Of a stretch of 64,000 nt of DNA, positions 1 to 64,000 are shown piece after piece (positions within the stretch are counted from its first letter, which is position 1; every line of letters begins with the position of its first letter). Origin of the DNA: an uncultured Nitrososphaerota archaeon (GTDB lineage Archaea > Asgardarchaeota > Njordarchaeia > Njordarchaeales > Njordarchaeaceae). The stretch lies in contig CAZFGR010000001.1 of NCBI GenBank assembly GCA_964518475.1, positions 192,001 through 256,000 of the forward strand. The letters run 5' to 3'. The notes under the pieces are model-generated. The model was not told the DNA's origin, did not search any database, and was given only the letters and a program-made list of their open reading frames with translations. The position numbers and the translations under genes were made by a program.

Positions 1-156
1 TGGACAATAGAGCCAGCACTGGAGGCAACGAGTACATTTTTTATCATCGATAACAGGTCTGAAAGCTCGCCAATCTCCTGTTTTATATTCCGTACTCGGC
101 TTAAAGGGCACTCCAGCAATAGGTATTTCCTTCCAACTTTTCAGTTCGCTACTCAT
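1..156 (-). CDS. porD: 2-oxoacid:ferredoxin oxidoreductase delta subunit (partial, runs off window start)
   Basis: Manual translation MSSELKSWKEIPIAGVPFKPSTEYKTGDWRAFRPVIDDKKCTRCLQCWLYCP; TGxWR and CxxCxxCxxxCP motifs; ATGA overlap with the gamma subunit stop. Confidence 0.85.
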   Translation of the reverse strand, partial: MSSELKSWKEIPIAGVPFKPSTEYKTGDWRAFRPVIDDKKCTRCLQCWLYCP

Positions 157-755
157 GCCTTTTTCACCTCTTCATATGCTTTCTTAATCGCTTGAATATT
201 TCTTTCAACAATTTCTTCGGGGAGTCTCGCTCCGAGGACTTTCTTAACCGCCTCGATTAAGCTATTTAACTTAATGATTTTTTCTTCCGTCGCCTTAACG
301 AAAGCTCCTAACATAGCAGTATTAGCTATCGGTCTACCAATGATGTCAAGAGCTATTTTTACAGCGTTAACACTCCAGATTTCAACATTCTCGTCAACAC
401 CAAGTTCTTTTCTAAGGACTTCTGGTGGTTTAGGATACGTAGCAATGATCTTACCTCCTTCTCTAATACCGCTTTTAGCTCTATCTACCAATGTGGGATC
501 GATGACAATTATATAATCAGCCTCTGTTATACCACAATGCATGTGAATGGGCTCTTCACCAATCCTAGCATAGGCGGTTACTGGTGCCCCTGATCTCTCA
601 GGTCCAAACTCTGGAAAACTCTGAGCATACTTCCCCTCTATAACAGCTGCCTGCGCAAGAATTAAGCTAGCAGTCCATGCACCCTGACCACCACGTCCAT
701 GAATACGTATTTCGTAGAAATTACGCTTCACCACGATCCACCTTACCCAAAACAC
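153..755 (-). CDS. porG: 2-oxoacid:ferredoxin oxidoreductase gamma subunit (true start probably near 731-734)
   Basis: EIRIHGRGGQG, QSFPEFGPERSGAP and NTAMLGA motifs. Confidence 0.9.
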   Translation of the reverse strand: MFWVRWIVVKRNFYEIRIHGRGGQGAWTASLILAQAAVIEGKYAQSFPEFGPERSGAPVTAYARIGEEPIHMHCGITEADYIIVIDPTLVDRAKSGIREGGKIIATYPKPPEVLRKELGVDENVEIWSVNAVKIALDIIGRPIANTAMLGAFVKATEEKIIKLNSLIEAVKKVLGARLPEEIVERNIQAIKKAYEEVKKA

Positions 756-997
756 TAAATTAGTTACTTAAATTACAATTTCGAAAAGCTTGAGAAAAAT
801 ACATAAAAAAAGATTATGTTATATATTCTAAAAATAAGGATAAGAATACGGGAAAAATTCTTTAATGAAAAGTTGTTTTGTTAAAAAGAATGAACTGAAA
901 TTATTCTTAAATGATTGAGCAGACAAGTTACCAGAAAACAAGCATAAAATTTAAAAGACAATCAGAAGGACGTGTAGTATATATTTTAGAAGAGTAT

Positions 998-1130
998 GGG
1001 CCGGTAGCTCAGCCCGGGTAGACCGAGCTATCGGGCTCATAGCGTCCGGCTCTTAAACCCACCAGAGTATTACTCTGGTGGGTCTAGAGAAACCGGATGG
1101 TCGCGGGTTCAAATCCCGCCCGGCCCGCCA
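998..1130 (+). tRNA. tRNA-Lys(CTT) with two BHB introns: 1022-1040 (position 22/23) and 1056-1091 (position 37/38)
   Basis: Acceptor stem GGGCCGG/CCGGCCC, encoded CCA, T arm GCGGG-TTCAAAT-CCCGC, anticodon stem TCCGG/CCGGA with CTT at 1052-1054; removing both inserts gives a standard cloverleaf. Confidence 0.92.
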
Positions 1131-1230
1131 AAACGCTTCTTTAAGTATGTTCTTATCTCCTCCTATTGTCTATCCCTACTCCCCAAAGCACTCTCTACAC
1201 TCTACTTTTGTGCATAGTATAGGTTATGTT

Positions 1231-1971
1231 CTATTTTTCCACGCCGTAGACCCCTTTTAGATATACAAAGCGTACTGGTTCCAGTTTCTCAATGAGGATG
1301 TCGTCTTCTTTTTCTCCTTTTTTAGTTACTCTTATTAGATCTTGCCAAAATCCCTTCCCAAGAGGCATTATTAATTTTCCACCGACTTTTAATTGTTTTA
1401 TTAGGGGAGGTGGTATTTGATCGCCTGCAGCTGTGACGATTATTGCGTCAAATTTTCTGGAGGTGTCAGGCCATCCTAATGTACCATCGCCGTGTATGAT
1501 TTCTATACATCTTGTATAGCATAATCTCTCTAAGTTTTCCTTCGCATAGCGGTATAATCGTTCAGAAATTTCTATTGTGCAAACGGGTTTTTTCTCTTTG
1601 CACTCTATTATTTCCCCTTCCTGATTTTTTTCACATACAATTTCGGCTATTAAAGCTGCTTGATAACCGCTACCAGTTCCTATTTCTAGCACTTCATCTC
1701 CTTCTTTTAATCCGGCATACTCGCAGAGAAGAAGAGACATGCTTATAGCTGAAATCGTAGCACCGTCCATCAATGGCAAAGGCTCATCCACATACGCGTA
1801 CCTTAAATACTTGGGGAGCACAAACTCTTCTCTAGGGACTCTAAGAAAGGCTCTTAAAACACGATCGGAAACTAATTTGATCCTCTTGAAAAACTCATAA
1901 AGATCTTTTTTATCTTCTTGCAGTTTTTTCCTTAGATCCTCGGGTATCTGGCGTCTTGCTTTACATCTCAC
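1231..1971 (-). CDS. pcm: protein-L-isoaspartate O-methyltransferase
   Basis: VPREEF, VLEIGTGSGYQAA, GDGTLGWP and FDAIIVTA motifs. Confidence 0.92.
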   Translation of the reverse strand: MRCKARRQIPEDLRKKLQEDKKDLYEFFKRIKLVSDRVLRAFLRVPREEFVLPKYLRYAYVDEPLPLMDGATISAISMSLLLCEYAGLKEGDEVLEIGTGSGYQAALIAEIVCEKNQEGEIIECKEKKPVCTIEISERLYRYAKENLERLCYTRCIEIIHGDGTLGWPDTSRKFDAIIVTAAGDQIPPPLIKQLKVGGKLIMPLGKGFWQDLIRVTKKGEKEDDILIEKLEPVRFVYLKGVYGVEK

Positions 1972-2089
1972 TAGACTCCCCGCTCTTTACTCTAAACCTT
2001 GTAATTTCATGAAGACTTCTTACTCATTTATATAATCTGAAAAAATAATTGTAGTTTTATGAGTAGTTATCATTCCCTGGTGACAAATT

Positions 2090-4102
2090 TTGTCTTCTAT
2101 GAGATCATCCAAAGATGAGAAAAAAGAGAAAGAAGAAGTTATTTCAGAGGAAGAGTTGATTGAGTCATTACTATCAGGAGTAAGATTAGCTGAAAAGGAA
2201 CGCATAGAGAATAAAGATGCTATTGTGATAAAAGCGGATGCCATAGAAATCGAGGAAGGCTTCACTCCTAAGATCCCAGGGGAGGAGATAATCTCATTCG
2301 ATCAAGTCTTTCATGAAAAAATGAATAAAATAACCGATGAGATTGGCCAAACACTTCAAACGTTTCAAAAAGATTTCAAAGACATGCTACGCTCTCAGTT
2401 AATGGATTTACGTTCTGCTCTTAGACAATTAGGAGCTGATATTGCAAGATCTTTTGCTGAAAAACTACGACTACGATTTACGGAACGTCATCTTAAAAAA
2501 TTGTACCAAGATGTTACTGAACGTGTACTATCTGGAAGGGAAAGGGAAATATTTACATCTCTTATTAACTCTGTGAAACCCCTCTATGCTAAATTAAACG
2601 ACCGCTTAAAAACTCTTCAGAGAGATCTATATGACATCAAGAGATTATACGAGGAGTGGATCTTTGGATACACTTCTCTACTTTCTGAAGAGATAAGACG
2701 ATCAAAAGAAGAGATAGATGAGCTCGTAGAAAGACAGAGAGAGTTATTAAGTGAGATAGAGCACTGGAAGAATAAAGTTACAGAACTTGAAAAGTTGCTT
2801 AGAGAAAAAGAAGCTGAAATAGAACAATTAAGGAAGGCCACTCACATAGCGCCTCCCCAAGAATTATCAGAGTTACAAGAGACTATAAAGAATCTCAAAG
2901 TAAAGATTGCTGAAAGAGAGAAAATAATCTCCGATCTGCGTAATGAGCTAGAAAAAGTCAAGCGCGAATACGATTCTGTTCTTAAAAACCTAGAAACAAA
3001 AATAAAGTTGTTAGAGAAAGCTAGAGACCTATTGAAAACGCAGACACGGCTATTCTACGAGAGAACTCAGGAGTTGAAAAAAGAAATTGCCAAACGTGAC
3101 AATGAGATAAAGCAACTCCGAGAAAAAATAGAGACGTTGATCAGTAGAGAATATGCCAAGAAACTGCAGGATAGAATAAGAGAACTTGAAGAAGAACTTA
3201 ACAAAAAGGAAGAAGAGATTAGGAAGCTTAGCGAGAAACTCATAAAGATCAAAGAAGAAACAGTTCCATTAGAGGATTATAATGAATTAAAAGCTGAGTA
3301 TGACGAGCTAAAGAAAAGGTATGAAGAATCCATGGAGAAGCTTCATGAAAAAGAACTAAGAATAAAAGAATTAGAAGGAAGATTAAAAACACTTCAAGAA
3401 GAACTGGGTGGTTTAGAAGAATTAAGTAAGATAAAAGAAACCTATGAACATCAACTTCGTGAAAAGGAAGCCAAAATAAGAGAGCTGGAAGGAAAACTAG
3501 CGGAACTCCAAAATGTTAGACAGTTATTAGAAAGTTGGTTTAGCGAGTTAAAGGGGCTAAGAGAAGTTGGTAAAGTCGTCGAAGAAGAAGCTATGAGAGA
3601 AGAAATGCGGTTAAGATACGATGAGGTATTATCTGAGATAAGAAGAGAGTTCTCAGAACTCCATGAGGAACTATCTCAAAAATCTAAAGAAATAGCTAGA
3701 TTAAGAGCAGATAATAAAGCTCTCCAAGAGCAAATCAATGTATTAAAGTCGCAAATAGAAGAGGCAAAGAAGAGAGAAGAAGAACTTGTTAAGGAATTAG
3801 AGGAGTATAGGACTAAAGCATTAAGATTGGAGAGTGAAAATAACCAATTAAAAGCTAAACTAGCTGAACTAGAAAATAATGTGAAGGATTCTACTAAAGC
3901 ATTAGAAGAGCTGAAAAAAATTCTAGAGAAGACTCTTATCGGAAAGGCTTTCCTTATAATCAGGGACTTAAAGTCGATTCCCCTAGACTCCCTAGCAGCC
4001 ACACTAGGCGTAAATAAATTACAACTCCAGAGGGAGCTCTTAAAACTTGTTAGAGAAGGACTATTAAAGATTGAAGGCGATAGAGTCACTTATAGCGGAT
4101 AA
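2090..4102 (+). CDS. long coiled-coil protein with C-terminal winged-helix domain
   Basis: Heptad E/K/L-rich sequence over about 500 aa; C-terminal LAATLGVNKLQLQRELLKLVREGLLKIEGDRV resembles HTH plus wing; no Walker A motif. Confidence 0.75.
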   Translation: MSSMRSSKDEKKEKEEVISEEELIESLLSGVRLAEKERIENKDAIVIKADAIEIEEGFTPKIPGEEIISFDQVFHEKMNKITDEIGQTLQTFQKDFKDMLRSQLMDLRSALRQLGADIARSFAEKLRLRFTERHLKKLYQDVTERVLSGREREIFTSLINSVKPLYAKLNDRLKTLQRDLYDIKRLYEEWIFGYTSLLSEEIRRSKEEIDELVERQRELLSEIEHWKNKVTELEKLLREKEAEIEQLRKATHIAPPQELSELQETIKNLKVKIAEREKIISDLRNELEKVKREYDSVLKNLETKIKLLEKARDLLKTQTRLFYERTQELKKEIAKRDNEIKQLREKIETLISREYAKKLQDRIRELEEELNKKEEEIRKLSEKLIKIKEETVPLEDYNELKAEYDELKKRYEESMEKLHEKELRIKELEGRLKTLQEELGGLEELSKIKETYEHQLREKEAKIRELEGKLAELQNVRQLLESWFSELKGLREVGKVVEEEAMREEMRLRYDEVLSEIRREFSELHEELSQKSKEIARLRADNKALQEQINVLKSQIEEAKKREEELVKELEEYRTKALRLESENNQLKAKLAELENNVKDSTKALEELKKILEKTLIGKAFLIIRDLKSIPLDSLAATLGVNKLQLQRELLKLVREGLLKIEGDRVTYSG

Positions 4103-4236
4103 TGCGGTCTTCTATTCTTCCTCCTAAAACCCAGTAAAAGCGTAAAAAATTACTACAAATCTGACTCTACCTTTTAATAGTTCCAAAATTCGAAAGATTT
4201 TTCCAGGGTCAAAAAGCAACTATTGTGTGAAAGAGA

Positions 4237-6528
4237 ATGCGAAAAGCCATTAAATTCATCATCGTAAGTATGCTAGTGTTATCTTTCATGATTCACGCAC
4301 CTAATAATGACAGAACTATACAGATTGAGAAGAATAAAGAAGAAGCAAGCCATCACCACTATTCTCTATCCCCTTTAGGATCAATTATTGTGACTCATTA
4401 TACTATTGCCCAAGCAGCGGCGGATAATTATCTTGGAGCGTATGTTCGTGGAGAAGATGCTGTAAGAATTACTGGTACACTCCTTGATAGTACGACTGGA
4501 GAGCCAATAACTGGGGCTATTGTTTATCTATATCTTAATGTCATAGATAATGATCACCTCTTAGCAGAAAACACAACCGATTCGCAGGGAAGATTTTATT
4601 TCAGTGTTACTCTCCCGATTAATGCACCCCTTGGTAATTCCACACTAATTGTGCATTTTCCTGGTGATATAGAAAAACCGTATGGCCCTGCTAACTCTAC
4701 GTATATCGTAACGATTTATGGACGTGTTTTTGTGACCCTTTCGGCTTCAGCAAATTTAGTCCCGCTCTTCATGAAAAATACTACATGTACTGCTCGCGTT
4801 CTTTGGGATAATGGAACATTAGTGAGTGGAAGACCTTTACCACTAAATATCTCGGTCGCACTAGAAAACACGATTCTTAATAATTTCTTGGTTAATACTA
4901 CTAGTGGTTACGTAACGTTTCCAGTAAATTTCACCGATCCTGGTAATTATTATGTTACTGCCACGCTTCACATAGATACTGTCCGAAAAACCATAACTCC
5001 TTACGTTCTTACTGATAGTCAGATTCTCTTTTCAAACGGCACTGTTGTTGGCCCTCCAGAATCCTCTGATAACTTAACCGTACAAGTTTATTTAGCTAAT
5101 AAGATAGATCTCTCGTTCCAGCAAGGCACACTGGTAGATGTTTTTCATGCTAGTAGATTAGGGAATATCGTAATAATCTATGGAAAATTCTATAATGTGA
5201 CTGGAGACCCTACAACCGCTGATATTTCTATAGTGATCTATAATGAGGAGTTCCTCAGAGTGTTCAATATAACAACAGCTGATGATGGCTCGTTTAGTTT
5301 ACAACTAATCATCAATGAAACCTATCGGGCTGGGAAATATTTTATTTACGCAAGGGATCTCAACCCAACAACCGTGGATCTTAGTACTAACCTAACTCTT
5401 TATGTTCAAACGGTGGCCAAAATTATCAATTTCTCAACTAACGGAACTGGTAGAATGGTTCGCTCTGGATCTATAATATACTATACGGGAGCAGTGATTG
5501 ATGCAATTGACCAAGTTGCTCTTGCTAATTTATCCTTGTTAGTTACTGTCTCTATAGGCCAAATAAGAACTGAAAAAACCATTATTACAGATTCTTTGGG
5601 CAACTTTTATGATTATCTCAAACTACCCGATGATATCCCATTCCCTAATATTGTGTTATCAGTAACAGTCGTTTCTAATGACACGCTTATAGGGGATAGC
5701 GTATACGCTGATATCACCGTATATAACTTTCTTATTTTAGAGGTACACATAAATGACACGCTATTTTTATGGAATTATCGCCAAGGAAATTTACTAGCGT
5801 ATAATCAAACATCGTTAAGTGTACCTTCTAACACGACCTTAATATTAAAGCTCAAATTCTTTAATGATTTCAATCAATCAATACCCAAAGCATTAGTCAT
5901 AGTAAGTGTCGCTAATAGAACATATGTTGACCACTTAAATGAGAACGGGGAACTTTCCTGGTCTTTTAGGCTAATAAATGAAAGTTTGTTAAAAGTAACT
6001 TTGCCAGACTTCAATATATCCGTAGCCATTGATTTAATACCCCAATTCGAAGAGACACCACAACAATTTATTATTCGAGGACCCTTCTATTATATTCTCT
6101 TTGCCTTTATAATTATAGGCATTGCTTCGATGATTGCTACACGGGAATACCAGCTTAGCTTAACAAATATCCGAAAAATCTTTCGAAAGAATCCAGAGTG
6201 GTTAGTTTTGTTTGAGGAGGCTAAAAATTATCTACTAGGAAATGATATAATAGGTGGATTATTGACTATTAGAAAAGCTCTTATAGAACTCTCAAGGGAA
6301 TTCAACTTACATATCGAGAACTGGATGACACTCAGGGAAATCATAAGAGAATACTCAGAGAAAATTAAAGACAAGAAATTATTATCGATGATCACTCAGT
6401 TAGGTATGCTATATGAGAGTGTTATTTATGGATTAAAGAAACCTCATCAGAAAGATATCTTAGAGACAATAAATGTAATTGATAATCTAATAAATTCTGT
6501 ACAGACAATACTCAGTGAGGAGAAATGA
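4237..6528 (+). CDS. large surface glycoprotein-like protein with Ig-like beta repeats, a TM helix and a DUF4129-like C-terminus
   Basis: Signal peptide, many NxS/T sites, TDSxGxF repeats, TM segment near aa 615-635, C-terminal TLRE...LYESVIYG. Confidence 0.7.
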   Translation: MRKAIKFIIVSMLVLSFMIHAPNNDRTIQIEKNKEEASHHHYSLSPLGSIIVTHYTIAQAAADNYLGAYVRGEDAVRITGTLLDSTTGEPITGAIVYLYLNVIDNDHLLAENTTDSQGRFYFSVTLPINAPLGNSTLIVHFPGDIEKPYGPANSTYIVTIYGRVFVTLSASANLVPLFMKNTTCTARVLWDNGTLVSGRPLPLNISVALENTILNNFLVNTTSGYVTFPVNFTDPGNYYVTATLHIDTVRKTITPYVLTDSQILFSNGTVVGPPESSDNLTVQVYLANKIDLSFQQGTLVDVFHASRLGNIVIIYGKFYNVTGDPTTADISIVIYNEEFLRVFNITTADDGSFSLQLIINETYRAGKYFIYARDLNPTTVDLSTNLTLYVQTVAKIINFSTNGTGRMVRSGSIIYYTGAVIDAIDQVALANLSLLVTVSIGQIRTEKTIITDSLGNFYDYLKLPDDIPFPNIVLSVTVVSNDTLIGDSVYADITVYNFLILEVHINDTLFLWNYRQGNLLAYNQTSLSVPSNTTLILKLKFFNDFNQSIPKALVIVSVANRTYVDHLNENGELSWSFRLINESLLKVTLPDFNISVAIDLIPQFEETPQQFIIRGPFYYILFAFIIIGIASMIATREYQLSLTNIRKIFRKNPEWLVLFEEAKNYLLGNDIIGGLLTIRKALIELSREFNLHIENWMTLREIIREYSEKIKDKKLLSMITQLGMLYESVIYGLKKPHQKDILETINVIDNLINSVQTILSEEK

Positions 6529-7952
6529 AAAAATTAAGCTTTGTCAAATTAGTGTTTATCTTAGCCATTGTTTTTTCTACGTATCCTATTCTAGCTGGTT
6601 ACTTTAACCTAATGGTCGGTTCTGCTCAATTTTCAATACTAAATGATGGAGAGAATGGGTTATCCTTGCTAAGGAGAGAGTTGGAAAATTCTGGGTTTAA
6701 GACGAAGATAATAGTGTCTTCATTGAATATTCTCAGAAGAATAAACGAAAGTTCTGTTCTAGTTATTATAGCTCCTACATTATCTTTCACAATCGAGGAA
6801 GCGATAACAATATTAGACTTCCTCATGCGTGGAAATGGTGTTTTGATAGTTGATGATTTCTCGAAAGCAAATTCTCTTCTCCAACATGTATGGACAATAA
6901 TAAGTCTCTCACAAAAGTTCCTACAAGGGACTCAAGATGTCATTTTTGAGGGCATATTCTTTAATACCACAGCCACATTGGTAGATGCAGGAAGCTTCTA
7001 TAAAACACCAACGAATCCCGTGATCACAAACTTTAATGATTTTTATGGAATACTTTCCCCTACCGTGAAAAAGATCGTGACATCATTTCCTTCCATTCTC
7101 TCATTAAGAATTAAGATACGCCATGGAAATCAATGGATCTCGATAACTACTCCGCTTCCAGGATTTATAGGATTACTATCAAGTACTGAATATAGTTGGC
7201 TAGAAACTAACTTAACTTCAGCGATAAATGGAGAAATGACACCAGATCCTTGGGAATGGGGAGGTATCCCCTTTTCCTTAGGTATAGCAGTAGAGTTACC
7301 ATCCATGGGTAGATTAGTGCTGATATCTGATCCTGATATCTTTTCAAATAAACTTTTAGAACTGCAAGAGTTTGATAACGCCGATTTCTCCACCAGCATT
7401 ATTAGATGGCTCGCGAAGGATCAACCTGCTCTCGTGTTATTTGATGAAAGCCATCTCTCTCACGCAATATATGATCCATTGTATGGATTTTCACTCGTAT
7501 ACAAAGCCGTTATTTTTCTCTCATATTCATGGCTTGTAGCCCCCGCTGTTCCTTTATCTATAATCTCTACGCTTTTAGCTTATGTTCCTCGTAGAACTAG
7601 ATTTAGACCAAGGATAATGAGTAGAGTAGAGAGATTGCTGGGTTCTCCATGGCTGGAAAGCAGAATTTCCTGGTATAAACGTTCCCGCAACTATAGACAT
7701 ATGGCATCAGTGCTGTTAAGTTCGATTCTATTTGATATTAAAAGGCTCTATGGTATATGGAGTGAAAGGCTGGATGATGTTCTTGATGAATTATTTGCTT
7801 ATCATCCCGAGATTGCAAAGTATGCATCAGATATTAAGGAAACTCTTCAAACTCTTGATGAAATATCACATGGTAAGCAAAAAATAAATGAGGAAAAACT
7901 CACTGTTCTTGTTGAGAAAGTAAAACAAATTAGAACAATTCTGAGGAGATAA
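6525..7952 (+). CDS. DUF4350-like membrane-anchored protein of a MoxR cluster
   Basis: FSILNDGENGLS, GRLVLISDPDIFSN and LFDESH motifs; operon context. Confidence 0.7.
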   Translation: MKKLSFVKLVFILAIVFSTYPILAGYFNLMVGSAQFSILNDGENGLSLLRRELENSGFKTKIIVSSLNILRRINESSVLVIIAPTLSFTIEEAITILDFLMRGNGVLIVDDFSKANSLLQHVWTIISLSQKFLQGTQDVIFEGIFFNTTATLVDAGSFYKTPTNPVITNFNDFYGILSPTVKKIVTSFPSILSLRIKIRHGNQWISITTPLPGFIGLLSSTEYSWLETNLTSAINGEMTPDPWEWGGIPFSLGIAVELPSMGRLVLISDPDIFSNKLLELQEFDNADFSTSIIRWLAKDQPALVLFDESHLSHAIYDPLYGFSLVYKAVIFLSYSWLVAPAVPLSIISTLLAYVPRRTRFRPRIMSRVERLLGSPWLESRISWYKRSRNYRHMASVLLSSILFDIKRLYGIWSERLDDVLDELFAYHPEIAKYASDIKETLQTLDEISHGKQKINEEKLTVLVEKVKQIRTILRR

Positions 7953-7955
7953 TCT

Positions 7956-8945
7956 ATGGAAGATAGTCGAGTAGAAAGCATAATTGGAACAGAGGAAGAC
8001 ATAGATGTTAGTCTTGTTAGGGATACATGGATAAGAATCAAAGATGAGCTTAAGAAGGCCGTAATAGGAATGGACGATGTCATAGAATTTATGTTCATAG
8101 CTCTCTTATCAGAGGGTCATGTTCTTCTAGAAGGACCTCCTGGAATAGCTAAAACATACGCTGCACAAAACTTCTCAGCCACTTTAGGACTAGATTTTAG
8201 ACGAGTTCAAATGACTCCTGATTTATTACCGTCAGATATTATAGGAACTATGATTTATGATCAAAAAGAGGCTACGTTCAAATTTAAGCGAGGTCCAATC
8301 TTTACGAATGTATTACTGGTTGATGAGATAAATAGAGCGCCCCCAAAAACTCAGGCAGCCCTCTTAGAGGCTATGGAGGAAAAACAGGTAACAGTAGAGG
8401 GTGTTACATATCCGTTGCCTAAGCCATTCATTGTTTTAGCAACGCAGAACCCTATAGAGATGGAAGGAACTTATCCATTACCTGAAGCACAAGTCAGCAG
8501 ATTTATGCTTTATCTCAAGCTTAGTTACCCAGACTCTGAAACAGAACTCGAAATAATAAAGCTTAAGCACCGTACTATGAAGCGCGTTCTCGTAGAACAA
8601 GTAACAAGTGAAAAAACCATTTTGCTATTACAAAGGATTGTTCAACAAAGAATCCATGTTTCAGAGAGTGTAATGAGATATATAAGGGACATAGTTATTG
8701 CTTGTCGCAAGGATGCTAGGGTACTACTTGGCTGTTCCCCTAGAGCATCAATAGCTCTCTTGTTGGCCTCTAAAGCCTATGCAGCAATGCAAGGTCGTGA
8801 CTATGTTATCCCAGATGATGTTAAATATGTTGCTCTTCCAGCATTAAGACATAGAATAATCCTAAAGCCTGAGATAGAGTTAAGTGGTGTTACGACTGAC
8901 AATGTAGTACTTTCAATCTTACGATCTATAAGTATTCCCGAATAA
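7956..8945 (+). CDS. moxR: MoxR family AAA+ ATPase
   Basis: HVLLEGPPGIAKT, TPDLLPSD, DEINRAPPKTQAALLEAMEE and ATQNPIE motifs. Confidence 0.93.
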   Translation: MEDSRVESIIGTEEDIDVSLVRDTWIRIKDELKKAVIGMDDVIEFMFIALLSEGHVLLEGPPGIAKTYAAQNFSATLGLDFRRVQMTPDLLPSDIIGTMIYDQKEATFKFKRGPIFTNVLLVDEINRAPPKTQAALLEAMEEKQVTVEGVTYPLPKPFIVLATQNPIEMEGTYPLPEAQVSRFMLYLKLSYPDSETELEIIKLKHRTMKRVLVEQVTSEKTILLLQRIVQQRIHVSESVMRYIRDIVIACRKDARVLLGCSPRASIALLLASKAYAAMQGRDYVIPDDVKYVALPALRHRIILKPEIELSGVTTDNVVLSILRSISIPE

Positions 8946-8957
8946 GGTGAAAAGTTC

Positions 8958-10361
8958 TTGTTGACTAAGAGAGGAGGCTTATTACTCTTACTAGGTGCAT
9001 CCTCAGAGCTTCTTGCACTATCCTTCTATGGTTTAAAAGACTTTCATGCATTTATTCTCCAGACACTTCATTTTGATTTGAAGACATTCGTGCCAAATAT
9101 CGATTCGATGATACTTATCTCACCTTTCCTACTAATACTAGGCAGTATGATTCTATCTAGTGTCCTTTTTTCTTATATATCGTTTAGTAAGACAGCTAAA
9201 ATAGAAAGCATCGAGATAGAGAGAAAGATTTCTGATCAAAGAAGATTTGCAGGTGATCTCGTCTTAGTTGAACTAACAATTAGAAACAAAACTATGTTTT
9301 GGATTAGCAACTTGTTTATCAGCGATATTGTCCCCGATACATTTGATATAGTATTTGGAGAAAATTACGCATCACTCACACTTCCTCCTAGGGGAGAGGT
9401 TACATTTTCCTATGTCCTTCGTTGCGGCACTAGGGGTGTCTACTATATTGGACCTTTGCAAGTTGTGTTTCAGGATAAGGTATCCCTATTCATGAAAGAA
9501 CATCTCGTAGAAAATAAAACGGAGATCATTGTTTATCCTTCGTATGAAGATGTTAGGAGATTTGAATTTCTCCAAAAGATGTATGGGGGATTACTATTTG
9601 GACGATACAGAGTGCGAGAGAAGGGCCATGGATACGATTTTTGGGGCTTAAGGAAGTATCAAATAGGGGATAGTCTAAAATTCGTTGATTGGAAGACAAC
9701 AGCAAAAAAAGGAGAGTTATACGTAAAAGAATATGAAAGCGAGAAGAATGTAAAGATGTATATTTTCATAGATTGTGGCCTAAGCATGGGCGTGGGTTCT
9801 AAAAGATTTACCAAGCTTGACTATGCAACAAGAGCTGCTATCTTACTTGCTTATATAGCTAATCGAGGACAAGATTTCTTTGGCCTTGTCGCTTATTCAG
9901 ATAAATTAATAGACTTTTTGCCAGCTCGTAGAGGAAGACGCCATTTTTATAACCTACTAGATAAAATGGCTAGACTTGAACCGAGAGGAGTTTCTAACCT
10001 CCAAATAGCCATGCGAGAATTCATTCTTAGAGAACCCAGATTTTCATTAGCAGTGATAATATCGGACCTTGAAGGAGACCCTTCAAACATAGAGGAGGGC
10101 ATTAGAATAGCCTTAGCTCACAAAGTTTACCCTATAATAATAGCCCCCATAGGTCCTCTTTTTGAACGCTTATATGGAGATAAATACACAGAAGCTCTAA
10201 AGGAAATTGCTTTAGCCGAATACATGAAACAGCGCTATGAAATAAAAGAAAAATTAGCTAAATATGGAGTTTTTGTCATAGATGTAGGACCAGAAGATAT
10301 CTTGGCCGCGACACTAGAGGTATTTCTGAGGGCAAAAGGTAGAAGTATTGCTATTGTGTAG
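8958..10361 (+). CDS. DUF58 domain (VWA-like) protein
   Basis: FWGLRKYQIGDSLKFVDWKTTAK and ISD motifs; follows moxR. Confidence 0.88.
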   Translation: MLTKRGGLLLLLGASSELLALSFYGLKDFHAFILQTLHFDLKTFVPNIDSMILISPFLLILGSMILSSVLFSYISFSKTAKIESIEIERKISDQRRFAGDLVLVELTIRNKTMFWISNLFISDIVPDTFDIVFGENYASLTLPPRGEVTFSYVLRCGTRGVYYIGPLQVVFQDKVSLFMKEHLVENKTEIIVYPSYEDVRRFEFLQKMYGGLLFGRYRVREKGHGYDFWGLRKYQIGDSLKFVDWKTTAKKGELYVKEYESEKNVKMYIFIDCGLSMGVGSKRFTKLDYATRAAILLAYIANRGQDFFGLVAYSDKLIDFLPARRGRRHFYNLLDKMARLEPRGVSNLQIAMREFILREPRFSLAVIISDLEGDPSNIEEGIRIALAHKVYPIIIAPIGPLFERLYGDKYTEALKEIALAEYMKQRYEIKEKLAKYGVFVIDVGPEDILAATLEVFLRAKGRSIAIV

Positions 10362-10376
10362 GAGGAGACGCAATAT

Positions 10377-11579
10377 ATGAGTATACTATCTCCTTTAACC
10401 GAAAGACTTCGCAAAGAAAGAAAGATTCTCTTTGCATTCGTAATTTTAATAAAGGCAATTCTCTTTTTCGGTGGTTTATATCTGGTTTATTTATTTCTTA
10501 ACGTGTTAAATATTGGTTTTGAGCCATTGCTTTTTTTGCTTCAATTCTTTCAGACATTGAAAATGTATCTAATTCTTATCTTGCTATACTTAATTACGTT
10601 CGTGGTATACCTTCTCTCACCTAATGCTGACTTTACAAAATTATTCTTTAGCACTCTACTGGCTTACTTCATAACAATTTTTAATACCCAGCCATCAACG
10701 GACTTACTCACTAATCCAGCTCTTCTACTTGAGTTTATATTGCAGCATTACTTAGAAATGTTAGAAGCAACAGTACTCATACTTATCATACTTGCCACTC
10801 TCACGATAATAGGATTCTCAAGAACATTAAGATATGAAAAGCTACTCAATGCTTGCTTATTAGTGCTTTTTGCATACATTTTAGGAGTTATGTTCACTCC
10901 AACTCTTTCGTTAGAGGAATTCCCTTACACCTCTATTCAATCTGTATTCTCCTTAGAAGGAATAACAACTTTACTAAGTCTAAGAGAAATAATCTTTATC
11001 CTTTACTTCTTCATCTATGTAGAACTATCTGCCCATTTAGCCTACGCTGCTCAACAATTGAACGCTATTGCCGAAAAACATAAGAGAATCTCTAGGCAAT
11101 TAACGCGCATACAAAAGGAATCTAGTAAGGGAGCGAAAATAGAGATATCTCTTCCTCAAAATTTCACCGAAATCCTAAGCCCCTTAGCTACTACGATACT
11201 ACGGGATGCTTATGAAGGATACGCCTTTCTAGGCGAGGGTACATCGCTGTATGTTACCTCAAAAGTAATTGGATACATAGAGGAGATGTCAAAGAAACGA
11301 CCAGAGATCATTCCTCAAATAACGGGTCGAAAACTAGTATCCTCTACTTTACGCTTCCTTGGATACGTTCTTCTACCATCCCTTATTCTAAGAATATTCT
11401 TCGGAATATTTGTGATTATCAGCAGCTTCCTCGTAGCGGCTCAAATTATAGCGCGTCTTGCTAGCGGATATATCTTTGAAAGTACACTTATTCAATCATT
11501 TGTGTATGCGACCCTAGCTGTGATGTCTCTAGCTTATATAATCTCCACATTACCATCTGTCATTAGTAAAAGGAAGTAA
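10377..11579 (+). CDS. multi-pass membrane protein of unknown function
   Basis: Several hydrophobic segments; end of MoxR operon. Confidence 0.7.
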   Translation: MSILSPLTERLRKERKILFAFVILIKAILFFGGLYLVYLFLNVLNIGFEPLLFLLQFFQTLKMYLILILLYLITFVVYLLSPNADFTKLFFSTLLAYFITIFNTQPSTDLLTNPALLLEFILQHYLEMLEATVLILIILATLTIIGFSRTLRYEKLLNACLLVLFAYILGVMFTPTLSLEEFPYTSIQSVFSLEGITTLLSLREIIFILYFFIYVELSAHLAYAAQQLNAIAEKHKRISRQLTRIQKESSKGAKIEISLPQNFTEILSPLATTILRDAYEGYAFLGEGTSLYVTSKVIGYIEEMSKKRPEIIPQITGRKLVSSTLRFLGYVLLPSLILRIFFGIFVIISSFLVAAQIIARLASGYIFESTLIQSFVYATLAVMSLAYIISTLPSVISKRK

Positions 11580-11684
11580 TTCAGGCACCGAGTGGAGCCG
11601 TTGATTACTACATTATTCGGAAATTTTTTATGATGATATCGACCGATGTTTCCATAAGCTAGGTGCTCTTAAATTGGTGAAGAA

Positions 11685-12602
11685 GTGATGTTAGATGTTA
11701 CAGCAATAGGTAATCCCGTATATGACATAATAATAACACCATATATAAGGACTAATGGACGTGTACTATCTGGCTGTAGCACGAACTCCGCCTTAGCTAT
11801 CGGAAAACTTAGTGGTAAAGCGAGCATCGTAGGTAGAATAGGCAATGATTATTTGCCTGATTTTACACACGTTGCAGCAAGATATAACGTAAAGGTATAT
11901 CCGATTATTTCAGAAGAGACTGGCGGTTTCTATCTGAGATACTTTGATGAGACAATGAATGATAGGGAGTTAAGAATCTTAGGAATCGCCGGAAAAATAT
12001 ATTTCAAAGACGTACCACCCGAAGCATTAAACGCTAGAGCTATAATCCTTGGCCCAATCCTAAAAGAAATAGACCTGGAGTTTGTTAAAGAGCTAACTAG
12101 GGAGACTGACGTTCCCATCCTCGTGGATCCTCAGGGATTAATAAGAGAAATTAGAGAGAACAGAATTGTCAGAATAGCCAATGATGATGTGTATGAAATA
12201 ATTAAATTAACTCATATAACAAAACCAAACGAGCACGAAGCAGAAGTACTATTTCCCAATATGGAGCCGGCGAAAATAGCTAAGAAGATTTATCTGTTAA
12301 ATAAATTCGCTGGAATCGTCACTTTAGCGGAGAAAGGATCAATTATAGCTTTCGACAAGGGAGTGTATCATATACCTGCGTATAGAACTATTGAAAGAGA
12401 CCCAACGGGTTGCGGAGACGTATACGCGGGTGCTTTCATGTACTATTATCTCAAAAACGAAGATCTTTTAGAAGCAGGCGTTTTTGCATCAGCAGCAGCA
12501 TCTTTTATGGTAGAAACTACGGGGCCTCATTTTAGATTGGAATTAGGAGAAGTTATTAAACGTTTTGAAGTGCTAATCGAGAAAGTCAGGAGGATAGAGT
12601 GA
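11685..12602 (+). CDS. PfkB/ribokinase family carbohydrate kinase (possible inositol kinase)
   Basis: VDPQG, KPNEHE, DPTGCGDVYAGAF motifs. Confidence 0.88.
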   Translation: MMLDVTAIGNPVYDIIITPYIRTNGRVLSGCSTNSALAIGKLSGKASIVGRIGNDYLPDFTHVAARYNVKVYPIISEETGGFYLRYFDETMNDRELRILGIAGKIYFKDVPPEALNARAIILGPILKEIDLEFVKELTRETDVPILVDPQGLIREIRENRIVRIANDDVYEIIKLTHITKPNEHEAEVLFPNMEPAKIAKKIYLLNKFAGIVTLAEKGSIIAFDKGVYHIPAYRTIERDPTGCGDVYAGAFMYYYLKNEDLLEAGVFASAAASFMVETTGPHFRLELGEVIKRFEVLIEKVRRIE

Positions 12603-13198
12603 TGACTCGATTACGGGAATGGTATGAGAGAACTACTCTCCCTCTTGGACGAGCACTAGCGAAACTTCATATTACTCCGAATCAGATTACAATCTTATCA
12701 ATTCTAGTTGGTCTATTTCCTCTCTATTTCTTATGGCAGAGAAGAATCCTTCTCGGTCTCGCGACTCTATTACTTGCAGTTTTTATGGATATTCTAGATG
12801 GATCCTTAGCAAGAGCAACAGGAAAAGTGAGCGAATTTGGACAAATACTTGACCACTTCGCCGATAGAACGGTTGAGTTTGAGATAGTCCTTGGTTTAAT
12901 CCTTGGAGGCTATGTAACTGGATGGTTGGGAACACTAATGTATTTTACTATGATAATGCCCAGCTACATAAGAGCAAGAGGAGAAGCGGTATCGGGTATA
13001 TCAGCACAGGGTGTTGGATTATTCGAGAGAAAAGAGAAAATTTCTTCCATAGTCTTTGGTCTAATTCTGGAAAAATACTTACCAGGCACTTTCTACTACG
13101 TAGCTCTGGTCATCTCTGTATTATCCTTCATTACATCAATTCAGAGATTAATGTATTTCAGACGGAACTTAAGAGAGAAAAAAACTTGTTCCCAATGA
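12599..13198 (+). CDS. CDP-alcohol phosphatidyltransferase (archaetidylinositol-phosphate synthase-like)
   Basis: TPNQIT and DILDGSLARATGKVSEFGQILDHFADR signature. Confidence 0.9.
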   Translation: MMTRLREWYERTTLPLGRALAKLHITPNQITILSILVGLFPLYFLWQRRILLGLATLLLAVFMDILDGSLARATGKVSEFGQILDHFADRTVEFEIVLGLILGGYVTGWLGTLMYFTMIMPSYIRARGEAVSGISAQGVGLFERKEKISSIVFGLILEKYLPGTFYYVALVISVLSFITSIQRLMYFRRNLREKKTCSQ

Positions 13199-13386
13199 TG
13201 TTAACTATTATCACTTTTCCTATAAAATCTGAGATGTGTCTTAAGATAGAAAACTAAAGGTTTTTTATGAGATGTCTGCTTAATATGCCTGACGAAAAAC
13301 TGTAAATAATTAAAAAATAATAAAAAATGAGAACAGAAACTTATCATCCAATTCGTTAATATACTAATGCAGCGACTGCAAAACTC

Positions 13387-14177
13387 TTACTTCTTTCTGC
13401 GTCCCGTTCTCCTAGGAGCAATAGCTCCAACTTTTCTGCCAGGTGGTGCATGTCGCGAGACACTCTTGGGCTTGCCAGGGCTCTGATCTCGCCCGCCTCC
13501 AAAGGGGTGGTCACAGGCACTGATGGGACGGGAGCCCCCACGAGTGTGTAGTGGGACTCCCGTCCTTTCATCGCCACTCCTCTGGTTCTTGGCCATTTGT
13601 GTGCTTTTACTCTCCATTTGTGGTAGGCGTTGCCTGCTTTTACTAGTGGTAGTTCGTCTTTTCCTGTTCCGGCTACTATTCCTATTTGTGCTCTGCTGTT
13701 CCAGTTTATCCTTATTATTCTTTTTCCGGGGAGTTCTAGTTCTGTTTGTTCTAGGTGCGCGTGGTGGGCTCTTATTATTGCGTATGTTCCTGCTGCTCTT
13801 GCTATTTTTCCTCCATCGCCTGGTCTTATCTCTATGTTATATACGGGTGTTCCTTCTGGAATCTTTCTTAGTGGTAGCGCGTTCCCTATATCGATTTCCG
13901 CATTCTCTCCGATTTGAATCTCCTTCCCCGTGTATAATCCTTCTGGAGCTATTAGCCAGATTTTTTCTATCACTCCATTGGCTCTTACAAACTTCACTAA
14001 TGCTAGTGGGGCATACCTTCCGGGTTCCTTATACAATTTAAGCACTGTGCCTCTGGCAACATCTTTCATAGCTTCTGGCCAGTCTGGGATTTTTACATCC
14101 GCTACTCTTATTCCTGGAGGAGCTCTGTATACTGATGTTCCTCTCCCTACCCTTTGAGCTCTTATGCGCTTACCCAT
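13387..14177 (-). CDS. rpl2: 50S ribosomal protein uL2, interrupted by a 47-nt BHB intron; exons 14177-13567 and 13519-13387, 247 aa after splicing
   Basis: N-terminal part [13 protein letters not shown]...[10 protein letters not shown] and C-terminal part DHPFGGG...PPGRKVG lie in different frames; splicing at the predicted BHB sites joins them as [15 protein letters not shown]. Confidence 0.93.
13520..13566 (-). other. archaeal-type BHB mRNA intron in rpl2
   Basis: Minus strand GGC-GATG-AA|A-GGACGGGAGTCCCAC-TACACACTC-GTGGGGGCTCCCGTCC-CATC-AG|T-GCC forms a strict hBHBh' motif. Confidence 0.9.
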
Positions 14178-14440
14178 TACTATCACCTTTGTACTATTGC
14201 TTAGATTCAATAAAGGCTAGTGAATATAAATTGTATAGTTTGTGATTCCATTCCAAAGGTTTTACTGGATTACCATTCTCACCAATTATTTGCACACAGC
14301 ACTTTTGTTTCCGAATAGTTCCAACTTATTGCTTTCCTAAAATACTTTCTGATCATTATGATTAAAAGCACAGAGAAGCTTCTAGTCTTGGTAAGGAAAA
14401 ATATTTTAATACTCTCCTACTGTTACCTCTAAAGTTATGT

Positions 14441-14470
14441 GCTGAGCCGGGAATAGAGCCCGGTCTCGGC
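14441..14470 (+). promoter_or_regulatory. GC-rich leader hairpin just upstream of the rps6e ribosome-binding site
   Basis: GCTGAG-CCGGG/CCCGG-T-CTCGGC followed directly by GGTGGTGA and ATG. Confidence 0.4.
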
Positions 14471-14483
14471 TGGTGGTGATACC

Positions 14484-15401
14484 ATGTCCTCGCGCAAGAC
14501 TCATCCTCTTCAGTTAGTAATTAATGATAGTTCAACATTTTTGGGCACTGGTATTTCGGTTAAGTTTGAGATAGAGGACGAAAATGTAAAGACCTTTTTC
14601 TATAGTAAGCGAGTTGGCGACATTATAGAAGGGGATTCGATAGGCTTTCCAGGATACAAGTTTCAGATTCGCGGTGGAAGCGATATCGCTGGTTTTCCTC
14701 ACCTAAAAGGGATTCCCGGTACTGGTCTTAAACAGGTTCTTAAAAGTGGCCCCCCGGGTTATAGACCGAGGAAATATAAGGTCGAGAAGAAGACGGGAGG
14801 TTATAAAATCATTAACCTTAAAGGTGTTAAAAAGAAGAAGACTGTTCGCGGAGAGGAGCTTTCAGAATGGACAAGACAAGTAAATATGGTCATTCTAGAG
14901 AGAGGTGGGAGAGCCGTCCATGAGTTAAATGAGAACGAAATGCTTAATGATCACATACTAGATCAATTATGTTTCAGATTAGGAAAAACTGTGCTCAAAT
15001 GGGGTTTAGAAGGCGTTGTAATCATAAGTGATGGCTCAGAGGAAACCTTAGAAAAGGTCCTTGAGAACTATAACATAAGGCAGGACAGTGATTTTTTCAT
15101 TAAACTCGCTAAAAAATTAGGCGTTAGATTAGTAAAACTTGGCAAAGAAAATTTGAAACGCGTGTTTGAGCCACTTAGAAAAGTTAGTAGAAAGCACCCT
15201 CACCCATTGGGTCGCTATATTGCTTGGACTTTATATAACTTCTACAATGCTTTGAAGGAAAATAAGATCGACCTCTCAAAAGAAGATGAAGTCACAGAAG
15301 ATCTAGTTAATAAGATCATGCAAGGCGTTAACGATTGGCTTTCGGGTAAAATGAAAAGAGGCCCCAAATTTAGTTTTAGGATAGTAGAGACTCCTCAGTA
15401 G
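14484..15401 (+). CDS. rps6e: 30S ribosomal protein eS6 with a long C-terminal extension
   Basis: GYKFQIRGGSDIAGFP and KKKTVRG...QVNMVI motifs, followed by about 165 extra aa. Confidence 0.88.
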   Translation: MSSRKTHPLQLVINDSSTFLGTGISVKFEIEDENVKTFFYSKRVGDIIEGDSIGFPGYKFQIRGGSDIAGFPHLKGIPGTGLKQVLKSGPPGYRPRKYKVEKKTGGYKIINLKGVKKKKTVRGEELSEWTRQVNMVILERGGRAVHELNENEMLNDHILDQLCFRLGKTVLKWGLEGVVIISDGSEETLEKVLENYNIRQDSDFFIKLAKKLGVRLVKLGKENLKRVFEPLRKVSRKHPHPLGRYIAWTLYNFYNALKENKIDLSKEDEVTEDLVNKIMQGVNDWLSGKMKRGPKFSFRIVETPQ

Positions 15402-15693
15402 ACTCGCCTAAAATGTCCGATATGGGATAAATCGTTATTCTCAATTTATATCTCTCAGCGACTTCTTCTAACTTTTTTCTTAGGCGTAAATATAGAGTTT
15501 CGGGCTCTCTAGAAGCTGTAACTAGCAATGATATATTTGCAATCTTCTTTCCTGGCCCTATGAAAATTGTATGCCCTCTTATATCTTCTATATTCCCATT
15601 AAGTTCGCTTATTATGGAAGATATCTCAGCAAGTAATCCTGGTCGATCTCTTCCTATTATAGTAATTATCACGCTACTATTCATTTTGATCAC
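15376..15693 (-). CDS. ACT domain protein
   Basis: ITIIGRDRPGLLAEISSIISELNGNIEDI signature. Confidence 0.85.
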   Translation of the reverse strand: MIKMNSSVIITIIGRDRPGLLAEISSIISELNGNIEDIRGHTIFIGPGKKIANISLLVTASREPETLYLRLRKKLEEVAERYKLRITIYPISDILGESTEESLLS

Positions 15694-15705
15694 TCAATAA
15701 ATTAC

Positions 15706-16005
15706 TCAGATATTTTCTTCATATTTTAACCATTGTATTGGAATATTCTGGTACCTCCCATCTGGTAGCCATCTTTGAACGGTTATAGGTAATAATCCAA
15801 GCCTAAGTTCTAGCTTTGCTATGTCGACTTCATTCATTCGACTTATATCAACATTTGATAAGGGTACTAGAATAGGAGCTCCAAAGGCTATTTGCGTTGC
15901 GCGTGCACCTATTATTCTGGCTATCTCATAGATTGTTAACCTTGGCGGCCCTATCTCTACTTTATTGGACTTTATCTCTATCGGTTTTTTCGAATTAAAA
16001 CTCAT
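15706..16005 (-). CDS. rpoK: RNA polymerase subunit Rpo6 (K)
   Basis: LTIYEIARIIGARATQIAFGAP motif. Confidence 0.93.
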   Translation of the reverse strand: MSFNSKKPIEIKSNKVEIGPPRLTIYEIARIIGARATQIAFGAPILVPLSNVDISRMNEVDIAKLELRLGLLPITVQRWLPDGRYQNIPIQWLKYEENI

Positions 16006-16155
16006 TCCATAAGCCCTCCTCCGAAGAATAACTCCCTAGAAAAGAGCCTTTTCTATACTAACTCTGTGCTATTTAAAAATTATCTCTTAATCAGTGCTAT
16101 ATCGATCTATTAGCAAAATGATTTTAATGGTTATAATAAATCTACTTGTTTAAGC

Positions 16156-17994
16156 TTATTGAATTTGATAGCAATTTCCTTTTTCGCACTTTAATACGTT
16201 AATCTCGTAAGTGTTTAAATCGATAACTGGAACTATACCAGGAGTTGGTTTTATGCCTAATTGTCTCTGCCAAATTGTTAGACCCTGAAAAGATCCACTA
16301 CTCAAGAGAACTACCCCTCCCCTGGAAATTCTTATATCAGCTATGTGGAGATGCCCGATTGCTAAGATGTCAGGAACATCATCTATAACGAGATAATCCT
16401 CTTTCGTTGGTATAATCGGAATTTTTCCCCATATAGGCATGAGATGTCTATTTCTAAGCAATTCTACTAAAATTCGCGTTGGCTCCTGAATCGATAATTC
16501 AAGATCAGCTGCTATATGCTCTATACCATAACCATGATAAAGAAGGATCTTAACTCCGTTTATTCGTATCCACGCAGGATTTCCAAGAATCTTCACATTA
16601 GGTAAGCTATAGAGACCTTCTGCTATCTTCTCCGATATTGGTGGTTGTGGGACAAATTTTCCCGCCGCATCATGATTTCCAGGAATTATCACTATCGTTT
16701 TATCCTTTGGAATAAGCTCTAGAAACTTGCTAGCTTCCTCATATTGCTTATATATATCAACTATTTCAAGCTCACTTTTTTGTTCTGGGTAAACTCCTAT
16801 TCCATCGACTAGATCTCCATTGATAATCACGTATTTTACATCTTTAGCTAATCTTTTTAATTCATCGTCTTCTACACGCTGGTTTAGGAAATTTATAAAG
16901 CTGAGAAATTCCTCTCGTAGAAATTTTGCGCTTCCTACGTGTATGTCAGATATGAATGCCACTTTAGTCGGAAATGGCGCTCTATTGCGTTCCCTTAAAA
17001 TAGGAGTTTCTGGGAATATTATGTCTTCAGCGATTAAGTATTTCCTGTTGTCTCTAGTTTTACCTTCTATAGCTATAACAGTGTCCAGTAAAACATAATT
17101 GAATTTTGTTCTTAATTCATTCTCTAAGGGGACTATTACCTTAATTTCTTTTTCTGGCGTATCGCCAATAATTATCCCAATGTTTTTCTTTCTATCATAT
17201 CTTTTTTCTTTAACAAGTATTATCACGTAAGTGCTTCTTCTAGTCTTTTCAATTCCATTTAATTTATAATTTCTTTGTACTCCATAATTTCGTTTGAGAA
17301 GAATCTCTTTTATCTTATGATAGCGATCCTCAAAATATTGTCTAAAAATTTCGGCTGAGTCTTCGACTACTATTTTTTCTGGCACTTTAATAACTTCAAT
17401 CTGAAGCACCGTTCTTTCCTTTTCACTTATGTCAGCTTGTATTTTTTTCTCTAATTTTTGATGCAATTTCTCACTGAAATTATCCTCTTTTTCTTCCCTA
17501 ATTGATATTTCTAGTTGCTGTTTTCTTTCTTTCACTTCTGATTTTCTATGTTTCTTCTCCTCAGGAACTTCTTTAATATCCTTATCTTCTAATAGGTATT
17601 CTTCAATACTTTTCTTGATAAGACTCTCTAATTGTGGTTTCTTCTTATTGCTAGTAACTACTTTTTGTATAACTTTTCGCCCTTGCTTCTTCGGTAGGTT
17701 ATTCTCTCTAGCATATGGTTTACTAGCTTTACTTTGCTTTTCAGAGATCCTCGAAAATCTTTCTAGTATCAGTTTAAGAATTTCAATAGTAATTGTATTA
17801 CTTTCAACTTGCACTGTGCTATCTCTTAGACTTTTTAGAAAATCTTCCCAAGATTCTTCATCTAATAGTTCCTTTCTTAATAGAAGTAGAATAAATAAGG
17901 CATCGGGCGCCACTCGTTTTCTTGTAACTCTAATAATATCCCTGAGAAGCTCTTCTGTCTCTTTTAGGGCCAATCTATACGCCGCTAGGGACAT
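16156..17994 (-). CDS. DNA polymerase D small (proofreading) subunit DP1
   Basis: SDIHVGS, GDLVDGIGVYP, PGNHDA, YHG and GHLH phosphoesterase motifs. Confidence 0.93.
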   Translation of the reverse strand: MSLAAYRLALKETEELLRDIIRVTRKRVAPDALFILLLLRKELLDEESWEDFLKSLRDSTVQVESNTITIEILKLILERFSRISEKQSKASKPYARENNLPKKQGRKVIQKVVTSNKKKPQLESLIKKSIEEYLLEDKDIKEVPEEKKHRKSEVKERKQQLEISIREEKEDNFSEKLHQKLEKKIQADISEKERTVLQIEVIKVPEKIVVEDSAEIFRQYFEDRYHKIKEILLKRNYGVQRNYKLNGIEKTRRSTYVIILVKEKRYDRKKNIGIIIGDTPEKEIKVIVPLENELRTKFNYVLLDTVIAIEGKTRDNRKYLIAEDIIFPETPILRERNRAPFPTKVAFISDIHVGSAKFLREEFLSFINFLNQRVEDDELKRLAKDVKYVIINGDLVDGIGVYPEQKSELEIVDIYKQYEEASKFLELIPKDKTIVIIPGNHDAAGKFVPQPPISEKIAEGLYSLPNVKILGNPAWIRINGVKILLYHGYGIEHIAADLELSIQEPTRILVELLRNRHLMPIWGKIPIIPTKEDYLVIDDVPDILAIGHLHIADIRISRGGVVLLSSGSFQGLTIWQRQLGIKPTPGIVPVIDLNTYEINVLKCEKGNCYQIQ

Positions 17995-18185
17995 ACTGAC
18001 ACCTACGAAGTTTCCTTCTTGGCTTATTATTTAAACATCTGAATTTCTCCAATAACATACTCTTACCAAAAAATCTTAGTTCTAAGTACTTTTTTACCCT
18101 TAATTCTGGACATTTACGTTTATTACCACTTATATCTTTTCTTTTTCAGATACTAATATGAAAGTTAAAATTTTGGTGATTCAGT

Positions 18186-18935
18186 TTGTCCTTAGCCCCA
18201 AGAGAGAAAAAACTTTACTTCTTTGACAGCGATTCATTAATTGTTATTAATAATCTAAGCATCAGTAAGTTGACAATTTTTAGAATGAGAACCTTCTTGC
18301 TTGATCTACTTAGGGAACTTGGAGAGGATGTCCATGCATTATATACGCTTATACAAGAGACAATTTCTATCGCATTGAGATTATTACCTCTGAAGAAGAA
18401 GTACTCTTCGACATTATATGAATTATCCTTAGCAACTCTATGGTTAGTATTACGCGAACGAGGAATTAATAAATATACGTTATACCGATTGGTAGAGACC
18501 GCAAAAAAGAAAATGAAAAAAAGGATTCTCATGAAACGCCTCTTATTAATTTTATCCGATATTAGGTACATTTTTCGTGAACTAGATGCAAAAGATGAGA
18601 TAAAGAAAGTCGTTATGAAAACGCTTCCTAAGTTATTCAAGCATCCATCTATGATGCAAAGAACAGTAAAAATCCTCGGAGAAAAAGCCCCAGCATACAT
18701 TCGGCTACTCAGACTTAGCATCTTTCGAATACTAAATAGCTTAAACGTTCAGGATGTCTCTGGTAAATCAAGAACCGTTCTATCAGCAATATGCATTTAT
18801 GCAGCTGATAAAGTAGCTTGCAAAGAACTTAATATAAGACCATTAATCTCAGCAAAAATGCTTGAAGATCTTTTAGGAATTAGTCAATTCACAGTCTTAC
18901 GACATTACAAAAAATATCTTTGCAAGTTGCGTTAG
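18186..18935 (+). CDS. TFIIB/cyclin-fold protein lacking a Zn ribbon
   Basis: C-terminal SGKSRTVLSAICIYAA...LEDLLGISQFTVLRHYK resembles a TFB cyclin repeat with HTH. Confidence 0.6.
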   Translation: MSLAPREKKLYFFDSDSLIVINNLSISKLTIFRMRTFLLDLLRELGEDVHALYTLIQETISIALRLLPLKKKYSSTLYELSLATLWLVLRERGINKYTLYRLVETAKKKMKKRILMKRLLLILSDIRYIFRELDAKDEIKKVVMKTLPKLFKHPSMMQRTVKILGEKAPAYIRLLRLSIFRILNSLNVQDVSGKSRTVLSAICIYAADKVACKELNIRPLISAKMLEDLLGISQFTVLRHYKKYLCKLR

Positions 18936-18981
18936 ATTATGGTTATTTCGGGTTATTCGAAGGATATTCTCCTTATTATTT

Positions 18982-20490
18982 TTGGTGAAATTATTGCCTC
19001 TCAAATGTTTACATTCGTATTATATTGGTTCCTTATTCCATTGTTGTATTTATGAAGATTCTACGGGATATGTTTATTCAATATTCTTAGATAAAGAGAT
19101 AGAAGTACTAGGGGCTTTGCTAACGTACGAACTAGCGAGAATTGTCAAAAAAACCGCTTATTTAAGATACATAACCAGCTTCCATGATTTTATAGTTGAA
19201 ATGCGAAAACTTGTAGAAAAAAGAGTCGAAAAGAAATTAGAGAAATTCGGGTTGCACAAGAAACTTAAGGACAAGGCTCTAGAGACCTTTATAAAGTACG
19301 TGACCTATCGGTGTATAGGATTCCAAAATCTTATCCCTGTACTACTAGATAACAATGTTGATGAAATATATCTAGATACACCATTTAATGAGATATATAT
19401 TGATCACCAGCATTTTGGGAGATTAAAGGTCTATCCAAAAGCCACAATGGAGGAAGTTGAAAAATTATTATTTATCTCAAAATTCGAATCTGATCATACT
19501 GTTAGTTATGAAAATCCATCCCTTAAAACGGTTCTTCTATCTCCAGACTTTAAAGTTCGAGTAGCTGTTGATTTTCCTCCTCTATGTCCCCAAGGCCCAA
19601 GTATTGATATCAGGCGACTCCGAGAAAAACCATTACCTCCTACTTCATGGCTTCGTAAACGTGCTGATTTAGATTTTCTATCCTTTTTAATTACAAGCCT
19701 TGCTATGAGACCTAATATTGTAATAGTCGGAGAACCTGGTTCTGGAAAAACTTCTTTATTAATTTTTTTGCTAGCTTTACTCCCAGATAAATGGAGGATA
19801 GTAGCTATTGAAGATACTAGAGAAATACCTAATTTGACACCATATGGTAAAAGGATAGTCTACATTAAAGTAAAGCCATTCGAGGCTGAAAGAGTACAAT
19901 ATAGCAAGGAAAAAGAAATAATAAAACTCCTTCATCGTTCGCCTGATTATGTGGCTATAGGGGAACTACAATCTAAAGCCGATAATTTAGCATTTTTCCA
20001 TGCTTTGTCTGCTGGTATTCGAGGAATGGGAACTATACATGCAACAAGTATTGATGAACTATTCGATAGATGGATTAATATCTTCCATATTAAGTCATCC
20101 CTAATAAAGAATCTCGACATCATAGTATTCATGAAGAAAATTATTCTACACAAAAAAATTCTTCGTGGATTAAACGATATCATCTTGCACATTGACCAAG
20201 CAAACCTTTCGAAAGGCGTTCGTTTTGATTTGAACATAAATAGTGTTCATAAAACCATAGCTTTCTGGCAGCCGTTTCGTCCCGAAAATTCTAAGGTTTA
20301 TATACAAGCTCTGATCAACAAAAGAATAAAGAAGAAGAACAGCTTACCAGAAAAAGTCAATCTTTTCCAGAAATATCAAAGTATAATAAGAGAGGAACTA
20401 AAGAGTTCTAGTAACATTGGTGATGAACGAAAATTTTTCATAACCATTTCTAGATTGTTATCCGAGTTACACGATGCTCTTTACTCCTAG
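18982..20490 (+). CDS. type II/IV secretion system ATPase (VirB11/TadA/FlaI-like)
   Basis: GEPGSGKTS, IEDTREI, PDYVAIGE and GTIHA motifs. Confidence 0.85.
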   Translation: MVKLLPLKCLHSYYIGSLFHCCIYEDSTGYVYSIFLDKEIEVLGALLTYELARIVKKTAYLRYITSFHDFIVEMRKLVEKRVEKKLEKFGLHKKLKDKALETFIKYVTYRCIGFQNLIPVLLDNNVDEIYLDTPFNEIYIDHQHFGRLKVYPKATMEEVEKLLFISKFESDHTVSYENPSLKTVLLSPDFKVRVAVDFPPLCPQGPSIDIRRLREKPLPPTSWLRKRADLDFLSFLITSLAMRPNIVIVGEPGSGKTSLLIFLLALLPDKWRIVAIEDTREIPNLTPYGKRIVYIKVKPFEAERVQYSKEKEIIKLLHRSPDYVAIGELQSKADNLAFFHALSAGIRGMGTIHATSIDELFDRWINIFHIKSSLIKNLDIIVFMKKIILHKKILRGLNDIILHIDQANLSKGVRFDLNINSVHKTIAFWQPFRPENSKVYIQALINKRIKKKNSLPEKVNLFQKYQSIIREELKSSSNIGDERKFFITISRLLSELHDALYS

Positions 20491-20542
20491 ACTCGAAAAG
20501 AATTATCCAGCAGATAATAAGTATAAAGCCCGTTGATAAATC

Positions 20543-21487
20543 ATGCCTGAGCCTATCACGATTCACTTCCTAGGCACTGGCGGTACAGCTCCCTTTAAAA
20601 AGAGAAAAATGCCATGTATAGCTGTGAAATTCTTGGATAAGTTAATAATTATGGATATTGGCGAGGGATGCCAATACTCTCTTCTCACAGAAAAATTTCA
20701 CCCAAAACGATCTAAAGTAATAATACTTATTTCTCATTTTCATGCCGATCATACAACAGGCCTTCCAGGATTCCTCAATTCTCTAAAGCTTATGAATAAA
20801 ACAGATCCTATAATAGTTATAGGCCCTAGAGGATTAAGCACATTTTTGAGCCATGTAGAAAAAGCTTTCCAACTAGAAGATAAGCCATACGAACTATTTC
20901 TCAAGGAAATACAAACTGAAAAAACAGACACCCTTATCCAGGCATACGAAGATAAAGAGATAAAGATACTATGTTTTAGAACAATACACCCAAACACTTC
21001 TTCTTTGGGATTTATATTAATGGAAAAAGAGAGCCATAAAACTCTAGCCATCAGGAATAGAGAAGAATTCATGAAACTAAGTTATAACCAAAAAAGAAGA
21101 TTCCTATGCCAAGACTCTTCGTTCGTAGTTATTAGACCCCCTCGTAGTATTGTATACACTGGAGATACACGCCCAATATATTTTTTAAAAGACCTAGTAC
21201 CTACACCTCCAGATTTGATAATACATGATGCGACGTTTATTGGAGATGCACACTATGAGGAAGCTTTGAAAACTGGTCACTCGAGTATTGAAGAGGCATT
21301 AGATATCGCCTCACTATTACGTGCTAGTACGCTTGCACTTGTTCACATCTCACCTAGATACGAATTAGACACGGTAATTAATGCAATTTTGAAGTCTATA
21401 AGAGGGAAAATAGAGAAAGGTCTTCCCGAAAAATTTCTACCAAATATAATAATTCCATGCGATGGTGACATAGTTACGATTAGGTGA
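20543..21487 (+). CDS. rnz: ribonuclease Z
   Basis: FLGTGG, SHFHADHTTGLPG, YTGDTRP, HDATF, GHSS and HISPRY motifs. Confidence 0.9.
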   Translation: MPEPITIHFLGTGGTAPFKKRKMPCIAVKFLDKLIIMDIGEGCQYSLLTEKFHPKRSKVIILISHFHADHTTGLPGFLNSLKLMNKTDPIIVIGPRGLSTFLSHVEKAFQLEDKPYELFLKEIQTEKTDTLIQAYEDKEIKILCFRTIHPNTSSLGFILMEKESHKTLAIRNREEFMKLSYNQKRRFLCQDSSFVVIRPPRSIVYTGDTRPIYFLKDLVPTPPDLIIHDATFIGDAHYEEALKTGHSSIEEALDIASLLRASTLALVHISPRYELDTVINAILKSIRGKIEKGLPEKFLPNIIIPCDGDIVTIR

Positions 21488-22823
21488 GAGAAAGTCCCTC
21501 TTTAACGCATTTAATGATTTCTCTGTAATTTCTTTCGATATTCACCTCGGATCTAGAAATACTTTTACTAAGCAGAGCTCTGAGAATATTTTGCTTAAAG
21601 AATTCCCGCAATACAATTGTCGCATATTCACCTTTTCTTAAAGAAAATTGAAGAATAACTTTTCGTAATCCTCTCACATCTTCCGAATTTATGAAAATAT
21701 AGTGAAATATGGGTTTAAGAAAAGCAGGCCTTAGTGTACCTTTAAAGGAGAGAGGAGGAAAATCATTATTTTTAAACATACTGATAGAAATACCTTCCTC
21801 TTCAAGTACTTCTTTTATAATTTCAGATATATGATCATCTCTTAATTTTGTTTGATAGCCCGGAATTATAATTAGGAAGTTCTGCTTCACATCCTTGGGA
21901 AAGACTCCCTCTAATAGGCTTTTGCTAAGTATTTTATTGAAAATATATGCTTGGTACGCTTCTCCTAACATCCTCAATAGGTAAGCTGGCAACCTTCTTA
22001 AAGCTTCTTTAGGATTTAATCCTTTTAACAGTGCTTTAAGTAGCACTTTTTCGAATAAAAAACCTCTCGTAGGTAGTTCCTTAAGCGCCTGTTCATAATT
22101 CCCATTCTCTATCTCTCGCTTAATTTCTAACATTTTGTTATCATCAACTATTGAAGGCGAAGTTAAGTAAATCCTAATGGCTTCTTCGTATTTTCTGAGG
22201 AATAGGAGCTTACCAACAACATGTGTTATTGGTCTAATTATGCCAAACCGTTGATATCCAAAAAAATTTGGAACCATTATATCTACTAGCTCATCATATG
22301 TTTTTTCCATTTTCAAAATATCCTGACTAGGTATGTCTCTGATTGTAATTGTGAACCTGTTCCCTAAATGCTCACCAATATGTACTCTTCTCAGTTCTCT
22401 AATCGGGGAGAAAATTTTTATTTCTTTGAAGGAACCGGCTATCTCCAGCAATTTACTTGGAGGAACTCCCCAGACAGCGACTCTCTGTACCGTAACCGCT
22501 TCTCTATCTTTGTTTCCACTATAAAAGAAGAATCCCACGGGGACATTTAGTTTCTCAGCAAGCATCCATAGGGCTTCGAAATTCCCAATGTTTCTTTTTA
22601 CTAATACAAAATGAGTGAATAATCCCTCATATCCGGATGATCTCAAAGTCGGTCTCTCTAGAGTTAATATAGTACCATCGGGTAATATTTCTTCTACAAT
22701 AAAGTCTTCAGGTACTGTCTTGAGAACTCCCAAAATTCCGTCAGTTGTCGTCACCCAGCAGTACATTCCGAACAACTTGTCATATTCTGGAACGTCTTTT
22801 CGCAAATTACTCACCCTTTTCAT
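21480..22823 (-). CDS. truD: tRNA pseudouridine(13) synthase TruD/Pus7
   Basis: PEDFIVEEI, GNKDREAVTVQ, GNRF, PNFFGYQRFG and GEYATIVLRE motifs. Confidence 0.93.
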   Translation of the reverse strand: MKRVSNLRKDVPEYDKLFGMYCWVTTTDGILGVLKTVPEDFIVEEILPDGTILTLERPTLRSSGYEGLFTHFVLVKRNIGNFEALWMLAEKLNVPVGFFFYSGNKDREAVTVQRVAVWGVPPSKLLEIAGSFKEIKIFSPIRELRRVHIGEHLGNRFTITIRDIPSQDILKMEKTYDELVDIMVPNFFGYQRFGIIRPITHVVGKLLFLRKYEEAIRIYLTSPSIVDDNKMLEIKREIENGNYEQALKELPTRGFLFEKVLLKALLKGLNPKEALRRLPAYLLRMLGEAYQAYIFNKILSKSLLEGVFPKDVKQNFLIIIPGYQTKLRDDHISEIIKEVLEEEGISISMFKNNDFPPLSFKGTLRPAFLKPIFHYIFINSEDVRGLRKVILQFSLRKGEYATIVLREFFKQNILRALLSKSISRSEVNIERNYREIIKCVKEGLSLT

Positions 22824-23188
22824 AAAAGCTTCAATCCTCTCGTAATATTATCGACTAAACGGGCTGGTGCCGGTCCTATACCAATACACGTAATTGTACC
22901 CGGCGGAACTACGGTCAATCCAGCATCCTTAATTAGACAGCAAGGCAATCCAGCATTTTTTGCTTTGTTGTAGATACTTAGTAATTCCTCTAAGGACTTC
23001 ACTTTTACAACAATTTTTTTCTGACCACTATTTAACCATGCATCCGCCCATTCTTTTCGTATCTTTAAGGCTTCAAGATAAGCTGTTATAGCAGCATGTG
23101 CTACTTGTACACACAGTTTGCCTTTAGGTAAACCTAAATCAGTTCTAACCACTATAACTTGTTTGTAATCTTCTCCCAATGATACCAA
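22820..23188 (-). CDS. pth2: peptidyl-tRNA hydrolase Pth2 (start inferred at a TTG after GGTGA)
   Basis: KQVIVVRTDL, GKLCVQVAHA and DAGLTVVPPGTITCIGIGP motifs. Confidence 0.92.
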   Translation of the reverse strand: MVSLGEDYKQVIVVRTDLGLPKGKLCVQVAHAAITAYLEALKIRKEWADAWLNSGQKKIVVKVKSLEELLSIYNKAKNAGLPCCLIKDAGLTVVPPGTITCIGIGPAPARLVDNITRGLKLL

Positions 23189-23198
23189 TTGTTTCACC

Positions 23199-23744
23199 GT
23201 GAATATTATGTTATCTCTTAAACAAGAATTTATCCGAAGATACTTGAAATACTTGTTAACAGACGTTACTGTTGTGCCCATTGAAGATTTTGAAGTAGAA
23301 ACTCTTAGTAAAAACTATAGATTCGTAGTTGGGGAGGAAATAAAAATACCTCGATGGTTAGCAAAAATCCTTGAGAAAAAAGGAAAAGTAAAAATTAAGG
23401 ATGAGACGGATGTAAGAGAGACTCTTGGAAGATTGCCATATTATATAGTTAGAGAATCAGAAGGGGCTTCTATAGAGATAGAACTGGATTTGTATCTTAA
23501 AGCTAAAGAATACCTCGAAAAGCTCGAAAACTCCAACGTAAAAGAACGTATAAGAGAGATGATTATGCGGTTTATCCGTATAAGATTGCCTAAATTGCTT
23601 CGAAAAGCAATAGTTCCGGGAAGTGAAAAAGAAGCACTCATATGGGAAGATGTACTAATAGCCCTCATCAGAAATGCGCACGAACATTGGGTAAAAACTT
23701 TTTTGGAAACAGATCTATCCAAGCTTCGCGACTTTATACTCTAA
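23199..23744 (+). CDS. GINS subunit (Gins23/Psf2-like)
   Basis: N-terminal B-domain GEEIKIPRWLAKILEKKG; directly upstream of mcm. Confidence 0.75.
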   Translation: MNIMLSLKQEFIRRYLKYLLTDVTVVPIEDFEVETLSKNYRFVVGEEIKIPRWLAKILEKKGKVKIKDETDVRETLGRLPYYIVRESEGASIEIELDLYLKAKEYLEKLENSNVKERIREMIMRFIRIRLPKLLRKAIVPGSEKEALIWEDVLIALIRNAHEHWVKTFLETDLSKLRDFIL

Positions 23745-23950
23745 CATCAACTTTTATGATTTTTACTTTTACTTTGCGTTCTAATATTATGAATTCTAGA
23801 GTAAAAATTTTATTCTACAAGTATCTACTAACTAACTTCTTGAAAATGTCTTATGCCCATATTATGACTCTAAAAATAATAATGATTACTACTTAGTCAC
23901 TTATTCAGTTTGATAGTGACTCAAAAGTTATGAGGAAGAAGGGATAATAA

Positions 23951-26059
23951 GTGGCTTTAGAAGAGGACATGGAAATATCAGAGAAGGAACTAGAGGACAG
24001 ATTCTTAGACTTTCTCCTGAACTTTACTACTCCCGATGACCGGGGACGGGCTCATAATAAATATGCTGACGAGATACAGTTAATAGCTACCGACGAAACT
24101 AGGAGATCGCTACTAGTTGACTACACGGACCTAGCATTATATGATCCAGACCTTGCTGAAAAATTTATGCAAGAGCCCGAGAAAGTTCTAAGGATCTTTG
24201 AGAGAGCTTTTAGACGAGCCTTAAAGATGATGAACGAGGATTTAACAGACTCTCTTCTTAGAAGGTATAGACTTCGATTTAAAAATATTGGAAAACCGTT
24301 ATCTATCCGAGAATTGCATAGAGCTGAGAATTTAGGAAAAATTGTTAGTTTTAAAGGAATCGTAGTAAAAGCGATTAAAGTAAAACCAATTTTGCGTAGA
24401 GCCCTGTTTCGCTGTATGTCTTGTGGTTTTGTATTTCCTCTAGAATTTGAAGGCGAATATCAAAAACCTTCAGAGTGTCCTAACCCTGCTTGTGATAATA
24501 CTACTAGATTCGAAATGCTTAGAGAAGGCATGGAATTTGAAGAATTTCAGGAATTATCTATCCAAGAATTGCCGGAGGAATTGCCTCCTGGGCAGCTTCC
24601 TCAGAGCATCAATGTAACAGTTTGGGGAGATTTAGCTGGGAAAATAAGGCCTGGTGAGAGAGTAACCGTTTATGGAATTGTTAAGACTGTTTTGGAAAAA
24701 CCGTTAAAAGCTGGTCGAAGACCCCTGTTCGATATTTTCGTTGATGCCTTATATATTGATAGTGAATCAGGAGAACTGGGAGAAATCGAGATTACTGAGG
24801 AAGAAAAGGAAAAGATTTTAGCACTAAAAAAGGATCAAAAACTCGAGGAAAAAATTATCAAAAGTATTGCTCCGTCTATTTACGGATATGATATGATAAA
24901 GAAGGCCATAGCTGCTTTGCTTTTCGGTGGTGTACCTAAAGTATTACCTGATGGAACAAAAATCCGAGGAACAATCAACGTATTACTCGTCGGAGATCCC
25001 GGTACCGGAAAATCACAACTCCTCAAATATGTAGCCCAGATTGCGCCTAGGGCGATATATACATCGGGCAAAGGAGCTTCCGCTGCTGGCCTTACTGCAG
25101 CAGTGGTTAAGACAGCTGATGGGTGGGCTCTCGAAGCAGGAGTTCTTGTCCTTGCGGATAAAGGCATAGCTTGTATTGATGAGTTCGATAAAATGTCAAC
25201 TGATGATAGACGAGCACTTCACGAAGCGATGGAACAACAAACTGTCTCTATAGCAAAAGCTGGTATTGTGGCTACATTAAATGCACGAACATCGATTTTA
25301 GCGGCCGCTAATCCGAAGTTTGGTCGATATTTACCTAATAGAGAACTTGGGGAGAACATCGATTTGCCCCCCACTATACTATCTAGATTTGACTTAATAT
25401 TTGTCCTTATCGACCGTCCTGATAAGATGAAAGATTCTGAGCAAGCTTCATACATTCTTGGTCTTCACACAAAAACGATCAAACCAGAGCCTCCTCTGCC
25501 ACCAGAATTTTTAAGAAAATATATTCAGTACGCTCGGGAGTATATTATGCCTGTTTGGACAAAAGAGGCTGCTGAAAAAATAAAAGAATTCTACATAAAA
25601 ATGCGCGCATCCAGTAAGGCTGCTGAGGAGGAATCTCTAGAAATTAGCCCTATAGCTATTACTGCTAGGCAATTAGAAGCTCTAGTAAGGTTAGCGGAAG
25701 CTCATGCGAGGATGTTATTGAAGGAAGTCGTCGATGAGAAGGACGCTGAATTCGCTATAGAGTTAATGAGATATTCTCTTTCTCAAGTAGGTCGTGATCC
25801 ATATAGTGGAAAAATAGACATTGATATTGTCTCCACGGGTGTTTCTCATACGAAGAGAGCAAAATACTTAGAAGTCTTAGATATCATAAGAGATCTCCAG
25901 CAAGAGTATCCGGAAGGTGTACCAGTAAAAAGAATAGTTGAAGAAGCGGCTAAAAGGAATATCTCTGAACAATTTGTGATGGAAATTCTTTCAAGAGAAA
26001 AAGCTCGTGGTAGTATCTATGAGCCTAAGCCTGGCAGATATAAGTTAATCCCCCATTAG
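23951..26059 (+). CDS. mcm: replicative helicase MCM
   Basis: C4 Zn finger, GDPGTGKSQ, IDEFDKM, SRFD arginine finger, C-terminal winged helix; no intein seen. Confidence 0.96.
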   Translation: MALEEDMEISEKELEDRFLDFLLNFTTPDDRGRAHNKYADEIQLIATDETRRSLLVDYTDLALYDPDLAEKFMQEPEKVLRIFERAFRRALKMMNEDLTDSLLRRYRLRFKNIGKPLSIRELHRAENLGKIVSFKGIVVKAIKVKPILRRALFRCMSCGFVFPLEFEGEYQKPSECPNPACDNTTRFEMLREGMEFEEFQELSIQELPEELPPGQLPQSINVTVWGDLAGKIRPGERVTVYGIVKTVLEKPLKAGRRPLFDIFVDALYIDSESGELGEIEITEEEKEKILALKKDQKLEEKIIKSIAPSIYGYDMIKKAIAALLFGGVPKVLPDGTKIRGTINVLLVGDPGTGKSQLLKYVAQIAPRAIYTSGKGASAAGLTAAVVKTADGWALEAGVLVLADKGIACIDEFDKMSTDDRRALHEAMEQQTVSIAKAGIVATLNARTSILAAANPKFGRYLPNRELGENIDLPPTILSRFDLIFVLIDRPDKMKDSEQASYILGLHTKTIKPEPPLPPEFLRKYIQYAREYIMPVWTKEAAEKIKEFYIKMRASSKAAEEESLEISPIAITARQLEALVRLAEAHARMLLKEVVDEKDAEFAIELMRYSLSQVGRDPYSGKIDIDIVSTGVSHTKRAKYLEVLDIIRDLQQEYPEGVPVKRIVEEAAKRNISEQFVMEILSREKARGSIYEPKPGRYKLIPH

Positions 26060-26581
26060 TAGCTTTTTCTTTTTAGCTTTTTTAGGTTTCCTAACAATTA
26101 CTACATCCCCTAATGTTAACTGGCTTACTCTCTTCTTCTGATGAGAGGTTTTATACTGTTCTGCAAATTCATCTGGTTCAATGGGTCGTCTTAAGGAAAT
26201 TTTTAAAACCTTCTCTATTTTCGTAATTACGTGTTCTGGCGGTATGATTTTTTCTCTCTCAATTTTTTTGATAAAACTTAATGGCTCTCCTATCAATCTT
26301 GCCAAATCCTCTTGAGACAACTTCATCCTTTCTCTTGCTAATCGTATTTTTTCACCATAATTATCTACTAAATCCCAAGAAAAAACCTCTAATATTCGTA
26401 TTTTATGAGATTTAGTACTACTTCTCGTAAAAGTTCTCTTCCTTTGTCTATTAGAAGATGAAACTGGAGACCCATACTTAGCACACTCGTCACATAGAAT
26501 TAAAACTGCTCCTTCAACTTCGTAATACTTAGGTTTTAAAATCGGTCTTCCACATATCTCACAATAGTAGGTTGTACTCAC
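26045..26581 (-). CDS. mbf1: multiprotein bridging factor aMBF1
   Basis: CEICG...LCDECAKYG Zn ribbon, HTH, and TLGDVV motif. Confidence 0.9.
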   Translation of the reverse strand: MSTTYYCEICGRPILKPKYYEVEGAVLILCDECAKYGSPVSSSNRQRKRTFTRSSTKSHKIRILEVFSWDLVDNYGEKIRLARERMKLSQEDLARLIGEPLSFIKKIEREKIIPPEHVITKIEKVLKISLRRPIEPDEFAEQYKTSHQKKRVSQLTLGDVVIVRKPKKAKKKKLLMGD

Positions 26582-26680
26582 AAGTCACACCGGAAATTTT
26601 TAAGTTTATATTAATAATAGAAAATGTAACGGTGTTGAATATAAAGTTGAATATAAATATTAGAAATCGAGGGGCTTCTT

Positions 26681-27247
26681 TTGCGAATAGTTCTCCTTGG
26701 CCCTCCGGGAGCTGGTAAAGGTACTCAAGCCGCACTTTTAAAAGAAAAGTTTGGTATTCCTCATATCTCTACTGGAGAAATATTTCGAGAAGAAATAGAG
26801 AAAGGCTCAGCATTAGGAATCAGAATCAGAGAGTTTGTCTCTAAAGGGATTTTAGTACCCGATGAAATCGTCGTAGAAGTTGTCAAGAATCGTTTATCCG
26901 CCTCAGATTGTATTAATGGCTGGATTTTAGACGGTTTTCCTCGTACTCTTAATCAAGCAAAACTTCTTGACAAAATTCTCCAAAATATGGAACAAAAAAT
27001 AGATATCGCAATTTATATTGATGTGCCAGAAGAAGAAGCTATAAGAAGACTTCTGAGTAGAGGTAGGGGAGACGATAAAATTTGTACACTTAAACGACGA
27101 TTCAAAGAGTATCTAAATAAAACAGCTCCCGTAATAGAGTACTATAAGGAGAAGGGCTTACTAGTAATGATTAATGGTGTGGGGAGTATAGAAGAAGTTC
27201 ATCTAAGAATATTAAATGCTTTGAAAGAAAAGAGAATTATCAATTAA
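26681..27247 (+). CDS. adk: adenylate kinase, bacterial-type with short LID
   Basis: GPPGAGKGTQA, HISTG and ILDGFPRT motifs. Confidence 0.92.
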   Translation: MRIVLLGPPGAGKGTQAALLKEKFGIPHISTGEIFREEIEKGSALGIRIREFVSKGILVPDEIVVEVVKNRLSASDCINGWILDGFPRTLNQAKLLDKILQNMEQKIDIAIYIDVPEEEAIRRLLSRGRGDDKICTLKRRFKEYLNKTAPVIEYYKEKGLLVMINGVGSIEEVHLRILNALKEKRIIN

Positions 27248-27282
27248 TCTAGTCTATAACTAGTACGGCAATCAGTAACTCG

Positions 27283-27900
27283 TTACTTAATCAATATTAC
27301 TAAATATGCTATTTCCCCCGTGTCATCAATAACGAGCTGACCTAAAGATGCTAAGTCATTTAGAACAACCTTTAACACTTGTTTGTCAATCTCTAACATA
27401 TTTATTAACTCTTTGAAGGAAACCTTTTTTCTTTCTTTAAGAACATGTAATATTTTCTTCGCTACATCACTTTCAGCGGGTCTTTTAATAAAGATAACAT
27501 TATTCATTGATCCAATAACGCCTTTCTTATTTAAAGTCTTTAAAACTTCCCTTAAATCATTCTCACTTATTCCTAGCTTCGTCATGAGATTATTTATTAG
27601 TTCATCCTCTAATAACACGCCTCCTGACTCTTTTAAATTGTCAATAATTAGTTCTTGTAGAGTTTCCTCATTTGTCTTGTTTGTTTCAAGATTTCCAAAT
27701 TCTCTCTTAATATTTTCGAGGAGAGAAACTGCTTTGAATGGCACATAATTTCTTTTGAATAATCGTTCCTCTAACTGATTAAGATGCTTACGAATTAACT
27801 CTTTCTCAGCCCTAATTTCTTTATTAATTTTCTGTGATGTCCTTTCAAGCCATTGTTTTTTGCTCTCTCTTATGGCTTGATTATTCCTTCTCTTGTTCAC
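27283..27900 (-). CDS. helical N-terminus plus tandem winged-helix protein, ESCRT-II (Vps22/36/25)-like candidate
   Basis: Two wH-like repeats (LKESGGVLLEDEL...LNKKGVI; KKVSFKELINML...LASLGQLVIDD); overlaps the ESCRT-III gene. Confidence 0.55.
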   Translation of the reverse strand: MNKRRNNQAIRESKKQWLERTSQKINKEIRAEKELIRKHLNQLEERLFKRNYVPFKAVSLLENIKREFGNLETNKTNEETLQELIIDNLKESGGVLLEDELINNLMTKLGISENDLREVLKTLNKKGVIGSMNNVIFIKRPAESDVAKKILHVLKERKKVSFKELINMLEIDKQVLKVVLNDLASLGQLVIDDTGEIAYLVILIK

Positions 27901-28432
27901 TTTCTAAAACCTCCTCTGAAGCCTCTTCTACAATTTCTGGTAACTCCTCCTTCAACATTTCTTCAGCAATACTCTCTGCCCGTTTAAGAAACTCCGCAAC
28001 TTCGTATTCACTGACACTTAAATCATGCTCATCCACAACTACTCCAACATTTCTTAATGCGTATTTTATTTGCTCTATTGCATCGATAAGTCCCACCTTA
28101 TTCAAAGATTTTTCAATAGATAACAAAGCTTTAGCTGCTGAAAGTAAGGCTTTTTCCGTTTCCCTAGCTAAATAAACGGATTCCAAATCTAACCTAACAG
28201 ATCTAAGTTTCGATAGGTATTTTCGTAACAGATTTTTTCTCTTTCTTATCATTAGGATATCTCTAGCATAATCTCTAGCCGCTTCCTCATCCTTATTCAA
28301 AATGGCTTCTACTAACTTCTCACGTAACTTTTTCTCCTCCAAATTCATTCTTTTAAGCGTGTTTTCCACTCTCTTTTCGAGAAATTTTAATGAAAAAACA
28401 GTATCCCCTACATTTTTTTTCAATATCTTCAC
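27881..28432 (-). CDS. ESCRT-III/Snf7 family protein (CdvB/Vps2-24-46-like)
   Basis: Basic helical hairpin KLVEAILNKDEEAARDYARDILMIRK and acidic C-terminus ending ELPE. Confidence 0.78.
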   Translation of the reverse strand: MKILKKNVGDTVFSLKFLEKRVENTLKRMNLEEKKLREKLVEAILNKDEEAARDYARDILMIRKRKNLLRKYLSKLRSVRLDLESVYLARETEKALLSAAKALLSIEKSLNKVGLIDAIEQIKYALRNVGVVVDEHDLSVSEYEVAEFLKRAESIAEEMLKEELPEIVEEASEEVLESEQEKE

Positions 28433-28554
28433 CGTTAAGCTTTATTGAATGAGAAACTGCACCCCTACAAAGTATGTGTATTGATCGAAACTATTAAAAA
28501 CATCTAGTGAACTTGTTCATAAGTATTAACACTTGCCTAGGAAGGTTGCCTTCA

Positions 28555-28797
28555 ATGATAATCCCAGTTAGATGTTTTACCTGCGGGAAAGTCATTGGTC
28601 ATCTATGGGAAGAATACAAAAAGAGGATAGACGCGGGCGAGGATCCCGGCAAGGTACTTGATGAACTAGGTATTAAAAAAGAATGTTGCAGACGAATGTT
28701 TATCTCCCACATCGATATGATTGATGAGATAATCTTATATGAGTTAACACCCACTGCAAAAAGAAAGATACTAAAAAAGGAGGAGTCTAAGAAATGA
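28555..28797 (+). CDS. rpoN: RNA polymerase subunit Rpo10 (N)
   Basis: [12 protein letters not shown]...CCRRM motif. Confidence 0.95.
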
Positions 28798-29447
28798 GTG
28801 TTAGGAGAAAAGGAGTTTCGATCTCTGAGGAATTTGAAGAGATAGCTCCAAAGGAAGAAATGCTAGTTCCTATGAAGACATACATAAGATACGGAACTCA
28901 TATAGGAACCAATAAGAAGACAAAAGACATGGAACGCTTCATCTTTAAGCGCAAGGGAGGAGTCTACCTAATAAACATTGTAAAGACCGATGAAAGATTA
29001 CGATTAGCAGCGAGATTACTGGCAAAATATGAGCCTAATGAAGTGGCGGTATTCGGAAGCAGGTTGTATGCACAGAAACCAATTATAAAAATGGGTGAGT
29101 GGACAAAATTCACTATATTTCCGGGTCGTTATTTACCTGGAACACTCACAAATCCTGAACTAGTAACATATACGGAGCCAGAGATAATACTTGTCTCAGA
29201 TCCGATAAAGGAGAGACAAGCCATACAGGAAGCATTCATGATAGGAATCCCTGTGATCGCACTCTGTGATACTAATAATGTGCTATCGAATATAGATCTA
29301 GCAATACCTGCTAATAATAAGGGCAGGAAAAGTCTAGCACTGATCTTTTGGCTTTTAACAAACCAGGTGCTAAGAGAGAGAGGAGAACTCGGCAAAGATG
29401 AGACAATCAAAGAAACACCAGAGGACTTCATGATAATGCTTTCATAA
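28794..29447 (+). CDS. rps2: 30S ribosomal protein uS2
   Basis: [17 protein letters not shown] and [18 protein letters not shown] motifs. Confidence 0.95.
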
Positions 29448-29524
29448 GAAATAAATAGAGTTGAGCCATTAAGCTTATCTTTCAAAAGCCACTAAAGGGT
29501 TTATTCTAACTGAGGTGAAAAGAA

Positions 29525-30058
29525 ATGCCTACTAAACGTCCAGCTTACTGTTATAAAGTTCCTCCAAAAAAGCCGTATACTAGGAGGGAATACATCAAAT
29601 CGATCCCTCAGTCGGATATAAGGATATTTGAACTAGGTAATCCAAACTACAAATATGATTATGTTGTATTACTAGTTTCAGAGCAGAGAGCTATGATATT
29701 AGACAGAGCTCTAGAAGCCGCCAGAATCGCTGCAAACAGATTCCTTACGAAAAAAATTGGTCGAGGAAACTATTTCATGAGAATAAGACCATACCCCCAC
29801 CATATAATTCGTGAAACGAAATTCCTAGGTGTTGCTGGAGCCGACAGAATTCAACAGGGAATGCGAAAAGCTTTTGGCAAACCTGTAGATCGAGCAGCCA
29901 TTGTCCGCGTAAACCAGATAATTATGGAGATATGGGTAACTGCTGATGGTTTAGAATTAGCTAAAGAAGCTGCAAGGAGATCTGCTCATAAACTGGGAAT
30001 CGACCATAGGATAGAGATAAAGAAATTCGAGGAAATGTATCCAAAATTGGCGAGATAG
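29525..30058 (+). CDS. rpl10e: 50S ribosomal protein uL16 (L10e)
   Basis: ALEAARIAANR and GADRIQQGMRKAFGKP motifs. Confidence 0.95.
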   Translation: MPTKRPAYCYKVPPKKPYTRREYIKSIPQSDIRIFELGNPNYKYDYVVLLVSEQRAMILDRALEAARIAANRFLTKKIGRGNYFMRIRPYPHHIIRETKFLGVAGADRIQQGMRKAFGKPVDRAAIVRVNQIIMEIWVTADGLELAKEAARRSAHKLGIDHRIEIKKFEEMYPKLAR

Positions 30059-31273
30059 CTATCCCCGAGCCCCTGCTGCCACTATTTTTATTACATCTCT
30101 ATTCCTTAGTACATAATCTTCGGGTAGCTTCTTCTTTGAACGCACATCAATAGCGTATAGAAAAGTTTTTGCTAACTCTGTATGAATTAATGCAGCAAAT
30201 TCGCGAACAGTTGTTCCTTTCTTAACTAGGAACACGTCTGGTAAAACATTTCCTTTTTTGTCACTCAATCTATTGATATCCTCCACAGGATATACCGCTA
30301 TCATTTGCCCAACATCAAAAACCGCCTTATTTATCGCTTTCTGTACCCCAGTTCCTTTCCACTTTTCAAGCAATTCTTCTATTTTTTGAAAAAGTTTCTT
30401 CTCTCTTTCAGATAAAGCATTAGGCTTAAGTATCTCGAAATGATCGCTCCCTCTAACATATTTGATTATTCCTTTCTCAGCATACCTTACTAATGCTAAT
30501 TCTGCAAGCGCTGAGGCAGGAACTGCATCTATTCCCGAATCTAGCATTCTCTTAAAGTTTTCTTCGGCCACTGGGATATCAATCTTATTAGCAACTACGA
30601 CTATTGGTTTCGAAACCTCCCTTAACTTCCTAGCAAATTCATATAACTCTTCATCGCTCCATGATCTCGGTTTTTCCACATTAAGATCTAGCATCTCTAC
30701 CACTTTCTTGATGTGCTCTACTCTTATACCTAATCCAGATAATCTCTCAGCAAGAGCCTCCGCTAAATCTAATTTCTCGACCTCGATTCTTCTAGCCCAT
30801 CTCCCCCAATCTCTCTTTAATATCTGGAAAAACCATCGTGCTATTTCTTCCTCCAAGAAAGCAACATCTTTTAAAGGATCCCACATTCCCGGCTTTCCAA
30901 GAGGCCTTCCATCAGCGTCAAAAGAGCCAGAAGCGTCAACAATATGTAATAAGACGTCTGCTTGTCTTAAATCATCAAGAAATTTATTTCCAAGCCCACG
31001 ACCTTTCCAAGCATCTGGCACCAAGCCGGCTACATCAATCATTTTAACAGGTATATGCCTTATCCCTTCTATGCATAATGAGTTGCGAGGATTATCCTTT
31101 ACATTGAAATCTCTACAAACACATAATTGCGTAGCGAACGCCGTTCCAAGGTTAGGTTCGATCGTTGTGAATGGATAATCGGCTGTTTTCGCTTCAGAAG
31201 CGGTCGCTGCATTAAAGAATGTTGTCTTACCCGAATTAGGTTTTCCAACAATACCAATCAGCATTTCATCCAC
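30059..31273 (-). CDS. ychF: Obg-family ATPase/GTPase YchF-like with TGS domain
   Basis: GKPNSGKTT, YPFTTIEPN, DVAGLVP and NKID motifs. Confidence 0.9.
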   Translation of the reverse strand: MDEMLIGIVGKPNSGKTTFFNAATASEAKTADYPFTTIEPNLGTAFATQLCVCRDFNVKDNPRNSLCIEGIRHIPVKMIDVAGLVPDAWKGRGLGNKFLDDLRQADVLLHIVDASGSFDADGRPLGKPGMWDPLKDVAFLEEEIARWFFQILKRDWGRWARRIEVEKLDLAEALAERLSGLGIRVEHIKKVVEMLDLNVEKPRSWSDEELYEFARKLREVSKPIVVVANKIDIPVAEENFKRMLDSGIDAVPASALAELALVRYAEKGIIKYVRGSDHFEILKPNALSEREKKLFQKIEELLEKWKGTGVQKAINKAVFDVGQMIAVYPVEDINRLSDKKGNVLPDVFLVKKGTTVREFAALIHTELAKTFLYAIDVRSKKKLPEDYVLRNRDVIKIVAAGARG

Positions 31274-31275
31274 CT

Positions 31276-31995
31276 TTAAATAATAACCCCTCTTGACTTG
31301 ATTAATCTTCTTACAGCGGGATTTTTACTCTCTAATTCTCTTAATACTGTATCGAAAGATTCATCAGGAGAAAGAACCCGCTTGATAAAAACTCCGGTTC
31401 TACCAATTTGATCTCTCCGGGTAAGGACGTATATCCTTTCTTTTACAATATCAATGGATATACCAAGCATCTTAGCAACTTCCTCTTCTCTCCCTATGAT
31501 AGAATATTCAACATGACCATCGTCTCTCGGTATTATTAGTACTAATCTCTTGTCAACTCCTGGTACTCTGTTTTTATAATTTCTCGCTCTTGCTAAGTCA
31601 ATAATCCCTCCAAACTTATAAAATTCCTGCTCCAAATTATTGAGCGGAGTTAAGGGAAATGTTATTATTGTCTCGGGATCTATGTAAATGTGGGCCTTTA
31701 TAGCATGGCGTGGCGTAGCTTGCACAATTTCTCGAGCATAAATTCTACCAAATGCCTCTTCGATAATATACTCTAAACGATATGCAGGTGGTGGAGTGAA
31801 TATTATGATGTCAATGTCGCTTGTCTTCTTTACATCCCCTCTAGCTAGTGATCCGTAAAGATAAGCTTTGATATTATTTTCATCAAGCAGTTCAAGAATT
31901 TTAACTGCTTTCTCTCGTTTTAGTCTTAATAATGTCCAATGTTCATCATCATAGATCACTCTTTTATACCAGTTTCTCAGAACTTTCTCTCGCAT
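31276..31995 (-). CDS. archaeal nucleotidyltransferase domain protein
   Basis: YGSLARGDVKKTSDIDI, RVPGVDKRL and GRTGVF motifs. Confidence 0.85.
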   Translation of the reverse strand: MREKVLRNWYKRVIYDDEHWTLLRLKREKAVKILELLDENNIKAYLYGSLARGDVKKTSDIDIIIFTPPPAYRLEYIIEEAFGRIYAREIVQATPRHAIKAHIYIDPETIITFPLTPLNNLEQEFYKFGGIIDLARARNYKNRVPGVDKRLVLIIPRDDGHVEYSIIGREEEVAKMLGISIDIVKERIYVLTRRDQIGRTGVFIKRVLSPDESFDTVLRELESKNPAVRRLIKSRGVII

Positions 31996-32112
31996 TAGAA
32001 AGCCACCATCGCTTCTCTAAAGTTCCTGATTATGAAAATTTATTAAAAATACCAATTACGGAAAAAATTTATTTACCTTCTTCCTTCCTAGAGAATAAAG
32101 GTCTATTTAGGA

Positions 32113-32848
32113 ATGGTAAGAAGATTGTTTTGAAGACATAATACAACGACTAAGGTTCTTCCTGTACGAGAATATTATATTTATTTACGGCCATAGAGGG
32201 GTTGGGAAAACTACTCTTGTTCTGCAAGCGAGCGCCAATATGCTTTTGCGAGGATATACTCTATACCTATTAGTGCCAAACTATCCGAGAACATTAAAAC
32301 TTCTCTGTCGATTATATCCGCATATAAAACGAAGGAGAAATCTTAATATATATCTCTTGAACGATCTGGATGAACTTATAGATACTCTCACTGAGATATC
32401 GCTAAAAGATACAAAAGAGAGAAATAAAGCAGTTATACTTGACGACGTCCTTCCTATCCGTTTTTTTGTTGGAAAACTATGGGATGAAGATTTTGCGAAA
32501 AGAATAGGTCTTATGTTTTCATTGCTGGGAATGCTCCTAGAAGATAAAGTGAAGGTGATATTAACATTACCTGAACATGATAACATTCCACTGCCAAGAA
32601 GATGGAGCGCTTTTATAGAGTTTACAGATTACTTCTATAGGTTGCGCAGAAGGGGGAGAATTAGAGAACTTTTCATTGTTAAGCCTCTCAATCTCTCCCC
32701 CGAAGGATACCCATGGAACATATCACTCAGCAATCTCGAACTAGAAACCATACTTCTTGCTAGGTTATATCCCATGGAATACGGATTTTCTTTAATTGAG
32801 AGAGAGGAACCTTCTGATAACCACAGAACGGATACACAATATAATTAG
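32113..32848 (+). CDS. RecA/RadB-like P-loop ATPase; the N-terminus needs a +1 frameshift or a non-standard start
   Basis: The frame of ORF 32240-32848 extends upstream through IFIYGHRGVGKTT (Walker A) to an in-frame TAA at 32117; Walker B-like VILDD; the nearest upstream ATG (32113) is in another frame. Confidence 0.6.
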
Positions 32849-34487
32849 GAAAAAGGCCTCTCTCTTTGAATATAGCGAAGTGCTGCCTCGTATTTGGCAT
32901 TGTGAAATGCCTATGGGCGCTTGGTGGAGGTAATATTCTCTTATTCTCATCTAGCTTTCTATCTCCCAGTATGATTATTTTTCTCTTATTATCTACTCTA
33001 AATCCGCATTTTATGCAGTAAAAAGCTCCTTTCCCTTTGCTTTTTAACCTGTTACCACATTTTGGACAAAAAGGATTTTTATAAGTCTCTTCAGGAACAA
33101 GCCTTTCAATAGTCAATTCTTCGGCATTAAGCACAATATAGTCTTTTTCTCGTCCAATAACGGCGCCCGTTATTTTTATCCAATCGCCTTTTAATAGCTT
33201 CTCAGCCACCACTTTTAGCATCCCCGTAGGTGCATAGAAATTTATTATTGCTTTAGAGATACCATCAGAAGCTTTCACAATAACTTTGTTTCCCTCTTTA
33301 AGCACTTCTTCTACTTGTAGGGAAACCTTAATTGTCCAATATAACCTAGCGACACATAATTCATCAACCGGAATAACATGTGCATTAGTCCCCTGGTTCG
33401 TCTTATATATGCACCAGAAATCAAAGTCTTCATGCTCTAATATGTTGAAACCTAGCAATAATGCTTCTGCAACATCACCCCTAATACCTAATAGAACTGG
33501 ATCCGGACCCATAGGTGTTATAAGAAGACGCTTTTTCTCAATATTGTCAAAGGTTAAACATCCAAGTAATCTATCCATTATCTCTACACTGTTCTTTTCA
33601 ACAAATCTTTTAGATCCCCATCTCTTTCTCTTTCTATAAACTAATAATTCGAAGGTATAATCGTTAAAGAAGGCTCCAGTGGCTGCTAGGGCTCCTATAA
33701 TTCCACGAGCCCAATGCTCTTCTGCCCAAATCTCAATTACTCCGTTAGAAATTTTCTTTACATATTCTAGAGCTTCTTCTACTGTAATTACGTCTCTTAA
33801 AGCTTTTTGGTAAATAGTTTTTAGCTCCTTAGGTATCTTAAGGGAGTTACTATAGTAGAATACAATGGCTGGCTGTGTTTTTTTGAAGCCAGACACAAGG
33901 TTCTCTTCGACAACTTTCAGGATTCTCTCTTTTAGTTCCTCTAAAATTTCTCCTCGTGTTTTTATGTAGAGAGATACTGATGCATTTCCTCTTGTTTTCC
34001 ATGGAATGTTTGGATTTAGCCTAACTAGATAGGGATAATCGATAAACTCGATACTCTTTATTTTGCTGAGTTCTAAAGCTATTAAAGCACCTAAATACGT
34101 TGTACATAGTCCATAAGGTGTATCCGTGTCATCAATACCAATCCTTAAAAAAATGTCTCTCTCTGGTCTAATATTCTCTCTTTGAATAGTGAATACTTCT
34201 TTAAGGTGGTTTTTTTCTTTCATTGCTTGCTGTAATTTCTTTAGCTGAAAGCGTTTAAGATCGTCATAGGTTCTTATCTCGGGATACTTTGAAAGACATT
34301 GATTACATACTCTTGCGTATCCTATCATTACACCACATTCGTCACATATTATCCGTCCGCAAATCGCACAGTAACCTCTTGCTGGATTCGAGTAACAATT
34401 TTCACATAAGGAACTCTTACAAATCTCGCAGATAATCCCTTTAGAAACCTTACGACCACAAAAGACACATTTACCCAATAACTCCAC
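32760..34487 (-). CDS. tiaS: tRNA(Ile2) agmatinylcytidine synthetase with an extra N-terminal Cys-rich domain
   Basis: IGIDDTD, LVRLNPNIPWKTRGN, TPMGPDPVLLGIRG, TNQGT and C-terminal CPKC...CIKC motifs. Confidence 0.92.
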   Translation of the reverse strand: MELLGKCVFCGRKVSKGIICEICKSSLCENCYSNPARGYCAICGRIICDECGVMIGYARVCNQCLSKYPEIRTYDDLKRFQLKKLQQAMKEKNHLKEVFTIQRENIRPERDIFLRIGIDDTDTPYGLCTTYLGALIALELSKIKSIEFIDYPYLVRLNPNIPWKTRGNASVSLYIKTRGEILEELKERILKVVEENLVSGFKKTQPAIVFYYSNSLKIPKELKTIYQKALRDVITVEEALEYVKKISNGVIEIWAEEHWARGIIGALAATGAFFNDYTFELLVYRKRKRWGSKRFVEKNSVEIMDRLLGCLTFDNIEKKRLLITPMGPDPVLLGIRGDVAEALLLGFNILEHEDFDFWCIYKTNQGTNAHVIPVDELCVARLYWTIKVSLQVEEVLKEGNKVIVKASDGISKAIINFYAPTGMLKVVAEKLLKGDWIKITGAVIGREKDYIVLNAEELTIERLVPEETYKNPFCPKCGNRLKSKGKGAFYCIKCGFRVDNKRKIIILGDRKLDENKRILPPPSAHRHFTMPNTRQHFAIFKERGLFPNYIVYPFCGYQKVPLSQLKKIRIPWDIT

Positions 34488-34548
34488 CTTAATGCCCTTT
34501 ATTTAATAATCAAGTTTTTAACCCGTGACTAATCCTTAATAATTATTA

Positions 34549-34694
34549 TAGCCTGGCACGGCTCCTTGGTCTGCCAAGATAAACAATGCGGCAGACCGAG
34601 CCGTGCCATGGTACACCCCGAGCCGAGAGAGCTCACCCGAGGAAAGCTGGAAAAGCGATCCGATGAGGGCTGGGTGTTAGTTGCTCGGGGAACA
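34549..34694 (+). ncRNA. two-hairpin H/ACA-like guide RNA candidate
   Basis: GC-rich island; two hairpins each followed by ACA (34613-34615, 34692-34694); hairpin 2 has an internal pocket and K-turn CCC-GA-GGA/TCC-GAT-GA-GGG; TTTTAA box about 30 nt upstream. Confidence 0.65.
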
Positions 34695-34775
34695 ATTCTC
34701 AATAATAAAAAATAAAAAATCAACATGTGGGTCTACTAAGTATTCGGAATATCATGATCTCCAGCTACAAGACAC

Positions 34776-34865
34776 GCCGCGGTAGCTCAGTGGTAGAGCG
34801 CGGGACTCGTAAAGCATACTCGAGAAATCCCGAGGTCGCGGGTTCGAATCCCGCCCGCGGCTCCA
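34776..34865 (+). tRNA. tRNA-Thr(CGT) with a 15-nt canonical BHB intron (34812-34826)
   Basis: GCCGCGG/CCGCGGC acceptor stem, encoded CCA, central helix CTCG/CGAG. Confidence 0.93.
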
Positions 34866-35152
34866 CTACTTTGTTTACTGTTATTATGTCAACACACTTT
34901 TCCTGCCCCGACTGGTTATTTATTTCCATTACTCTAAGAACACTTATTACTAATCGTTACCTTATGTCAATTGCTAATGTAAAAAAAGTAATCATTACGG
35001 TTATTGTGCAACTAGTATGTTATCTAGAAAGCAGTGAAATATCCTCATCAATAATTGGTATGAGTTTATTGAATCTTGAGACCCAACCAAAGTTTTTATA
35101 TCATTTACTAAAGTGATAATGGATTATCTTAAAAGGATTGAGGGAAGGAACG

Positions 35153-35842
35153 ATGTCGATTAGTGAAAGAGAGTTATATAACAATGTACTAAAGGCTATT
35201 CGAGAATTGAGAAAAGTCTCTCCAAAAAGAAATTTCACAGAAGCTGTTGAAGTTCAAATTGCTCTTAAGGATTATGATTTATCGAAACCAGAGAATAGAT
35301 TTAGAGCTCGTATAACTCTTCCATATCCACTCGCTAAGAAGGATAAAATAGCAGTTTTCGCGGACGATCCTCATATCCCAGCGCTCAGAGAACTGGCTAA
35401 AAAAGGAGAAATAACTCTTATCGATAAAGCCAGAATAGAAGAATTAAAATCAAATATAAGAAAGATGAAGAAGATCGCTAGAAAACACAGAATCTTTATC
35501 AGTAGCGCTACATTAATGGGAATCATTGGTAGATATTTCGGTAGACTATTAAGCCCTAGAAACAAGATGCCAATTCCAGTTGGGATAACCGACGATATTA
35601 CTAACGCTATTAACTTAGCTAAAAGAACGGTATTGGTAAGGCTTCATAAGTCGCCTACTATACATGCGAAAGTCGGCAGTATTGACATGCCAGATAACGA
35701 ATTAGCTGAGAATATCGTGGCTTTTATAAATGATATTAAAAATAGACTTCCGAAAGGGTGGCGAAACATTAGAAATATTGTCATTAAAACGACTATGGGT
35801 CCACCAATCAAAGTTGAGATAGAGACTAGAAAACGAAAATGA
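35153..35842 (+). CDS. rpl1: 50S ribosomal protein uL1
   Basis: KRNFTEAVE and IKTTMGPP motifs. Confidence 0.95.
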
Positions 35843-35864
35843 GATATCGCGAGGTGCAATCGAC

Positions 35865-36911
35865 TTGTCTCTAATGGTATATAAACGTAAAAAACCGATT
35901 CCACCCGAAAAAGTAAGGAAGCTAGAAAGGATAAAGAAGCTACTTGAGAAGTATTCTAAGTTTCTAATAATTGATTTTCATGAAGTATCAGCAAACCTAA
36001 TGCATAAATTGCGAAGCAAACTACGTGGCAAAGCAGAAATAGTAGTTATCAAGAATACTCTGACAGAAAAAGCTATTGATGAACTCTCGAATAAAAAGCC
36101 AGACTTAGTTAAAATGAAAGAGTACTTAACGGGTATGCGAGCTTTTGTATTTACTGAAGGCGATCTCTTCGAGATAGCTCGGATGATAGCTGAAGAAAAG
36201 GAAATAAAACCACCTACACCCGGTAAAATATCTCCTATCGACATCGTGATTCCCAAGGGATCGACAGGTCTGCGTCCAGGCCCAGCAATGACTGATCTCA
36301 GACTTGCTGGTTTGCCCGTTCGTATAATAGAAGGCGAGCTTTTCATAATGGAGGACACAGTGCTTGTCAGAAAGGGCCAAAGATTATCCTCTCAAGTTGT
36401 TAAAGTATTGCAAATTCTAGATATTCATCCATTTGAGGTAAGCCCAAAGGTAATCTGCGCATACGATAATGGCATTATAATACGCGGAGAAATACTATTG
36501 AAACCAATTGAAGAATACGAAGAAATGATTGCTAAAGCCATAAGTGAGGCAATGAATATTGCCGTAAATCTGGCAATTCCAGTACCAGAGGCTATAGAGA
36601 ATATCATTAGAGTTGCGTATATGCATGCTACATCATTAGCTATAGAAACAGCGATCCCACTACCTGACACAGCTGAACACCTCCTCGCACGAGCGATGAA
36701 TATTGCCCGAGCTTTAGTAAGTGAAATAGCCAAAGAGAAACCAGAAATATTACCAAAGAATCTCAAAAAATTAGCTCAAGCACCGGCTGCGCCTGCTGCC
36801 GAAGCAGCCCCTGCAGAGGAGAAGAAGGAAGAAGAGAAGAAAGAGGAAAAGAAAGAGGAAGAGAAGAAGGAAGAGGAGTCACTAGCAGGCCTAGCAGCCC
36901 TATTCGGATGA
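35865..36911 (+). CDS. rplP0: 50S ribosomal stalk protein uL10 (P0)
   Basis: VIKNTL, TGLRPGP and acidic tail ending GLAALFG. Confidence 0.95.
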
Positions 36912-36912
36912 A
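36779..36912 (+). repeat. 134-bp exact direct repeat, copy 1 (3' end of uL10)
   Basis: Identical by eye to 37186-37319. Confidence 0.9.
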
Positions 36913-36985
36913 AAATTTTAAAAGAATGTGGGAGTGATAACTTTTTATCACACACAAACTCTAAACCAGTAAAACGGTGAGAACT

Positions 36986-37318
36986 ATGAGCAACATGTCA
37001 TATATTTACGCTGCTTTAATCTTACACGAAACTGGGAAAGAAATCACTCCAGAGGGTATTGTTTCAATACTCAAGGCCGCTGGTATGTCTGAAATTGATG
37101 AGAGTTTCGCTAAAGCTGTAGCATCAGCGCTTGCTAAAGTAGATATTGAAGAAGTAAAGTCCAAGGCTCTGTTCGCTCCAGTAGCAGCACCGGCTGCGCC
37201 TGCTGCCGAAGCAGCCCCTGCAGAGGAGAAGAAGGAAGAAGAGAAGAAAGAGGAAAAGAAAGAGGAAGAGAAGAAGGAAGAGGAGTCACTAGCAGGCCTA
37301 GCAGCCCTATTCGGATGA
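36986..37318 (+). CDS. rpl12: ribosomal stalk protein P1/L12
   Basis: [16 protein letters not shown] motif and acidic tail. Confidence 0.95.
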
Positions 37319-37319
37319 A
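37186..37319 (+). repeat. 134-bp exact direct repeat, copy 2 (3' end of P1)
   Basis: Identical by eye to 36779-36912. Confidence 0.9.
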
Positions 37320-37327
37320 TTTTTTAG

Positions 37328-37567
37328 GTGTATCATTTGCCAAAATTACCTCTTGCAGTACTAAGATCAGCAGTAAATAAGAAAGTCCGTATCAGGTTGA
37401 AGGATAACTCGACTTACGAAGGACAATTAATAGCGTTAGACGAGTACATGAATGTCGTACTTTCAGATACCGTTGAGTTGGACGAAAACATGAATCCAAA
37501 GGTTCGGTGGGGCGTAACTCTGATTCGAGGAAATAACATACTATGGGTAGAAATAATTGAAGAGTAG
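37328..37567 (+). CDS. Sm-like archaeal protein (SmAP/Lsm)
   Basis: Sm1 YEGQLIALDEYMNVVL and Sm2 LIRGNNI motifs. Confidence 0.92.
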   Translation: MYHLPKLPLAVLRSAVNKKVRIRLKDNSTYEGQLIALDEYMNVVLSDTVELDENMNPKVRWGVTLIRGNNILWVEIIEE

Positions 37568-37582
37568 AAAGGTAGGATTCCA

Positions 37583-37858
37583 TTAGAAAAAGTTCCAGAA
37601 GAGAGCCCACGAGACTATTAGCAAAATGAAGTAACTGAATGTACCATCCCAAAGAGCAAGCTTCAGTATCGGTACCTCTCGTAACCTAGTAAGTTTGAAA
37701 GCTGCTATAACCAAAGCTAGTATTAGGATCGCTATTAGAAAACCATAGATTCCTGTTATATCTAGCAATCCTAAGATAGCCCCTAGAACTAACCCTACTA
37801 CCATTTTTGTCAAAACGAAAATATCTTCTTCTCTTTCTATCGTTTTATTTCTCTTCAA
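37583..37858 (-). CDS. EMC6/Rab5ip-like small membrane protein
   Basis: Three TM segments; GAILGLLDITGIYGFL and GTFSYFILLIVSWALFWN resemble the EMC6 pattern. Confidence 0.6.
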   Translation of the reverse strand: MKRNKTIEREEDIFVLTKMVVGLVLGAILGLLDITGIYGFLIAILILALVIAAFKLTRLREVPILKLALWDGTFSYFILLIVSWALFWNFF

Positions 37859-37895
37859 CTCAATTCACCACGCATCTTCTCCTGAGGGATCATTA

Positions 37896-39911
37896 ATGTA
37901 CCGCGATGAGACTATGTCATCACCAGACATACTAGCTATTTTAAAAGAATTAAAAATATTGGAGAACGCAACTATTGACAATTTATATCAGCAGGATAAA
38001 CTAATTAGCTTAAAAGTTAGGACGCAGAAGGGTACAAAGCTTCTCTTAATAGAACCAAGTGTCAGAATACATTTCACAGAAACGATCATTAACTGGCAAG
38101 CAACAAACTTCATTCTAATGATTAGAAGACACCTCAATGATAAGAGAATTCTAGAAGTTAAGCAATACATGTTTGACAGAATTATTGAGATTCTCTTAAG
38201 TGAAGGCTATCGCATAATAGCCGAAATCATACCTAGAGGAAACTTCATAGTAACAAAGAATAGCAAAGTACTTTTTGCATTAGAGCATGTCCATATGCGA
38301 GACAGAGCTATATATCCGGGAGCTACTTTCAAGTACCCTCCAAGAAGTCCAGAAAATCCCCGAAATCTTTCAATAGAACAATTTAAACAAATATTACTGG
38401 CAGGAAAAAACATTCTACACGGTTTATTAAGAACAGGTATCGGGAAAAAATACGCATTAGAAGTCTGCTACAGAGTAGGTGTGGATTGCGAGAAAAAACC
38501 TAATGAAATCTCGGAAGAAGACATAGTTTCAATTTATGAATGCTTAATAAAGATACTTGAGATCATTGAGAGAGAAAACCTTTCTCCTCGCGTGTATATG
38601 AAAGAAAATAAAGTAGTAGCGTTCGCGCCGATTGAGCTAAAATATTTCGAAGAAAACGGCTATGAGAAAGGATTATTCCCTACATTTAGCGCTGCTTTAG
38701 ATTTCTATTTCAGTAAACTTCAGACAGAAAAACCTGAAACAACCCTTATAGCCACGCTAGAAAAAGAAAAAAAGAAATTATTAGCAAGGATAGATAGTCA
38801 AAAGAAGAGAATAGAGGAACTATTGTTAGATGAAAAAAGAGCTAGAGAATTAGCCGAAAAAATCTATGAGAATCTCCCGATCCTACAGTCGATACATGAA
38901 ACCATAAGAAAAGCGAGACTAGAGAAAAAACTTGAATGGGATGAAATAATAGCCCGTGTTAATGAGGGAAAGAAATTAGGTCTCAAAGAGGCATTAATGA
39001 TTGAAAAAATATCTCGTGATGGAAAAATCCATGTGAAACTGAACTCTCACAAAATAGTCCTAGATATTCGAAAAAATCTCCATGAAATTGCTGAAGAATA
39101 CTATCAGAAGGCTAAAAAAATTCGCGAAAAAATAGAAACTGCTAAGAAAGAACTTGAAAAATCCCTCGCCGAGCTTCAGTTATTAGAGGAGAAAATCAGG
39201 AAAGAACTGGAGGAAGAGCGAATAATCATAAAAACTAGGCCAAAACAATGGTATGATTCATTTTATTGGTTCATCTCAAGTGATGGTTTCTTAGTAGTTG
39301 CTGGTAGAGATGCTTCCTCAAACGAAAAACTCGTAAAAAAATACTTAACAGAGAAAGATCTCTTTCTGCACGCCGAGATCCACGGAGGCGCAGCAGTAGT
39401 TATAAAGAATCCAGAGGGAAAAGAGATCCCTCAAACAACTCTAGAGGAAGCAGCCATATTTGCTGCTGCTCGATCCAAAGCTTGGCAAAAAGGTTTAACA
39501 GCAATAGACGTTTTCTGGACGCCCCCGGACAAAGTCTCGCTTACACCACCCTCTGGTATGTATAGACCAACAGGCGCTTTCATAATAAAAGAAAGAAATT
39601 ACCTCCATAACGTTCCATTAAAACTCGCTATCGGAGTAAAAATTGTTCGAGAAAACGACGAGGTAATCATTGATCTACTAGCTGGACCACCAACTGCAAT
39701 AAGAAAATTAACAGATCTCTACGTAGTAATCGTTCCCGGAAATTGGAAGAAGAGTGCTGTTGCGAAGAAGATTATTGAAATATTATTAAGAAAAGCCGGG
39801 AACGATCCCGTAAAGTTAAAAGCCGTAAAAAGTATAAAGTTGGAGAGGATCATTGAGCTTATTCCTGGTCCTTCCCAAATCCTAGAATCTGGAGATGAGA
39901 GTAATGACTAA
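37896..39911 (+). CDS. rqcH: ribosome quality-control factor Rqc2/NEMF/RqcH
   Basis: FDRIIE, WFISSDGFLVVAGRDASSNE and HAEIHGG motifs. Confidence 0.92.
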   Translation: MYRDETMSSPDILAILKELKILENATIDNLYQQDKLISLKVRTQKGTKLLLIEPSVRIHFTETIINWQATNFILMIRRHLNDKRILEVKQYMFDRIIEILLSEGYRIIAEIIPRGNFIVTKNSKVLFALEHVHMRDRAIYPGATFKYPPRSPENPRNLSIEQFKQILLAGKNILHGLLRTGIGKKYALEVCYRVGVDCEKKPNEISEEDIVSIYECLIKILEIIERENLSPRVYMKENKVVAFAPIELKYFEENGYEKGLFPTFSAALDFYFSKLQTEKPETTLIATLEKEKKKLLARIDSQKKRIEELLLDEKRARELAEKIYENLPILQSIHETIRKARLEKKLEWDEIIARVNEGKKLGLKEALMIEKISRDGKIHVKLNSHKIVLDIRKNLHEIAEEYYQKAKKIREKIETAKKELEKSLAELQLLEEKIRKELEEERIIIKTRPKQWYDSFYWFISSDGFLVVAGRDASSNEKLVKKYLTEKDLFLHAEIHGGAAVVIKNPEGKEIPQTTLEEAAIFAAARSKAWQKGLTAIDVFWTPPDKVSLTPPSGMYRPTGAFIIKERNYLHNVPLKLAIGVKIVRENDEVIIDLLAGPPTAIRKLTDLYVVIVPGNWKKSAVAKKIIEILLRKAGNDPVKLKAVKSIKLERIIELIPGPSQILESGDESND

Positions 39912-40713
39912 GCTCCTTCTCGTTCGCGACTTTGTTAGAGAATACACAAAAGTTGATAAAGACGATCTAATTCCGCAAGCATACTGGACTCTAGAGAGTA
40001 GAAAAGACACTCATCTAGTAGTTACAGAGGAAGATGAGCCCATAGGTATCGTTTCTTATAGAGATTTTCTTAGAGTTCTTACTGATAGAGCGCGGAGAAG
40101 GCACATTGCAAAACTTCACGTATCTAGCTTAATGACTGAAAAACTAATAACAATTGACGAGACAGCATCTATCAGGGAAGCTTGTGAATTAATGCTTCAA
40201 AAAAACATCTCCAGCGTTCTTGTGACAAAAGGAGAGAAAATAGTAGGAATAGTAACTAAGCGCGATATCCTTCAAAAAATCGATTTACTACCGCCAAAGA
40301 CGGTTAGAGAACTCATGACTCCAAAAGATGAAGTAATCGTTGCTTCAAGCGGAACAAAAATAACTGGTGCTGAACAAATAATGCGAGAAAACAATATAAG
40401 TACACTCCCAATAGTATCTGGTGATCGATTAATAGGTTATATCGACATTCATATCTTATCGCGATTTCTAATGGATCTCTTCCTTGATCCGAAATCAAGA
40501 CACCCCGAAAAAATGTTGAAAGAAGTAACTATCGGCGACATCATGAAAGGTCCAGTATACGTCTTACTAGAACAGTCAATACAAGAATTTGCCAAAGAAG
40601 TCCTAAGAAAACACACTAAAGGAGCAGCAGTAGTACTATCAGAGGAGAATATGAGATTAGAGGGCGTAATAACCGACACAGATATCACAAAGTACATTTA
40701 CTTAGAACTCTAA
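39895..40713 (+). CDS. CBS-domain protein (four CBS repeats)
   Basis: Repeated GIVS/TxRD and V/IxDxM motifs. Confidence 0.88.
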   Translation: MRVMTKLLLVRDFVREYTKVDKDDLIPQAYWTLESRKDTHLVVTEEDEPIGIVSYRDFLRVLTDRARRRHIAKLHVSSLMTEKLITIDETASIREACELMLQKNISSVLVTKGEKIVGIVTKRDILQKIDLLPPKTVRELMTPKDEVIVASSGTKITGAEQIMRENNISTLPIVSGDRLIGYIDIHILSRFLMDLFLDPKSRHPEKMLKEVTIGDIMKGPVYVLLEQSIQEFAKEVLRKHTKGAAVVLSEENMRLEGVITDTDITKYIYLEL

Positions 40714-40741
40714 GAAAACACTCAGAAAATATTAAAGAGAA

Positions 40742-40840
40742 TGGCGGGCCCGGCGGGACTCGAACCCGCGACCGACGGCTTTCCCCGCCACTAATTACTG
40801 TTAGGAGGCCGCCGCTCTATCCTAGCTGAGCTACGGGCCC
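40742..40840 (-). tRNA. tRNA-Arg(CCT) with a 21-nt canonical intron (40781-40801)
   Basis: GGGCCCG acceptor stem, encoded CCA, anticodon CCT at 40805-40803, central helix CTCC/GGGG. Confidence 0.92.
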
Positions 40841-41004
40841 ATTAGATCCGAAATAATTGTTGAAGGCTTGAGAGGAATTAAAAAATTTATGGCTCTCTGC
40901 TTGAAAGTATTATTTGCTAAATAATGTGGCTTTAAAATGAGGGAAATATCAATCTCAACTCGATGGTCGTCAAATTGTCTGATTTGTCTACTTGATAATA
41001 AACC

Positions 41005-42438
41005 TTATCCAACGCCAATTCGCCTTTTTCCTATTTCTATCCAATCATCATTTAGTCTTAGGTATCCCATTTTTATTATACTAGGTTCTCTCTCCTGGTG
41101 AATATATGCTGCTTTTACTTTGAGCTTCCTTGCTTGGAAATCTATGTCTTTAAGAATTCCCACTCCTAGGAGTTCTCCGTTCTCATCCAGAAGTCCTACA
41201 TAAAGGTTGTTGTAAGTTGATTTCGGAATTATCTGAATGCGGATATCCTGAATATTTCTTCGGAAAATTATTCGCGCGATGTTTTCAACGGTTTTAAGAT
41301 CCATTTTTGATAATATAGGCGATTTTCTTATGATCTCTTCTGTTAGTTTCATTTTTGAGGCGATGTAGATTGTTTTTATTGAGACTAAGAGTCTTCTAGC
41401 CTTTGTTATTAGTTCTTCTCTAGCCTGTACATGTTTTGGTTCTCTGGTGATTATGAGGAATACGTCGGGGGATATCTCTGCCCATAGTATAGTATTGTCC
41501 TCAAATATTTTTGCTGGATTCTCTAGAGGATAGCCGCTACCGAAGACGCATTCTTGGAAACTCACTGTGTTTATATCAAGTTCTAGTGTTTTGAGTGAAA
41601 CTTTCTCGATGAATTTCTGGAAACTGTAGCTCCTTAATGCTATTCTAAGTTCTCTTCCAGTGGTTTTTAGCGTCTTGGGTGCTGGTAACCTTATTATTTT
41701 TTCTACACTGTGTCTAAGCATTCTTGACAAGTGTTCGGATTCTCTTTCTCTCTCGAGAATAATGACTATTTTTGGTTTTATGATTTCCATTTTGTACAGT
41801 TTTAATGCTCTAGCTGGTCCTCCATAGATCATACCAGTAGTGTCAATGAAGATTATGTCGCTTCTTTCTCTGAGAAACGAGATCATTTTACTAACTCCTA
41901 CGATGCATGGTAAGAGATGGCCTTCCGGTGTTTTATCGCCTACGAAGTATCCATTTTTCATGGGAAGATCTGTTAGATCAATTAATTGTTTGGAAATCAC
42001 TGCTGCGCCGATTACTCCGGGAGGACCTATTTTTGATTGCCCAATATCCGCGTCGCATATGCCTATCTTTAACCCCTTATTAACAAGAATATTTGTAGCT
42101 AATAGAATGAATGAGCTTTTGCCCACGTCTGTATAACCGAGAACGCTTATAATAAGAGGTTTCACTCGTTTAGCTTGCTCTTCTATAAGTGTAATGGTAT
42201 GATACCATTCCTCAGGAAATAGTTCGTTGCTGATGTTAGATATTTCACAGCCATTTATTAGGAGTGTTGTATCTTCGAGAACTCTTGTTGGGAGAACTCG
42301 GCCTCTAGGAACTCTAACTTCTTTTTCAGCACCAATAATTGCTCCAAATATTTCCAGTAATCCCCCCCGGATAATTATAGAGCCGTCTGAAATACCGCGA
42401 ATAAGGCATCTCTGCCCTTTTCTAAGCTTAGCTTCCAC
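41005..42438 (-). CDS. Clp1/Grc3-family polynucleotide 5'-hydroxyl kinase
   Basis: GYTDVGKSS, DADIGQSKIGPPG and IDTTGMIYG motifs. Confidence 0.88.
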   Translation of the reverse strand: MEAKLRKGQRCLIRGISDGSIIIRGGLLEIFGAIIGAEKEVRVPRGRVLPTRVLEDTTLLINGCEISNISNELFPEEWYHTITLIEEQAKRVKPLIISVLGYTDVGKSSFILLATNILVNKGLKIGICDADIGQSKIGPPGVIGAAVISKQLIDLTDLPMKNGYFVGDKTPEGHLLPCIVGVSKMISFLRERSDIIFIDTTGMIYGGPARALKLYKMEIIKPKIVIILERERESEHLSRMLRHSVEKIIRLPAPKTLKTTGRELRIALRSYSFQKFIEKVSLKTLELDINTVSFQECVFGSGYPLENPAKIFEDNTILWAEISPDVFLIITREPKHVQAREELITKARRLLVSIKTIYIASKMKLTEEIIRKSPILSKMDLKTVENIARIIFRRNIQDIRIQIIPKSTYNNLYVGLLDENGELLGVGILKDIDFQARKLKVKAAYIHQEREPSIIKMGYLRLNDDWIEIGKRRIGVG

Positions 42439-42623
42439 ATTCTTGCACCCTTACGAGATAACGCCTTGTCTTACGAGAAACTCTCTACGCAACACATAAG
42501 AGTTCATGGATGGTACAACCTGCTAGCAATCTCTCTCATAGATAATCGCGGATATTACACATTTGTTTACGCTTCACACTACAAGATTACTCTGAATTAT
42601 TGCTTAAGAAGAAGATAGAAGGA

Positions 42624-42773
42624 TGGTGGGCCCGGGCGGATTTGAACCGCCGACCTCCCGGTGTCTGAGACTATCTAGACTCCGAAGCTATTTATGACAC
42701 TTGACACTTATTATTTTTATCAGGTGAGGCCTCTTATCAGCCGGGCGCTCTAGCCAGGCTGAGCTACGGGCCC
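42624..42773 (-). tRNA. tRNA-Ile(GAT) with a 72-nt canonical intron (42663-42734)
   Basis: GGGCCCG acceptor stem, ACCA end, anticodon stem CCCGG/CCGGG, central helix CTGA/TCAG. Confidence 0.92.
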
Positions 42774-43061
42774 AAGTTTCATTTAGCTATTCTAATCATC
42801 TTTCTACTCGAATAAGTTTTTAAAAATTTTCTTGTGGATGATTCTGCATTATATATTCTATGTTTTTACCCAGCTATACTCAGTATTACTTACTTTTCTT
42901 CTTAACTAGTTGCACACCTATAATTAACGGGCAAATATTTAGTCATTGCTTTTCACTTGTTAATTTACTCGTAGTTTATTTTGCTATTCTTTAAGCTTTA
43001 AATATTCTGTCAAGGGATTAGATACCATATCCAGATTGCGAATTAGTTGTAGGTGTTCATT

Positions 43062-43550
43062 ATGGGTAAAAAAGTAACCTTGACATTTCTAGTAAAGGGC
43101 GGAGAGGCTACACCCGGACCCCCAATAGGTCCTGCTCTTGGTCCATATGGTGTGCCTATTGGCAAAGTAGTAGCTGATATTAATAAAGCCACGAGTAACT
43201 GGAAAGGTTTAGTGGTTCCAGTTAAGGTGATTATTGATACGGCTGAGAGAACTTGGCAAATAGAGGTAGGAACTCCCTACACCTCAGCATTGATTTTGAA
43301 AGAACTCAGAAAAGAAAAAGGGTCTGGGCAAGCTGGTAAAGAAATCATTGGGGATCTTCCTCTTGAGAAAGTTGTAGAAATTGCTAAAATGAAAAAAGAC
43401 AGTATGTATGTGAAGGATCTTCGAGGAGCCATTAAGAGTGTCCTAGGTACAATGGTTTCCATGGGTGTTACTTGCGAGGGCAGAGATCCTCGAGAGATTA
43501 TACGCAATCTTGATGAATGGTTAAAAAAGAAAAATATAAAGCTTGAATGA
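43062..43550 (+). CDS. rpl11: 50S ribosomal protein uL11
   Basis: GGEATPGPPIGPALGP motif. Confidence 0.95.
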   Translation: MGKKVTLTFLVKGGEATPGPPIGPALGPYGVPIGKVVADINKATSNWKGLVVPVKVIIDTAERTWQIEVGTPYTSALILKELRKEKGSGQAGKEIIGDLPLEKVVEIAKMKKDSMYVKDLRGAIKSVLGTMVSMGVTCEGRDPREIIRNLDEWLKKKNIKLE

Positions 43551-43628
43551 TATACTCATTATTTCACCCGAATCGTTTGGGTCTTGATTTGGGAGATGAA
43601 CCGATGAATCTTTGAAAGGTGATTTAAT

Positions 43629-44012
43629 ATGTCTTTGCCCCCGTATGTGACTTGGGAAACCCCCAAAGAGCTTGCTGAAGAAGCATTAAAACTTTTAGAG
43701 GAAGTAAGAAAAGAGGGTGGAAAGGTAAGAAAGGGCGTTAATGAGACAACAAAAGCTGTTGAAAGGGGTCAAGCAAAGCTTGTGTATATCGCTATGGATG
43801 TAAATCCGCCAGAAATAGTCATGCACTTACCACCTTTATGCGAGGAAAGAGGTGTACCGTATCTTTTTGTGCCATCTAAAGCAGAACTAGGTAAAGCAGC
43901 TGGAATTGAAAGACCAGCCTCCTCTGCAGCCATAGTGGAACCTGGAAGAGTAGCTGAAAGACTTCAGCGAATAATTCAAAAGATTCGGGAACTAAGGCTC
44001 ACTAAAAAATAG
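43629..44012 (+). CDS. rpl7ae: ribosomal and sRNP protein L7Ae (eL8)
   Basis: [14 protein letters not shown] and HLPPLCEE motifs. Confidence 0.95.
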
Positions 44013-44059
44013 GCCTTAAATACTCTTTCTAGTTCTTCTTTTTCTTCAATTAGTAAGAG

Positions 44060-44347
44060 GTGTACGCGGTGCCAAAAGCGAAACGATCAAAAGAAACTAA
44101 AGAAGATGCAAAAGAGGATCAGGAATTCAGCGTTGAAGATATCGGTATCCCCGCGGTAGTAGAATATATTGTAGAGAGAATGGGTCGTGCTGGAGAAGTA
44201 ATTCAAGTTCGTGCGAGAATACTTGAAGGACCAGATAAAGGAAGGATAATTACTCGTAACGTTAAGGGCCCTGTAAGGCCAGGAGATATTCTTATGCTTC
44301 GAGAAACAGAGAGGGAAGCTACAAGAATCAAAGCCCAGAGGAGGTAG
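44060..44347 (+). CDS. rps28e: 30S ribosomal protein eS28
   Basis: [27 protein letters not shown] motif. Confidence 0.95.
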
Positions 44348-44353
44348 AAAGAT

Positions 44354-44545
44354 ATGGTTAAATGTTCCTTTTGCGGAAAGGAGATCCCTCCAGGTACTGG
44401 TTTAATGTATGTTTTTAACTCTGGTAGAATTTTATGGTTCTGTTCCAAAAAGTGCAAAGTACATGCATTGGAGAGGAAACGTAGTCCAACTAAAGTCAAA
44501 TGGACTAGGGCCTATAGATTAGCTCGTAAAAAAGCTAAAACATGA
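44354..44545 (+). CDS. rpl24e: 50S ribosomal protein eL24
   Basis: CSFCGKEIPPGTG...FCSKKC motif. Confidence 0.95.
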   Translation: MVKCSFCGKEIPPGTGLMYVFNSGRILWFCSKKCKVHALERKRSPTKVKWTRAYRLARKKAKT

Positions 44546-44694
44546 TGAGTACTATTTTGCTAATCAGAAATTTTATTTACAGTTTTACTACCTTTTATTC
44601 TCTTCTAGTGACCTTGTAGTGTAAAGAACACTAGTAGTGCATACCCCATAACTAGCTATTTTCTTTTAGCCCTATTTTTAGGAGGTGAGGAAAA

Positions 44695-44964
44695 ATGAAA
44701 AATGATGAAAAACAGCAAGCTCTTGAGAATGCTAAGAAAATTTTAATAAAAATTTCCCGCGATTTAAGTACTCCGAGAAATATTAGAAGAGCCGCCCGTA
44801 ATGCTTTGCGGGAACTTGAAAACGAGGATTTGAGCCTAGCTTTAAGAGCCGCAAATGCTATAGATATTCTTCAGGAAATCACTGATGATCCTCAGATTCC
44901 TCCTTTCGCAAGAACAGCTATTCTTGAGGCAATTTCTCTTCTGGATATGGTAGCGAAGGAATGA
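44695..44964 (+). CDS. UPF0147 family protein
   Basis: DLSTPRNIRRAA...DPQIPPFART motif. Confidence 0.85.
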   Translation: MKNDEKQQALENAKKILIKISRDLSTPRNIRRAARNALRELENEDLSLALRAANAIDILQEITDDPQIPPFARTAILEAISLLDMVAKE

Positions 44965-45031
44965 AGAACGAGAGAAATGAATAACACAGATAATACTTGG
45001 CAAACTTTTTCTTAAAAATTAAAATTAATTT

Positions 45032-45670
45032 TTATTCCCGAACTTCCGAGATTCCTAGCTTTTCCTTAGTCATTCTGGCTAGATTCTCAAGCTCGGCTTT
45101 ATAGATTTCTGGAAAGACTCTATACAGCATGGCTAGACGAGCTGCTTCTTGGAAAACTCTCTTAACTCCTTTTCCATCGATAGCTATTGTTCTAAAGACT
45201 GGAAGTGGTCTGTCTATTCTTAAAGTTCTAAGAAGAACTGTTTCGGGTAATGCATCTGGCAAATCTCTTTTATTTAATGCAATAACTACTGGGATTTCAC
45301 CCCATTTTTTACCAAGAAACTCTCGTAACTCGTTGATACTGTAAACGTTCTCATTTATGGCCTCGGGGTCACTATCAGCTACGAATACTACCGCATCGGC
45401 TCCCTCCAGGATAACTCTTCTTTGACGCTTATGTCTCTTCTGACCCGGTACGGTGTATACATCAAACAATACTTTCCCTTTCGTTAATAGTGGCATATAA
45501 TCAAAGTATAGAGTTCTGCCCGATGGGTCTTCTACAGAATGTATTCTTCCTTTTTTTAACCCTAGGATTCTATTATATAACGCTTTAACCATAGTTGTTT
45601 TTCCGGCCATCGAGGGGCCATAGAAAACAATTTTAAACCGATAGTAACCATGTCTGTCCTTATATACCAT
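45032..45670 (-). CDS. MglA-like small GTPase
   Basis: KIVFYGPSMAGKTT, RTLYFDY, YTVPGQ and NKRDLPDA motifs. Confidence 0.85.
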   Translation of the reverse strand: MVYKDRHGYYRFKIVFYGPSMAGKTTMVKALYNRILGLKKGRIHSVEDPSGRTLYFDYMPLLTKGKVLFDVYTVPGQKRHKRQRRVILEGADAVVFVADSDPEAINENVYSINELREFLGKKWGEIPVVIALNKRDLPDALPETVLLRTLRIDRPLPVFRTIAIDGKGVKRVFQEAARLAMLYRVFPEIYKAELENLARMTKEKLGISEVRE

Positions 45671-45921
45671 CTAGCTGTAACCTCCGCTCAGCCTTAATTC
45701 TATATCGTTAGCTAAGTATGGTAATTCAATATAATATTAAATATCAATTTTCTGCAGCATATGATAAAATGATTACACTACCGGAGAGACACCTCTATCT
45801 TTATTATTTAACCTCTTATGATTTATTGGAGGGATCGGCACCTAATCTTGCTTTGTGTTACTTTGTACTTAATTCTCCCTATTTTCTTTCCTTCACTATA
45901 TTAACTTATTATAAATTATTT

Positions 45922-46728
45922 TTAAAGAATGCGGGGCGCCAGTAGGTAAACTAATTCTGTTCCTCCACCTACCATGAAAGTCATCTTAAGTGGCATGTTC
46001 TTAGAATACTCTATTCTAACGACATCTGCTACCTTAGCGGCTCTTATGAATTTTCTAAGGAAGTCTAATGAGTATAAGGCCTCTGCATCATTTTTTATCT
46101 CGTATTGGACAACAGTGTCCTCTCGTTCTAAGGGTGCTACATATTCATAAAATCCACCTGTTTCGCTCTCAGCGATAAAACGCATTTCTTTTGTATCACT
46201 CGTAGTAACTAATCGTAGATCCTCTCCCACAACTTTAGCATCTGAGATTATGTCATTGAGGAAACTAGCAGGGGCGAACTCTACTAGTACGTCATACTGT
46301 AACTCCTTAACGTTTATCCTAGCTTCTTCAGGGATCTCTATAATTGGTAATGCGAAAGTCCTTTGTAATGATCGTTCGTCAAGGGTCCCCCTGAAGAAAG
46401 TGATTGCAAAGAATTGTCTATTTCTTTCCTTTCTGAGAGATAGTAATATGCTATCCTTTGCCTTTCCTCGTTGGAAAACTTTTTTCAACTCTCCAAAATT
46501 TACACCAATAACTATTGTGTCTCCATCCTCTGGGGGTTCAAAATCGTACTTGTGAAAAACATTAGCCGGCATTTTTAATATAACCATGGCCACTCTTGAT
46601 TCATCAATTGCAGAGAATTCGATACCATCTTCTCGAACATAGAAATTGCCCTCACTAATGACACCAGATATTGCCGCGATAATCTCTCTTAGCGTTTTCG
46701 CTTCATCATAAGCAGCTTCCCATCTCAT
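45922..46728 (-). CDS. pcn: DNA polymerase sliding clamp PCNA
   Basis: AIDESRVAMV and C-terminal YLLAPR motifs. Confidence 0.9.
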   Translation of the reverse strand: MRWEAAYDEAKTLREIIAAISGVISEGNFYVREDGIEFSAIDESRVAMVILKMPANVFHKYDFEPPEDGDTIVIGVNFGELKKVFQRGKAKDSILLSLRKERNRQFFAITFFRGTLDERSLQRTFALPIIEIPEEARINVKELQYDVLVEFAPASFLNDIISDAKVVGEDLRLVTTSDTKEMRFIAESETGGFYEYVAPLEREDTVVQYEIKNDAEALYSLDFLRKFIRAAKVADVVRIEYSKNMPLKMTFMVGGGTELVYLLAPRIL

Positions 46729-47039
46729 CTCTATTCACCGGTACATGATAATATTAACTAAACACTGATCCAAATAAAGAGATAGAAAGATAAACATTAA
46801 ACTTTTTTGGAGACTCTACACTAATCACCAGAAGATAGACACTAAAAGAACAAAGATATAGGGAGATATTATTAATGGAATATGCTCGTAAAGGTACCTT
46901 ATTGTTTATCCTTCTTAATAGGTGGTGAGATAAGTTTGAAAGCTTTGATTTCGAGAGCCCAGAAAAATATGAAATAGCCTTACCTCCTTAGGTGCTTCTT
47001 TTTTCTCCCAATAGTTATCAGGTTGATTAGAAATTAGTG

Positions 47040-47203
47040 CCCGCCCCCGAGGTTTCCGTGTTCGGAATGGGAACGGGCGTGACCCCTCCCCTGTGGCCGC
47101 GTCCCCCTTTAAGGAGGACGCAGCAAGGGCCTTTCCCGCGCCCTCGCGGAGCGCGGTACTCGGTCCCTCGTGGGAGGGCTTAGCTTCCGGCCTCGGGGGC
47201 GGG
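47040..47203 (-). repeat. perfect 13-bp inverted repeat forming the BHB processing stem around the permuted 5S rRNA
   Basis: CCCGCCCCCGAGG (47040-47052) and CCTCGGGGGCGGG (47191-47203). Confidence 0.9.
47054..47184 (-). rRNA. rrf: 5S rRNA, circularly permuted gene (3' half 47184 to about 47113, loop linker, 5' half about 47107 to 47054)
   Basis: All 5S elements are present (helix II GGGGAGGG/CCCTCCC, loop C CCCATTCCGAAC, loop E AGTA/GAA, helix IV with GCGA loop) but in swapped order. Confidence 0.93.
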
Positions 47204-47310
47204 TTCGCCTGCCAACATCATCCATTACTACAGCTCATTCATTTTTAAATTTTATTCTTCTTTTTATTCCTCAATCCAAATTACTGCTTGATTAGTGAAG
47301 GACTGCTGAA

Positions 47311-47367
47311 ATCTCAGCCTGCCCATCGTCGCTCATCAATTCGCTCAAGGATGAATTCATCATCGAT
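47311..47367 (-). ncRNA. C/D box sRNA candidate
   Basis: C box ATGATGA (47363-47357), D' TTGA, C' TTGATGA, D CTGA (47317-47314), terminal ATC/GAT stem. Confidence 0.6.
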
Positions 47368-47420
47368 GCCTTGTTAAAAAATCTCTTCTACGAGTTAATG
47401 TCTTATAGGGCTGTAATTGT

Positions 47421-48773
47421 TTATATGAATTTCTTAACTCTAGCTAATCTCGGGAACGGTAAAGTGTCTCGAATATGATCTAATTTTAGTATCCACATAA
47501 GCAGTCTTTCAATACCTAATCCGAAACCACTATGAGGAACGCTTCCGTATCTTCTTAGATCTAGATACCAATCATAATCCCTCGGATCGAATCCTTCAGC
47601 TTTTATCCTTTCGATTAAAACATCTGCGTTATCTTCTCTTTGACTACCGCCTATTATCTCCCCGTAACCTTCAGGAGCCAATAGATCTGCTGATAAACTT
47701 ATCTCTGGTCTTTTCTCGTCAACCTTAACGTAGAAGGCTTTAAGATGCGTGGGAAAATGCGTTAAGAAGAACCATTCTCCAATCTCTTCTGAAAGTATCT
47801 TTTCTTCATCTCCTCCAATATCATCTCCCCATTTTATTTTCATACCTTTGGATTGCAGAATCTCTATTGCCTCATCATATTTTACTCTTTTAAACGGTGG
47901 TTTTACTTCTTCTAAGGAATCCAATGAGCCCCTAAATTCCTGAATTATTTTCGAGACTACATCATTTTCAAGCAGTTTCTGGATGATGAGGTAGATAAGC
48001 TCCTCTTCTACCTTTAAAATATTTTCGAGATCATACCAAGCAGCTTCAGCTTCAAGGTGCCAATATTCTGCTAAGTGCCTTCTAGTTCTCGATTTTTCGG
48101 CTCGGAAAGAGGGAGTAAGACTCCAGACTTTTCCCAAAGAGAATATCATAACCTCCAGATATAGCTGGGCTGATTGTGAAAGATAGACCTTTGAATTGTC
48201 GAAATAATTGACGGAGAATAGCGTTGCACCTCCTTCACATGCTGTACTGACTAGAATCGGTGGGGAGACTTCATACCAACCATTTTTTCGGAAATATTCT
48301 CGTGCTGCATGTAATAATGCGTCTCGTACGACCCATATTTTGGTATATCTGAGAGAGCGAATCGCTAGATGCCTCCATCGCATAAGGACATCGGGCGGTT
48401 GTTCTTTTTTCCCCAAGGGGTATGGAGACTCGGCCACACTCGTAATCTCTAAGTCTTTTACTATGAGCTCCTCTCCTCCGGGAGCTCTAGGATTCTTGAC
48501 TAATTCACCCCTTACAACAACTGATGATTCCTGTGAAACACGCTCTAGAAGATTCCACTTATTATCTGGTAACACACCTTTTTTGGCGACAGCCTGGAGG
48601 ATTCTCCATGGAAAATCGGTAGTCCTCATATCTAAGAAGATTATTTTACCATGTTCCCTCTTCTTTACAACCCACCCTTTAAATTCTAGCAATTTATCTG
48701 TGCTCGTCATCTTAAATACCGCATGTAAAATCATACTTGCCTTGCTGTTTAATGTGTAACTAAACCAACTCAA
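47421..48773 (-). CDS. asnS: asparaginyl-tRNA synthetase
   Basis: YLSQSAQLYLE, FRAEKSRTRRHLAEYW, GEIIGGSQRE and RYGSVPHSGFGLGIER motifs. Confidence 0.92.
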   Translation of the reverse strand: MSWFSYTLNSKASMILHAVFKMTSTDKLLEFKGWVVKKREHGKIIFLDMRTTDFPWRILQAVAKKGVLPDNKWNLLERVSQESSVVVRGELVKNPRAPGGEELIVKDLEITSVAESPYPLGKKEQPPDVLMRWRHLAIRSLRYTKIWVVRDALLHAAREYFRKNGWYEVSPPILVSTACEGGATLFSVNYFDNSKVYLSQSAQLYLEVMIFSLGKVWSLTPSFRAEKSRTRRHLAEYWHLEAEAAWYDLENILKVEEELIYLIIQKLLENDVVSKIIQEFRGSLDSLEEVKPPFKRVKYDEAIEILQSKGMKIKWGDDIGGDEEKILSEEIGEWFFLTHFPTHLKAFYVKVDEKRPEISLSADLLAPEGYGEIIGGSQREDNADVLIERIKAEGFDPRDYDWYLDLRRYGSVPHSGFGLGIERLLMWILKLDHIRDTLPFPRLARVKKFI

Positions 48774-48887
48774 ACAATTCCACTATCATGTTAAAGTTAG
48801 GTAGTAGTTTATGTTTAAGCATATTTATGACATCTTCTTAAAAGATGATTAACCAATTATCATACTTGACAACGTTATAAACGATAG

Positions 48888-49469
48888 GTGTCTCTCTTGT
48901 TAATAGAAGTTAGCTGGCTTGGTCGCGGTGGTCAAGGCGCTGTAACAGCTTCTCGGCTTCTTGCTAAAGCATTAGTTAAGGAAAACTTATGGGCTCAATC
49001 AATAGTCTTCTTTGGTGCAGAAAGAAGAGGTGCTCCGGTATACGCTTATAATAGGATATCTGATAAATACATAAAGTACCATCATTTCGTGCACAATCCG
49101 GATGTAGCCATAGTATTTGATGAAAGCTTGCTCAAAATAACGAACATCCTTGACCAAATAAAAGAGTCTGGTACCCTAATTCTTAACTCCACTCGAGTCC
49201 CAGAAGATCTTATTGGCAATAGAAAGAAGCTAAAAATAGCCATCGTTAATGCAACGGATATAGCATTGGAATTAGAGTTAACAGTTGCGGGGATACCTGT
49301 GGTCAATACTGCGATGATCGGAGCCTTTGCTAAGGTCATGAATATTCCATCGATAGATGCGGTAGTTGAAACAATAAAGGAAACGTGGCCAGGTAAAATG
49401 GGAGAGTTAAATGCTAAAGCAGCTAGATATGCTTACGAAAAAACAGAAGTTGTTCGTAATCTAGACTAA
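48888..49469 (+). CDS. porG: 2-oxoacid:ferredoxin oxidoreductase gamma subunit
   Basis: GRGGQGAVTA and FGAERRGAPV motifs. Confidence 0.9.
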   Translation: MSLLLIEVSWLGRGGQGAVTASRLLAKALVKENLWAQSIVFFGAERRGAPVYAYNRISDKYIKYHHFVHNPDVAIVFDESLLKITNILDQIKESGTLILNSTRVPEDLIGNRKKLKIAIVNATDIALELELTVAGIPVVNTAMIGAFAKVMNIPSIDAVVETIKETWPGKMGELNAKAARYAYEKTEVVRNLD

Positions 49470-49490
49470 TGAGATTTGGAGGTATTGTAA

Positions 49491-49757
49491 ATGAGCCAGC
49501 CTCATTTGTTATTACCAATCTCTCGTCCCAAAATAGGTGCAGGCGGGAAAACGGGAAGTTGGCGTGTTTTTAAGCCAATAATTGATAAAGAAAAATGCAC
49601 TAAGTGCTATCAGTGCTGGATGTTTTGTCCCGAAGGAGCTATAATAGTAGGTAAAAGAGGCGATTACCCAAAAATAAACTATGACTACTGTAAGGGTTGC
49701 TTAATTTGCTACGATGTATGTCCCGTTAAAGCAATTTCTAAAGAGAAGGAGGAGTAA
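49491..49757 (+). CDS. porD: 2-oxoacid:ferredoxin oxidoreductase delta subunit
   Basis: TGSWR and two CxxCxxCxxxCP motifs. Confidence 0.9.
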   Translation: MSQPHLLLPISRPKIGAGGKTGSWRVFKPIIDKEKCTKCYQCWMFCPEGAIIVGKRGDYPKINYDYCKGCLICYDVCPVKAISKEKEE

Positions 49758-49759
49758 AA

Positions 49760-50890
49760 ATGGCACGAACTGATGTGATTACTGGTAATGATGCAGCTGC
49801 TTGGGGAGCCCGTTTAAGCAGAGTAGAAGTAATTGCTGCCTATCCCATTACTCCACAAACAACCATAGTTGAGACATTATCAAAATGGGTTGATACGGGG
49901 GAAATGAAGGCTAAGTTTATAACTGTAGAGTCCGAGCATTCCGCAATGGCCGCAGTTATAGGAGCCAGTGCAGCGGGAGCAAGAGCATTTACGGCAACAT
50001 CGAGCCAGGGTTTCTTCTATATGTTCGAAATGGTGAGCTGGGCCGTCGGAGCTAGAGTACCCGTTGTCATGGCACTGGTTAATAGAGCTATGGGACCCCC
50101 TTGGAATATATGGGCGGATTGGAATGATGCCTTAGCAGCTCGTGATCTTGGATGGATAATGTTCTTCGCATCCAATAACCAAGAAGTCCTTGACACTATT
50201 ATCCAAGCTTATAAAATAGCGGAAAATAGAGATGTACTATTGCCAGCAATGGTTTGCTTAGAAGGTTTCGTTTTAAGTCATACAACGATGCCCGTGATAA
50301 TCCATGATCAAGAAAAAGTGGACGAGTTCCTCCCCTCCTATAATCCTCCCCACTACGTGGTAAATCCCAAGGTCTCAGAACCAATAACTTACGGTAATAT
50401 CCTTTTCCCATGGGATTATGTAAAAGTACGTATGGCTATACAAAAAGCTATGGACAACGCTGTAAATGTTATTAGGAAGGTTTCAAGAGAATTCAAGGAA
50501 ATCTTTGGACAATGGCACGGAGATCTCATAAAGGAATACCGCACAGATGATGCGGAGTATTTGATTGTTTCAATGGGAAGCGTGGCAGAAGAGGCAGAGA
50601 CCGTTGTGGATAAATTGCGGGAGAAAGGTCTGAAAGTTGGTGCTCTTAAAGTTCGTGTATTCAGACCATTTCCAAAACAAGATATAGCAAGAGTTGCCGA
50701 TGGTGTATCAAAGGTATTCGTAGTTGATAGAGATATCTCCTTTGGGTACGGAGGAATATTAGCTGGTGAGACAAAAGCAGTTCTTCACGAAGCAAAAATC
50801 GACACTCCAGTCAAAGAAATAATCCTTGGTATTGGCGGCGATGAAATCCTCCCAGAACACATTGAGAAAGTAGTATTAGAGAATAGATAG
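49760..50890 (+). CDS. porA: 2-oxoacid:ferredoxin oxidoreductase alpha subunit
   Basis: AYPITPQT, VESEHSA and TATSSQG motifs. Confidence 0.92.
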   Translation: MARTDVITGNDAAAWGARLSRVEVIAAYPITPQTTIVETLSKWVDTGEMKAKFITVESEHSAMAAVIGASAAGARAFTATSSQGFFYMFEMVSWAVGARVPVVMALVNRAMGPPWNIWADWNDALAARDLGWIMFFASNNQEVLDTIIQAYKIAENRDVLLPAMVCLEGFVLSHTTMPVIIHDQEKVDEFLPSYNPPHYVVNPKVSEPITYGNILFPWDYVKVRMAIQKAMDNAVNVIRKVSREFKEIFGQWHGDLIKEYRTDDAEYLIVSMGSVAEEAETVVDKLREKGLKVGALKVRVFRPFPKQDIARVADGVSKVFVVDRDISFGYGGILAGETKAVLHEAKIDTPVKEIILGIGGDEILPEHIEKVVLENR

Positions 50891-50891
50891 T

Positions 50892-51824
50892 TTGGTGATA
50901 AAGATGGCAAAAAACATATTGGGTGAAGTTATAGAAGCTGGGGAATATCTTCTTCCAGGCCATACAGCTTGTCCTGGTTGTGGATCTGCATTAGCTTTAA
51001 GATGGGTTCTTAAAGCACTTGGTAAGGACACAATCCTTGTTATCCCGGCGAGCTGCTCTAGCGTGTATCAAGGAATATATCCATCATCTGCAATAAATGT
51101 ATTCGTATTCAACGTAGCCTTTGCCTCTGCAGCTGCTGTCGCTTCGGGTATTTCGCAAGCGCTGGAAGCAAGAAACTTTAAAGATGTACATGTTGTTGTA
51201 TGGGGAGGAGACGGGGGACTAGTAGATATAGGATTTGCTACTGTTAGTGGAGCAGCTGAGAGAAATGAGAATATTCTCGTAATCTGTTATGATAATGAGG
51301 CTTATATGAATACTGGTATTCAACGTTCAGGTAGTACTCCACCAGGTGCAATAACTACTACGACTCCGCTAGGAAAAATTGTGGGTTTCAAGAAACCAGC
51401 TCCATTTATATGGCTTCTCCATGGTATCCCATATGTTGCCACTGCTAGTGTTGCGTATCCTCTAGATCTCTACCAAAAGGTCAAAAAAGCTGCTAAGATA
51501 AAAGGCTTTAAGTACATCCACATCTTTTCACCATGTCCACCAGGATGGCGCTTTGACGACTCAAAAACGGTTAGTGTTGCGCGATTAGCTGTCGAAACTG
51601 GTTATTGGATATTGTGGGAAGCTGAGAGAGTAAATGGAAAACTGAGATTTACACTCTCTCCGCCCTCAAAACCTTACCTAGATCCGTCAAAACGCAAACC
51701 AATAGAAGAATTCCTCAGATTGCAAAAACGCTTCTCACAATTTACAGAAGATAGCATAAAGCGTATCAAGGAGTTCATAGACTTTCAGTGGTCCCTAGTG
51801 AAAAAGTTCTTAGGTGAGGAATAG
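50892..51824 (+). CDS. porB: 2-oxoacid:ferredoxin oxidoreductase beta subunit
   Basis: GHTACPGCG, GDG...DNEAYMNTGIQRS TPP-binding motif. Confidence 0.92.
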   Translation: MVIKMAKNILGEVIEAGEYLLPGHTACPGCGSALALRWVLKALGKDTILVIPASCSSVYQGIYPSSAINVFVFNVAFASAAAVASGISQALEARNFKDVHVVVWGGDGGLVDIGFATVSGAAERNENILVICYDNEAYMNTGIQRSGSTPPGAITTTTPLGKIVGFKKPAPFIWLLHGIPYVATASVAYPLDLYQKVKKAAKIKGFKYIHIFSPCPPGWRFDDSKTVSVARLAVETGYWILWEAERVNGKLRFTLSPPSKPYLDPSKRKPIEEFLRLQKRFSQFTEDSIKRIKEFIDFQWSLVKKFLGEE

Positions 51825-51889
51825 CCATAAGTAAGTTTTGGGATACCATACCCCCATTTCGCTTACAATTTATTTTTTTCGGTGTTTTA

Positions 51890-52768
51890 ATGTCGAATTT
51901 TTTATTTGGACTCGTCTTCTCAAAGAAAGATCCGGTAAGTATGAACACCTTTAGAACACTTAGAGAATTTGTAAGTGATATCAGCTCTTGCGACGAGATA
52001 CAAAAACTTAGTTCAATAGATTATGATCTATTTATCTCAAAAGAATTAAATGCTCTCCTTATCGTGACTTCAGAAGATCTCATATATGCCGAGAATGTTA
52101 ATAGCTTCAGGTGGTATGTGAATAGGTTTATCTTCGTTAGTCGTCATGAATCATCATCTCATCTACCTAGTCTACTCACTCACTTTCCAGGTAATTGGTT
52201 AAGAGAAAATCCTCTCGGCGGAAATCCAGAAGAGCTTGGAGTAGCGGATCCTATATTTGAAAAAACGTATTTTCAGATGTTGCTAGAAACCGTTGAGGAA
52301 TTCAACCTAGATGATAAATATCATGTCAGTTTAGAAGCTACTCATCATGGTCCTACATCCATAGAAAAGCCAGTCACATTTATAGAAATTGGCAGTAGTC
52401 CCCAAGAGTGGAACGATCAAAAAGCGATCAAGACTCTTATTGAATCCCTAATAAAGACCTTGAAAACACTTTCTTGTAGTAACGTAAAGTATACAAAAGT
52501 AGCTGTGGGTTTCGGAGGCCCTCATTACGCCCCTACCTTTACGAAAATAGTTTCTCAAACAGACATCGCTATAGCACATATAGCATCAAGATACGTGATA
52601 GATAAGGCAACAGATACTATTCTCTTAAATGCTTTAGAGAAATCCTATACAAAACCCACGATGATTTTGTTAGATTGGAAAGGACTAAGAAAAAGCCAGC
52701 GTGATCGATTACTAAGAATATTCTCCAACACCAATCTTGAAATTCTAAAAACAAAGGCCTTGCTCTGA
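51890..52768 (+). CDS. dtdA: D-aminoacyl-tRNA deacylase
   Basis: SRH, THFPGN, EATHHGP, FIEIGS and GFGGPHY motifs. Confidence 0.9.
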   Translation: MSNFLFGLVFSKKDPVSMNTFRTLREFVSDISSCDEIQKLSSIDYDLFISKELNALLIVTSEDLIYAENVNSFRWYVNRFIFVSRHESSSHLPSLLTHFPGNWLRENPLGGNPEELGVADPIFEKTYFQMLLETVEEFNLDDKYHVSLEATHHGPTSIEKPVTFIEIGSSPQEWNDQKAIKTLIESLIKTLKTLSCSNVKYTKVAVGFGGPHYAPTFTKIVSQTDIAIAHIASRYVIDKATDTILLNALEKSYTKPTMILLDWKGLRKSQRDRLLRIFSNTNLEILKTKALL

Positions 52769-52941
52769 ATTAGTGTTATTTTCTTAATTCCATAAACCAT
52801 CCTTAGCTTATACTTTTCTAGTTTCTTAAGTGCATCTGAGTTAATAAGAATGAAAAATCCCAGCTCTTAACTATAAAAGTTTCGTCAAGAATGAGCCATA
52901 AATCTTAGATAAGGTTTTTAGGTGGCGGAAATGCCTGATTT

Positions 52942-53565
52942 TCAACTTCTTTGTTGCTTTTTCTTTAGTTCTATCATTTTCGCTTGGATATAGTCAAAAA
53001 TTACTTTTGCTAAAAAGTTGAATGCTTTGTCGATGTTTTCGCCAGTTTTTGCTGAAGTTTCTATATAGGGGATTGTAACTCCCACTTGTCTACTAGCAAG
53101 TTCGGCATATTTATAACCAGCTTCTGACGGAACTACGTCCTTTGCGGATCCTCTTAGATCTATCTTATTACCAATAAGAACAAAGGGCCACATCCCCCCA
53201 GCATGTCTCCAGAATTCGCTTATCCATTTCGGCACATTATAGTATGTCTTAGGATTAGTTACATCAAAGACAACAAGAGCTGCTCTAGCGCCCTTGTAAT
53301 AGAGTGGACGTACTTGGTCGAAAGTTGGTTGGCCCGCTAGATCCCATAAGAACCAGTTGATAATGACTTCACCGACCCGCTCATCATAATATCTCTGAGA
53401 CTTTATGTAAAAGTCAGCACCGATTGTCTTTTTGTACTCATGTATAAAACTTTTTCCTAAGAATCTACGCGCGATAGAAGTTTTTCCTACTCCACCATCC
53501 CCTATCAAGACAACCTTTATCTGTACTGCTTTAGGAGATGCTTTTCTTTTTGTTATATCAGACAT
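52942..53565 (-). CDS. Rab-like small GTPase
   Basis: GDGGVGKT, TIGADF, WDLAGQ, YYKGA, GNKIDL and ETSAK motifs. Confidence 0.9.
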   Translation of the reverse strand: MSDITKRKASPKAVQIKVVLIGDGGVGKTSIARRFLGKSFIHEYKKTIGADFYIKSQRYYDERVGEVIINWFLWDLAGQPTFDQVRPLYYKGARAALVVFDVTNPKTYYNVPKWISEFWRHAGGMWPFVLIGNKIDLRGSAKDVVPSEAGYKYAELASRQVGVTIPYIETSAKTGENIDKAFNFLAKVIFDYIQAKMIELKKKQQRS

Positions 53566-53912
53566 TTAATAGCCACCATTATACTGGATTTTTTTCATGA
53601 ACTAATGATGATGTTCCTTTTTCTATTTTTAAAGTAATCACTTAAACTTTCTCATTGACAAGCATTTTTTATCAGCTCTATTCGAAATTAAAAAGTATTA
53701 TGGTTGAAAGTTCTTTGCAAAAACTAACTATAAAGAGCCCTATTGGATATACAAGAAATTATCCCCATTTTACAACCATCACAATTTTTATCTGGTATTC
53801 TTGATTACATTAATGATACGCTAGTATCCCATAGATAATCCACTAGAATATATTAGTACGGCTGTGTTTCTTTTTTAACATTAGTAACACGCGGGCGTGT
53901 AAGGCGTTAACT

Positions 53913-54806
53913 ATGCTTGAGTCAGATAATTCCGACTCCTCCATTATAAATGAAAATAATGAAAATTATGAAAAATGCCCTAACTGCGGATCCACTAACC
54001 TAAGTCTTGATAATAATGGAATGTTAGTTTGTTACAATTGTGGTTACGTGATAGAGAATATTATTTTAAGTAGTGAATACGAGAAGCGAATTTTCAGTTC
54101 TGAAGATACTATTTTTTCATCACGAATCACACCTCCTACCGATCCTCTATTGAAACATTCCCGTATGGAATTATTACGAATGATTCAGAAAGAAGATAAA
54201 GAGCTGCTCTCTTATGAGCCCTCAGAGACCAGACTTAAAAGAAAACTTGAGGGCGTTATGATTGAAGTCTGCAAAAATCTGCATTTACCATCATCTACGT
54301 TCAAAACTGCTCTAAACATGCTTATAAAGTATGCTCAAAGATACAGTATAAGAGAAAAGAAGCTAAAAGCCTTTGTAGCTGCTGCGCTCTACGTAGCTGC
54401 TCGTCAGACCGGTCATCCACAGCCTATAGATAAGATTCTTAAGAAGACCGGATTAAGCAAGAAAGAGTTCTCTAAAGCATTTAAATTGCTAAGAGAGCGA
54501 TTAAAGCTTCACTTAGCTCCTATAAGTCCAGAACAATACGTAATATCTTTTGGAAAAGAGTTAGGTCTATCGGGTAAAGCTATAAAATTAGCAATAAAGA
54601 TTTTGAAACATGCCTATGAATATGGTTTAACAATAGGGAAAGATCCAGCTGGTCTTGCAGCTGCTTCTCTCTTCGCTGCTTCTATCGCGACTGGCGAGCA
54701 TAGAAGCCAGAGGAGGATAGCGGAGATAGCCTCTATTACAGAGGTTACGGTGAGAACCCGATACAAGGAGTTGAAAAAATACATTACACAACTTAGTATA
54801 TTGTAA
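53913..54806 (+). CDS. tfb: transcription initiation factor TFB
   Basis: CPNC...CYNCG Zn ribbon, two cyclin repeats, TEVTVRTRYKEL. Confidence 0.92.
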   Translation: MLESDNSDSSIINENNENYEKCPNCGSTNLSLDNNGMLVCYNCGYVIENIILSSEYEKRIFSSEDTIFSSRITPPTDPLLKHSRMELLRMIQKEDKELLSYEPSETRLKRKLEGVMIEVCKNLHLPSSTFKTALNMLIKYAQRYSIREKKLKAFVAAALYVAARQTGHPQPIDKILKKTGLSKKEFSKAFKLLRERLKLHLAPISPEQYVISFGKELGLSGKAIKLAIKILKHAYEYGLTIGKDPAGLAAASLFAASIATGEHRSQRRIAEIASITEVTVRTRYKELKKYITQLSIL

Positions 54807-54926
54807 GAACTATGAGGCATATTTATATAAGTATTTAATATTATTGACAAACAAGATCTTCAAACAAGCGAAGAACTAGAGATTTATTGATACCTATCAT
54901 CGAGGTTTTGTTTTAATTCTCGTCTA

Positions 54927-55604
54927 ATGACGACTTCGAGGCGAGAAAAATTGTTAGGAAAAGATAAGGAAGAGCACCCATTTGAATTCAAAATTGAGAA
55001 CTGCGTTGGTTCGGCAAATTTAGGCATTACAATCGATCTACAAGAACTTTATAAAAGACTTCTAAAACTTCAGACAGAAATGCGTGAGACTGTAAGAGAC
55101 ACAGAAATGACTGAGGAGTGGCCGTTCTTAGTTAGACATCAGCCAAGAGAATTCCCCGGACTAATTCTTAAGCTTCGATATAAGGTTCGGGCTAGCTTGT
55201 TAATTTTTAGCTCGGGTAATATTGTCATCACTGGCGCAAAAAGTAAAGAGGAGATAGAGAAGGTTGCTGAGATAATTGTTAATCTATTAAGAAGAGCTGG
55301 CTTTAACATTGAAAGAAAACCTAATATTGAATTACAAAATATAGTAGCTAGTGCGGATCTTAAAAAACCCATTAATCTTGAGTTAGTAGCCATGCTCGGA
55401 GGAGAAAACGTCGCTTACGAACCCGAAATTTTTCCTGGTCTCATTTATAGAATTGAAGAACCTAAAGTGGTCTTACTCCTATTTAGGTCGGGTAAAGTAG
55501 TTTGTACTGGTGCAAAATCTCGAGAGATGATTATTGAAGCTTTAAAGATCATTGATGAAAGATTAAGAGAAATGAATGCTTATGTTGAAGAGCTTGGTTT
55601 CTGA
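54927..55604 (+). CDS. tbp: TATA-binding protein
   Basis: FPGLI, LIFSSG..VITGAKS repeated twice. Confidence 0.95.
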   Translation: MTTSRREKLLGKDKEEHPFEFKIENCVGSANLGITIDLQELYKRLLKLQTEMRETVRDTEMTEEWPFLVRHQPREFPGLILKLRYKVRASLLIFSSGNIVITGAKSKEEIEKVAEIIVNLLRRAGFNIERKPNIELQNIVASADLKKPINLELVAMLGGENVAYEPEIFPGLIYRIEEPKVVLLLFRSGKVVCTGAKSREMIIEALKIIDERLREMNAYVEELGF

Positions 55605-55954
55605 CCTTTTCTTTTTAAATAATATTTCAACCCTGCTTCTGGAATTTTTCTGATCCATTTAGCAACAAGATACTTTTTATCTCTCCACCATCTCCCGACC
55701 CCATAAGTTATTACGAAATCGCCTTCTGCAATAGAGTGTATGTTTGTTTTATCATATAGCTCTCTGTAAATCACAACTTCTATTATTTTATCAGGGATAT
55801 CCAAATCTTCCAATATTACGGATGTCCCATCCTCCGATCTTACAATTTGTTTTACGCGTCCAATGATCTTAAGCGTTCTTGAGAAAGATTTTCGAGGGTC
55901 AAGATAGGTAAACTCATAAGGAGTTAGAAGAGGAGACGCACTCATCGTTACCAC
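55580..55954 (-). CDS. small OB-fold protein (RPA subunit-like)
   Basis: LKIIGRV...VILED...EGDFVITYG...KYLVAKWIRK pattern. Confidence 0.55.
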   Translation of the reverse strand: MVTMSASPLLTPYEFTYLDPRKSFSRTLKIIGRVKQIVRSEDGTSVILEDLDIPDKIIEVVIYRELYDKTNIHSIAEGDFVITYGVGRWWRDKKYLVAKWIRKIPEAGLKYYLKRKGQKPSSST

Positions 55955-56006
55955 GTATCATCACAACGCACTAGATGATAACATAAGTGTAAAGAATAAA
56001 TAGGTA

Positions 56007-56777
56007 CTATAGAGAAGTAATTGTCTTCTCTATTATCTTTATCACTTTAGGTTTCACACTATCAAAAATTTGAAGAACCTCTTCATGAGAAACTCTGTCC
56101 TGAAGTCCTGCAGCATAATTTGTCACAATACATATTGTCGCATAGCAAATTTCTAGCTCTTTAAACAAAAAAACTTCTGGCACCCCGGTCATTCCAACGA
56201 GATCCCCTCCAATCATCGCAAAAAATCTTATCTCAGCTGGTGTCTCAAACCGAGGCCCTTCTGTACACACGTAAGTTCCCCCATCAAAAATTTCAACCCC
56301 AAGTTCTTTAGCTGCTGAAATAATTTTCTTGCGTAGAAATTCACAATAGGGTTCAGTTACATCCGTATGGACTACTCCTTTCTTCTTTCTACCGTCAGGA
56401 AACTCTATTTCAAACTCACCATCAAAGAAGGTATATATTCTAGATTTTGTAAAATCAATTACTTGATTTGGTACCACTAGGGATCCTGGAGGAAAGTCTT
56501 TTCTAATGGATCCCACAGCATTGGTAGCAATCACGTATTTTACTCCTAATTTGAACATAGCATATGCGTTTGCCCGATAATTGATTTTATGTGGCGGAAG
56601 CTTATGGCCCTTTCCATGCCTAGCAATAAAAGCAACTCTTTTAGATCCGATGTTTCCCACTACAACATTTACAGAGCCGAAAGGGGTCTTAACCAAAACC
56701 TCTTTCATAGATTCTAGAGAAAAGAACTCATAAAAGCCGGAGCCGCCTATCACTCCTACATCTATTCGTGTGCTCAT
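56007..56777 (-). CDS. mtnP: methylthioadenosine phosphorylase / purine nucleoside phosphorylase
   Basis: GVIGGSG, RHGKGHKLPPHKINYRAN and EGPRFETPAE motifs. Confidence 0.92.
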   Translation of the reverse strand: MSTRIDVGVIGGSGFYEFFSLESMKEVLVKTPFGSVNVVVGNIGSKRVAFIARHGKGHKLPPHKINYRANAYAMFKLGVKYVIATNAVGSIRKDFPPGSLVVPNQVIDFTKSRIYTFFDGEFEIEFPDGRKKKGVVHTDVTEPYCEFLRKKIISAAKELGVEIFDGGTYVCTEGPRFETPAEIRFFAMIGGDLVGMTGVPEVFLFKELEICYATICIVTNYAAGLQDRVSHEEVLQIFDSVKPKVIKIIEKTITSL

Positions 56778-56896
56778 GTAGACCCCCAAATTATTGCCTT
56801 ATCACTAAATGATTCTTAACAGGTTGATAAAAACTTTTAAGTGCAAACTTGGCAATTGATTAAAGCATAACGATTATCAGAAAATTGGTGTCGAGA

Positions 56897-57397
56897 ATGG
56901 GAAAAAGAGCAAAAGTTGAGATTCCTAAAGAATTACTAGAAAAGTTGACAAAGCCGAAAGAATATAGACATTTGTTAAGATTAGTGCATGTGGATGTGCG
57001 GGGGGATATTCCATTATACTACGCTTTAACTCAGGTGAAAGGGATAGGTCCTGCATTAGCGAATGCTATTATAAAAGTGTTAAACCTTGATCCTAACATG
57101 CCAATTGGTTTTTTGAGTGATGAACAAATAAAAATGATTGAAGATGTAGCTAGAAATCCTACAAAGTATGGCATACCTGGTTGGCTTGTGAATAGACCGC
57201 GAGATCCTCAAACTGGAGAAAATCTTCATTATATTGGTCCAGATTTAGTTTTAAGAATACGACAGGACATTGAATTAATGAAGCAGATCAAATGTTGGAA
57301 AGGAATTAGACACGCTTTAGGTCTTAAAGTGAGAGGTCAGAGAACTAGAACTACTGGAAGAAAAGGTTTGACTGTAGGTGTGTCTAAGAGGAAATAG
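56897..57397 (+). CDS. rps13: 30S ribosomal protein uS13
   Basis: GIRHALGLKVRGQRTRTTGR motif. Confidence 0.96.
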   Translation: MGKRAKVEIPKELLEKLTKPKEYRHLLRLVHVDVRGDIPLYYALTQVKGIGPALANAIIKVLNLDPNMPIGFLSDEQIKMIEDVARNPTKYGIPGWLVNRPRDPQTGENLHYIGPDLVLRIRQDIELMKQIKCWKGIRHALGLKVRGQRTRTTGRKGLTVGVSKRK

Positions 57398-57409
57398 AGG
57401 TGAAACATT

Positions 57410-57949
57410 ATGGGCGATCCCAAAAAGCCTCGAAAAAAATATGAAACTCCCTCGCATCCATGGCAAAAAGATAGATTAATTGAAGAATTAAGACTTGTTG
57501 GGCAATACGGTTTGCGAAATAAGAGAGAATTATGGAAATTTAAGACAATGCTTTCCGAGATTCGAGGAAGAGCTAGACAGCTCTTAGCAGTTCCATCAGA
57601 AGAAAGAAAAGTTCAGGAAAAAGCGTTAATTCGCCGGCTATACGAGATGGGTATATTAGATGAAGATGCCACACTCGATGATATTTTAAGCTTAACTGTG
57701 GAGGATCTATTGAAGAGAAGACTCCAAACAGTAGTTTATGAGTTAGGAATTGCACGTACAATACATCAAGCAAGACAAATGATCGTTCATCGTCATATAA
57801 CAGTAAACGGTAGAATAGTTACCTCTCCGAGCTATATTGTTAAGAGACACGATATTGTGGCTTTGCATCCTGGATCCCCATATAACAAACTATTAAGGGA
57901 AGCACAACAAACTCTAGAAGAATTAGAAAGCCAAGCTGAGGGAGCATAA
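57410..57949 (+). CDS. rps4: 30S ribosomal protein uS4
   Basis: MGDPKKPRKKYETP and RRLQT motifs. Confidence 0.96.
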   Translation: MGDPKKPRKKYETPSHPWQKDRLIEELRLVGQYGLRNKRELWKFKTMLSEIRGRARQLLAVPSEERKVQEKALIRRLYEMGILDEDATLDDILSLTVEDLLKRRLQTVVYELGIARTIHQARQMIVHRHITVNGRIVTSPSYIVKRHDIVALHPGSPYNKLLREAQQTLEELESQAEGA

Positions 57950-57989
57950 GATATTTTGAATAAAAGAAGACGCGACGAGGTGATAAGAT

Positions 57990-58397
57990 ATGTCAAGTAC
58001 TAAAGAAGATCCTCTAAAGATAGGTATTGTTTACATTTACGCAAGCAAGAATAATACGATAGTTCACATAACGGACGCGACAGGCGCTGAAACGATATCT
58101 AGAAAAAGTGGTGGTATGTTTACAGATGCTGATAGAAACAAGCCCACTCCTTGGGTTGCCATGCTAGTAGCTAAGGCAGCGGCAGAAGAAGCGCGAGCCG
58201 CTGGTATTACGCGAGTTATTGTTAGGGTTAGAGGTATTGGAGGGAATAGATCCCCTCAACCAAATAACAGGGCAGCTAGTGCTGCTATTAAAGCTCTCGT
58301 GAGAGCAGGGTTAAGAATTATATCAATTGAAGATGTCACACCGATACCTCATGATAGCATCCGTAAACCTGGAGGTAGGAGAGGTAGAAGAGTCTAA
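57990..58397 (+). CDS. rps11: 30S ribosomal protein uS11
   Basis: NNTIVHITD and [10 protein letters not shown]...GGRRGRRV motifs. Confidence 0.95.
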
Positions 58398-59074
58398 TGG
58401 GTGATCATAATATGAGTAGTAGGGGGCGTTTAAGAAGAAAAAGAAAATTCTGGATAACAGTCTACGCGCCAGAATTGCTTGGTGGTACAAACAGACCTTT
58501 AGCTAAGGTTCTTTGCTCAGAACCAGAGGATTTAATCAATAGAATCGTATTGGTGAAAGGTATCGAGTTTACAAAGGATTTTGAGGATAGAGGAATGAAC
58601 CTATATTTCAGAATTGTCAAGGTAACCCCTAGCGGTGCATTTACTACGTTAATAGGACATGACTATGTTCGAGAAGTGATATCATCAAAGGTCAGACGGA
58701 GAATGTCACGTGTAGAAATAATAACCCATGTTTATACGAAAGATGGACACAGAGTGAAAGTAAGTATACTAGCTATGACTGCTCATAGATGCAAAGAAAT
58801 CCATAAGAAATTGATTAGAAAAATCTTTGAGGAATTCCTTATTACAAAGGCGAAAGAATATAGTTACGAAGAATTCATTTATCACCTAGCCATTGCTAAG
58901 ACGTGGCATGCAGAAATGATAAGACTAGCGCATAAGATTTACCCATTGAGAGAATTCTTAATCTATAAAAGTCGGGCTGAGACGGTTATAGTCCCGAGTG
59001 ATGAAATAGAAAAAGCTGTCGAACAAAAAGAAGAGATAGGGAGAAGGGCCGAAACGTTTACTGCGAGGAGATAA
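58397..59074 (+). CDS. rps3ae: 30S ribosomal protein eS1 (S3Ae)
   Basis: WITVYAP, TKDGHRV and KIYPLR motifs. Confidence 0.88.
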   Translation: MGDHNMSSRGRLRRKRKFWITVYAPELLGGTNRPLAKVLCSEPEDLINRIVLVKGIEFTKDFEDRGMNLYFRIVKVTPSGAFTTLIGHDYVREVISSKVRRRMSRVEIITHVYTKDGHRVKVSILAMTAHRCKEIHKKLIRKIFEEFLITKAKEYSYEEFIYHLAIAKTWHAEMIRLAHKIYPLREFLIYKSRAETVIVPSDEIEKAVEQKEEIGRRAETFTARR

Positions 59075-59077
59075 TCT

Positions 59078-59368
59078 TTACCCTTTTTTAGCTAATATTA
59101 TCTCTATTGTGCTTATTCTATCAATTCTACCTTCTGGATTTTTAACAGTACTAGTACCGATTTTCACAGATTCTATTTCTACTAAATTCTTCAGGTATCT
59201 GGTTCTCAGGATTTCGGCTACATCTACAGCTCTGCTAATTCCAGCACCTCGTGCACATATCCTAATCTTCTTTGTATCCTTATTCATAATCATACTCATT
59301 GCTGTTACAATATAATTCATAAGACCCTTGCGACCAATAAATATCGTTGGGATTTCCTCAGCTCTCAT
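59078..59368 (-). CDS. albA: DNA/RNA-binding protein Alba
   Basis: IFIGRKGLMNY and ARGAGISRAVDVAE motifs. Confidence 0.93.
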   Translation of the reverse strand: MRAEEIPTIFIGRKGLMNYIVTAMSMIMNKDTKKIRICARGAGISRAVDVAEILRTRYLKNLVEIESVKIGTSTVKNPEGRIDRISTIEIILAKKG

Positions 59369-59564
59369 CAAACCAGAACACCTCCGAAACACGCATGGAT
59401 ATTATTTTTCGCCTAAGTCTGATAATCCAAGACGTGTGGATCGCACGCATAGAAGATATGTTAAATAGAGATACAAATAGGTTTTGCTATAATAAAAAGT
59501 TGAATCCAATATGCTTCTCACGCTGTATACTTGGCCTTTTTAATTATTTATTCTATTCTTCTAA

Positions 59565-60515
59565 TCAATCCCCGCCTATTAATCTCCTAGCACCGTCTTT
59601 GCTGATGATTACTGTATCTTCTGCTTGAGCTACAAAGCTGTTCTCTTTCTCTACAAGGACTGGATATGATATTAGAATACCCGTCATGTCCAATGCTGCT
59701 AGGCCTATTCGAATATCTTCTTTTCTAAATTTTTTAAGTAACCATCTTGTAGTAAAGGGCAACCCCTTTCTATTATTGTAAACATACCTGAGAATCTCTC
59801 GTGCTATCCTTATATGCAACGGCAGTCGGCGAGGAATTTCAGGCAATATACTATATATCCGCACATCATCGGAAGCTCTTGCATACCCCTCTCCATTTGT
59901 CACAAAAATCTCTACAGCATAGACTTCCTTTTCCTCTATGCGCCCTGGGCTTCTGACGATTGAGGACGTGGGAACTTCTTTCTCTCCATGTAATACATAT
60001 TGATCGAGAAGATGACCATTGAGATTTCGAATGACTTTAAACCCACTTTCCTTTACCGTATCTTCTATAATCCCTCCTATATGTGATAGTTCAACTCCTG
60101 GTTTCATTGACTCAATAGCCTTATTGAGTGCCTCTTTGGCAATTCTAATCATTTCCATTTTCTCATCGTCATCACCAAAGTAGAATGTTAATGCTCTGTC
60201 AACAGGGTAACCATCAACATGTACTCCAAAGTCTATTTTTACCAACATCTCTTCGGTTATTTCTGTCGTCTCTTCGGGTAATGGTGTATAATGAGCGGCT
60301 ACATTATTAATGCAAACGTTAACTGGAAACGCTGGATGACCTCCCCTGCTCCTTATCTCCTCTTCTATTTTCTCGGCTATATCCAATATTCTTTGTCCCG
60401 GTTGGATAATGTTTGCGATAACTTCTTTCTCTACGCTTTTTGCGATTTCAGCAGCTTTGATGTATTTTTTTAATGCCTCTTCGCGGTTCTCTGGAGTATT
60501 TTCCAAAATTCTCAC
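59565..60515 (-). CDS. map: type II methionine aminopeptidase
   Basis: AFPVN, AAHYTP, KIDFGVHVDG and NLNGH motifs. Confidence 0.94.
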   Translation of the reverse strand: MRILENTPENREEALKKYIKAAEIAKSVEKEVIANIIQPGQRILDIAEKIEEEIRSRGGHPAFPVNVCINNVAAHYTPLPEETTEITEEMLVKIDFGVHVDGYPVDRALTFYFGDDDEKMEMIRIAKEALNKAIESMKPGVELSHIGGIIEDTVKESGFKVIRNLNGHLLDQYVLHGEKEVPTSSIVRSPGRIEEKEVYAVEIFVTNGEGYARASDDVRIYSILPEIPRRLPLHIRIAREILRYVYNNRKGLPFTTRWLLKKFRKEDIRIGLAALDMTGILISYPVLVEKENSFVAQAEDTVIISKDGARRLIGGD

Positions 60516-60522
60516 CGATAGT

Positions 60523-60948
60523 TTACTCTCTCGCTCTCTTCAAGGACACTATCTTCGGTTTTCCAAGCATTATCCAGTACTCAACATAAGTTCCTGGCTC
60601 AATTTTACTTCTGAGATTCTCATCGTCTGGCATTCTCATTTCTATAACTTCATATGTCTCACTATCCATAACTTCCACGGTATCCCCCATCACGTTTATC
60701 ACTTGTCCTTCGCGCTTTGAAATAACAGGTATAGGTATCTTGTCGCTCACCGGCTTAATAATCGTTCTTTTTACTCCATCAAATATTCCTACAGCAACTA
60801 TTCTTGCCTTGGCACTACCATGCTTGCCAGGTTTACTCTTCGATATTGAAACAACTTTGCTTGGTTCTCCATCCACGACAATATAGTGTCCTTCCTTTAT
60901 CTTAGAGACGGGCACGTATTTAACATCACCAGATATTTCCTCTGCCAT
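60523..60948 (-). CDS. eif5a: translation factor aIF5A
   Basis: SKPGKHGSAK hypusination motif. Confidence 0.95.
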   Translation of the reverse strand: MAEEISGDVKYVPVSKIKEGHYIVVDGEPSKVVSISKSKPGKHGSAKARIVAVGIFDGVKRTIIKPVSDKIPIPVISKREGQVINVMGDTVEVMDSETYEVIEMRMPDDENLRSKIEPGTYVEYWIMLGKPKIVSLKRARE

Positions 60949-61201
60949 ACTACTCACCAATTTTTTGATCTCTTAATAAGGCTTTCCTTAACCACTTATT
61001 TGAATATTCGGGATAGAGACTTTATTACCCATTAAGTTTTACAATAATGTTTTCAAGAATAATTAGGGAAGACACTTTTTGTCAGAGCTTATTCGTTAAT
61101 GTCATCTAAAGAAAACAAAAGTTTATAAATGCTTCAAGAAGTCTATCAACATACTCAATGCTATGTTTTTTAGTTCACAATCTATAAAACGAGGCCCCCG
61201 T

Positions 61202-61471
61202 ATGGTTAAGTTTTGCCCTAAATGCGGATCAATAATGAGTATAAAGAAAGAAAATAACAAGCTTTTCGCCTATTGTAATGTATGTGGCTTTTCCACAGAG
61301 ATTACTAAAAACAAAAAAGAGAGAGTAACTGGCCTTACACCATCAGAAATTCGAGAGGAAACAGCCGTTAAACAAGGAATAATTAAGGAGAGACCTGCTA
61401 AGAAAGTTTCGATAGACGAAGATACAATAAAGGAAGCATTAGAACTCTTAAGCTCCTCTGAATCAGATTAA
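61202..61471 (+). CDS. RpoM/TFS-like N-terminal Zn-ribbon protein lacking the catalytic C-terminal ribbon
   Basis: MVKFCPKCGSIM...CNVCGF; no second ribbon and no ADE motif. Confidence 0.65.
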   Translation: MVKFCPKCGSIMSIKKENNKLFAYCNVCGFSTEITKNKKERVTGLTPSEIREETAVKQGIIKERPAKKVSIDEDTIKEALELLSSSESD

Positions 61472-61611
61472 ACATTCTTGGAAGTGTACTAAAAAATGAT
61501 GTTGACTCGATGTTATGCCTGTCTTTATAAATTATAACTCATTATAACTCATTCTTTTTAGTAAGTCACATTTTTATTCCATCGACGCCACCTATTAAAC
61601 AAAAAAGTTTC

Positions 61612-63375
61612 ATGCCTCTGGGAGATGCCTTAATGCACTTTAATAAAGAGAAAGTACATAGAGAACCACAATTTATCTATCATGATAAGATAACTCAGTT
61701 CTATTCTGAGCTTTTTAAGAGATGGTATACTGATGATAGAAACCTAAAAGATCTTATAATTTCTTCAATTCTCGTTAGGGACTCAAAAGTCTTATTAATA
61801 GGACCTCCCGAGGCTGGAAAAACTACTCTTATCCGTCTTATAGCTAAAGGCTTATCTAAAAAATCTAATAATCCAAGCAATGGTGAGGAAATAATATATG
61901 CCAAAGTCATTGGTGCACCCGAGAAAACCCTTCAAAAAGTTTTAGTCACTACCAATATTACTAAGCTTCTCCGCGAAGGAGAGGAAGAATTCATAGTTAG
62001 GCCTATCGTTAAAGCACGCGTAAAATTCATCAACGAGATAAACCGATTTAGTAAAGCTGTACAGGACGCTCTGCTTTCATTATTAGAAGAAAAAGAAATC
62101 GAGTATGGAGGCATAAAGTTTACTACTCCCTCATTCATCGCTTATGCAGATATGAACCCTTATCGGGGAGAGATTGATAGAGCTCTCCAAACGCGTTTCA
62201 TGGTTTCTGCTTATGTCCCCCTAATATCACTACCAGGTTCAATAAAGGTCACACAACAAATGTTCCAAACAGAGAAGGAAGTTCGCGATTTAGTAGAAAC
62301 AATGCCTGAAATCTTATCTATTGATGAACTAGAAAAAATCTGGCGCGATACAGAGAAAGTAGCTATTCCTTTTACTGTTTCTCTTTTCGCCCACATGCTA
62401 TTATGGGCTTTTAGGGCTTGCAAATTTGACAAATCTCGAATAATTCCAGGTTATCTCCGCTTGGCTTGTGCTCAGTGCGAATATAACAACGAGATCTGTT
62501 CTCACATTCTTATACCTCCCGGAGAAAGAGCAATAATATCTGCTCTGTTATTTGCAAAGGCTCGCGCTTGGTTTTACAAACGTAAAAGAATTACTTACGA
62601 CGACGTAATTTGGATTATGCCTTGGGTTGTTGCACATAGAATAGAGTTAGTAGCATCAATAAAAGCAGAGGTACCAAATCCTTGGGAATGGAGTAAAAAC
62701 GCGGTAAGAACGTTAATAGAGACAAAGTGGCACTCACACGAAAACGGAAAAGAAACTTTTGGTGTATGGGCGAAAGGACTTGCACTAGCTTCTCTGGCGT
62801 TAGGTGCTGACTTAGACCACTTACTTAACACAGTCTTAGAGATGTATTACCCCGAACTTCTACGTAATAGTGATGGATTTAAGGCACTAAAAGAACTGAG
62901 AAGCTTAGCTTATGGGGAAAAAGACGGGCGAGGCGATTTAGTTCTACAGGAATTATATAAGTTGCTGAAAGAAAAATATACTGAACGCTCTAGAAAAATG
63001 CTTGCAGAAATAGAACCAAAAGCTATTGCAATAGCTTCTAAGGAGAATGTGGAGCTTGACGAGATCTTAGAGATTCTAGAGAAACTTAATGACCCATTGC
63101 CAGAAGATACTGAGAAGCTTCGTGATCTTGTATTAGCACGGTTAGAGGAATTGACGATCAGAATATCCTTAATGATGCCAGGGGTTGTTGAGAGAGTCAG
63201 AGAAGTATTACAAAGATATGGATTTTCAACCTCCGAAATAACACGATTTCTTCAGGGGCAATTACGAGTCCTTAAAAATGATTACATTCAAGCAAAGATT
63301 ATAGGGGGTTTCCTAACGATACGGGCTAAAAATTCGGAAATAGCTCAAGAAATTCGGGAGTATCTAGAGGGTTAA
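61612..63375 (+). CDS. divergent MoxR-like AAA+ ATPase with C-terminal extension
   Basis: GPPEAGKTT, FINEINRFSKAVQDALLSLLEE and MNP motifs. Confidence 0.85.
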   Translation: MPLGDALMHFNKEKVHREPQFIYHDKITQFYSELFKRWYTDDRNLKDLIISSILVRDSKVLLIGPPEAGKTTLIRLIAKGLSKKSNNPSNGEEIIYAKVIGAPEKTLQKVLVTTNITKLLREGEEEFIVRPIVKARVKFINEINRFSKAVQDALLSLLEEKEIEYGGIKFTTPSFIAYADMNPYRGEIDRALQTRFMVSAYVPLISLPGSIKVTQQMFQTEKEVRDLVETMPEILSIDELEKIWRDTEKVAIPFTVSLFAHMLLWAFRACKFDKSRIIPGYLRLACAQCEYNNEICSHILIPPGERAIISALLFAKARAWFYKRKRITYDDVIWIMPWVVAHRIELVASIKAEVPNPWEWSKNAVRTLIETKWHSHENGKETFGVWAKGLALASLALGADLDHLLNTVLEMYYPELLRNSDGFKALKELRSLAYGEKDGRGDLVLQELYKLLKEKYTERSRKMLAEIEPKAIAIASKENVELDEILEILEKLNDPLPEDTEKLRDLVLARLEELTIRISLMMPGVVERVREVLQRYGFSTSEITRFLQGQLRVLKNDYIQAKIIGGFLTIRAKNSEIAQEIREYLEG

Positions 63376-63378
63376 ACT

Positions 63379-64000
63379 ATGAGTATAATTGAGAAACTTC
63401 ACTCATCAGCAATATCATCTCTAGAGTTTCAAAAACTACTTTCAGCATTTTGTCGGAAACACGGCATGTATCCTTCCTTCATTGTAATTGCCCCCTTTAA
63501 GAAATATATCGAAAAATGGGGAGAACTACCATTACCAAGAATACCAAGAGAGAGCTTCTTACATCCCGATGAGAAATACTATTTGCTTATTGGTCTCAGT
63601 TACCATGCCATAATGCCTAGGAATGAACTAAATCGTTTAATTCTCCGTTCTATAATTTCTAAAGCATTAGGTATCTCGTGGAAATCCCCTCTTGTATCAC
63701 AGCTTTCGGGCTTCTTCTCTACCTTATATGGATTTACAAAACTCTCTTCAAGTCATGATAATATAAGACACTGCAAGGAAGCATTAAATTGGGCTTGCTC
63801 CATCCTATCCTATCAGAGACATAAGCTTGGTTTAGCAGAATTCCTATACACTTATTACCGATTGTTAATGGGTGCGAGAGAAGAGAGCGAATATTACCCC
63901 TTAGCAGAGAATGTTAAAGATATCATAGAATCCAATTTATCACCAGAAGAGAAAGCACAAGCATTCTTTTTCATTCTTAAGGAAATTATTCAGAGAGATC
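63379..64000 (+). CDS. hypothetical protein (partial), coupled to the AAA ATPase
   Basis: ATG 3 nt after the ATPase stop; frame MSIIEKLHSSAISS... is open to the window end. Confidence 0.65.
   Translation, partial: MSIIEKLHSSAISSLEFQKLLSAFCRKHGMYPSFIVIAPFKKYIEKWGELPLPRIPRESFLHPDEKYYLLIGLSYHAIMPRNELNRLILRSIISKALGISWKSPLVSQLSGFFSTLYGFTKLSSSHDNIRHCKEALNWACSILSYQRHKLGLAEFLYTYYRLLMGAREESEYYPLAENVKDIIESNLSPEEKAQAFFFILKEIIQRD

Follow-up and report, generated by a model that had tools for sequence, protein, structure and literature searches.

A putative BHB intron in the gene for ribosomal protein uL2 of an Asgard-affiliated archaeon of the Njordarchaeales

The window analysed here is the whole stretch of 64,000 nt of contig CAZFGR010000001.1. 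On its minus strand, positions 13387-14177 hold the gene for ribosomal protein uL2 (rpl2), which is split by a 47-nt insert at 13520-13566, within the RGVAMN-A.DHPFGGG motif of the protein (the hyphen marks the insert site). The GC content of the insert is 66%, compared with 38% for the window as a whole. The open reading frame listing (table 11) contains two overlapping minus-strand uL2 frames, one of 284 aa that begins as MGKRIRAQR...RTRGVAM and continues into unrelated sequence, and one of 76 aa that holds the C-terminal part of uL2 and ends in RRKK. Excision of the insert in silico gives the junction AUG AAU GCC UGU GAC CAC and a 247-aa uL2 ending in RRKK, colinear with the uL2 of an intron-less congener (G003). 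Both points had been made in the initial annotation, namely that a 47-nt GC-rich hairpin splits the conserved motif and that cutting each bulge behind its second nucleotide regenerates the Asn codon and the frame, and both are confirmed here. The features of the locus, together with two tRNA genes of the window, are collected in Table 1.

Table 1. Features of the interrupted uL2 gene and of two intron-containing tRNAs, with positions in the window
Feature	Position	Strand	Description
uL2 exon 1	13567..14177	-	203 codons and the first 2 nt (AA) of an Asn codon
uL2 exon 2	13387..13519	-	U completing the Asn codon, 43 codons (...RRKK), TAA stop
47-nt BHB intron (putative)	13520..13566	-	A GGACGGGAGUCCCAC UACACACUC GUGGGGGCUCCCGUCC CAUC AG; GC 0.66; single copy
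Outer helix GGC/GCC	13573-13575 with 13516-13518	-	3 bp, read from sequence
Central helix GAUG/CAUC	13569-13572 with 13522-13525	-	4 bp, read from sequence
5' bulge AAA	13566..13568	-	predicted 5' splice site between 13567 and 13566
3' bulge AGU	13519..13521	-	predicted cut between 13520 and 13519
Inner stem-loop	13526..13565	-	9 bp, bulged G, 6 bp, 9-nt loop
tRNA-Thr(CGU)	34776-34862		anticodon stem CGGGA/UCCCG, central helix CUCG/CGAG, bulges UAA and AAA
tRNA-Ile(GAU)	42627-42773		anticodon stem CCCGG/CCGGG, central helix CUGA/UCAG, bulges UAA and ACA

The first 203 residues, encoded by exon 1, match the Pfam domain Ribosomal_L2_C (1.2e-30, profile positions 2-101 of 126), and upstream of the start ATG at 14177 a GGTGA Shine-Dalgarno-like word and a TTTATATT box can be read from the sequence. 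Exon 2 aligns with residues 202-247 of the intron-less G003 protein at 78% identity (E 1.6e-17). Without splicing, the reading frame is open over 284 codons, and the mRNA would give a 284-aa product with a nonsense C-terminus and no DHPFGGG loop. The initial annotation had raised the matter of a second, intact rpl2; a search of the 2.33-Mb genome returned a single uL2 match. The assembly is a MAG (121 contigs, completeness 91%, contamination 5.8%), and it is therefore still conceivable that another rpl2, lacking the intron, lies on a part that was not assembled.

Read on the minus strand, the region runs GGC GAUG AA-A GGACGGGAGUCCCAC UACACACUC GUGGGGGCUCCCGUCC CAUC AG-U GCC, where hyphens mark the predicted cuts. 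The 5' strands of the outer and central helices (13569..13575) both lie within exon 1, and the 3' strand block (13516..13525) consists of CAUC, the AGU bulge and GCC. The arms of the inner stem, of 15 nt and 16 nt, enclose the loop UACACACUC and form 15 bp in total. Every element of the hBHBh' geometry described in the initial annotation (GGC/GCC, GATG/CATC, bulges AA-A and AG-T, a 15-bp stem and a 9-nt loop) is thus present in the sequence. Two 3-nt bulges on opposite strands with a 4-bp helix between them occur in all four intron variants described below, and the form is the strict hBHBh' one, with an outer helix of 3 bp (2 bp in G004 and 5 bp in contig L053) and an inner helix of 15-17 bp. 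The fold is far more stable than those of shuffled sequences (z = -4.1; 0 of 200 shuffles fold as well). The minimum-energy fold from RNAfold shifts the junction register by one and has 1x1 and 2x2 internal loops instead of the two 3-nt bulges, a preference that follows from the penalty on bulges in the energy model; the BHB register is possible in all four variants. When the strict pattern was defined by an outer helix of at least 3 bp, a central helix of 4 bp and an inner helix of at least 6 bp, with G-U pairs permitted, the genome held 4744 matches in ~1.1e9 position-by-length combinations (~4e-6 each), and a single one of these combinations restores the uL2 protein.

The tRNAs of the window provide an independent calibration of the cut. 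All four tRNAs found with Rfam have introns. If the cut is placed behind the second bulge nucleotide, the anticodon loop comes to 7 nt in both tRNA-Thr(CGU) (CUCGUAA, mature length 72 nt) and tRNA-Ile(GAU) (CUGAUAA, mature length 75 nt), indicating that the cut rule that restores uL2 is the one required by the organism's own tRNAs. In the solved endonuclease-RNA complex, it is the 2'-OH of the second bulged nucleotide that attacks the next phosphate (PMC12397907). The genome also encodes both an endonuclease and an RtcB-type ligase: a 215-aa EndA alpha protein with both the N- and the C-terminal domain (101.8 bits), whose Tyr, His and Lys motifs can be recognised by eye, a divergent EndA-like protein of 203 aa (31 bits) in which the His and Lys are not seen by eye, and RtcB (500 bits). 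Judged from these sequences, the enzyme is of the hetero-oligomeric (alpha-beta) type, with one catalytic and one structural subunit. This type was tied to archaeal pre-mRNA splicing by Yoshinari 2006, as cited in PMC10485636.

The initial annotation had suggested aligning rpl2 from related genomes. The comparison set is the GTDB class, comprising 14 species genomes, with the genome under study denoted G000 (Table 2). The closest genomes are recorded as Candidatus Njordarchaeota MAGs (Guaymas Basin sediment), apart from one recorded as a Promethearchaeati (Asgard) archaeon, and the DNA runs that contain the stretch are hydrothermal-vent and sediment metagenomes. Four species genomes carry the insert, as do four contigs found in one scan of JGI metagenomes. 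In G001, G003 and families f2 and f3, the intron-less uL2 reads ...GCAATGAAYGCNGTNGAYCAY..., which is exactly the predicted junction, and the G003 protein has the predicted spliced length of 247 aa. Of the matches listed for a sample of 400 genomes of the phylum, those with the split-match pattern all came from the four g1 genomes. The uL2 tree did not resolve branching within the genus.

Table 2. Identity of uL2 and occurrence of inserts in three translation genes among the genomes compared
Genome	uL2 identity to G000	uL2 intron	EF-1alpha insert	uS12 insert
G000		47 nt	present	present
G002	96%	47 nt, same sequence as G000	present	present
G004	80%	47 nt, apical stem different		absent
G005	67%	53 nt, inner stem almost wholly different		absent
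G001	86%	absent	present, compensated stem	present, compensated stem
G003	76%	absent	exon 2 not found	absent
G006		gene not found		present, 34-nt variant
Other families of the class (G007-G011, G013)	46-66%	absent

Four variants of the uL2 intron can be distinguished, A in G000 and G002, B in G004, C in G005 and D, of 53 nt, in contig L053. Their lengths, 47 or 53 nt, are all 2 modulo 3. GAUG/CAUC and the AAA bulge are kept in all four and the 3' bulge is AGU or AAU, and the inner stems differ in sequence while their pairing is kept. The 5' strands GGC and GAUG (13569..13575) are likewise invariant in the four, yet variant B (G004) forms just 2 bp of outer helix and contains an A.C mismatch in its inner stem. 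When the variants were aligned, 90.6% of cells were paired, compared with 34-55% with a slid partner, and five of the nine basal inner pairs showed compensatory double changes; 0 of 500 shuffles reached this paired percentage and 4 of 500 reached the covariation score. As only four distinct sequences exist, the covariation is support rather than proof. The comparison thus shows both things that the initial annotation had proposed to look for in relatives, presence of the intron and covariation of its stem.

Exon 2 itself points in the same direction. Between the two intron-bearing genomes G000 and G005, its differences fall 8/5/23 at codon positions 1/2/3 of the post-splice frame, a pattern that marks exon 2 as being under purifying selection in that frame, as judged from sequence, and therefore as translated in a frame that is reached only by removal of the insert. 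G000 and G002 share every nucleotide of the intron and of the ~45 nt that open exon 2 (100% identity), whereas their exon 1 sequences are only ~80% identical; either constraint or a recent recombination tract could account for this. The same tract is one possible trace of an exchange of introns between species.

Inserts with uL2-like geometry and the same cut rule were also found in two other translation genes. In EF-1alpha, a 31-nt insert (FAVRD-insert-MGQLVAVGVV) has the central helix CGGG/CCCG and bulges AUA and AAA; in uS12, a 33-nt insert with an in-frame UGA (GRSMGD-insert-IPGVKFRVVKV) has the central helix GGGG/CCCC and bulges ACA and AAA. Both are GC-rich perfect hairpins with covarying variants in relatives, and their outer helices, of 1-2 bp, are weaker than that of uL2. 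The EF-1alpha intron is absent from the other families of the class, and within the genus the presence of the three introns is mosaic (Table 2). The cbf5 gene of the same genome is uninterrupted.

The genome was also scanned for more introns of this kind. The strict BHB scan combined with a test for ORF restoration returned 231 against 215-234 in shifted controls, that is, no enrichment, and this test also discarded the uL2 intron, because its read-through frame stays open. A filter on codon-usage log-odds missed uL2 as positive control, the first GC-island filter returned nothing, and relaxed scans were dominated by chance matches. When matches were ranked by GC content and hairpin strength or fold energy, uL2 was the sole strict match that strong inside a long ORF, and in hindsight the same ranking also picked EF-1alpha and uS12. 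The putative coding-sequence introns of this genome number at least three, a figure that is not a full census. Several strong GC islands adjoin long ORFs elsewhere in the genome.

Taken together, these results make it very probable that the uL2 insert is a genuine mRNA intron of the BHB type, spliced by EndA and RtcB. We propose that transcription of the gene would include the 47-nt insert, and that the 7 nt of exon 1 that directly precede the bulge, GGC GAUG, would pair with CAUC of the intron and GCC of exon 2. This pairing and the long GC-rich hairpin would create the two 3-nt bulges with a 4-bp helix between them, where the splicing endonuclease, with its catalytic alpha and structural beta subunits, may cut after the second nucleotide of each bulge. 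RtcB would then ligate the exons and probably circularise the intron, and the joined AUG-AAU-GCC message would be translated into the 247-aa uL2, its DHPFGGG loop intact. That the endonuclease and RtcB carry out these steps in vivo is what we infer from the sequences. The predicted spliced junction is GCGAUGAAUGCCUGU, its unspliced counterpart is GCGAUGAAAGGACGG, and the predicted circular 47-mer would have ...CCCAUCAG back-joined to AGGACGGG. Since the only uL2 gene of the genome is interrupted, uL2 would be made only after the tRNA-splicing enzymes have acted. The inference of the initial annotation that the tRNA-splicing machinery is needed for uL2 synthesis is well supported, though indirectly, by the exact junction in congeners, the covariation, the divergence at codon position 3, the tRNA calibration and the presence of EndA alpha and beta and of RtcB.

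Introns in the cbf5 pre-mRNA have reportedly been studied by Watanabe in 2002, Yoshinari in 2006 and Yokobori in 2009. The cbf5 intron of Crenarchaeota (Desulfurococcales and Sulfolobales; PMC2738675) is the closest relative of the uL2 intron. Both are short and without an ORF (16-44 nt in cbf5, 47-53 nt in uL2), are of the BHB type, reside in a protein-coding gene, interrupt codons at a functionally critical residue, occur in hosts with an alpha-beta endonuclease and are patchily distributed, with secondary loss at the exact junction. The two differ in host gene (a pseudouridine synthase as opposed to a ribosomal protein) and in lineage (Crenarchaeota as opposed to the Asgard-affiliated Njordarchaeales), and splicing of cbf5 has been demonstrated by experiment, whereas the uL2 intron is known here from its sequence. 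Moreover, the cbf5 motifs are described as relaxed in PMC10485636, while the uL2 motif is strict hBHBh'. With canonical pre-tRNA introns (at 37/38) the uL2 intron shares a central-helix 5' strand in the 5' exon, two 3-nt bulges, the second-nucleotide cut and the use of EndA and RtcB; in uL2, however, there is no tRNA body, coding sequence takes the place of the anticodon stem as outer helix, and the product is an mRNA whose frame needs nucleotide-exact ligation. The HVO_1309 mRNA of Haloferax volcanii is likewise a substrate of the tRNA-splicing endonuclease via a BHB (PMC7714728; discussed in PMC10485636), but it represents another gene, another lineage and an alpha2-type enzyme. A 2023 review puts at two, cbf5 and HVO_1309, the number of archaeal genes spliced by the tRNA endonuclease, and expects more (PMC10485636). 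Full-text literature searches found no report of BHB introns in genes for ribosomal proteins or elongation factors, nor of such mRNA introns in Njordarchaeales, and mRNAs are not dealt with in a 2026 preprint about the tRNA introns of Asgard archaea. The initial annotation had also drawn an analogy to HAC1/XBP1, in which a short frame-changing intron bounded by stem-loops is removed independently of the spliceosome and a tRNA ligase (RtcB in metazoans) joins the exons. The analogy holds for the ligation step, with its RtcB-type ligase, and fails for the nuclease, which there is IRE1 acting on a pair of 7-nt loops instead of a tRNA endonuclease acting on a BHB.

HAC1/XBP1 splicing is, furthermore, a demonstrated stress-regulated switch, whereas regulation by the uL2 intron is unsupported. 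It would be tempting to see the intron as a device by which rate-limiting or conditional EndA/RtcB splicing couples uL2 and large-subunit assembly to tRNA-splicing capacity, a link between tRNA splicing and ribosome biogenesis that the initial annotation had put forward. The position of the intron is suggestive in this respect: it interrupts codons adjoining the functionally critical DHP loop, so that unspliced mRNA cannot give active uL2. So is the company it keeps, as like introns sit in two other translation genes, and a role as negative regulator was put forward for the cbf5 intron too (PMC2738675). The identity of the G000 and G002 introns and proximal exon 2 could also be read as a sign of such a function, although a recent recombination tract explains it equally well. 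However, two congeners (G001 and G003) do without an intron in uL2 and three (G003, G004 and G005) without one in uS12, and any regulation must therefore be dispensable within the genus. The apical stem and loop are not conserved among the variants, so that only elements required for splicing appear constrained, and the intron contains no recognisable sRNA, binding motif or regulatory element. We thus regard a regulatory role as unlikely, and the link proposed in the initial annotation is unsupported, the presence of the intron being mosaic. Most likely, the intron is a tolerated, vertically inherited element that is occasionally lost or exchanged, and not a regulator.

Readings that dispense with RNA splicing fare considerably worse. 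A stable hairpin of ~50 nt inside a coding sequence does resemble the coding gap of phage T4 gene 60, over which ribosomes hop, and the open unspliced frame noted above would be compatible with hopping or a tolerated frameshift. Hopping of the gene 60 type requires matching take-off and landing codons and a stop directly after take-off. The uL2 gene offers no such codon pair: GCC is not preceded by an AUG or AAA on which ribosomes could land, and neither AUG nor AAA is followed by a stop; the conserved Asn codon, moreover, exists only as AA-U across the splice junction. These observations make translational bypass unlikely, and the BHB geometry, with its invariant bulges and invariant 4-bp helix, would serve no purpose in it. 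Decay into a pseudogene is excluded by the single copy of rpl2 together with the selection on exon 2 in the post-splice frame, and the arrangement persists in four species with 67-96% protein identity. We consider an explanation of this kind, whether by hopping, decay or a tolerated frameshift, very improbable.

Almost no credence is left for an artefact of assembly, binning or sequencing, or for a strain-level insertion in part of the population: the MAG is fragmented and carries some contamination, and in run X1 no contig covers 13452-13670, but identical or covarying inserts occur at the same site in MAGs of four species, obtained in different projects, and in four JGI contigs; in the independent run X2, a 151-nt unitig spans 13449-13599 with 0 differences, and the joined intron-less form was not seen in four DNA runs. 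As for other kinds of element, a repeat or MITE was rejected as blastn-short finds the intron once in the genome, and a group I/II self-splicing or homing-endonuclease rRNA-type intron does not fit a simple 47-nt hairpin in a window where Rfam finds only four tRNAs.

If the uL2 insert is an endonuclease-spliced intron, as we propose, a broader idea comes into view. Njordarchaeales might hold a small, dynamic set of such mRNA introns in core translation genes, comprising at least those of uL2, EF-1alpha and uS12, which are gained, lost and perhaps exchanged by interspecies recombination. We put this forward tentatively, as a reading that falls just short of being probable.

For more than 20 years, the case for archaeal mRNA splicing by the tRNA endonuclease has been built on crenarchaeal cbf5, essentially the sole coding-sequence example, and on one haloarchaeal mRNA. 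The uL2 case would add a BHB intron of the strict form in the single-copy gene of a universally essential ribosomal protein, in an Asgard-placed lineage, with two sibling introns, four covarying variants and precise losses. Archaeal mRNA introns may thereby become testable with regard to their origin, mobility, loss via spliced-RNA intermediates and expression cost. There are also practical consequences, as gene callers would report a 284-aa frameshifted uL2 or two fragments, and uL2, uS12 and EF-1alpha serve in marker-gene phylogenies of Njordarchaeales, whose placement is disputed. Nothing direct follows for spliceosomal introns. Should the idea of a dynamic intron set prove true, an Asgard-affiliated lineage would routinely need RNA splicing to express essential protein genes, and BHB introns would act as mobile elements in mRNAs and not in tRNAs alone.

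The uL2 genes of G000, the source genome, and of its congener G002 (locus L002) share only about 80% nucleotide identity in exon 1, yet their identity is 100% from the last 10 nt of that exon through the entire 47-nt intron and over the initial ~45 nt of exon 2 (window 13475-13576, minus strand). Strong constraint on the sequence near the splice sites could explain this tract, as could recombination in the recent past. T-ending codons are unevenly spread along exon 1 of G000: none of the 82 codons at its end (window 13569-13814, minus strand) finishes in T, versus 20 of the 121 at its start, and the coding strand of that terminal segment is 45% A and 9% T. The congener G004 has a single T-ending codon among 203, whereas such codons occur all along the gene of G002, whose protein is 96% identical to that of G000. 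This codon pattern looks like a mosaic of alleles that differ in synonymous-site bias.

The rpl2 gene lies outside the usual rpl3-rpl4-rpl23-rpl2-rps19 cluster. Its neighbor encodes ribosomal protein S6e, in which the Pfam S6e domain is confined to residues 22-148 and is followed by a long C-terminal extension. Because the two genes are divergent in G000, whereas in the congener G003 they share a strand, with the S6e gene immediately upstream of rpl2, the gene order points to a putative local inversion. Separately, G111, a genome of the phylum from another family, carries besides its own copy a second uL2 (contig C155, 82-819), which is full-length, intron-less and 66% identical to Njordarchaeales uL2; it is probably bin contamination from a relative of the class Njordarchaeia.

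Two further genes of G000, both outside the window, contain short bulge-helix-bulge inserts. The GC-rich insert in EF-1alpha is flanked by ...GRFAVRD and MGQLVAVGVV, with a CGGG/CCCG central helix and bulges AUA and AAA. EF-1alpha also bears such an insert in G002 and in the congener G001, where the stem changes are compensatory; families f2, f3 and f4 of the class lack it. The uS12 insert, between GRSMGD and IPGVKF, has a GGGG/CCCC helix, bulges ACA and AAA, and an in-frame UGA. It is the same in G002, whereas the variant of G001, also 33 nt long, differs in its stem and that of G006 measures 34 nt. The insert is absent from G003, G004, G005 and G008, the last of these from another family of the class.

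In EF-1alpha of G003 (locus L058, contig C39), the reading frame enters AT-rich sequence directly after the ...GRFAIRD codons, at the intron position of its relatives, and the MGQ.VAVG exon was not found nearby. The contig may be chimeric here; alternatively, the gene may be split or carry a longer intervening sequence.

Features of the rpl2 neighborhood, interrupted tRNA genes, inserts and GC-rich islands
Feature	Location	Strand	Size
S6e gene	window 14484-15401; L005 576-1499	+ (window)	305-307 aa
Interrupted tRNA gene	window 998-1127
Interrupted tRNA gene	window 34776-34862
Interrupted tRNA gene	window 40745-40840
Interrupted tRNA gene	window 42627-42773
EF-1alpha insert	G000 C1 93853-93883 (loci L054, L056)	+	31 nt
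uS12 insert	G000 C1 172387-172419 (loci L055, L071)	+	33 nt
GC-rich islands	G000 C1 15329-15411, 87222-87309, 191594-191665, 369684-369732
GC-rich islands	G000 C8 30219-30296; C36 1000-1067; C37 5433-5500
GC-rich islands	G000 C10 39642-39741; C3 45426-45515

Each of the four tRNA genes in the window (87-147 nt) is interrupted, the one at 998-1127 seemingly by at least two intervening sequences. ARAGORN called the anticodon wrongly in three of the four. Elsewhere in G000, short GC-rich islands with a strong fold adjoin long ORFs. The list that yielded them also held the EF-1alpha and uS12 inserts, and these islands may be tRNAs, sRNAs or additional mRNA introns.

What the first reader, a model, noticed from the sequence alone, without database searches (positions are those of the whole stretch)
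47040..47203. Circularly permuted 5S rRNA gene predicted to be restored by BHB splicing and circularisation
Seen: the minus strand reads [CCCGCCCCCGAGG]-CCGG-AA|GCTAAGCCCTCCC...TTGCTGCGTCCTCC-TTAAA-GGGGGACGCGGCCACAGGGG...CCCATTCCGAAC-ACGG-AA|A-[CCTCGGGGGCGGG]. The canonical 3' half of 5S comes first and the 5' half second. The normal 5'/3' ends (helix I) are joined by a short loop. A perfect 13-bp stem flanks the unit, next to a relaxed BHB (central CCGG/ACGG, 3-nt bulges AAG and AAA). Established: archaeal splicing endonuclease cuts after the second bulge nucleotide and RtcB circularises excised pieces; permuted tRNAs (Thermofilum) and permuted SRP RNA (Thermoproteus) are matured this way. 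Inference: the cuts release 47184-47054 (131 nt), and ligation recreates exactly CCGAACACGGAA-GCTAAG (E. coli A53|G54 equivalent, the helix III bulge). The product is either a covalently closed 5S rRNA or one reopened at the linker. I know of no described permuted 5S gene.
Basis: partly seen in the sequence, partly recalled or inferred. Interest (0 to 1): 0.96.

Follow-up and report, generated by a model that had tools for sequence, protein, structure and literature searches.

The report
Back-to-front 5S rRNA gene, Asgard archaeon
This heat-loving Asgard (Njord-group) archaeon encodes its only 5S ribosomal RNA with the back half first, between tRNA-splicing cut signals, so a normal 5S sequence can arise only by cutting and rejoining, most likely into a 131-nt ring; most Asgard lineages share the layout, which explains why their 5S genes seemed to be missing.

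Summary
Window 47040-47203 (minus strand) holds a circularly permuted 5S rRNA gene: 13-nt arm, CCGG, AAG, 3' half, helix I closed by a 3-nt loop, 5' half, ACGG, AAA, complementary 13-nt arm.

- **Rfam:** the linear 5S model sees only two swapped sub-threshold pieces (24.5 and 21.1 bits).
- **Re-permuted in silico:** the RNA forms 30 of 34 canonical 5S pairs, as good as normal Asgard 5S genes.
- **Own model:** a covariance model built from other families only scores the locus at 121.6 bits (E 4e-33).
- **Copy number:** it is the only 5S-like locus found in the 91%-complete genome.
- **Assembly:** independent metagenome contigs carry the same arrangement.
- **Flanks:** across 38 relatives all 11 flank-stem pairs covary (94.7% paired). 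The predicted ligation always recreates CGGAAG-YUAAG.
- **Enzymes:** the genome encodes RtcB and two EndA paralogues. The same cut rule gives correct anticodon loops for four intron-bearing tRNAs in the window.
- **Distribution:** 89 of 151 sampled Asgard genomes match the permuted model.

No RNA data could be obtained, so cleavage, ligation and the final form (ring or re-opened) remain inferred.

I found no paper describing this. This scan has noted the same layout before, on other Asgard DNA and on this stretch.

The parts
47242..47249 (-). TATA-box-like TTTAAAAA, preceded by an A-rich stretch; putative archaeal promoter about 38 nt upstream of the 5' arm
   Evidence: Read directly. The same TTTAAAAA/TTTATAAAAA word sits at a similar distance upstream in the four other genus members whose upstream flank was printed. 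Function is inferred, and no transcription start was mapped.
47191..47203 (-). 5' arm of the flanking (leader) stem, CCCGCCCCCGAGG; outer helix of the BHB
   Evidence: Perfect 13-bp complement of 47040-47052. The homologous stem covaries in 38 relatives: 11/11 pairs show double changes and 94.7% of cells are paired.
47187..47190 (-). Leader CCGG, 5' strand of the central 4-position helix of the BHB
   Evidence: Pairs with ACGG at 47056-47059 as 3 bp plus G.A. The homologous helix is 90.8% paired in relatives and is a perfect 4 bp (CCGA/UCGG, CCGG/CCGG) in other families.
47184..47186 (-). 5' bulge AAG; predicted EndA cut between 47185 and 47184
   Evidence: Follows from BHB geometry. The same rule gives correct anticodon loops in 4 tRNAs of this window.
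47112..47184 (-). 3' half of 5S rRNA: GCUAAG, helix II 3' strand, loop E (AGUAC), helices IV/V, helix I 3' strand
   Evidence: RF00001 aligns model positions ~50-120 here. Threading onto the consensus structure agrees, as does the R1 alignment.
47109..47111 (-). 3-nt loop UAA capping helix I (13 bp, 47124-47112 with 47108-47096); joins the canonical 3' and 5' ends
   Evidence: Folds. All 22 relatives examined have a 3-4-nt cap, and most are tetraloops such as UUCG and UACG.
47054..47108 (-). 5' half of 5S rRNA: helix I 5' strand, loop A CACAG, helix II 5' strand, helix III with loop C (CCCAUUCCGAAC), ending ACGGAA
   Evidence: RF00001 local hit to model positions 28-51 at 47054-47077.
47053..47055 (-). 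3' bulge AAA; predicted EndA cut between 47054 and 47053
   Evidence: BHB geometry. Three of the four tRNA introns in the window use the same AAA 3' bulge.
47040..47052 (-). 3' arm of the flanking (trailer) stem, CCTCGGGGGCGGG
   Evidence: Sequence conservation in other strains' contigs stops exactly at 47040 and 47204.
47054..47184 (-). Predicted excised and ligated product: 131 nt; the junction ...CCGAACACGGAA-GCUAAGCC... restores canonical 5S continuity
   Evidence: The ligation itself is inferred.

Best explanation
Window 47040-47203 (minus strand) is the genome's single, functional 5S rRNA gene, encoded in circularly permuted order as a standalone transcription unit between a PCNA gene and a class II aminoacyl-tRNA synthetase gene.

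The primary transcript folds so that the leader and trailer form a 13-bp stem. This stem abuts a relaxed bulge-helix-bulge motif: central helix CCGG/ACGG, with 3-nt unpaired segments AAG and AAA.

The proposed steps, all inferred:
1. The tRNA-splicing endonuclease, here probably a heterotetramer of the two EndA paralogues, cuts after the second nucleotide of each bulge.
2. This releases a 131-nt piece, 47184 to 47054.
3. RtcB joins its ends, recreating ...CCGAACACGGAA-GCUAAG..., the normal 5S sequence at the helix III/loop B junction.
4. Because the normal 5' and 3' ends are already joined by a 3-nt hairpin loop on an extended helix I, the product is a covalently closed 5S rRNA. It most likely enters the ribosome as a ring.

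Shown: the gene order, its 5S identity, uniqueness in the genome, conservation and covariation of the processing stem, and presence of the enzymes.

Inferred: cleavage, ligation, and the ring as the final form.
For: 1. Identity. Split, swapped RF00001 hits. Re-permuted, the RNA makes 30/34 consensus pairs and 71/120 consensus identities, while seven normal Asgard 5S genes (49-84 bits) make 25-30/34.

2. Family model. R1 was built from 33 units of other families only. It scores the locus at 121.6 bits, E 3.7e-33, full length.

3. Only copy. Neither RF00001 nor R1 finds another locus in the 2.33-Mb, 91%-complete assembly.

4. Not an artefact. Contigs of independent runs carry 47040-47204 contiguously with 3 differences (X10, 12.8 kb; X3, 2.3 kb). 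An X2 contig spans 47029-47278. X1 tiles the region with 0 differences.

5. Selection on the processing stem. In 38 units, 11/11 flank pairs change on both sides and 94.7% of cells are paired. The covariation score is 0.53 against 0.17 in shuffles (0/500 reach it), and it collapses when the partners are slid. The central helix is 90.8% paired, and helix II, which joins the two halves, covaries in 6/7 pairs. The nearest relative, G002, has an identical core but a compensatory A-U to C-G change in the stem.

6. Product. In all 22 relatives the predicted ligation restores CGGAAG-YYAAG, although the cut register differs by 1 nt between lineages.

7. Enzymes. RtcB scores 500.6 bits. EndA has a catalytic-type paralogue (101.8 bits) and a divergent one (31.1 bits), both with N- and C-terminal domains.

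8. Cut rule. The same geometry finds the anticodon-loop BHBs of the four intron tRNAs in the window and yields 7-nt loops with anticodons CGU, CCU, GAU and CUU.

9. Precedent. The Thermoproteus permuted SRP RNA is cut at a leader/trailer BHB by a heterotetrameric endonuclease and is circular (PMC4731332). Circular 23S rRNA has been reported within archaeal ribosomes (PMC12918454). E. coli tolerates 5S with its native ends connected (PMC7283268).

10. Cap. The helix I caps are 3-4 nt, mostly tetraloops such as UUCG and UACG. They are too short to hold a second BHB, which argues against endonuclease re-opening there.
Against: There is no RNA-level evidence for this organism. No junction read, RNA end or RNase R test exists.

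The BHB in this genus is relaxed. The central helix has only 3 Watson-Crick pairs plus G.A, and there is no inner helix, so the 5' cut site lies in a multiloop rather than a true bulge.

The leader CCGG is near-palindromic, so it can pair with either strand of helix III. RNAalifold prefers a non-BHB alternative.

Both minimum-energy folds mispredict helices II/III, so the precursor conformation is not established.

The assembly is 91% complete in 121 contigs, so a second 5S cannot be strictly excluded for this genome. However, closed Asgard chromosomes show the same picture.

Whether the ring persists in ribosomes is untested.
Confidence: 0.8

Rival explanations
1. The transcript is cut and ligated as above, but the ring is only an intermediate. 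It is re-opened, for example in or near the helix I cap, to give a conventional linear 5S before or after ribosome assembly. This is the classical model for circular pre-16S and pre-23S rRNA.
For: Circular pre-16S/23S rRNAs are widely held to be re-linearised (background in PMC12918454). Pyrococcus 23S is re-opened at another site (PMC7758197). In this genus helix I is 3-4 bp longer than usual, so trimming it would give a normal length.
Against: The linker is only 3-4 nt, most often a tetraloop such as UUCG or UACG. It holds no BHB or other conserved processing signal. Stable tetraloops suggest a retained structural cap. PMC12918454 reports that circular 23S is incorporated into ribosomes, so re-linearisation is not obligatory.
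Confidence: 0.13
2. No ligation occurs. The ribosome uses a permuted linear 5S whose new ends lie at the helix III/loop B junction. This could be the endonuclease-cut form, or the uncut transcript with its ends held together non-covalently by the 13-bp flank stem, acting as an extra helix.
For: Brown-algal mitochondrial 5S rRNAs are permuted in the final product (PMC4267664). The flank stem alone would hold the two halves in place. Covariation of the stem is also expected under this model.
Against: The conserved spacing of the unpaired trinucleotides and the 4-position central helix next to the stem is that of a splicing substrate, as in the window's tRNAs. Relatives conserve exactly the nucleotides needed so that ligation restores CGGAAG-YYAAG, in two different cut registers. 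A structural stem does not require that. RtcB is reported to join the ends produced at BHB cuts and to circularise excised pieces (PMC4731332). A 13-bp helix protruding from helix III has no counterpart in the normal Asgard 5S genes.
Confidence: 0.06
3. The locus is a rearranged pseudogene or an assembly chimera, and the real 5S lies in unassembled sequence.
For: The assembly is a 121-contig MAG, 91% complete with 5.8% contamination. rRNA genes are often missing from MAGs.
Against: The arrangement is contiguous in independent runs. It is conserved with compensatory changes across about 20 families. It is the sole 5S-like locus in single-contig genomes of relatives (G014, G024, G034). Genomes with a normal 5S lack a strong permuted-model hit and vice versa. 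The authors of closed Heimdall genomes could not find a 5S (PMC8813620).
Confidence: 0.01

Closest known systems
Permuted, circular SRP RNA of Thermoproteus tenax / T. uzoniensis (Plagens et al. 2015, eLife, PMC4731332)
   Same: It is a non-tRNA structural RNA gene encoded 3' part first. Leader and trailer pair into a BHB, which a heterotetrameric tRNA-splicing endonuclease cuts, and ligation gives a functional circle. The logic proposed here is the same, and this genome also has two EndA paralogues and RtcB.
   Different: The RNA is different (5S rRNA, a ribosome component). The SRP case is known from Thermoproteus species such as T. tenax and T. uzoniensis, whereas this layout is found in 89 of 151 sampled Asgard genomes over about 20 families. 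For SRP RNA, cleavage and circularity were shown experimentally. Here they are inferred.
Circularly permuted tRNA genes (Cyanidioschyzon merolae, Soma et al. 2007, cited in PMC4267664; Thermofilum permuted tRNAs, from my own knowledge)
   Same: The 3' half precedes the 5' half, and the native ends are joined by a short linker. BHB-type (often relaxed) motifs flank the unit, and it is expressed through a circular RNA (for the citation).
   Different: In tRNAs the circle is an intermediate that is opened at the linker by the tRNA end-processing enzymes. The 3-4-nt 5S cap shows no such processing signal, so the circle may be the final product.
Permuted mitochondrial 5S rRNA of brown algae and other stramenopiles (Rfam mtPerm-5S; Valach et al. 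2014, PMC4267664)
   Same: It is a 5S rRNA whose helix I is replaced by a closed hairpin, so the molecule's ends lie elsewhere.
   Different: In that case only the alpha domain is rearranged, with the ends at the alpha/gamma junction. The RNA stays permuted and linear in the final product, with no BHB and no ligation. No Rfam family other than RF00001 matched the window locus apart from one weak chance-level hit (RF01836, E 4.9), so mtPerm-5S gave no hit.
Circular and permuted large rRNAs of archaea (Pyrococcus furiosus permuted 23S, PMC7758197; circular 23S in ribosomes, PMC12918454)
   Same: A BHB in a processing stem, EndA cleavage, ligation into a circle, and in some cases the circle or a permuted form is found in the ribosome.
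   Different: Those genes are encoded in normal order and the permutation arises only at the RNA level. [quoted passage not shown] Here the gene itself is permuted, so ligation is needed to create the canonical sequence.

Membership tests
5S rRNA (Rfam RF00001) | Full-length match to the covariance model at or above the gathering score (38 bits) in linear gene order | tested here: not met
   No hit at the gathering score. The best matches are 24.5 bits (forced global) and 21.1 bits (model positions 28-51), in swapped order. This is the expected result for a permuted gene.
5S rRNA (Rfam RF00001) | Three-helix-junction fold with helices I-V and the conserved loop C (CCGAAC) and loop E (AGUAC) motifs, after restoring canonical order | tested here: met
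   The re-permuted sequence forms 30/34 consensus pairs and 71/120 consensus identities, equal to or better than seven normal Asgard 5S genes. Both motifs are present. Infernal itself could not be run on the synthetic re-permuted sequence.
5S rRNA (functional gene rather than relic) | Sole copy in the genome, conserved with compensatory changes in helices that join the two halves | tested here: met
   It is the only RF00001 or R1 locus in G000. Helix II covaries in 6/7 pairs, and the tip of helix IV is 100% paired with covariation.
BHB-flanked permuted RNA genes matured by EndA + RtcB (permuted tRNAs, Thermoproteus SRP RNA) | 3' part encoded upstream of 5' part, with the native ends joined by a short linker | tested here: met
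BHB-flanked permuted RNA genes matured by EndA + RtcB | Leader and trailer form a bulge-helix-bulge: outer helix, 4-bp central helix, 3-nt bulges on opposite strands | tested here: inconclusive
   The 13-bp outer helix and both 3-nt unpaired segments are at the right spacing. But the central helix is 3 bp plus G.A, and there is no inner helix, so the motif is relaxed (bulge-helix-loop type). Other families have a perfect 4-bp central helix. PMC4731332 defines a BHB as a central 4-bp helix flanked by at least one 3-nt bulge.
BHB-flanked permuted RNA genes matured by EndA + RtcB | Cuts at the bulges followed by ligation restore the canonical RNA sequence | tested here: met
   The junction CCGAACACGGAA-GCUAAG matches the RF00001 consensus CGGAAGUUAAG. 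The same holds in all 22 relatives. The cut rule was validated on four tRNAs.
BHB-flanked permuted RNA genes matured by EndA + RtcB | Splicing endonuclease and RtcB ligase encoded by the host | tested here: met
   RtcB scores 500.6 bits. There are two EndA paralogues with N- and C-terminal domains.
BHB-flanked permuted RNA genes matured by EndA + RtcB | Junction-spanning RNA, or a circular RNA, detected | not testable with these tools
   No RNA run holding the stretch was listed.
   121.6 bits, E 3.7e-33, model positions 1-156 of 156.
mtPerm-5S (Rfam, stramenopile mitochondria) | Match to the Rfam permuted mitochondrial 5S model | tested here: not met
   The E-value scan of 46950-47300 against all 4227 families returned only RF00001 and one chance hit.

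The most novel reading that the evidence does not exclude
The covalently closed 131-nt ring is the mature 5S rRNA that sits in the ribosome, in this Njord-group archaeon and in most Asgard lineages. These closest archaeal relatives of eukaryotes would then build their large subunit with an end-less 5S, produced obligatorily by the tRNA-splicing machinery.
Probability: 0.55. Interest if true: 0.93.

Novelty: new variant of a known kind. Interest (0 to 1): 0.88.

Why it matters
5S rRNA is universal, and its gene is considered trivially easy to find. Yet the authors of closed Asgard genomes reported that it "could not be predicted" (PMC8813620). The permuted gene explains that gap.

It would make the tRNA-splicing endonuclease and RtcB essential for ribosome biogenesis in these organisms. 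It would also add 5S to the rRNAs that may function as circles, although a 2026 study still lists 5S as the exception.

The consequences are practical as well as conceptual:
- Annotation pipelines and MAG quality standards that require a 5S gene miss it in most Asgard genomes.
- The split between permuted and normal families gives a discrete character for Asgard phylogeny.
- It bears on when the linear, Pol III-type 5S of eukaryotes arose.

Tried and rejected
- **RNA evidence.** No RNA holder was listed for the 281-nt or the 164-nt query. None was listed, which is not the same as none existing. The single read-laying run was therefore used on DNA contigs.
- **Infernal RF00001 on the re-permuted sequence.** The tools search only held sources, so I threaded the sequence onto the consensus structure instead.
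- **Pattern scan of 185,579 species genomes.** About half of the 115 hits were chance matches or ordinary 5S genes preceded by a chance RAG-YAAG word. This includes all 14 DPANN, Nitrososphaerales, Sulfolobaceae, Desulfurococcaceae, Euryarchaeota and haloarchaeal hits I inspected. The idea that the layout extends beyond Asgard-type genomes is therefore not supported by this scan. Some true hits carry non-Asgard names in their records (Crenarchaeota, Nitrososphaerota, Thermoproteota, Bathyarchaeia), but they match Njord-, Jord- or Heimdall-type units.
- **Unconstrained folding.** The single-sequence fold and RNAalifold recover the flank stem, helix I and helices IV/V. They mispredict helices II/III and do not choose the BHB conformer, so energy minimisation alone cannot decide the precursor fold.
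- **One consensus structure for all lineages.** This fails at the BHB because two cut registers exist (offsets 4/2 and 5/1). Only the register shared with this window was tested formally.
- **mtPerm-5S.** No match.
- **Literature.** Searches for 'permuted 5S', 'circular 5S', and 5S plus Asgard plus permuted or splicing endonuclease returned no archaeal case.

Full report
**1. What is in the sequence**

- 5' arm CCCGCCCCCGAGG: 47203-47191
- CCGG: 47190-47187
- AAG: 47186-47184
- 3' half of a 5S rRNA, beginning GCUAAGCC and containing the loop E word AGUAC
- Helix I 3' strand (47124-47112), the 3-nt loop UAA (47111-47109) and helix I 5' strand (47108-47096)
- 5' half, with loop C CCCAUUCCGAAC, ending ACGG (47059-47056)
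- AAA: 47055-47053
- 3' arm CCTCGGGGGCGGG: 47052-47040

Upstream lies a TTTAAAAA word (47249-47242), shared at a similar distance by the genus members whose upstream flank I printed. The unit sits alone in a 690-nt spacer between a PCNA homologue and a class II aminoacyl-tRNA synthetase. It is not in an rRNA operon.

**2. Is it a 5S gene?**

Rfam finds no 5S in the window at the gathering score. In permissive mode it gives two sub-threshold RF00001 pieces in swapped order:
- a forced global alignment of 24.5 bits, whose well-aligned part is model positions 50-120, at 47115-47235;
- a clean local hit to model positions 28-51 (21.1 bits) further downstream, at 47054-47077.

I re-permuted the sequence in a script and aligned it with the RF00001 consensus and with seven ordinary 5S genes of the same phylum, which score 49-84 bits. 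The window's RNA forms 30 of the 34 consensus pairs and shares 71 of 120 consensus residues. The ordinary genes form 25-30 pairs. The predicted junction, CCGAACACGGAA-GCUAAG, reproduces the consensus CGGAAGUUAAG. It falls between model positions 51 and 52, which from my own count corresponds to E. coli A53|G54.

**3. Is it real, and is it the only one?**

Neither RF00001 nor my own model finds another 5S-like locus in the 2.33-Mb assembly, which has 121 contigs and is 91% complete.

The stretch or part of it occurs in runs of 17 studies of hydrothermal and sediment metagenomes. Laying four of them gave these results:
- contigs of 12.8 kb (X10) and 2.3 kb (X3) carry 47040-47204 contiguously with three differences, then diverge;
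- a short X2 contig spans 47029-47278;
- X1, probably the source sample, tiles the region with no difference.

Conservation between strains therefore stops exactly at the two ends of the flanking stem.

**4. Relatives**

In 41 genomes of the phylum only seven have a normal 5S. Most others show two adjacent weak hits. Printing those loci showed the same layout in 22 genomes of many families: stem arm, GAA|AG-YUAAGC, AGUAC, helix I closed by a 3-4-nt loop, GGYCAUAG, CCGAAC-NCGGA, then the complementary arm. The caps are mostly tetraloops, with UUCG in seven and UACG in two.

A pattern specific to the swapped order was scanned over one genome for each of 185,579 species. It returned 115 stretches. 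Those with the stem at the fixed offset carry Asgard names: Njord-, Jord-, Odin-, Baldr-, Heimdall-, Hod-, Hermod-, Frey- and Atabeyarchaeia. The units nearest to this window are from 'Candidatus Njordarchaeota' MAGs. The non-Asgard archaeal hits I inspected are ordinary 5S genes with a chance upstream word.

I built a covariance model (R1) from 33 units of other families, leaving out this genus. It matches 47039-47204 over its full length at 121.6 bits, E 3.7e-33.

Across 151 sampled genomes of the phylum, 89 match at E <= 1e-5, and about 81 of them score 55 bits or more. These come from about 20 families. Three large families (f9, f14, f18) lack strong matches, and their members hold the normal gene. 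In these samples the two states are mutually exclusive.

**5. The processing signal**

In an alignment of 38 units that share this window's cut register, the flanking stem gave these results:
- it covaries at all 11 tested pairs and is paired in 94.7% of cells;
- the whole-structure covariation score is 0.53, against 0.17 for shuffles (0 of 500 reach it);
- sliding the 3' partners by one to three columns collapses the pairing.

These sequences are related, so the shuffle count is not a probability. Even so, each position shows up to six standard pair types, which is hard to explain without selection.

The central helix is 90.8% paired. It is a perfect CCGA/UCGG or CCGG/CCGG in other families. 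In this genus it is CCGG/ACGG, that is 3 bp plus G.A, and there is no inner helix. The motif is therefore of the relaxed, bulge-helix-loop kind.

The nearest relative (G002) has an identical 131-nt core but a compensatory A-U to C-G change in the stem.

A second register exists in Odin-, Jord- and Baldr-type units. There both cuts lie one nucleotide further 5' (junction CGGA|AG), yet the ligated sequence is the same.

**6. Machinery and cut rule**

The genome encodes RtcB (500.6 bits). It also encodes two splicing-endonuclease paralogues, one with a strong catalytic domain (101.8 bits) and one divergent (31.1 bits). This is the make-up of the heterotetrameric enzymes, which PMC4731332 describes as having the most relaxed BHB recognition. 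The assignment to that type is an inference.

As an internal control I applied the same geometric definition to the four intron-bearing tRNAs of the window: outer helix, four central positions, 3-nt bulge, cut after the second bulge nucleotide. It picks out the anticodon-stem BHBs and yields 7-nt anticodon loops with U33 and anticodons CGU, CCU, GAU and CUU. Three of the four use the same AAA 3' bulge as the 5S unit.

**7. Mechanism and its limits**

The best-supported reading has four steps: transcription from its own promoter, pairing of leader and trailer, EndA cuts after 47185 and after 47054, and RtcB ligation into a 131-nt circle whose sequence is a canonical 5S with a capped, extended helix I.

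- Shown: gene order, 5S identity, single copy, reality of the assembly, conservation and covariation of the stem, presence of the enzymes.
- Inferred: cleavage, ligation and the final topology.

No RNA run could be listed for this stretch.

Minimum-energy folding recovers the flank stem, helix I and helices IV/V, with z = -5.76. It does not settle the BHB conformer. The leader CCGG is near-palindromic, and RNAalifold pairs it with the other strand of helix III.

Three points favour the ring as the final product:
- the caps are too short for a second BHB and are often stable tetraloops;
- circular 23S has been reported inside archaeal ribosomes (PMC12918454);
- E. coli ribosomes tolerate a 5S with its native ends connected (PMC7283268).

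I put the ring as the ribosomal form at about 0.55.

**8. Comparison with what is known**

- The closest system is the permuted SRP RNA of Thermoproteus, where BHB cleavage and circularity were shown experimentally (PMC4731332).
- Permuted tRNA genes use the same logic, but their circle is an intermediate.
- Brown-algal mitochondrial 5S rRNAs are permuted in the final product without splicing (PMC4267664).
- Archaeal 16S and 23S circularise from normally ordered genes. A 2026 paper states that 5S does not take part in that pathway.
- Authors of closed Heimdallarchaeum genomes wrote that 5S genes 'could not be predicted' (PMC8813620). Those chromosomes (CP070665, CP070695, CP070760) are among my pattern hits.

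Five full-text searches found no paper describing a permuted or circular archaeal 5S. The library is incomplete, so this is 'not found', not 'does not exist'.

**9. Earlier notes of this scan**

The scan's own records hold 257 notes in at least 135 genomes on permuted Asgard 5S genes, including this very stretch. Several report environmental RNA with the predicted junction in Hod-, Heimdall- and Atabey-type archaea. I could not check those claims and treat them as leads only.

**10. Verdict**

This is a real, conserved, single-copy, circularly permuted 5S rRNA gene. It is a new variant of a known kind of system, BHB-flanked permuted RNA genes, applied to a ribosomal RNA and spread over most of a phylum. 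Interest is high. The RNA-level proof for this lineage is still missing.

Noticed in passing
window 998-1127 (+), 34776-34862 (+), 40745-40840 (-), 42627-42773 (-): All four tRNA genes in the window carry anticodon-loop introns of 15, 21, 72 and 36 nt. The gene at 998-1127 has a second insertion of about 27 nt in the D-arm region. ARAGORN mis-reads the anticodon of three of them and misses the fourth (42627-42773).
   Followed up: partly
L052:7626-7750(-) and L110:4319-4443(-) (Atabeyarchaeia chromosomes CP147779, CP147780): The permuted 5S units of Atabeyarchaeia have about 30 extra nucleotides between the 5' stem arm and the 3' half, with the word CGTGAGAG (CGTGAAAG in L110) repeated on both sides. 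This looks like an additional small intron inside the permuted gene.
   Followed up: no
relatives' units: Two BHB registers exist. Njord-, Heimdall- and Hod-type units would be cut to give CGGAA|G. Odin-, Jord-, Baldr- and Frey-type units would give CGGA|AG. The ligated sequence is the same, so the permutation point has slid by one nucleotide during evolution.
   Followed up: partly
G037, G079, G016, G089, G069, G110: Some Asgard genomes have two matches to the permuted model. One (G110) has four partial copies at contig ends, so the copy number of the permuted gene is not always one.
   Followed up: no
G000 C55:1173-1589 and C18:30073-30752: Besides a full-length RtcB at the start of contig C5, there are RtcB-like fragments. 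One has two in-frame TAA stops, and two lie at a contig end. They could be a broken second copy, an intein-split gene or contamination.
   Followed up: no
L041, L081, L118, L130: Contigs carrying true permuted units of Njord-, Jord- or Heimdall-type are named Crenarchaeota, Nitrososphaerota, Bathyarchaeia or Thermoproteota in their public records. The unit may serve as a marker for mislabelled Asgard bins.
   Followed up: no
window 47187-47190 with 47056-47059 and 47074-47077 (-): The leader CCGG repeats the 5S's own NCGG word, so CGGAA occurs at both ends of the unit. Being near-palindromic, it can pair with either strand of helix III. This hints at an origin by tandem duplication and truncation, and at a conformational switch between the precursor and mature folds.
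   Followed up: partly
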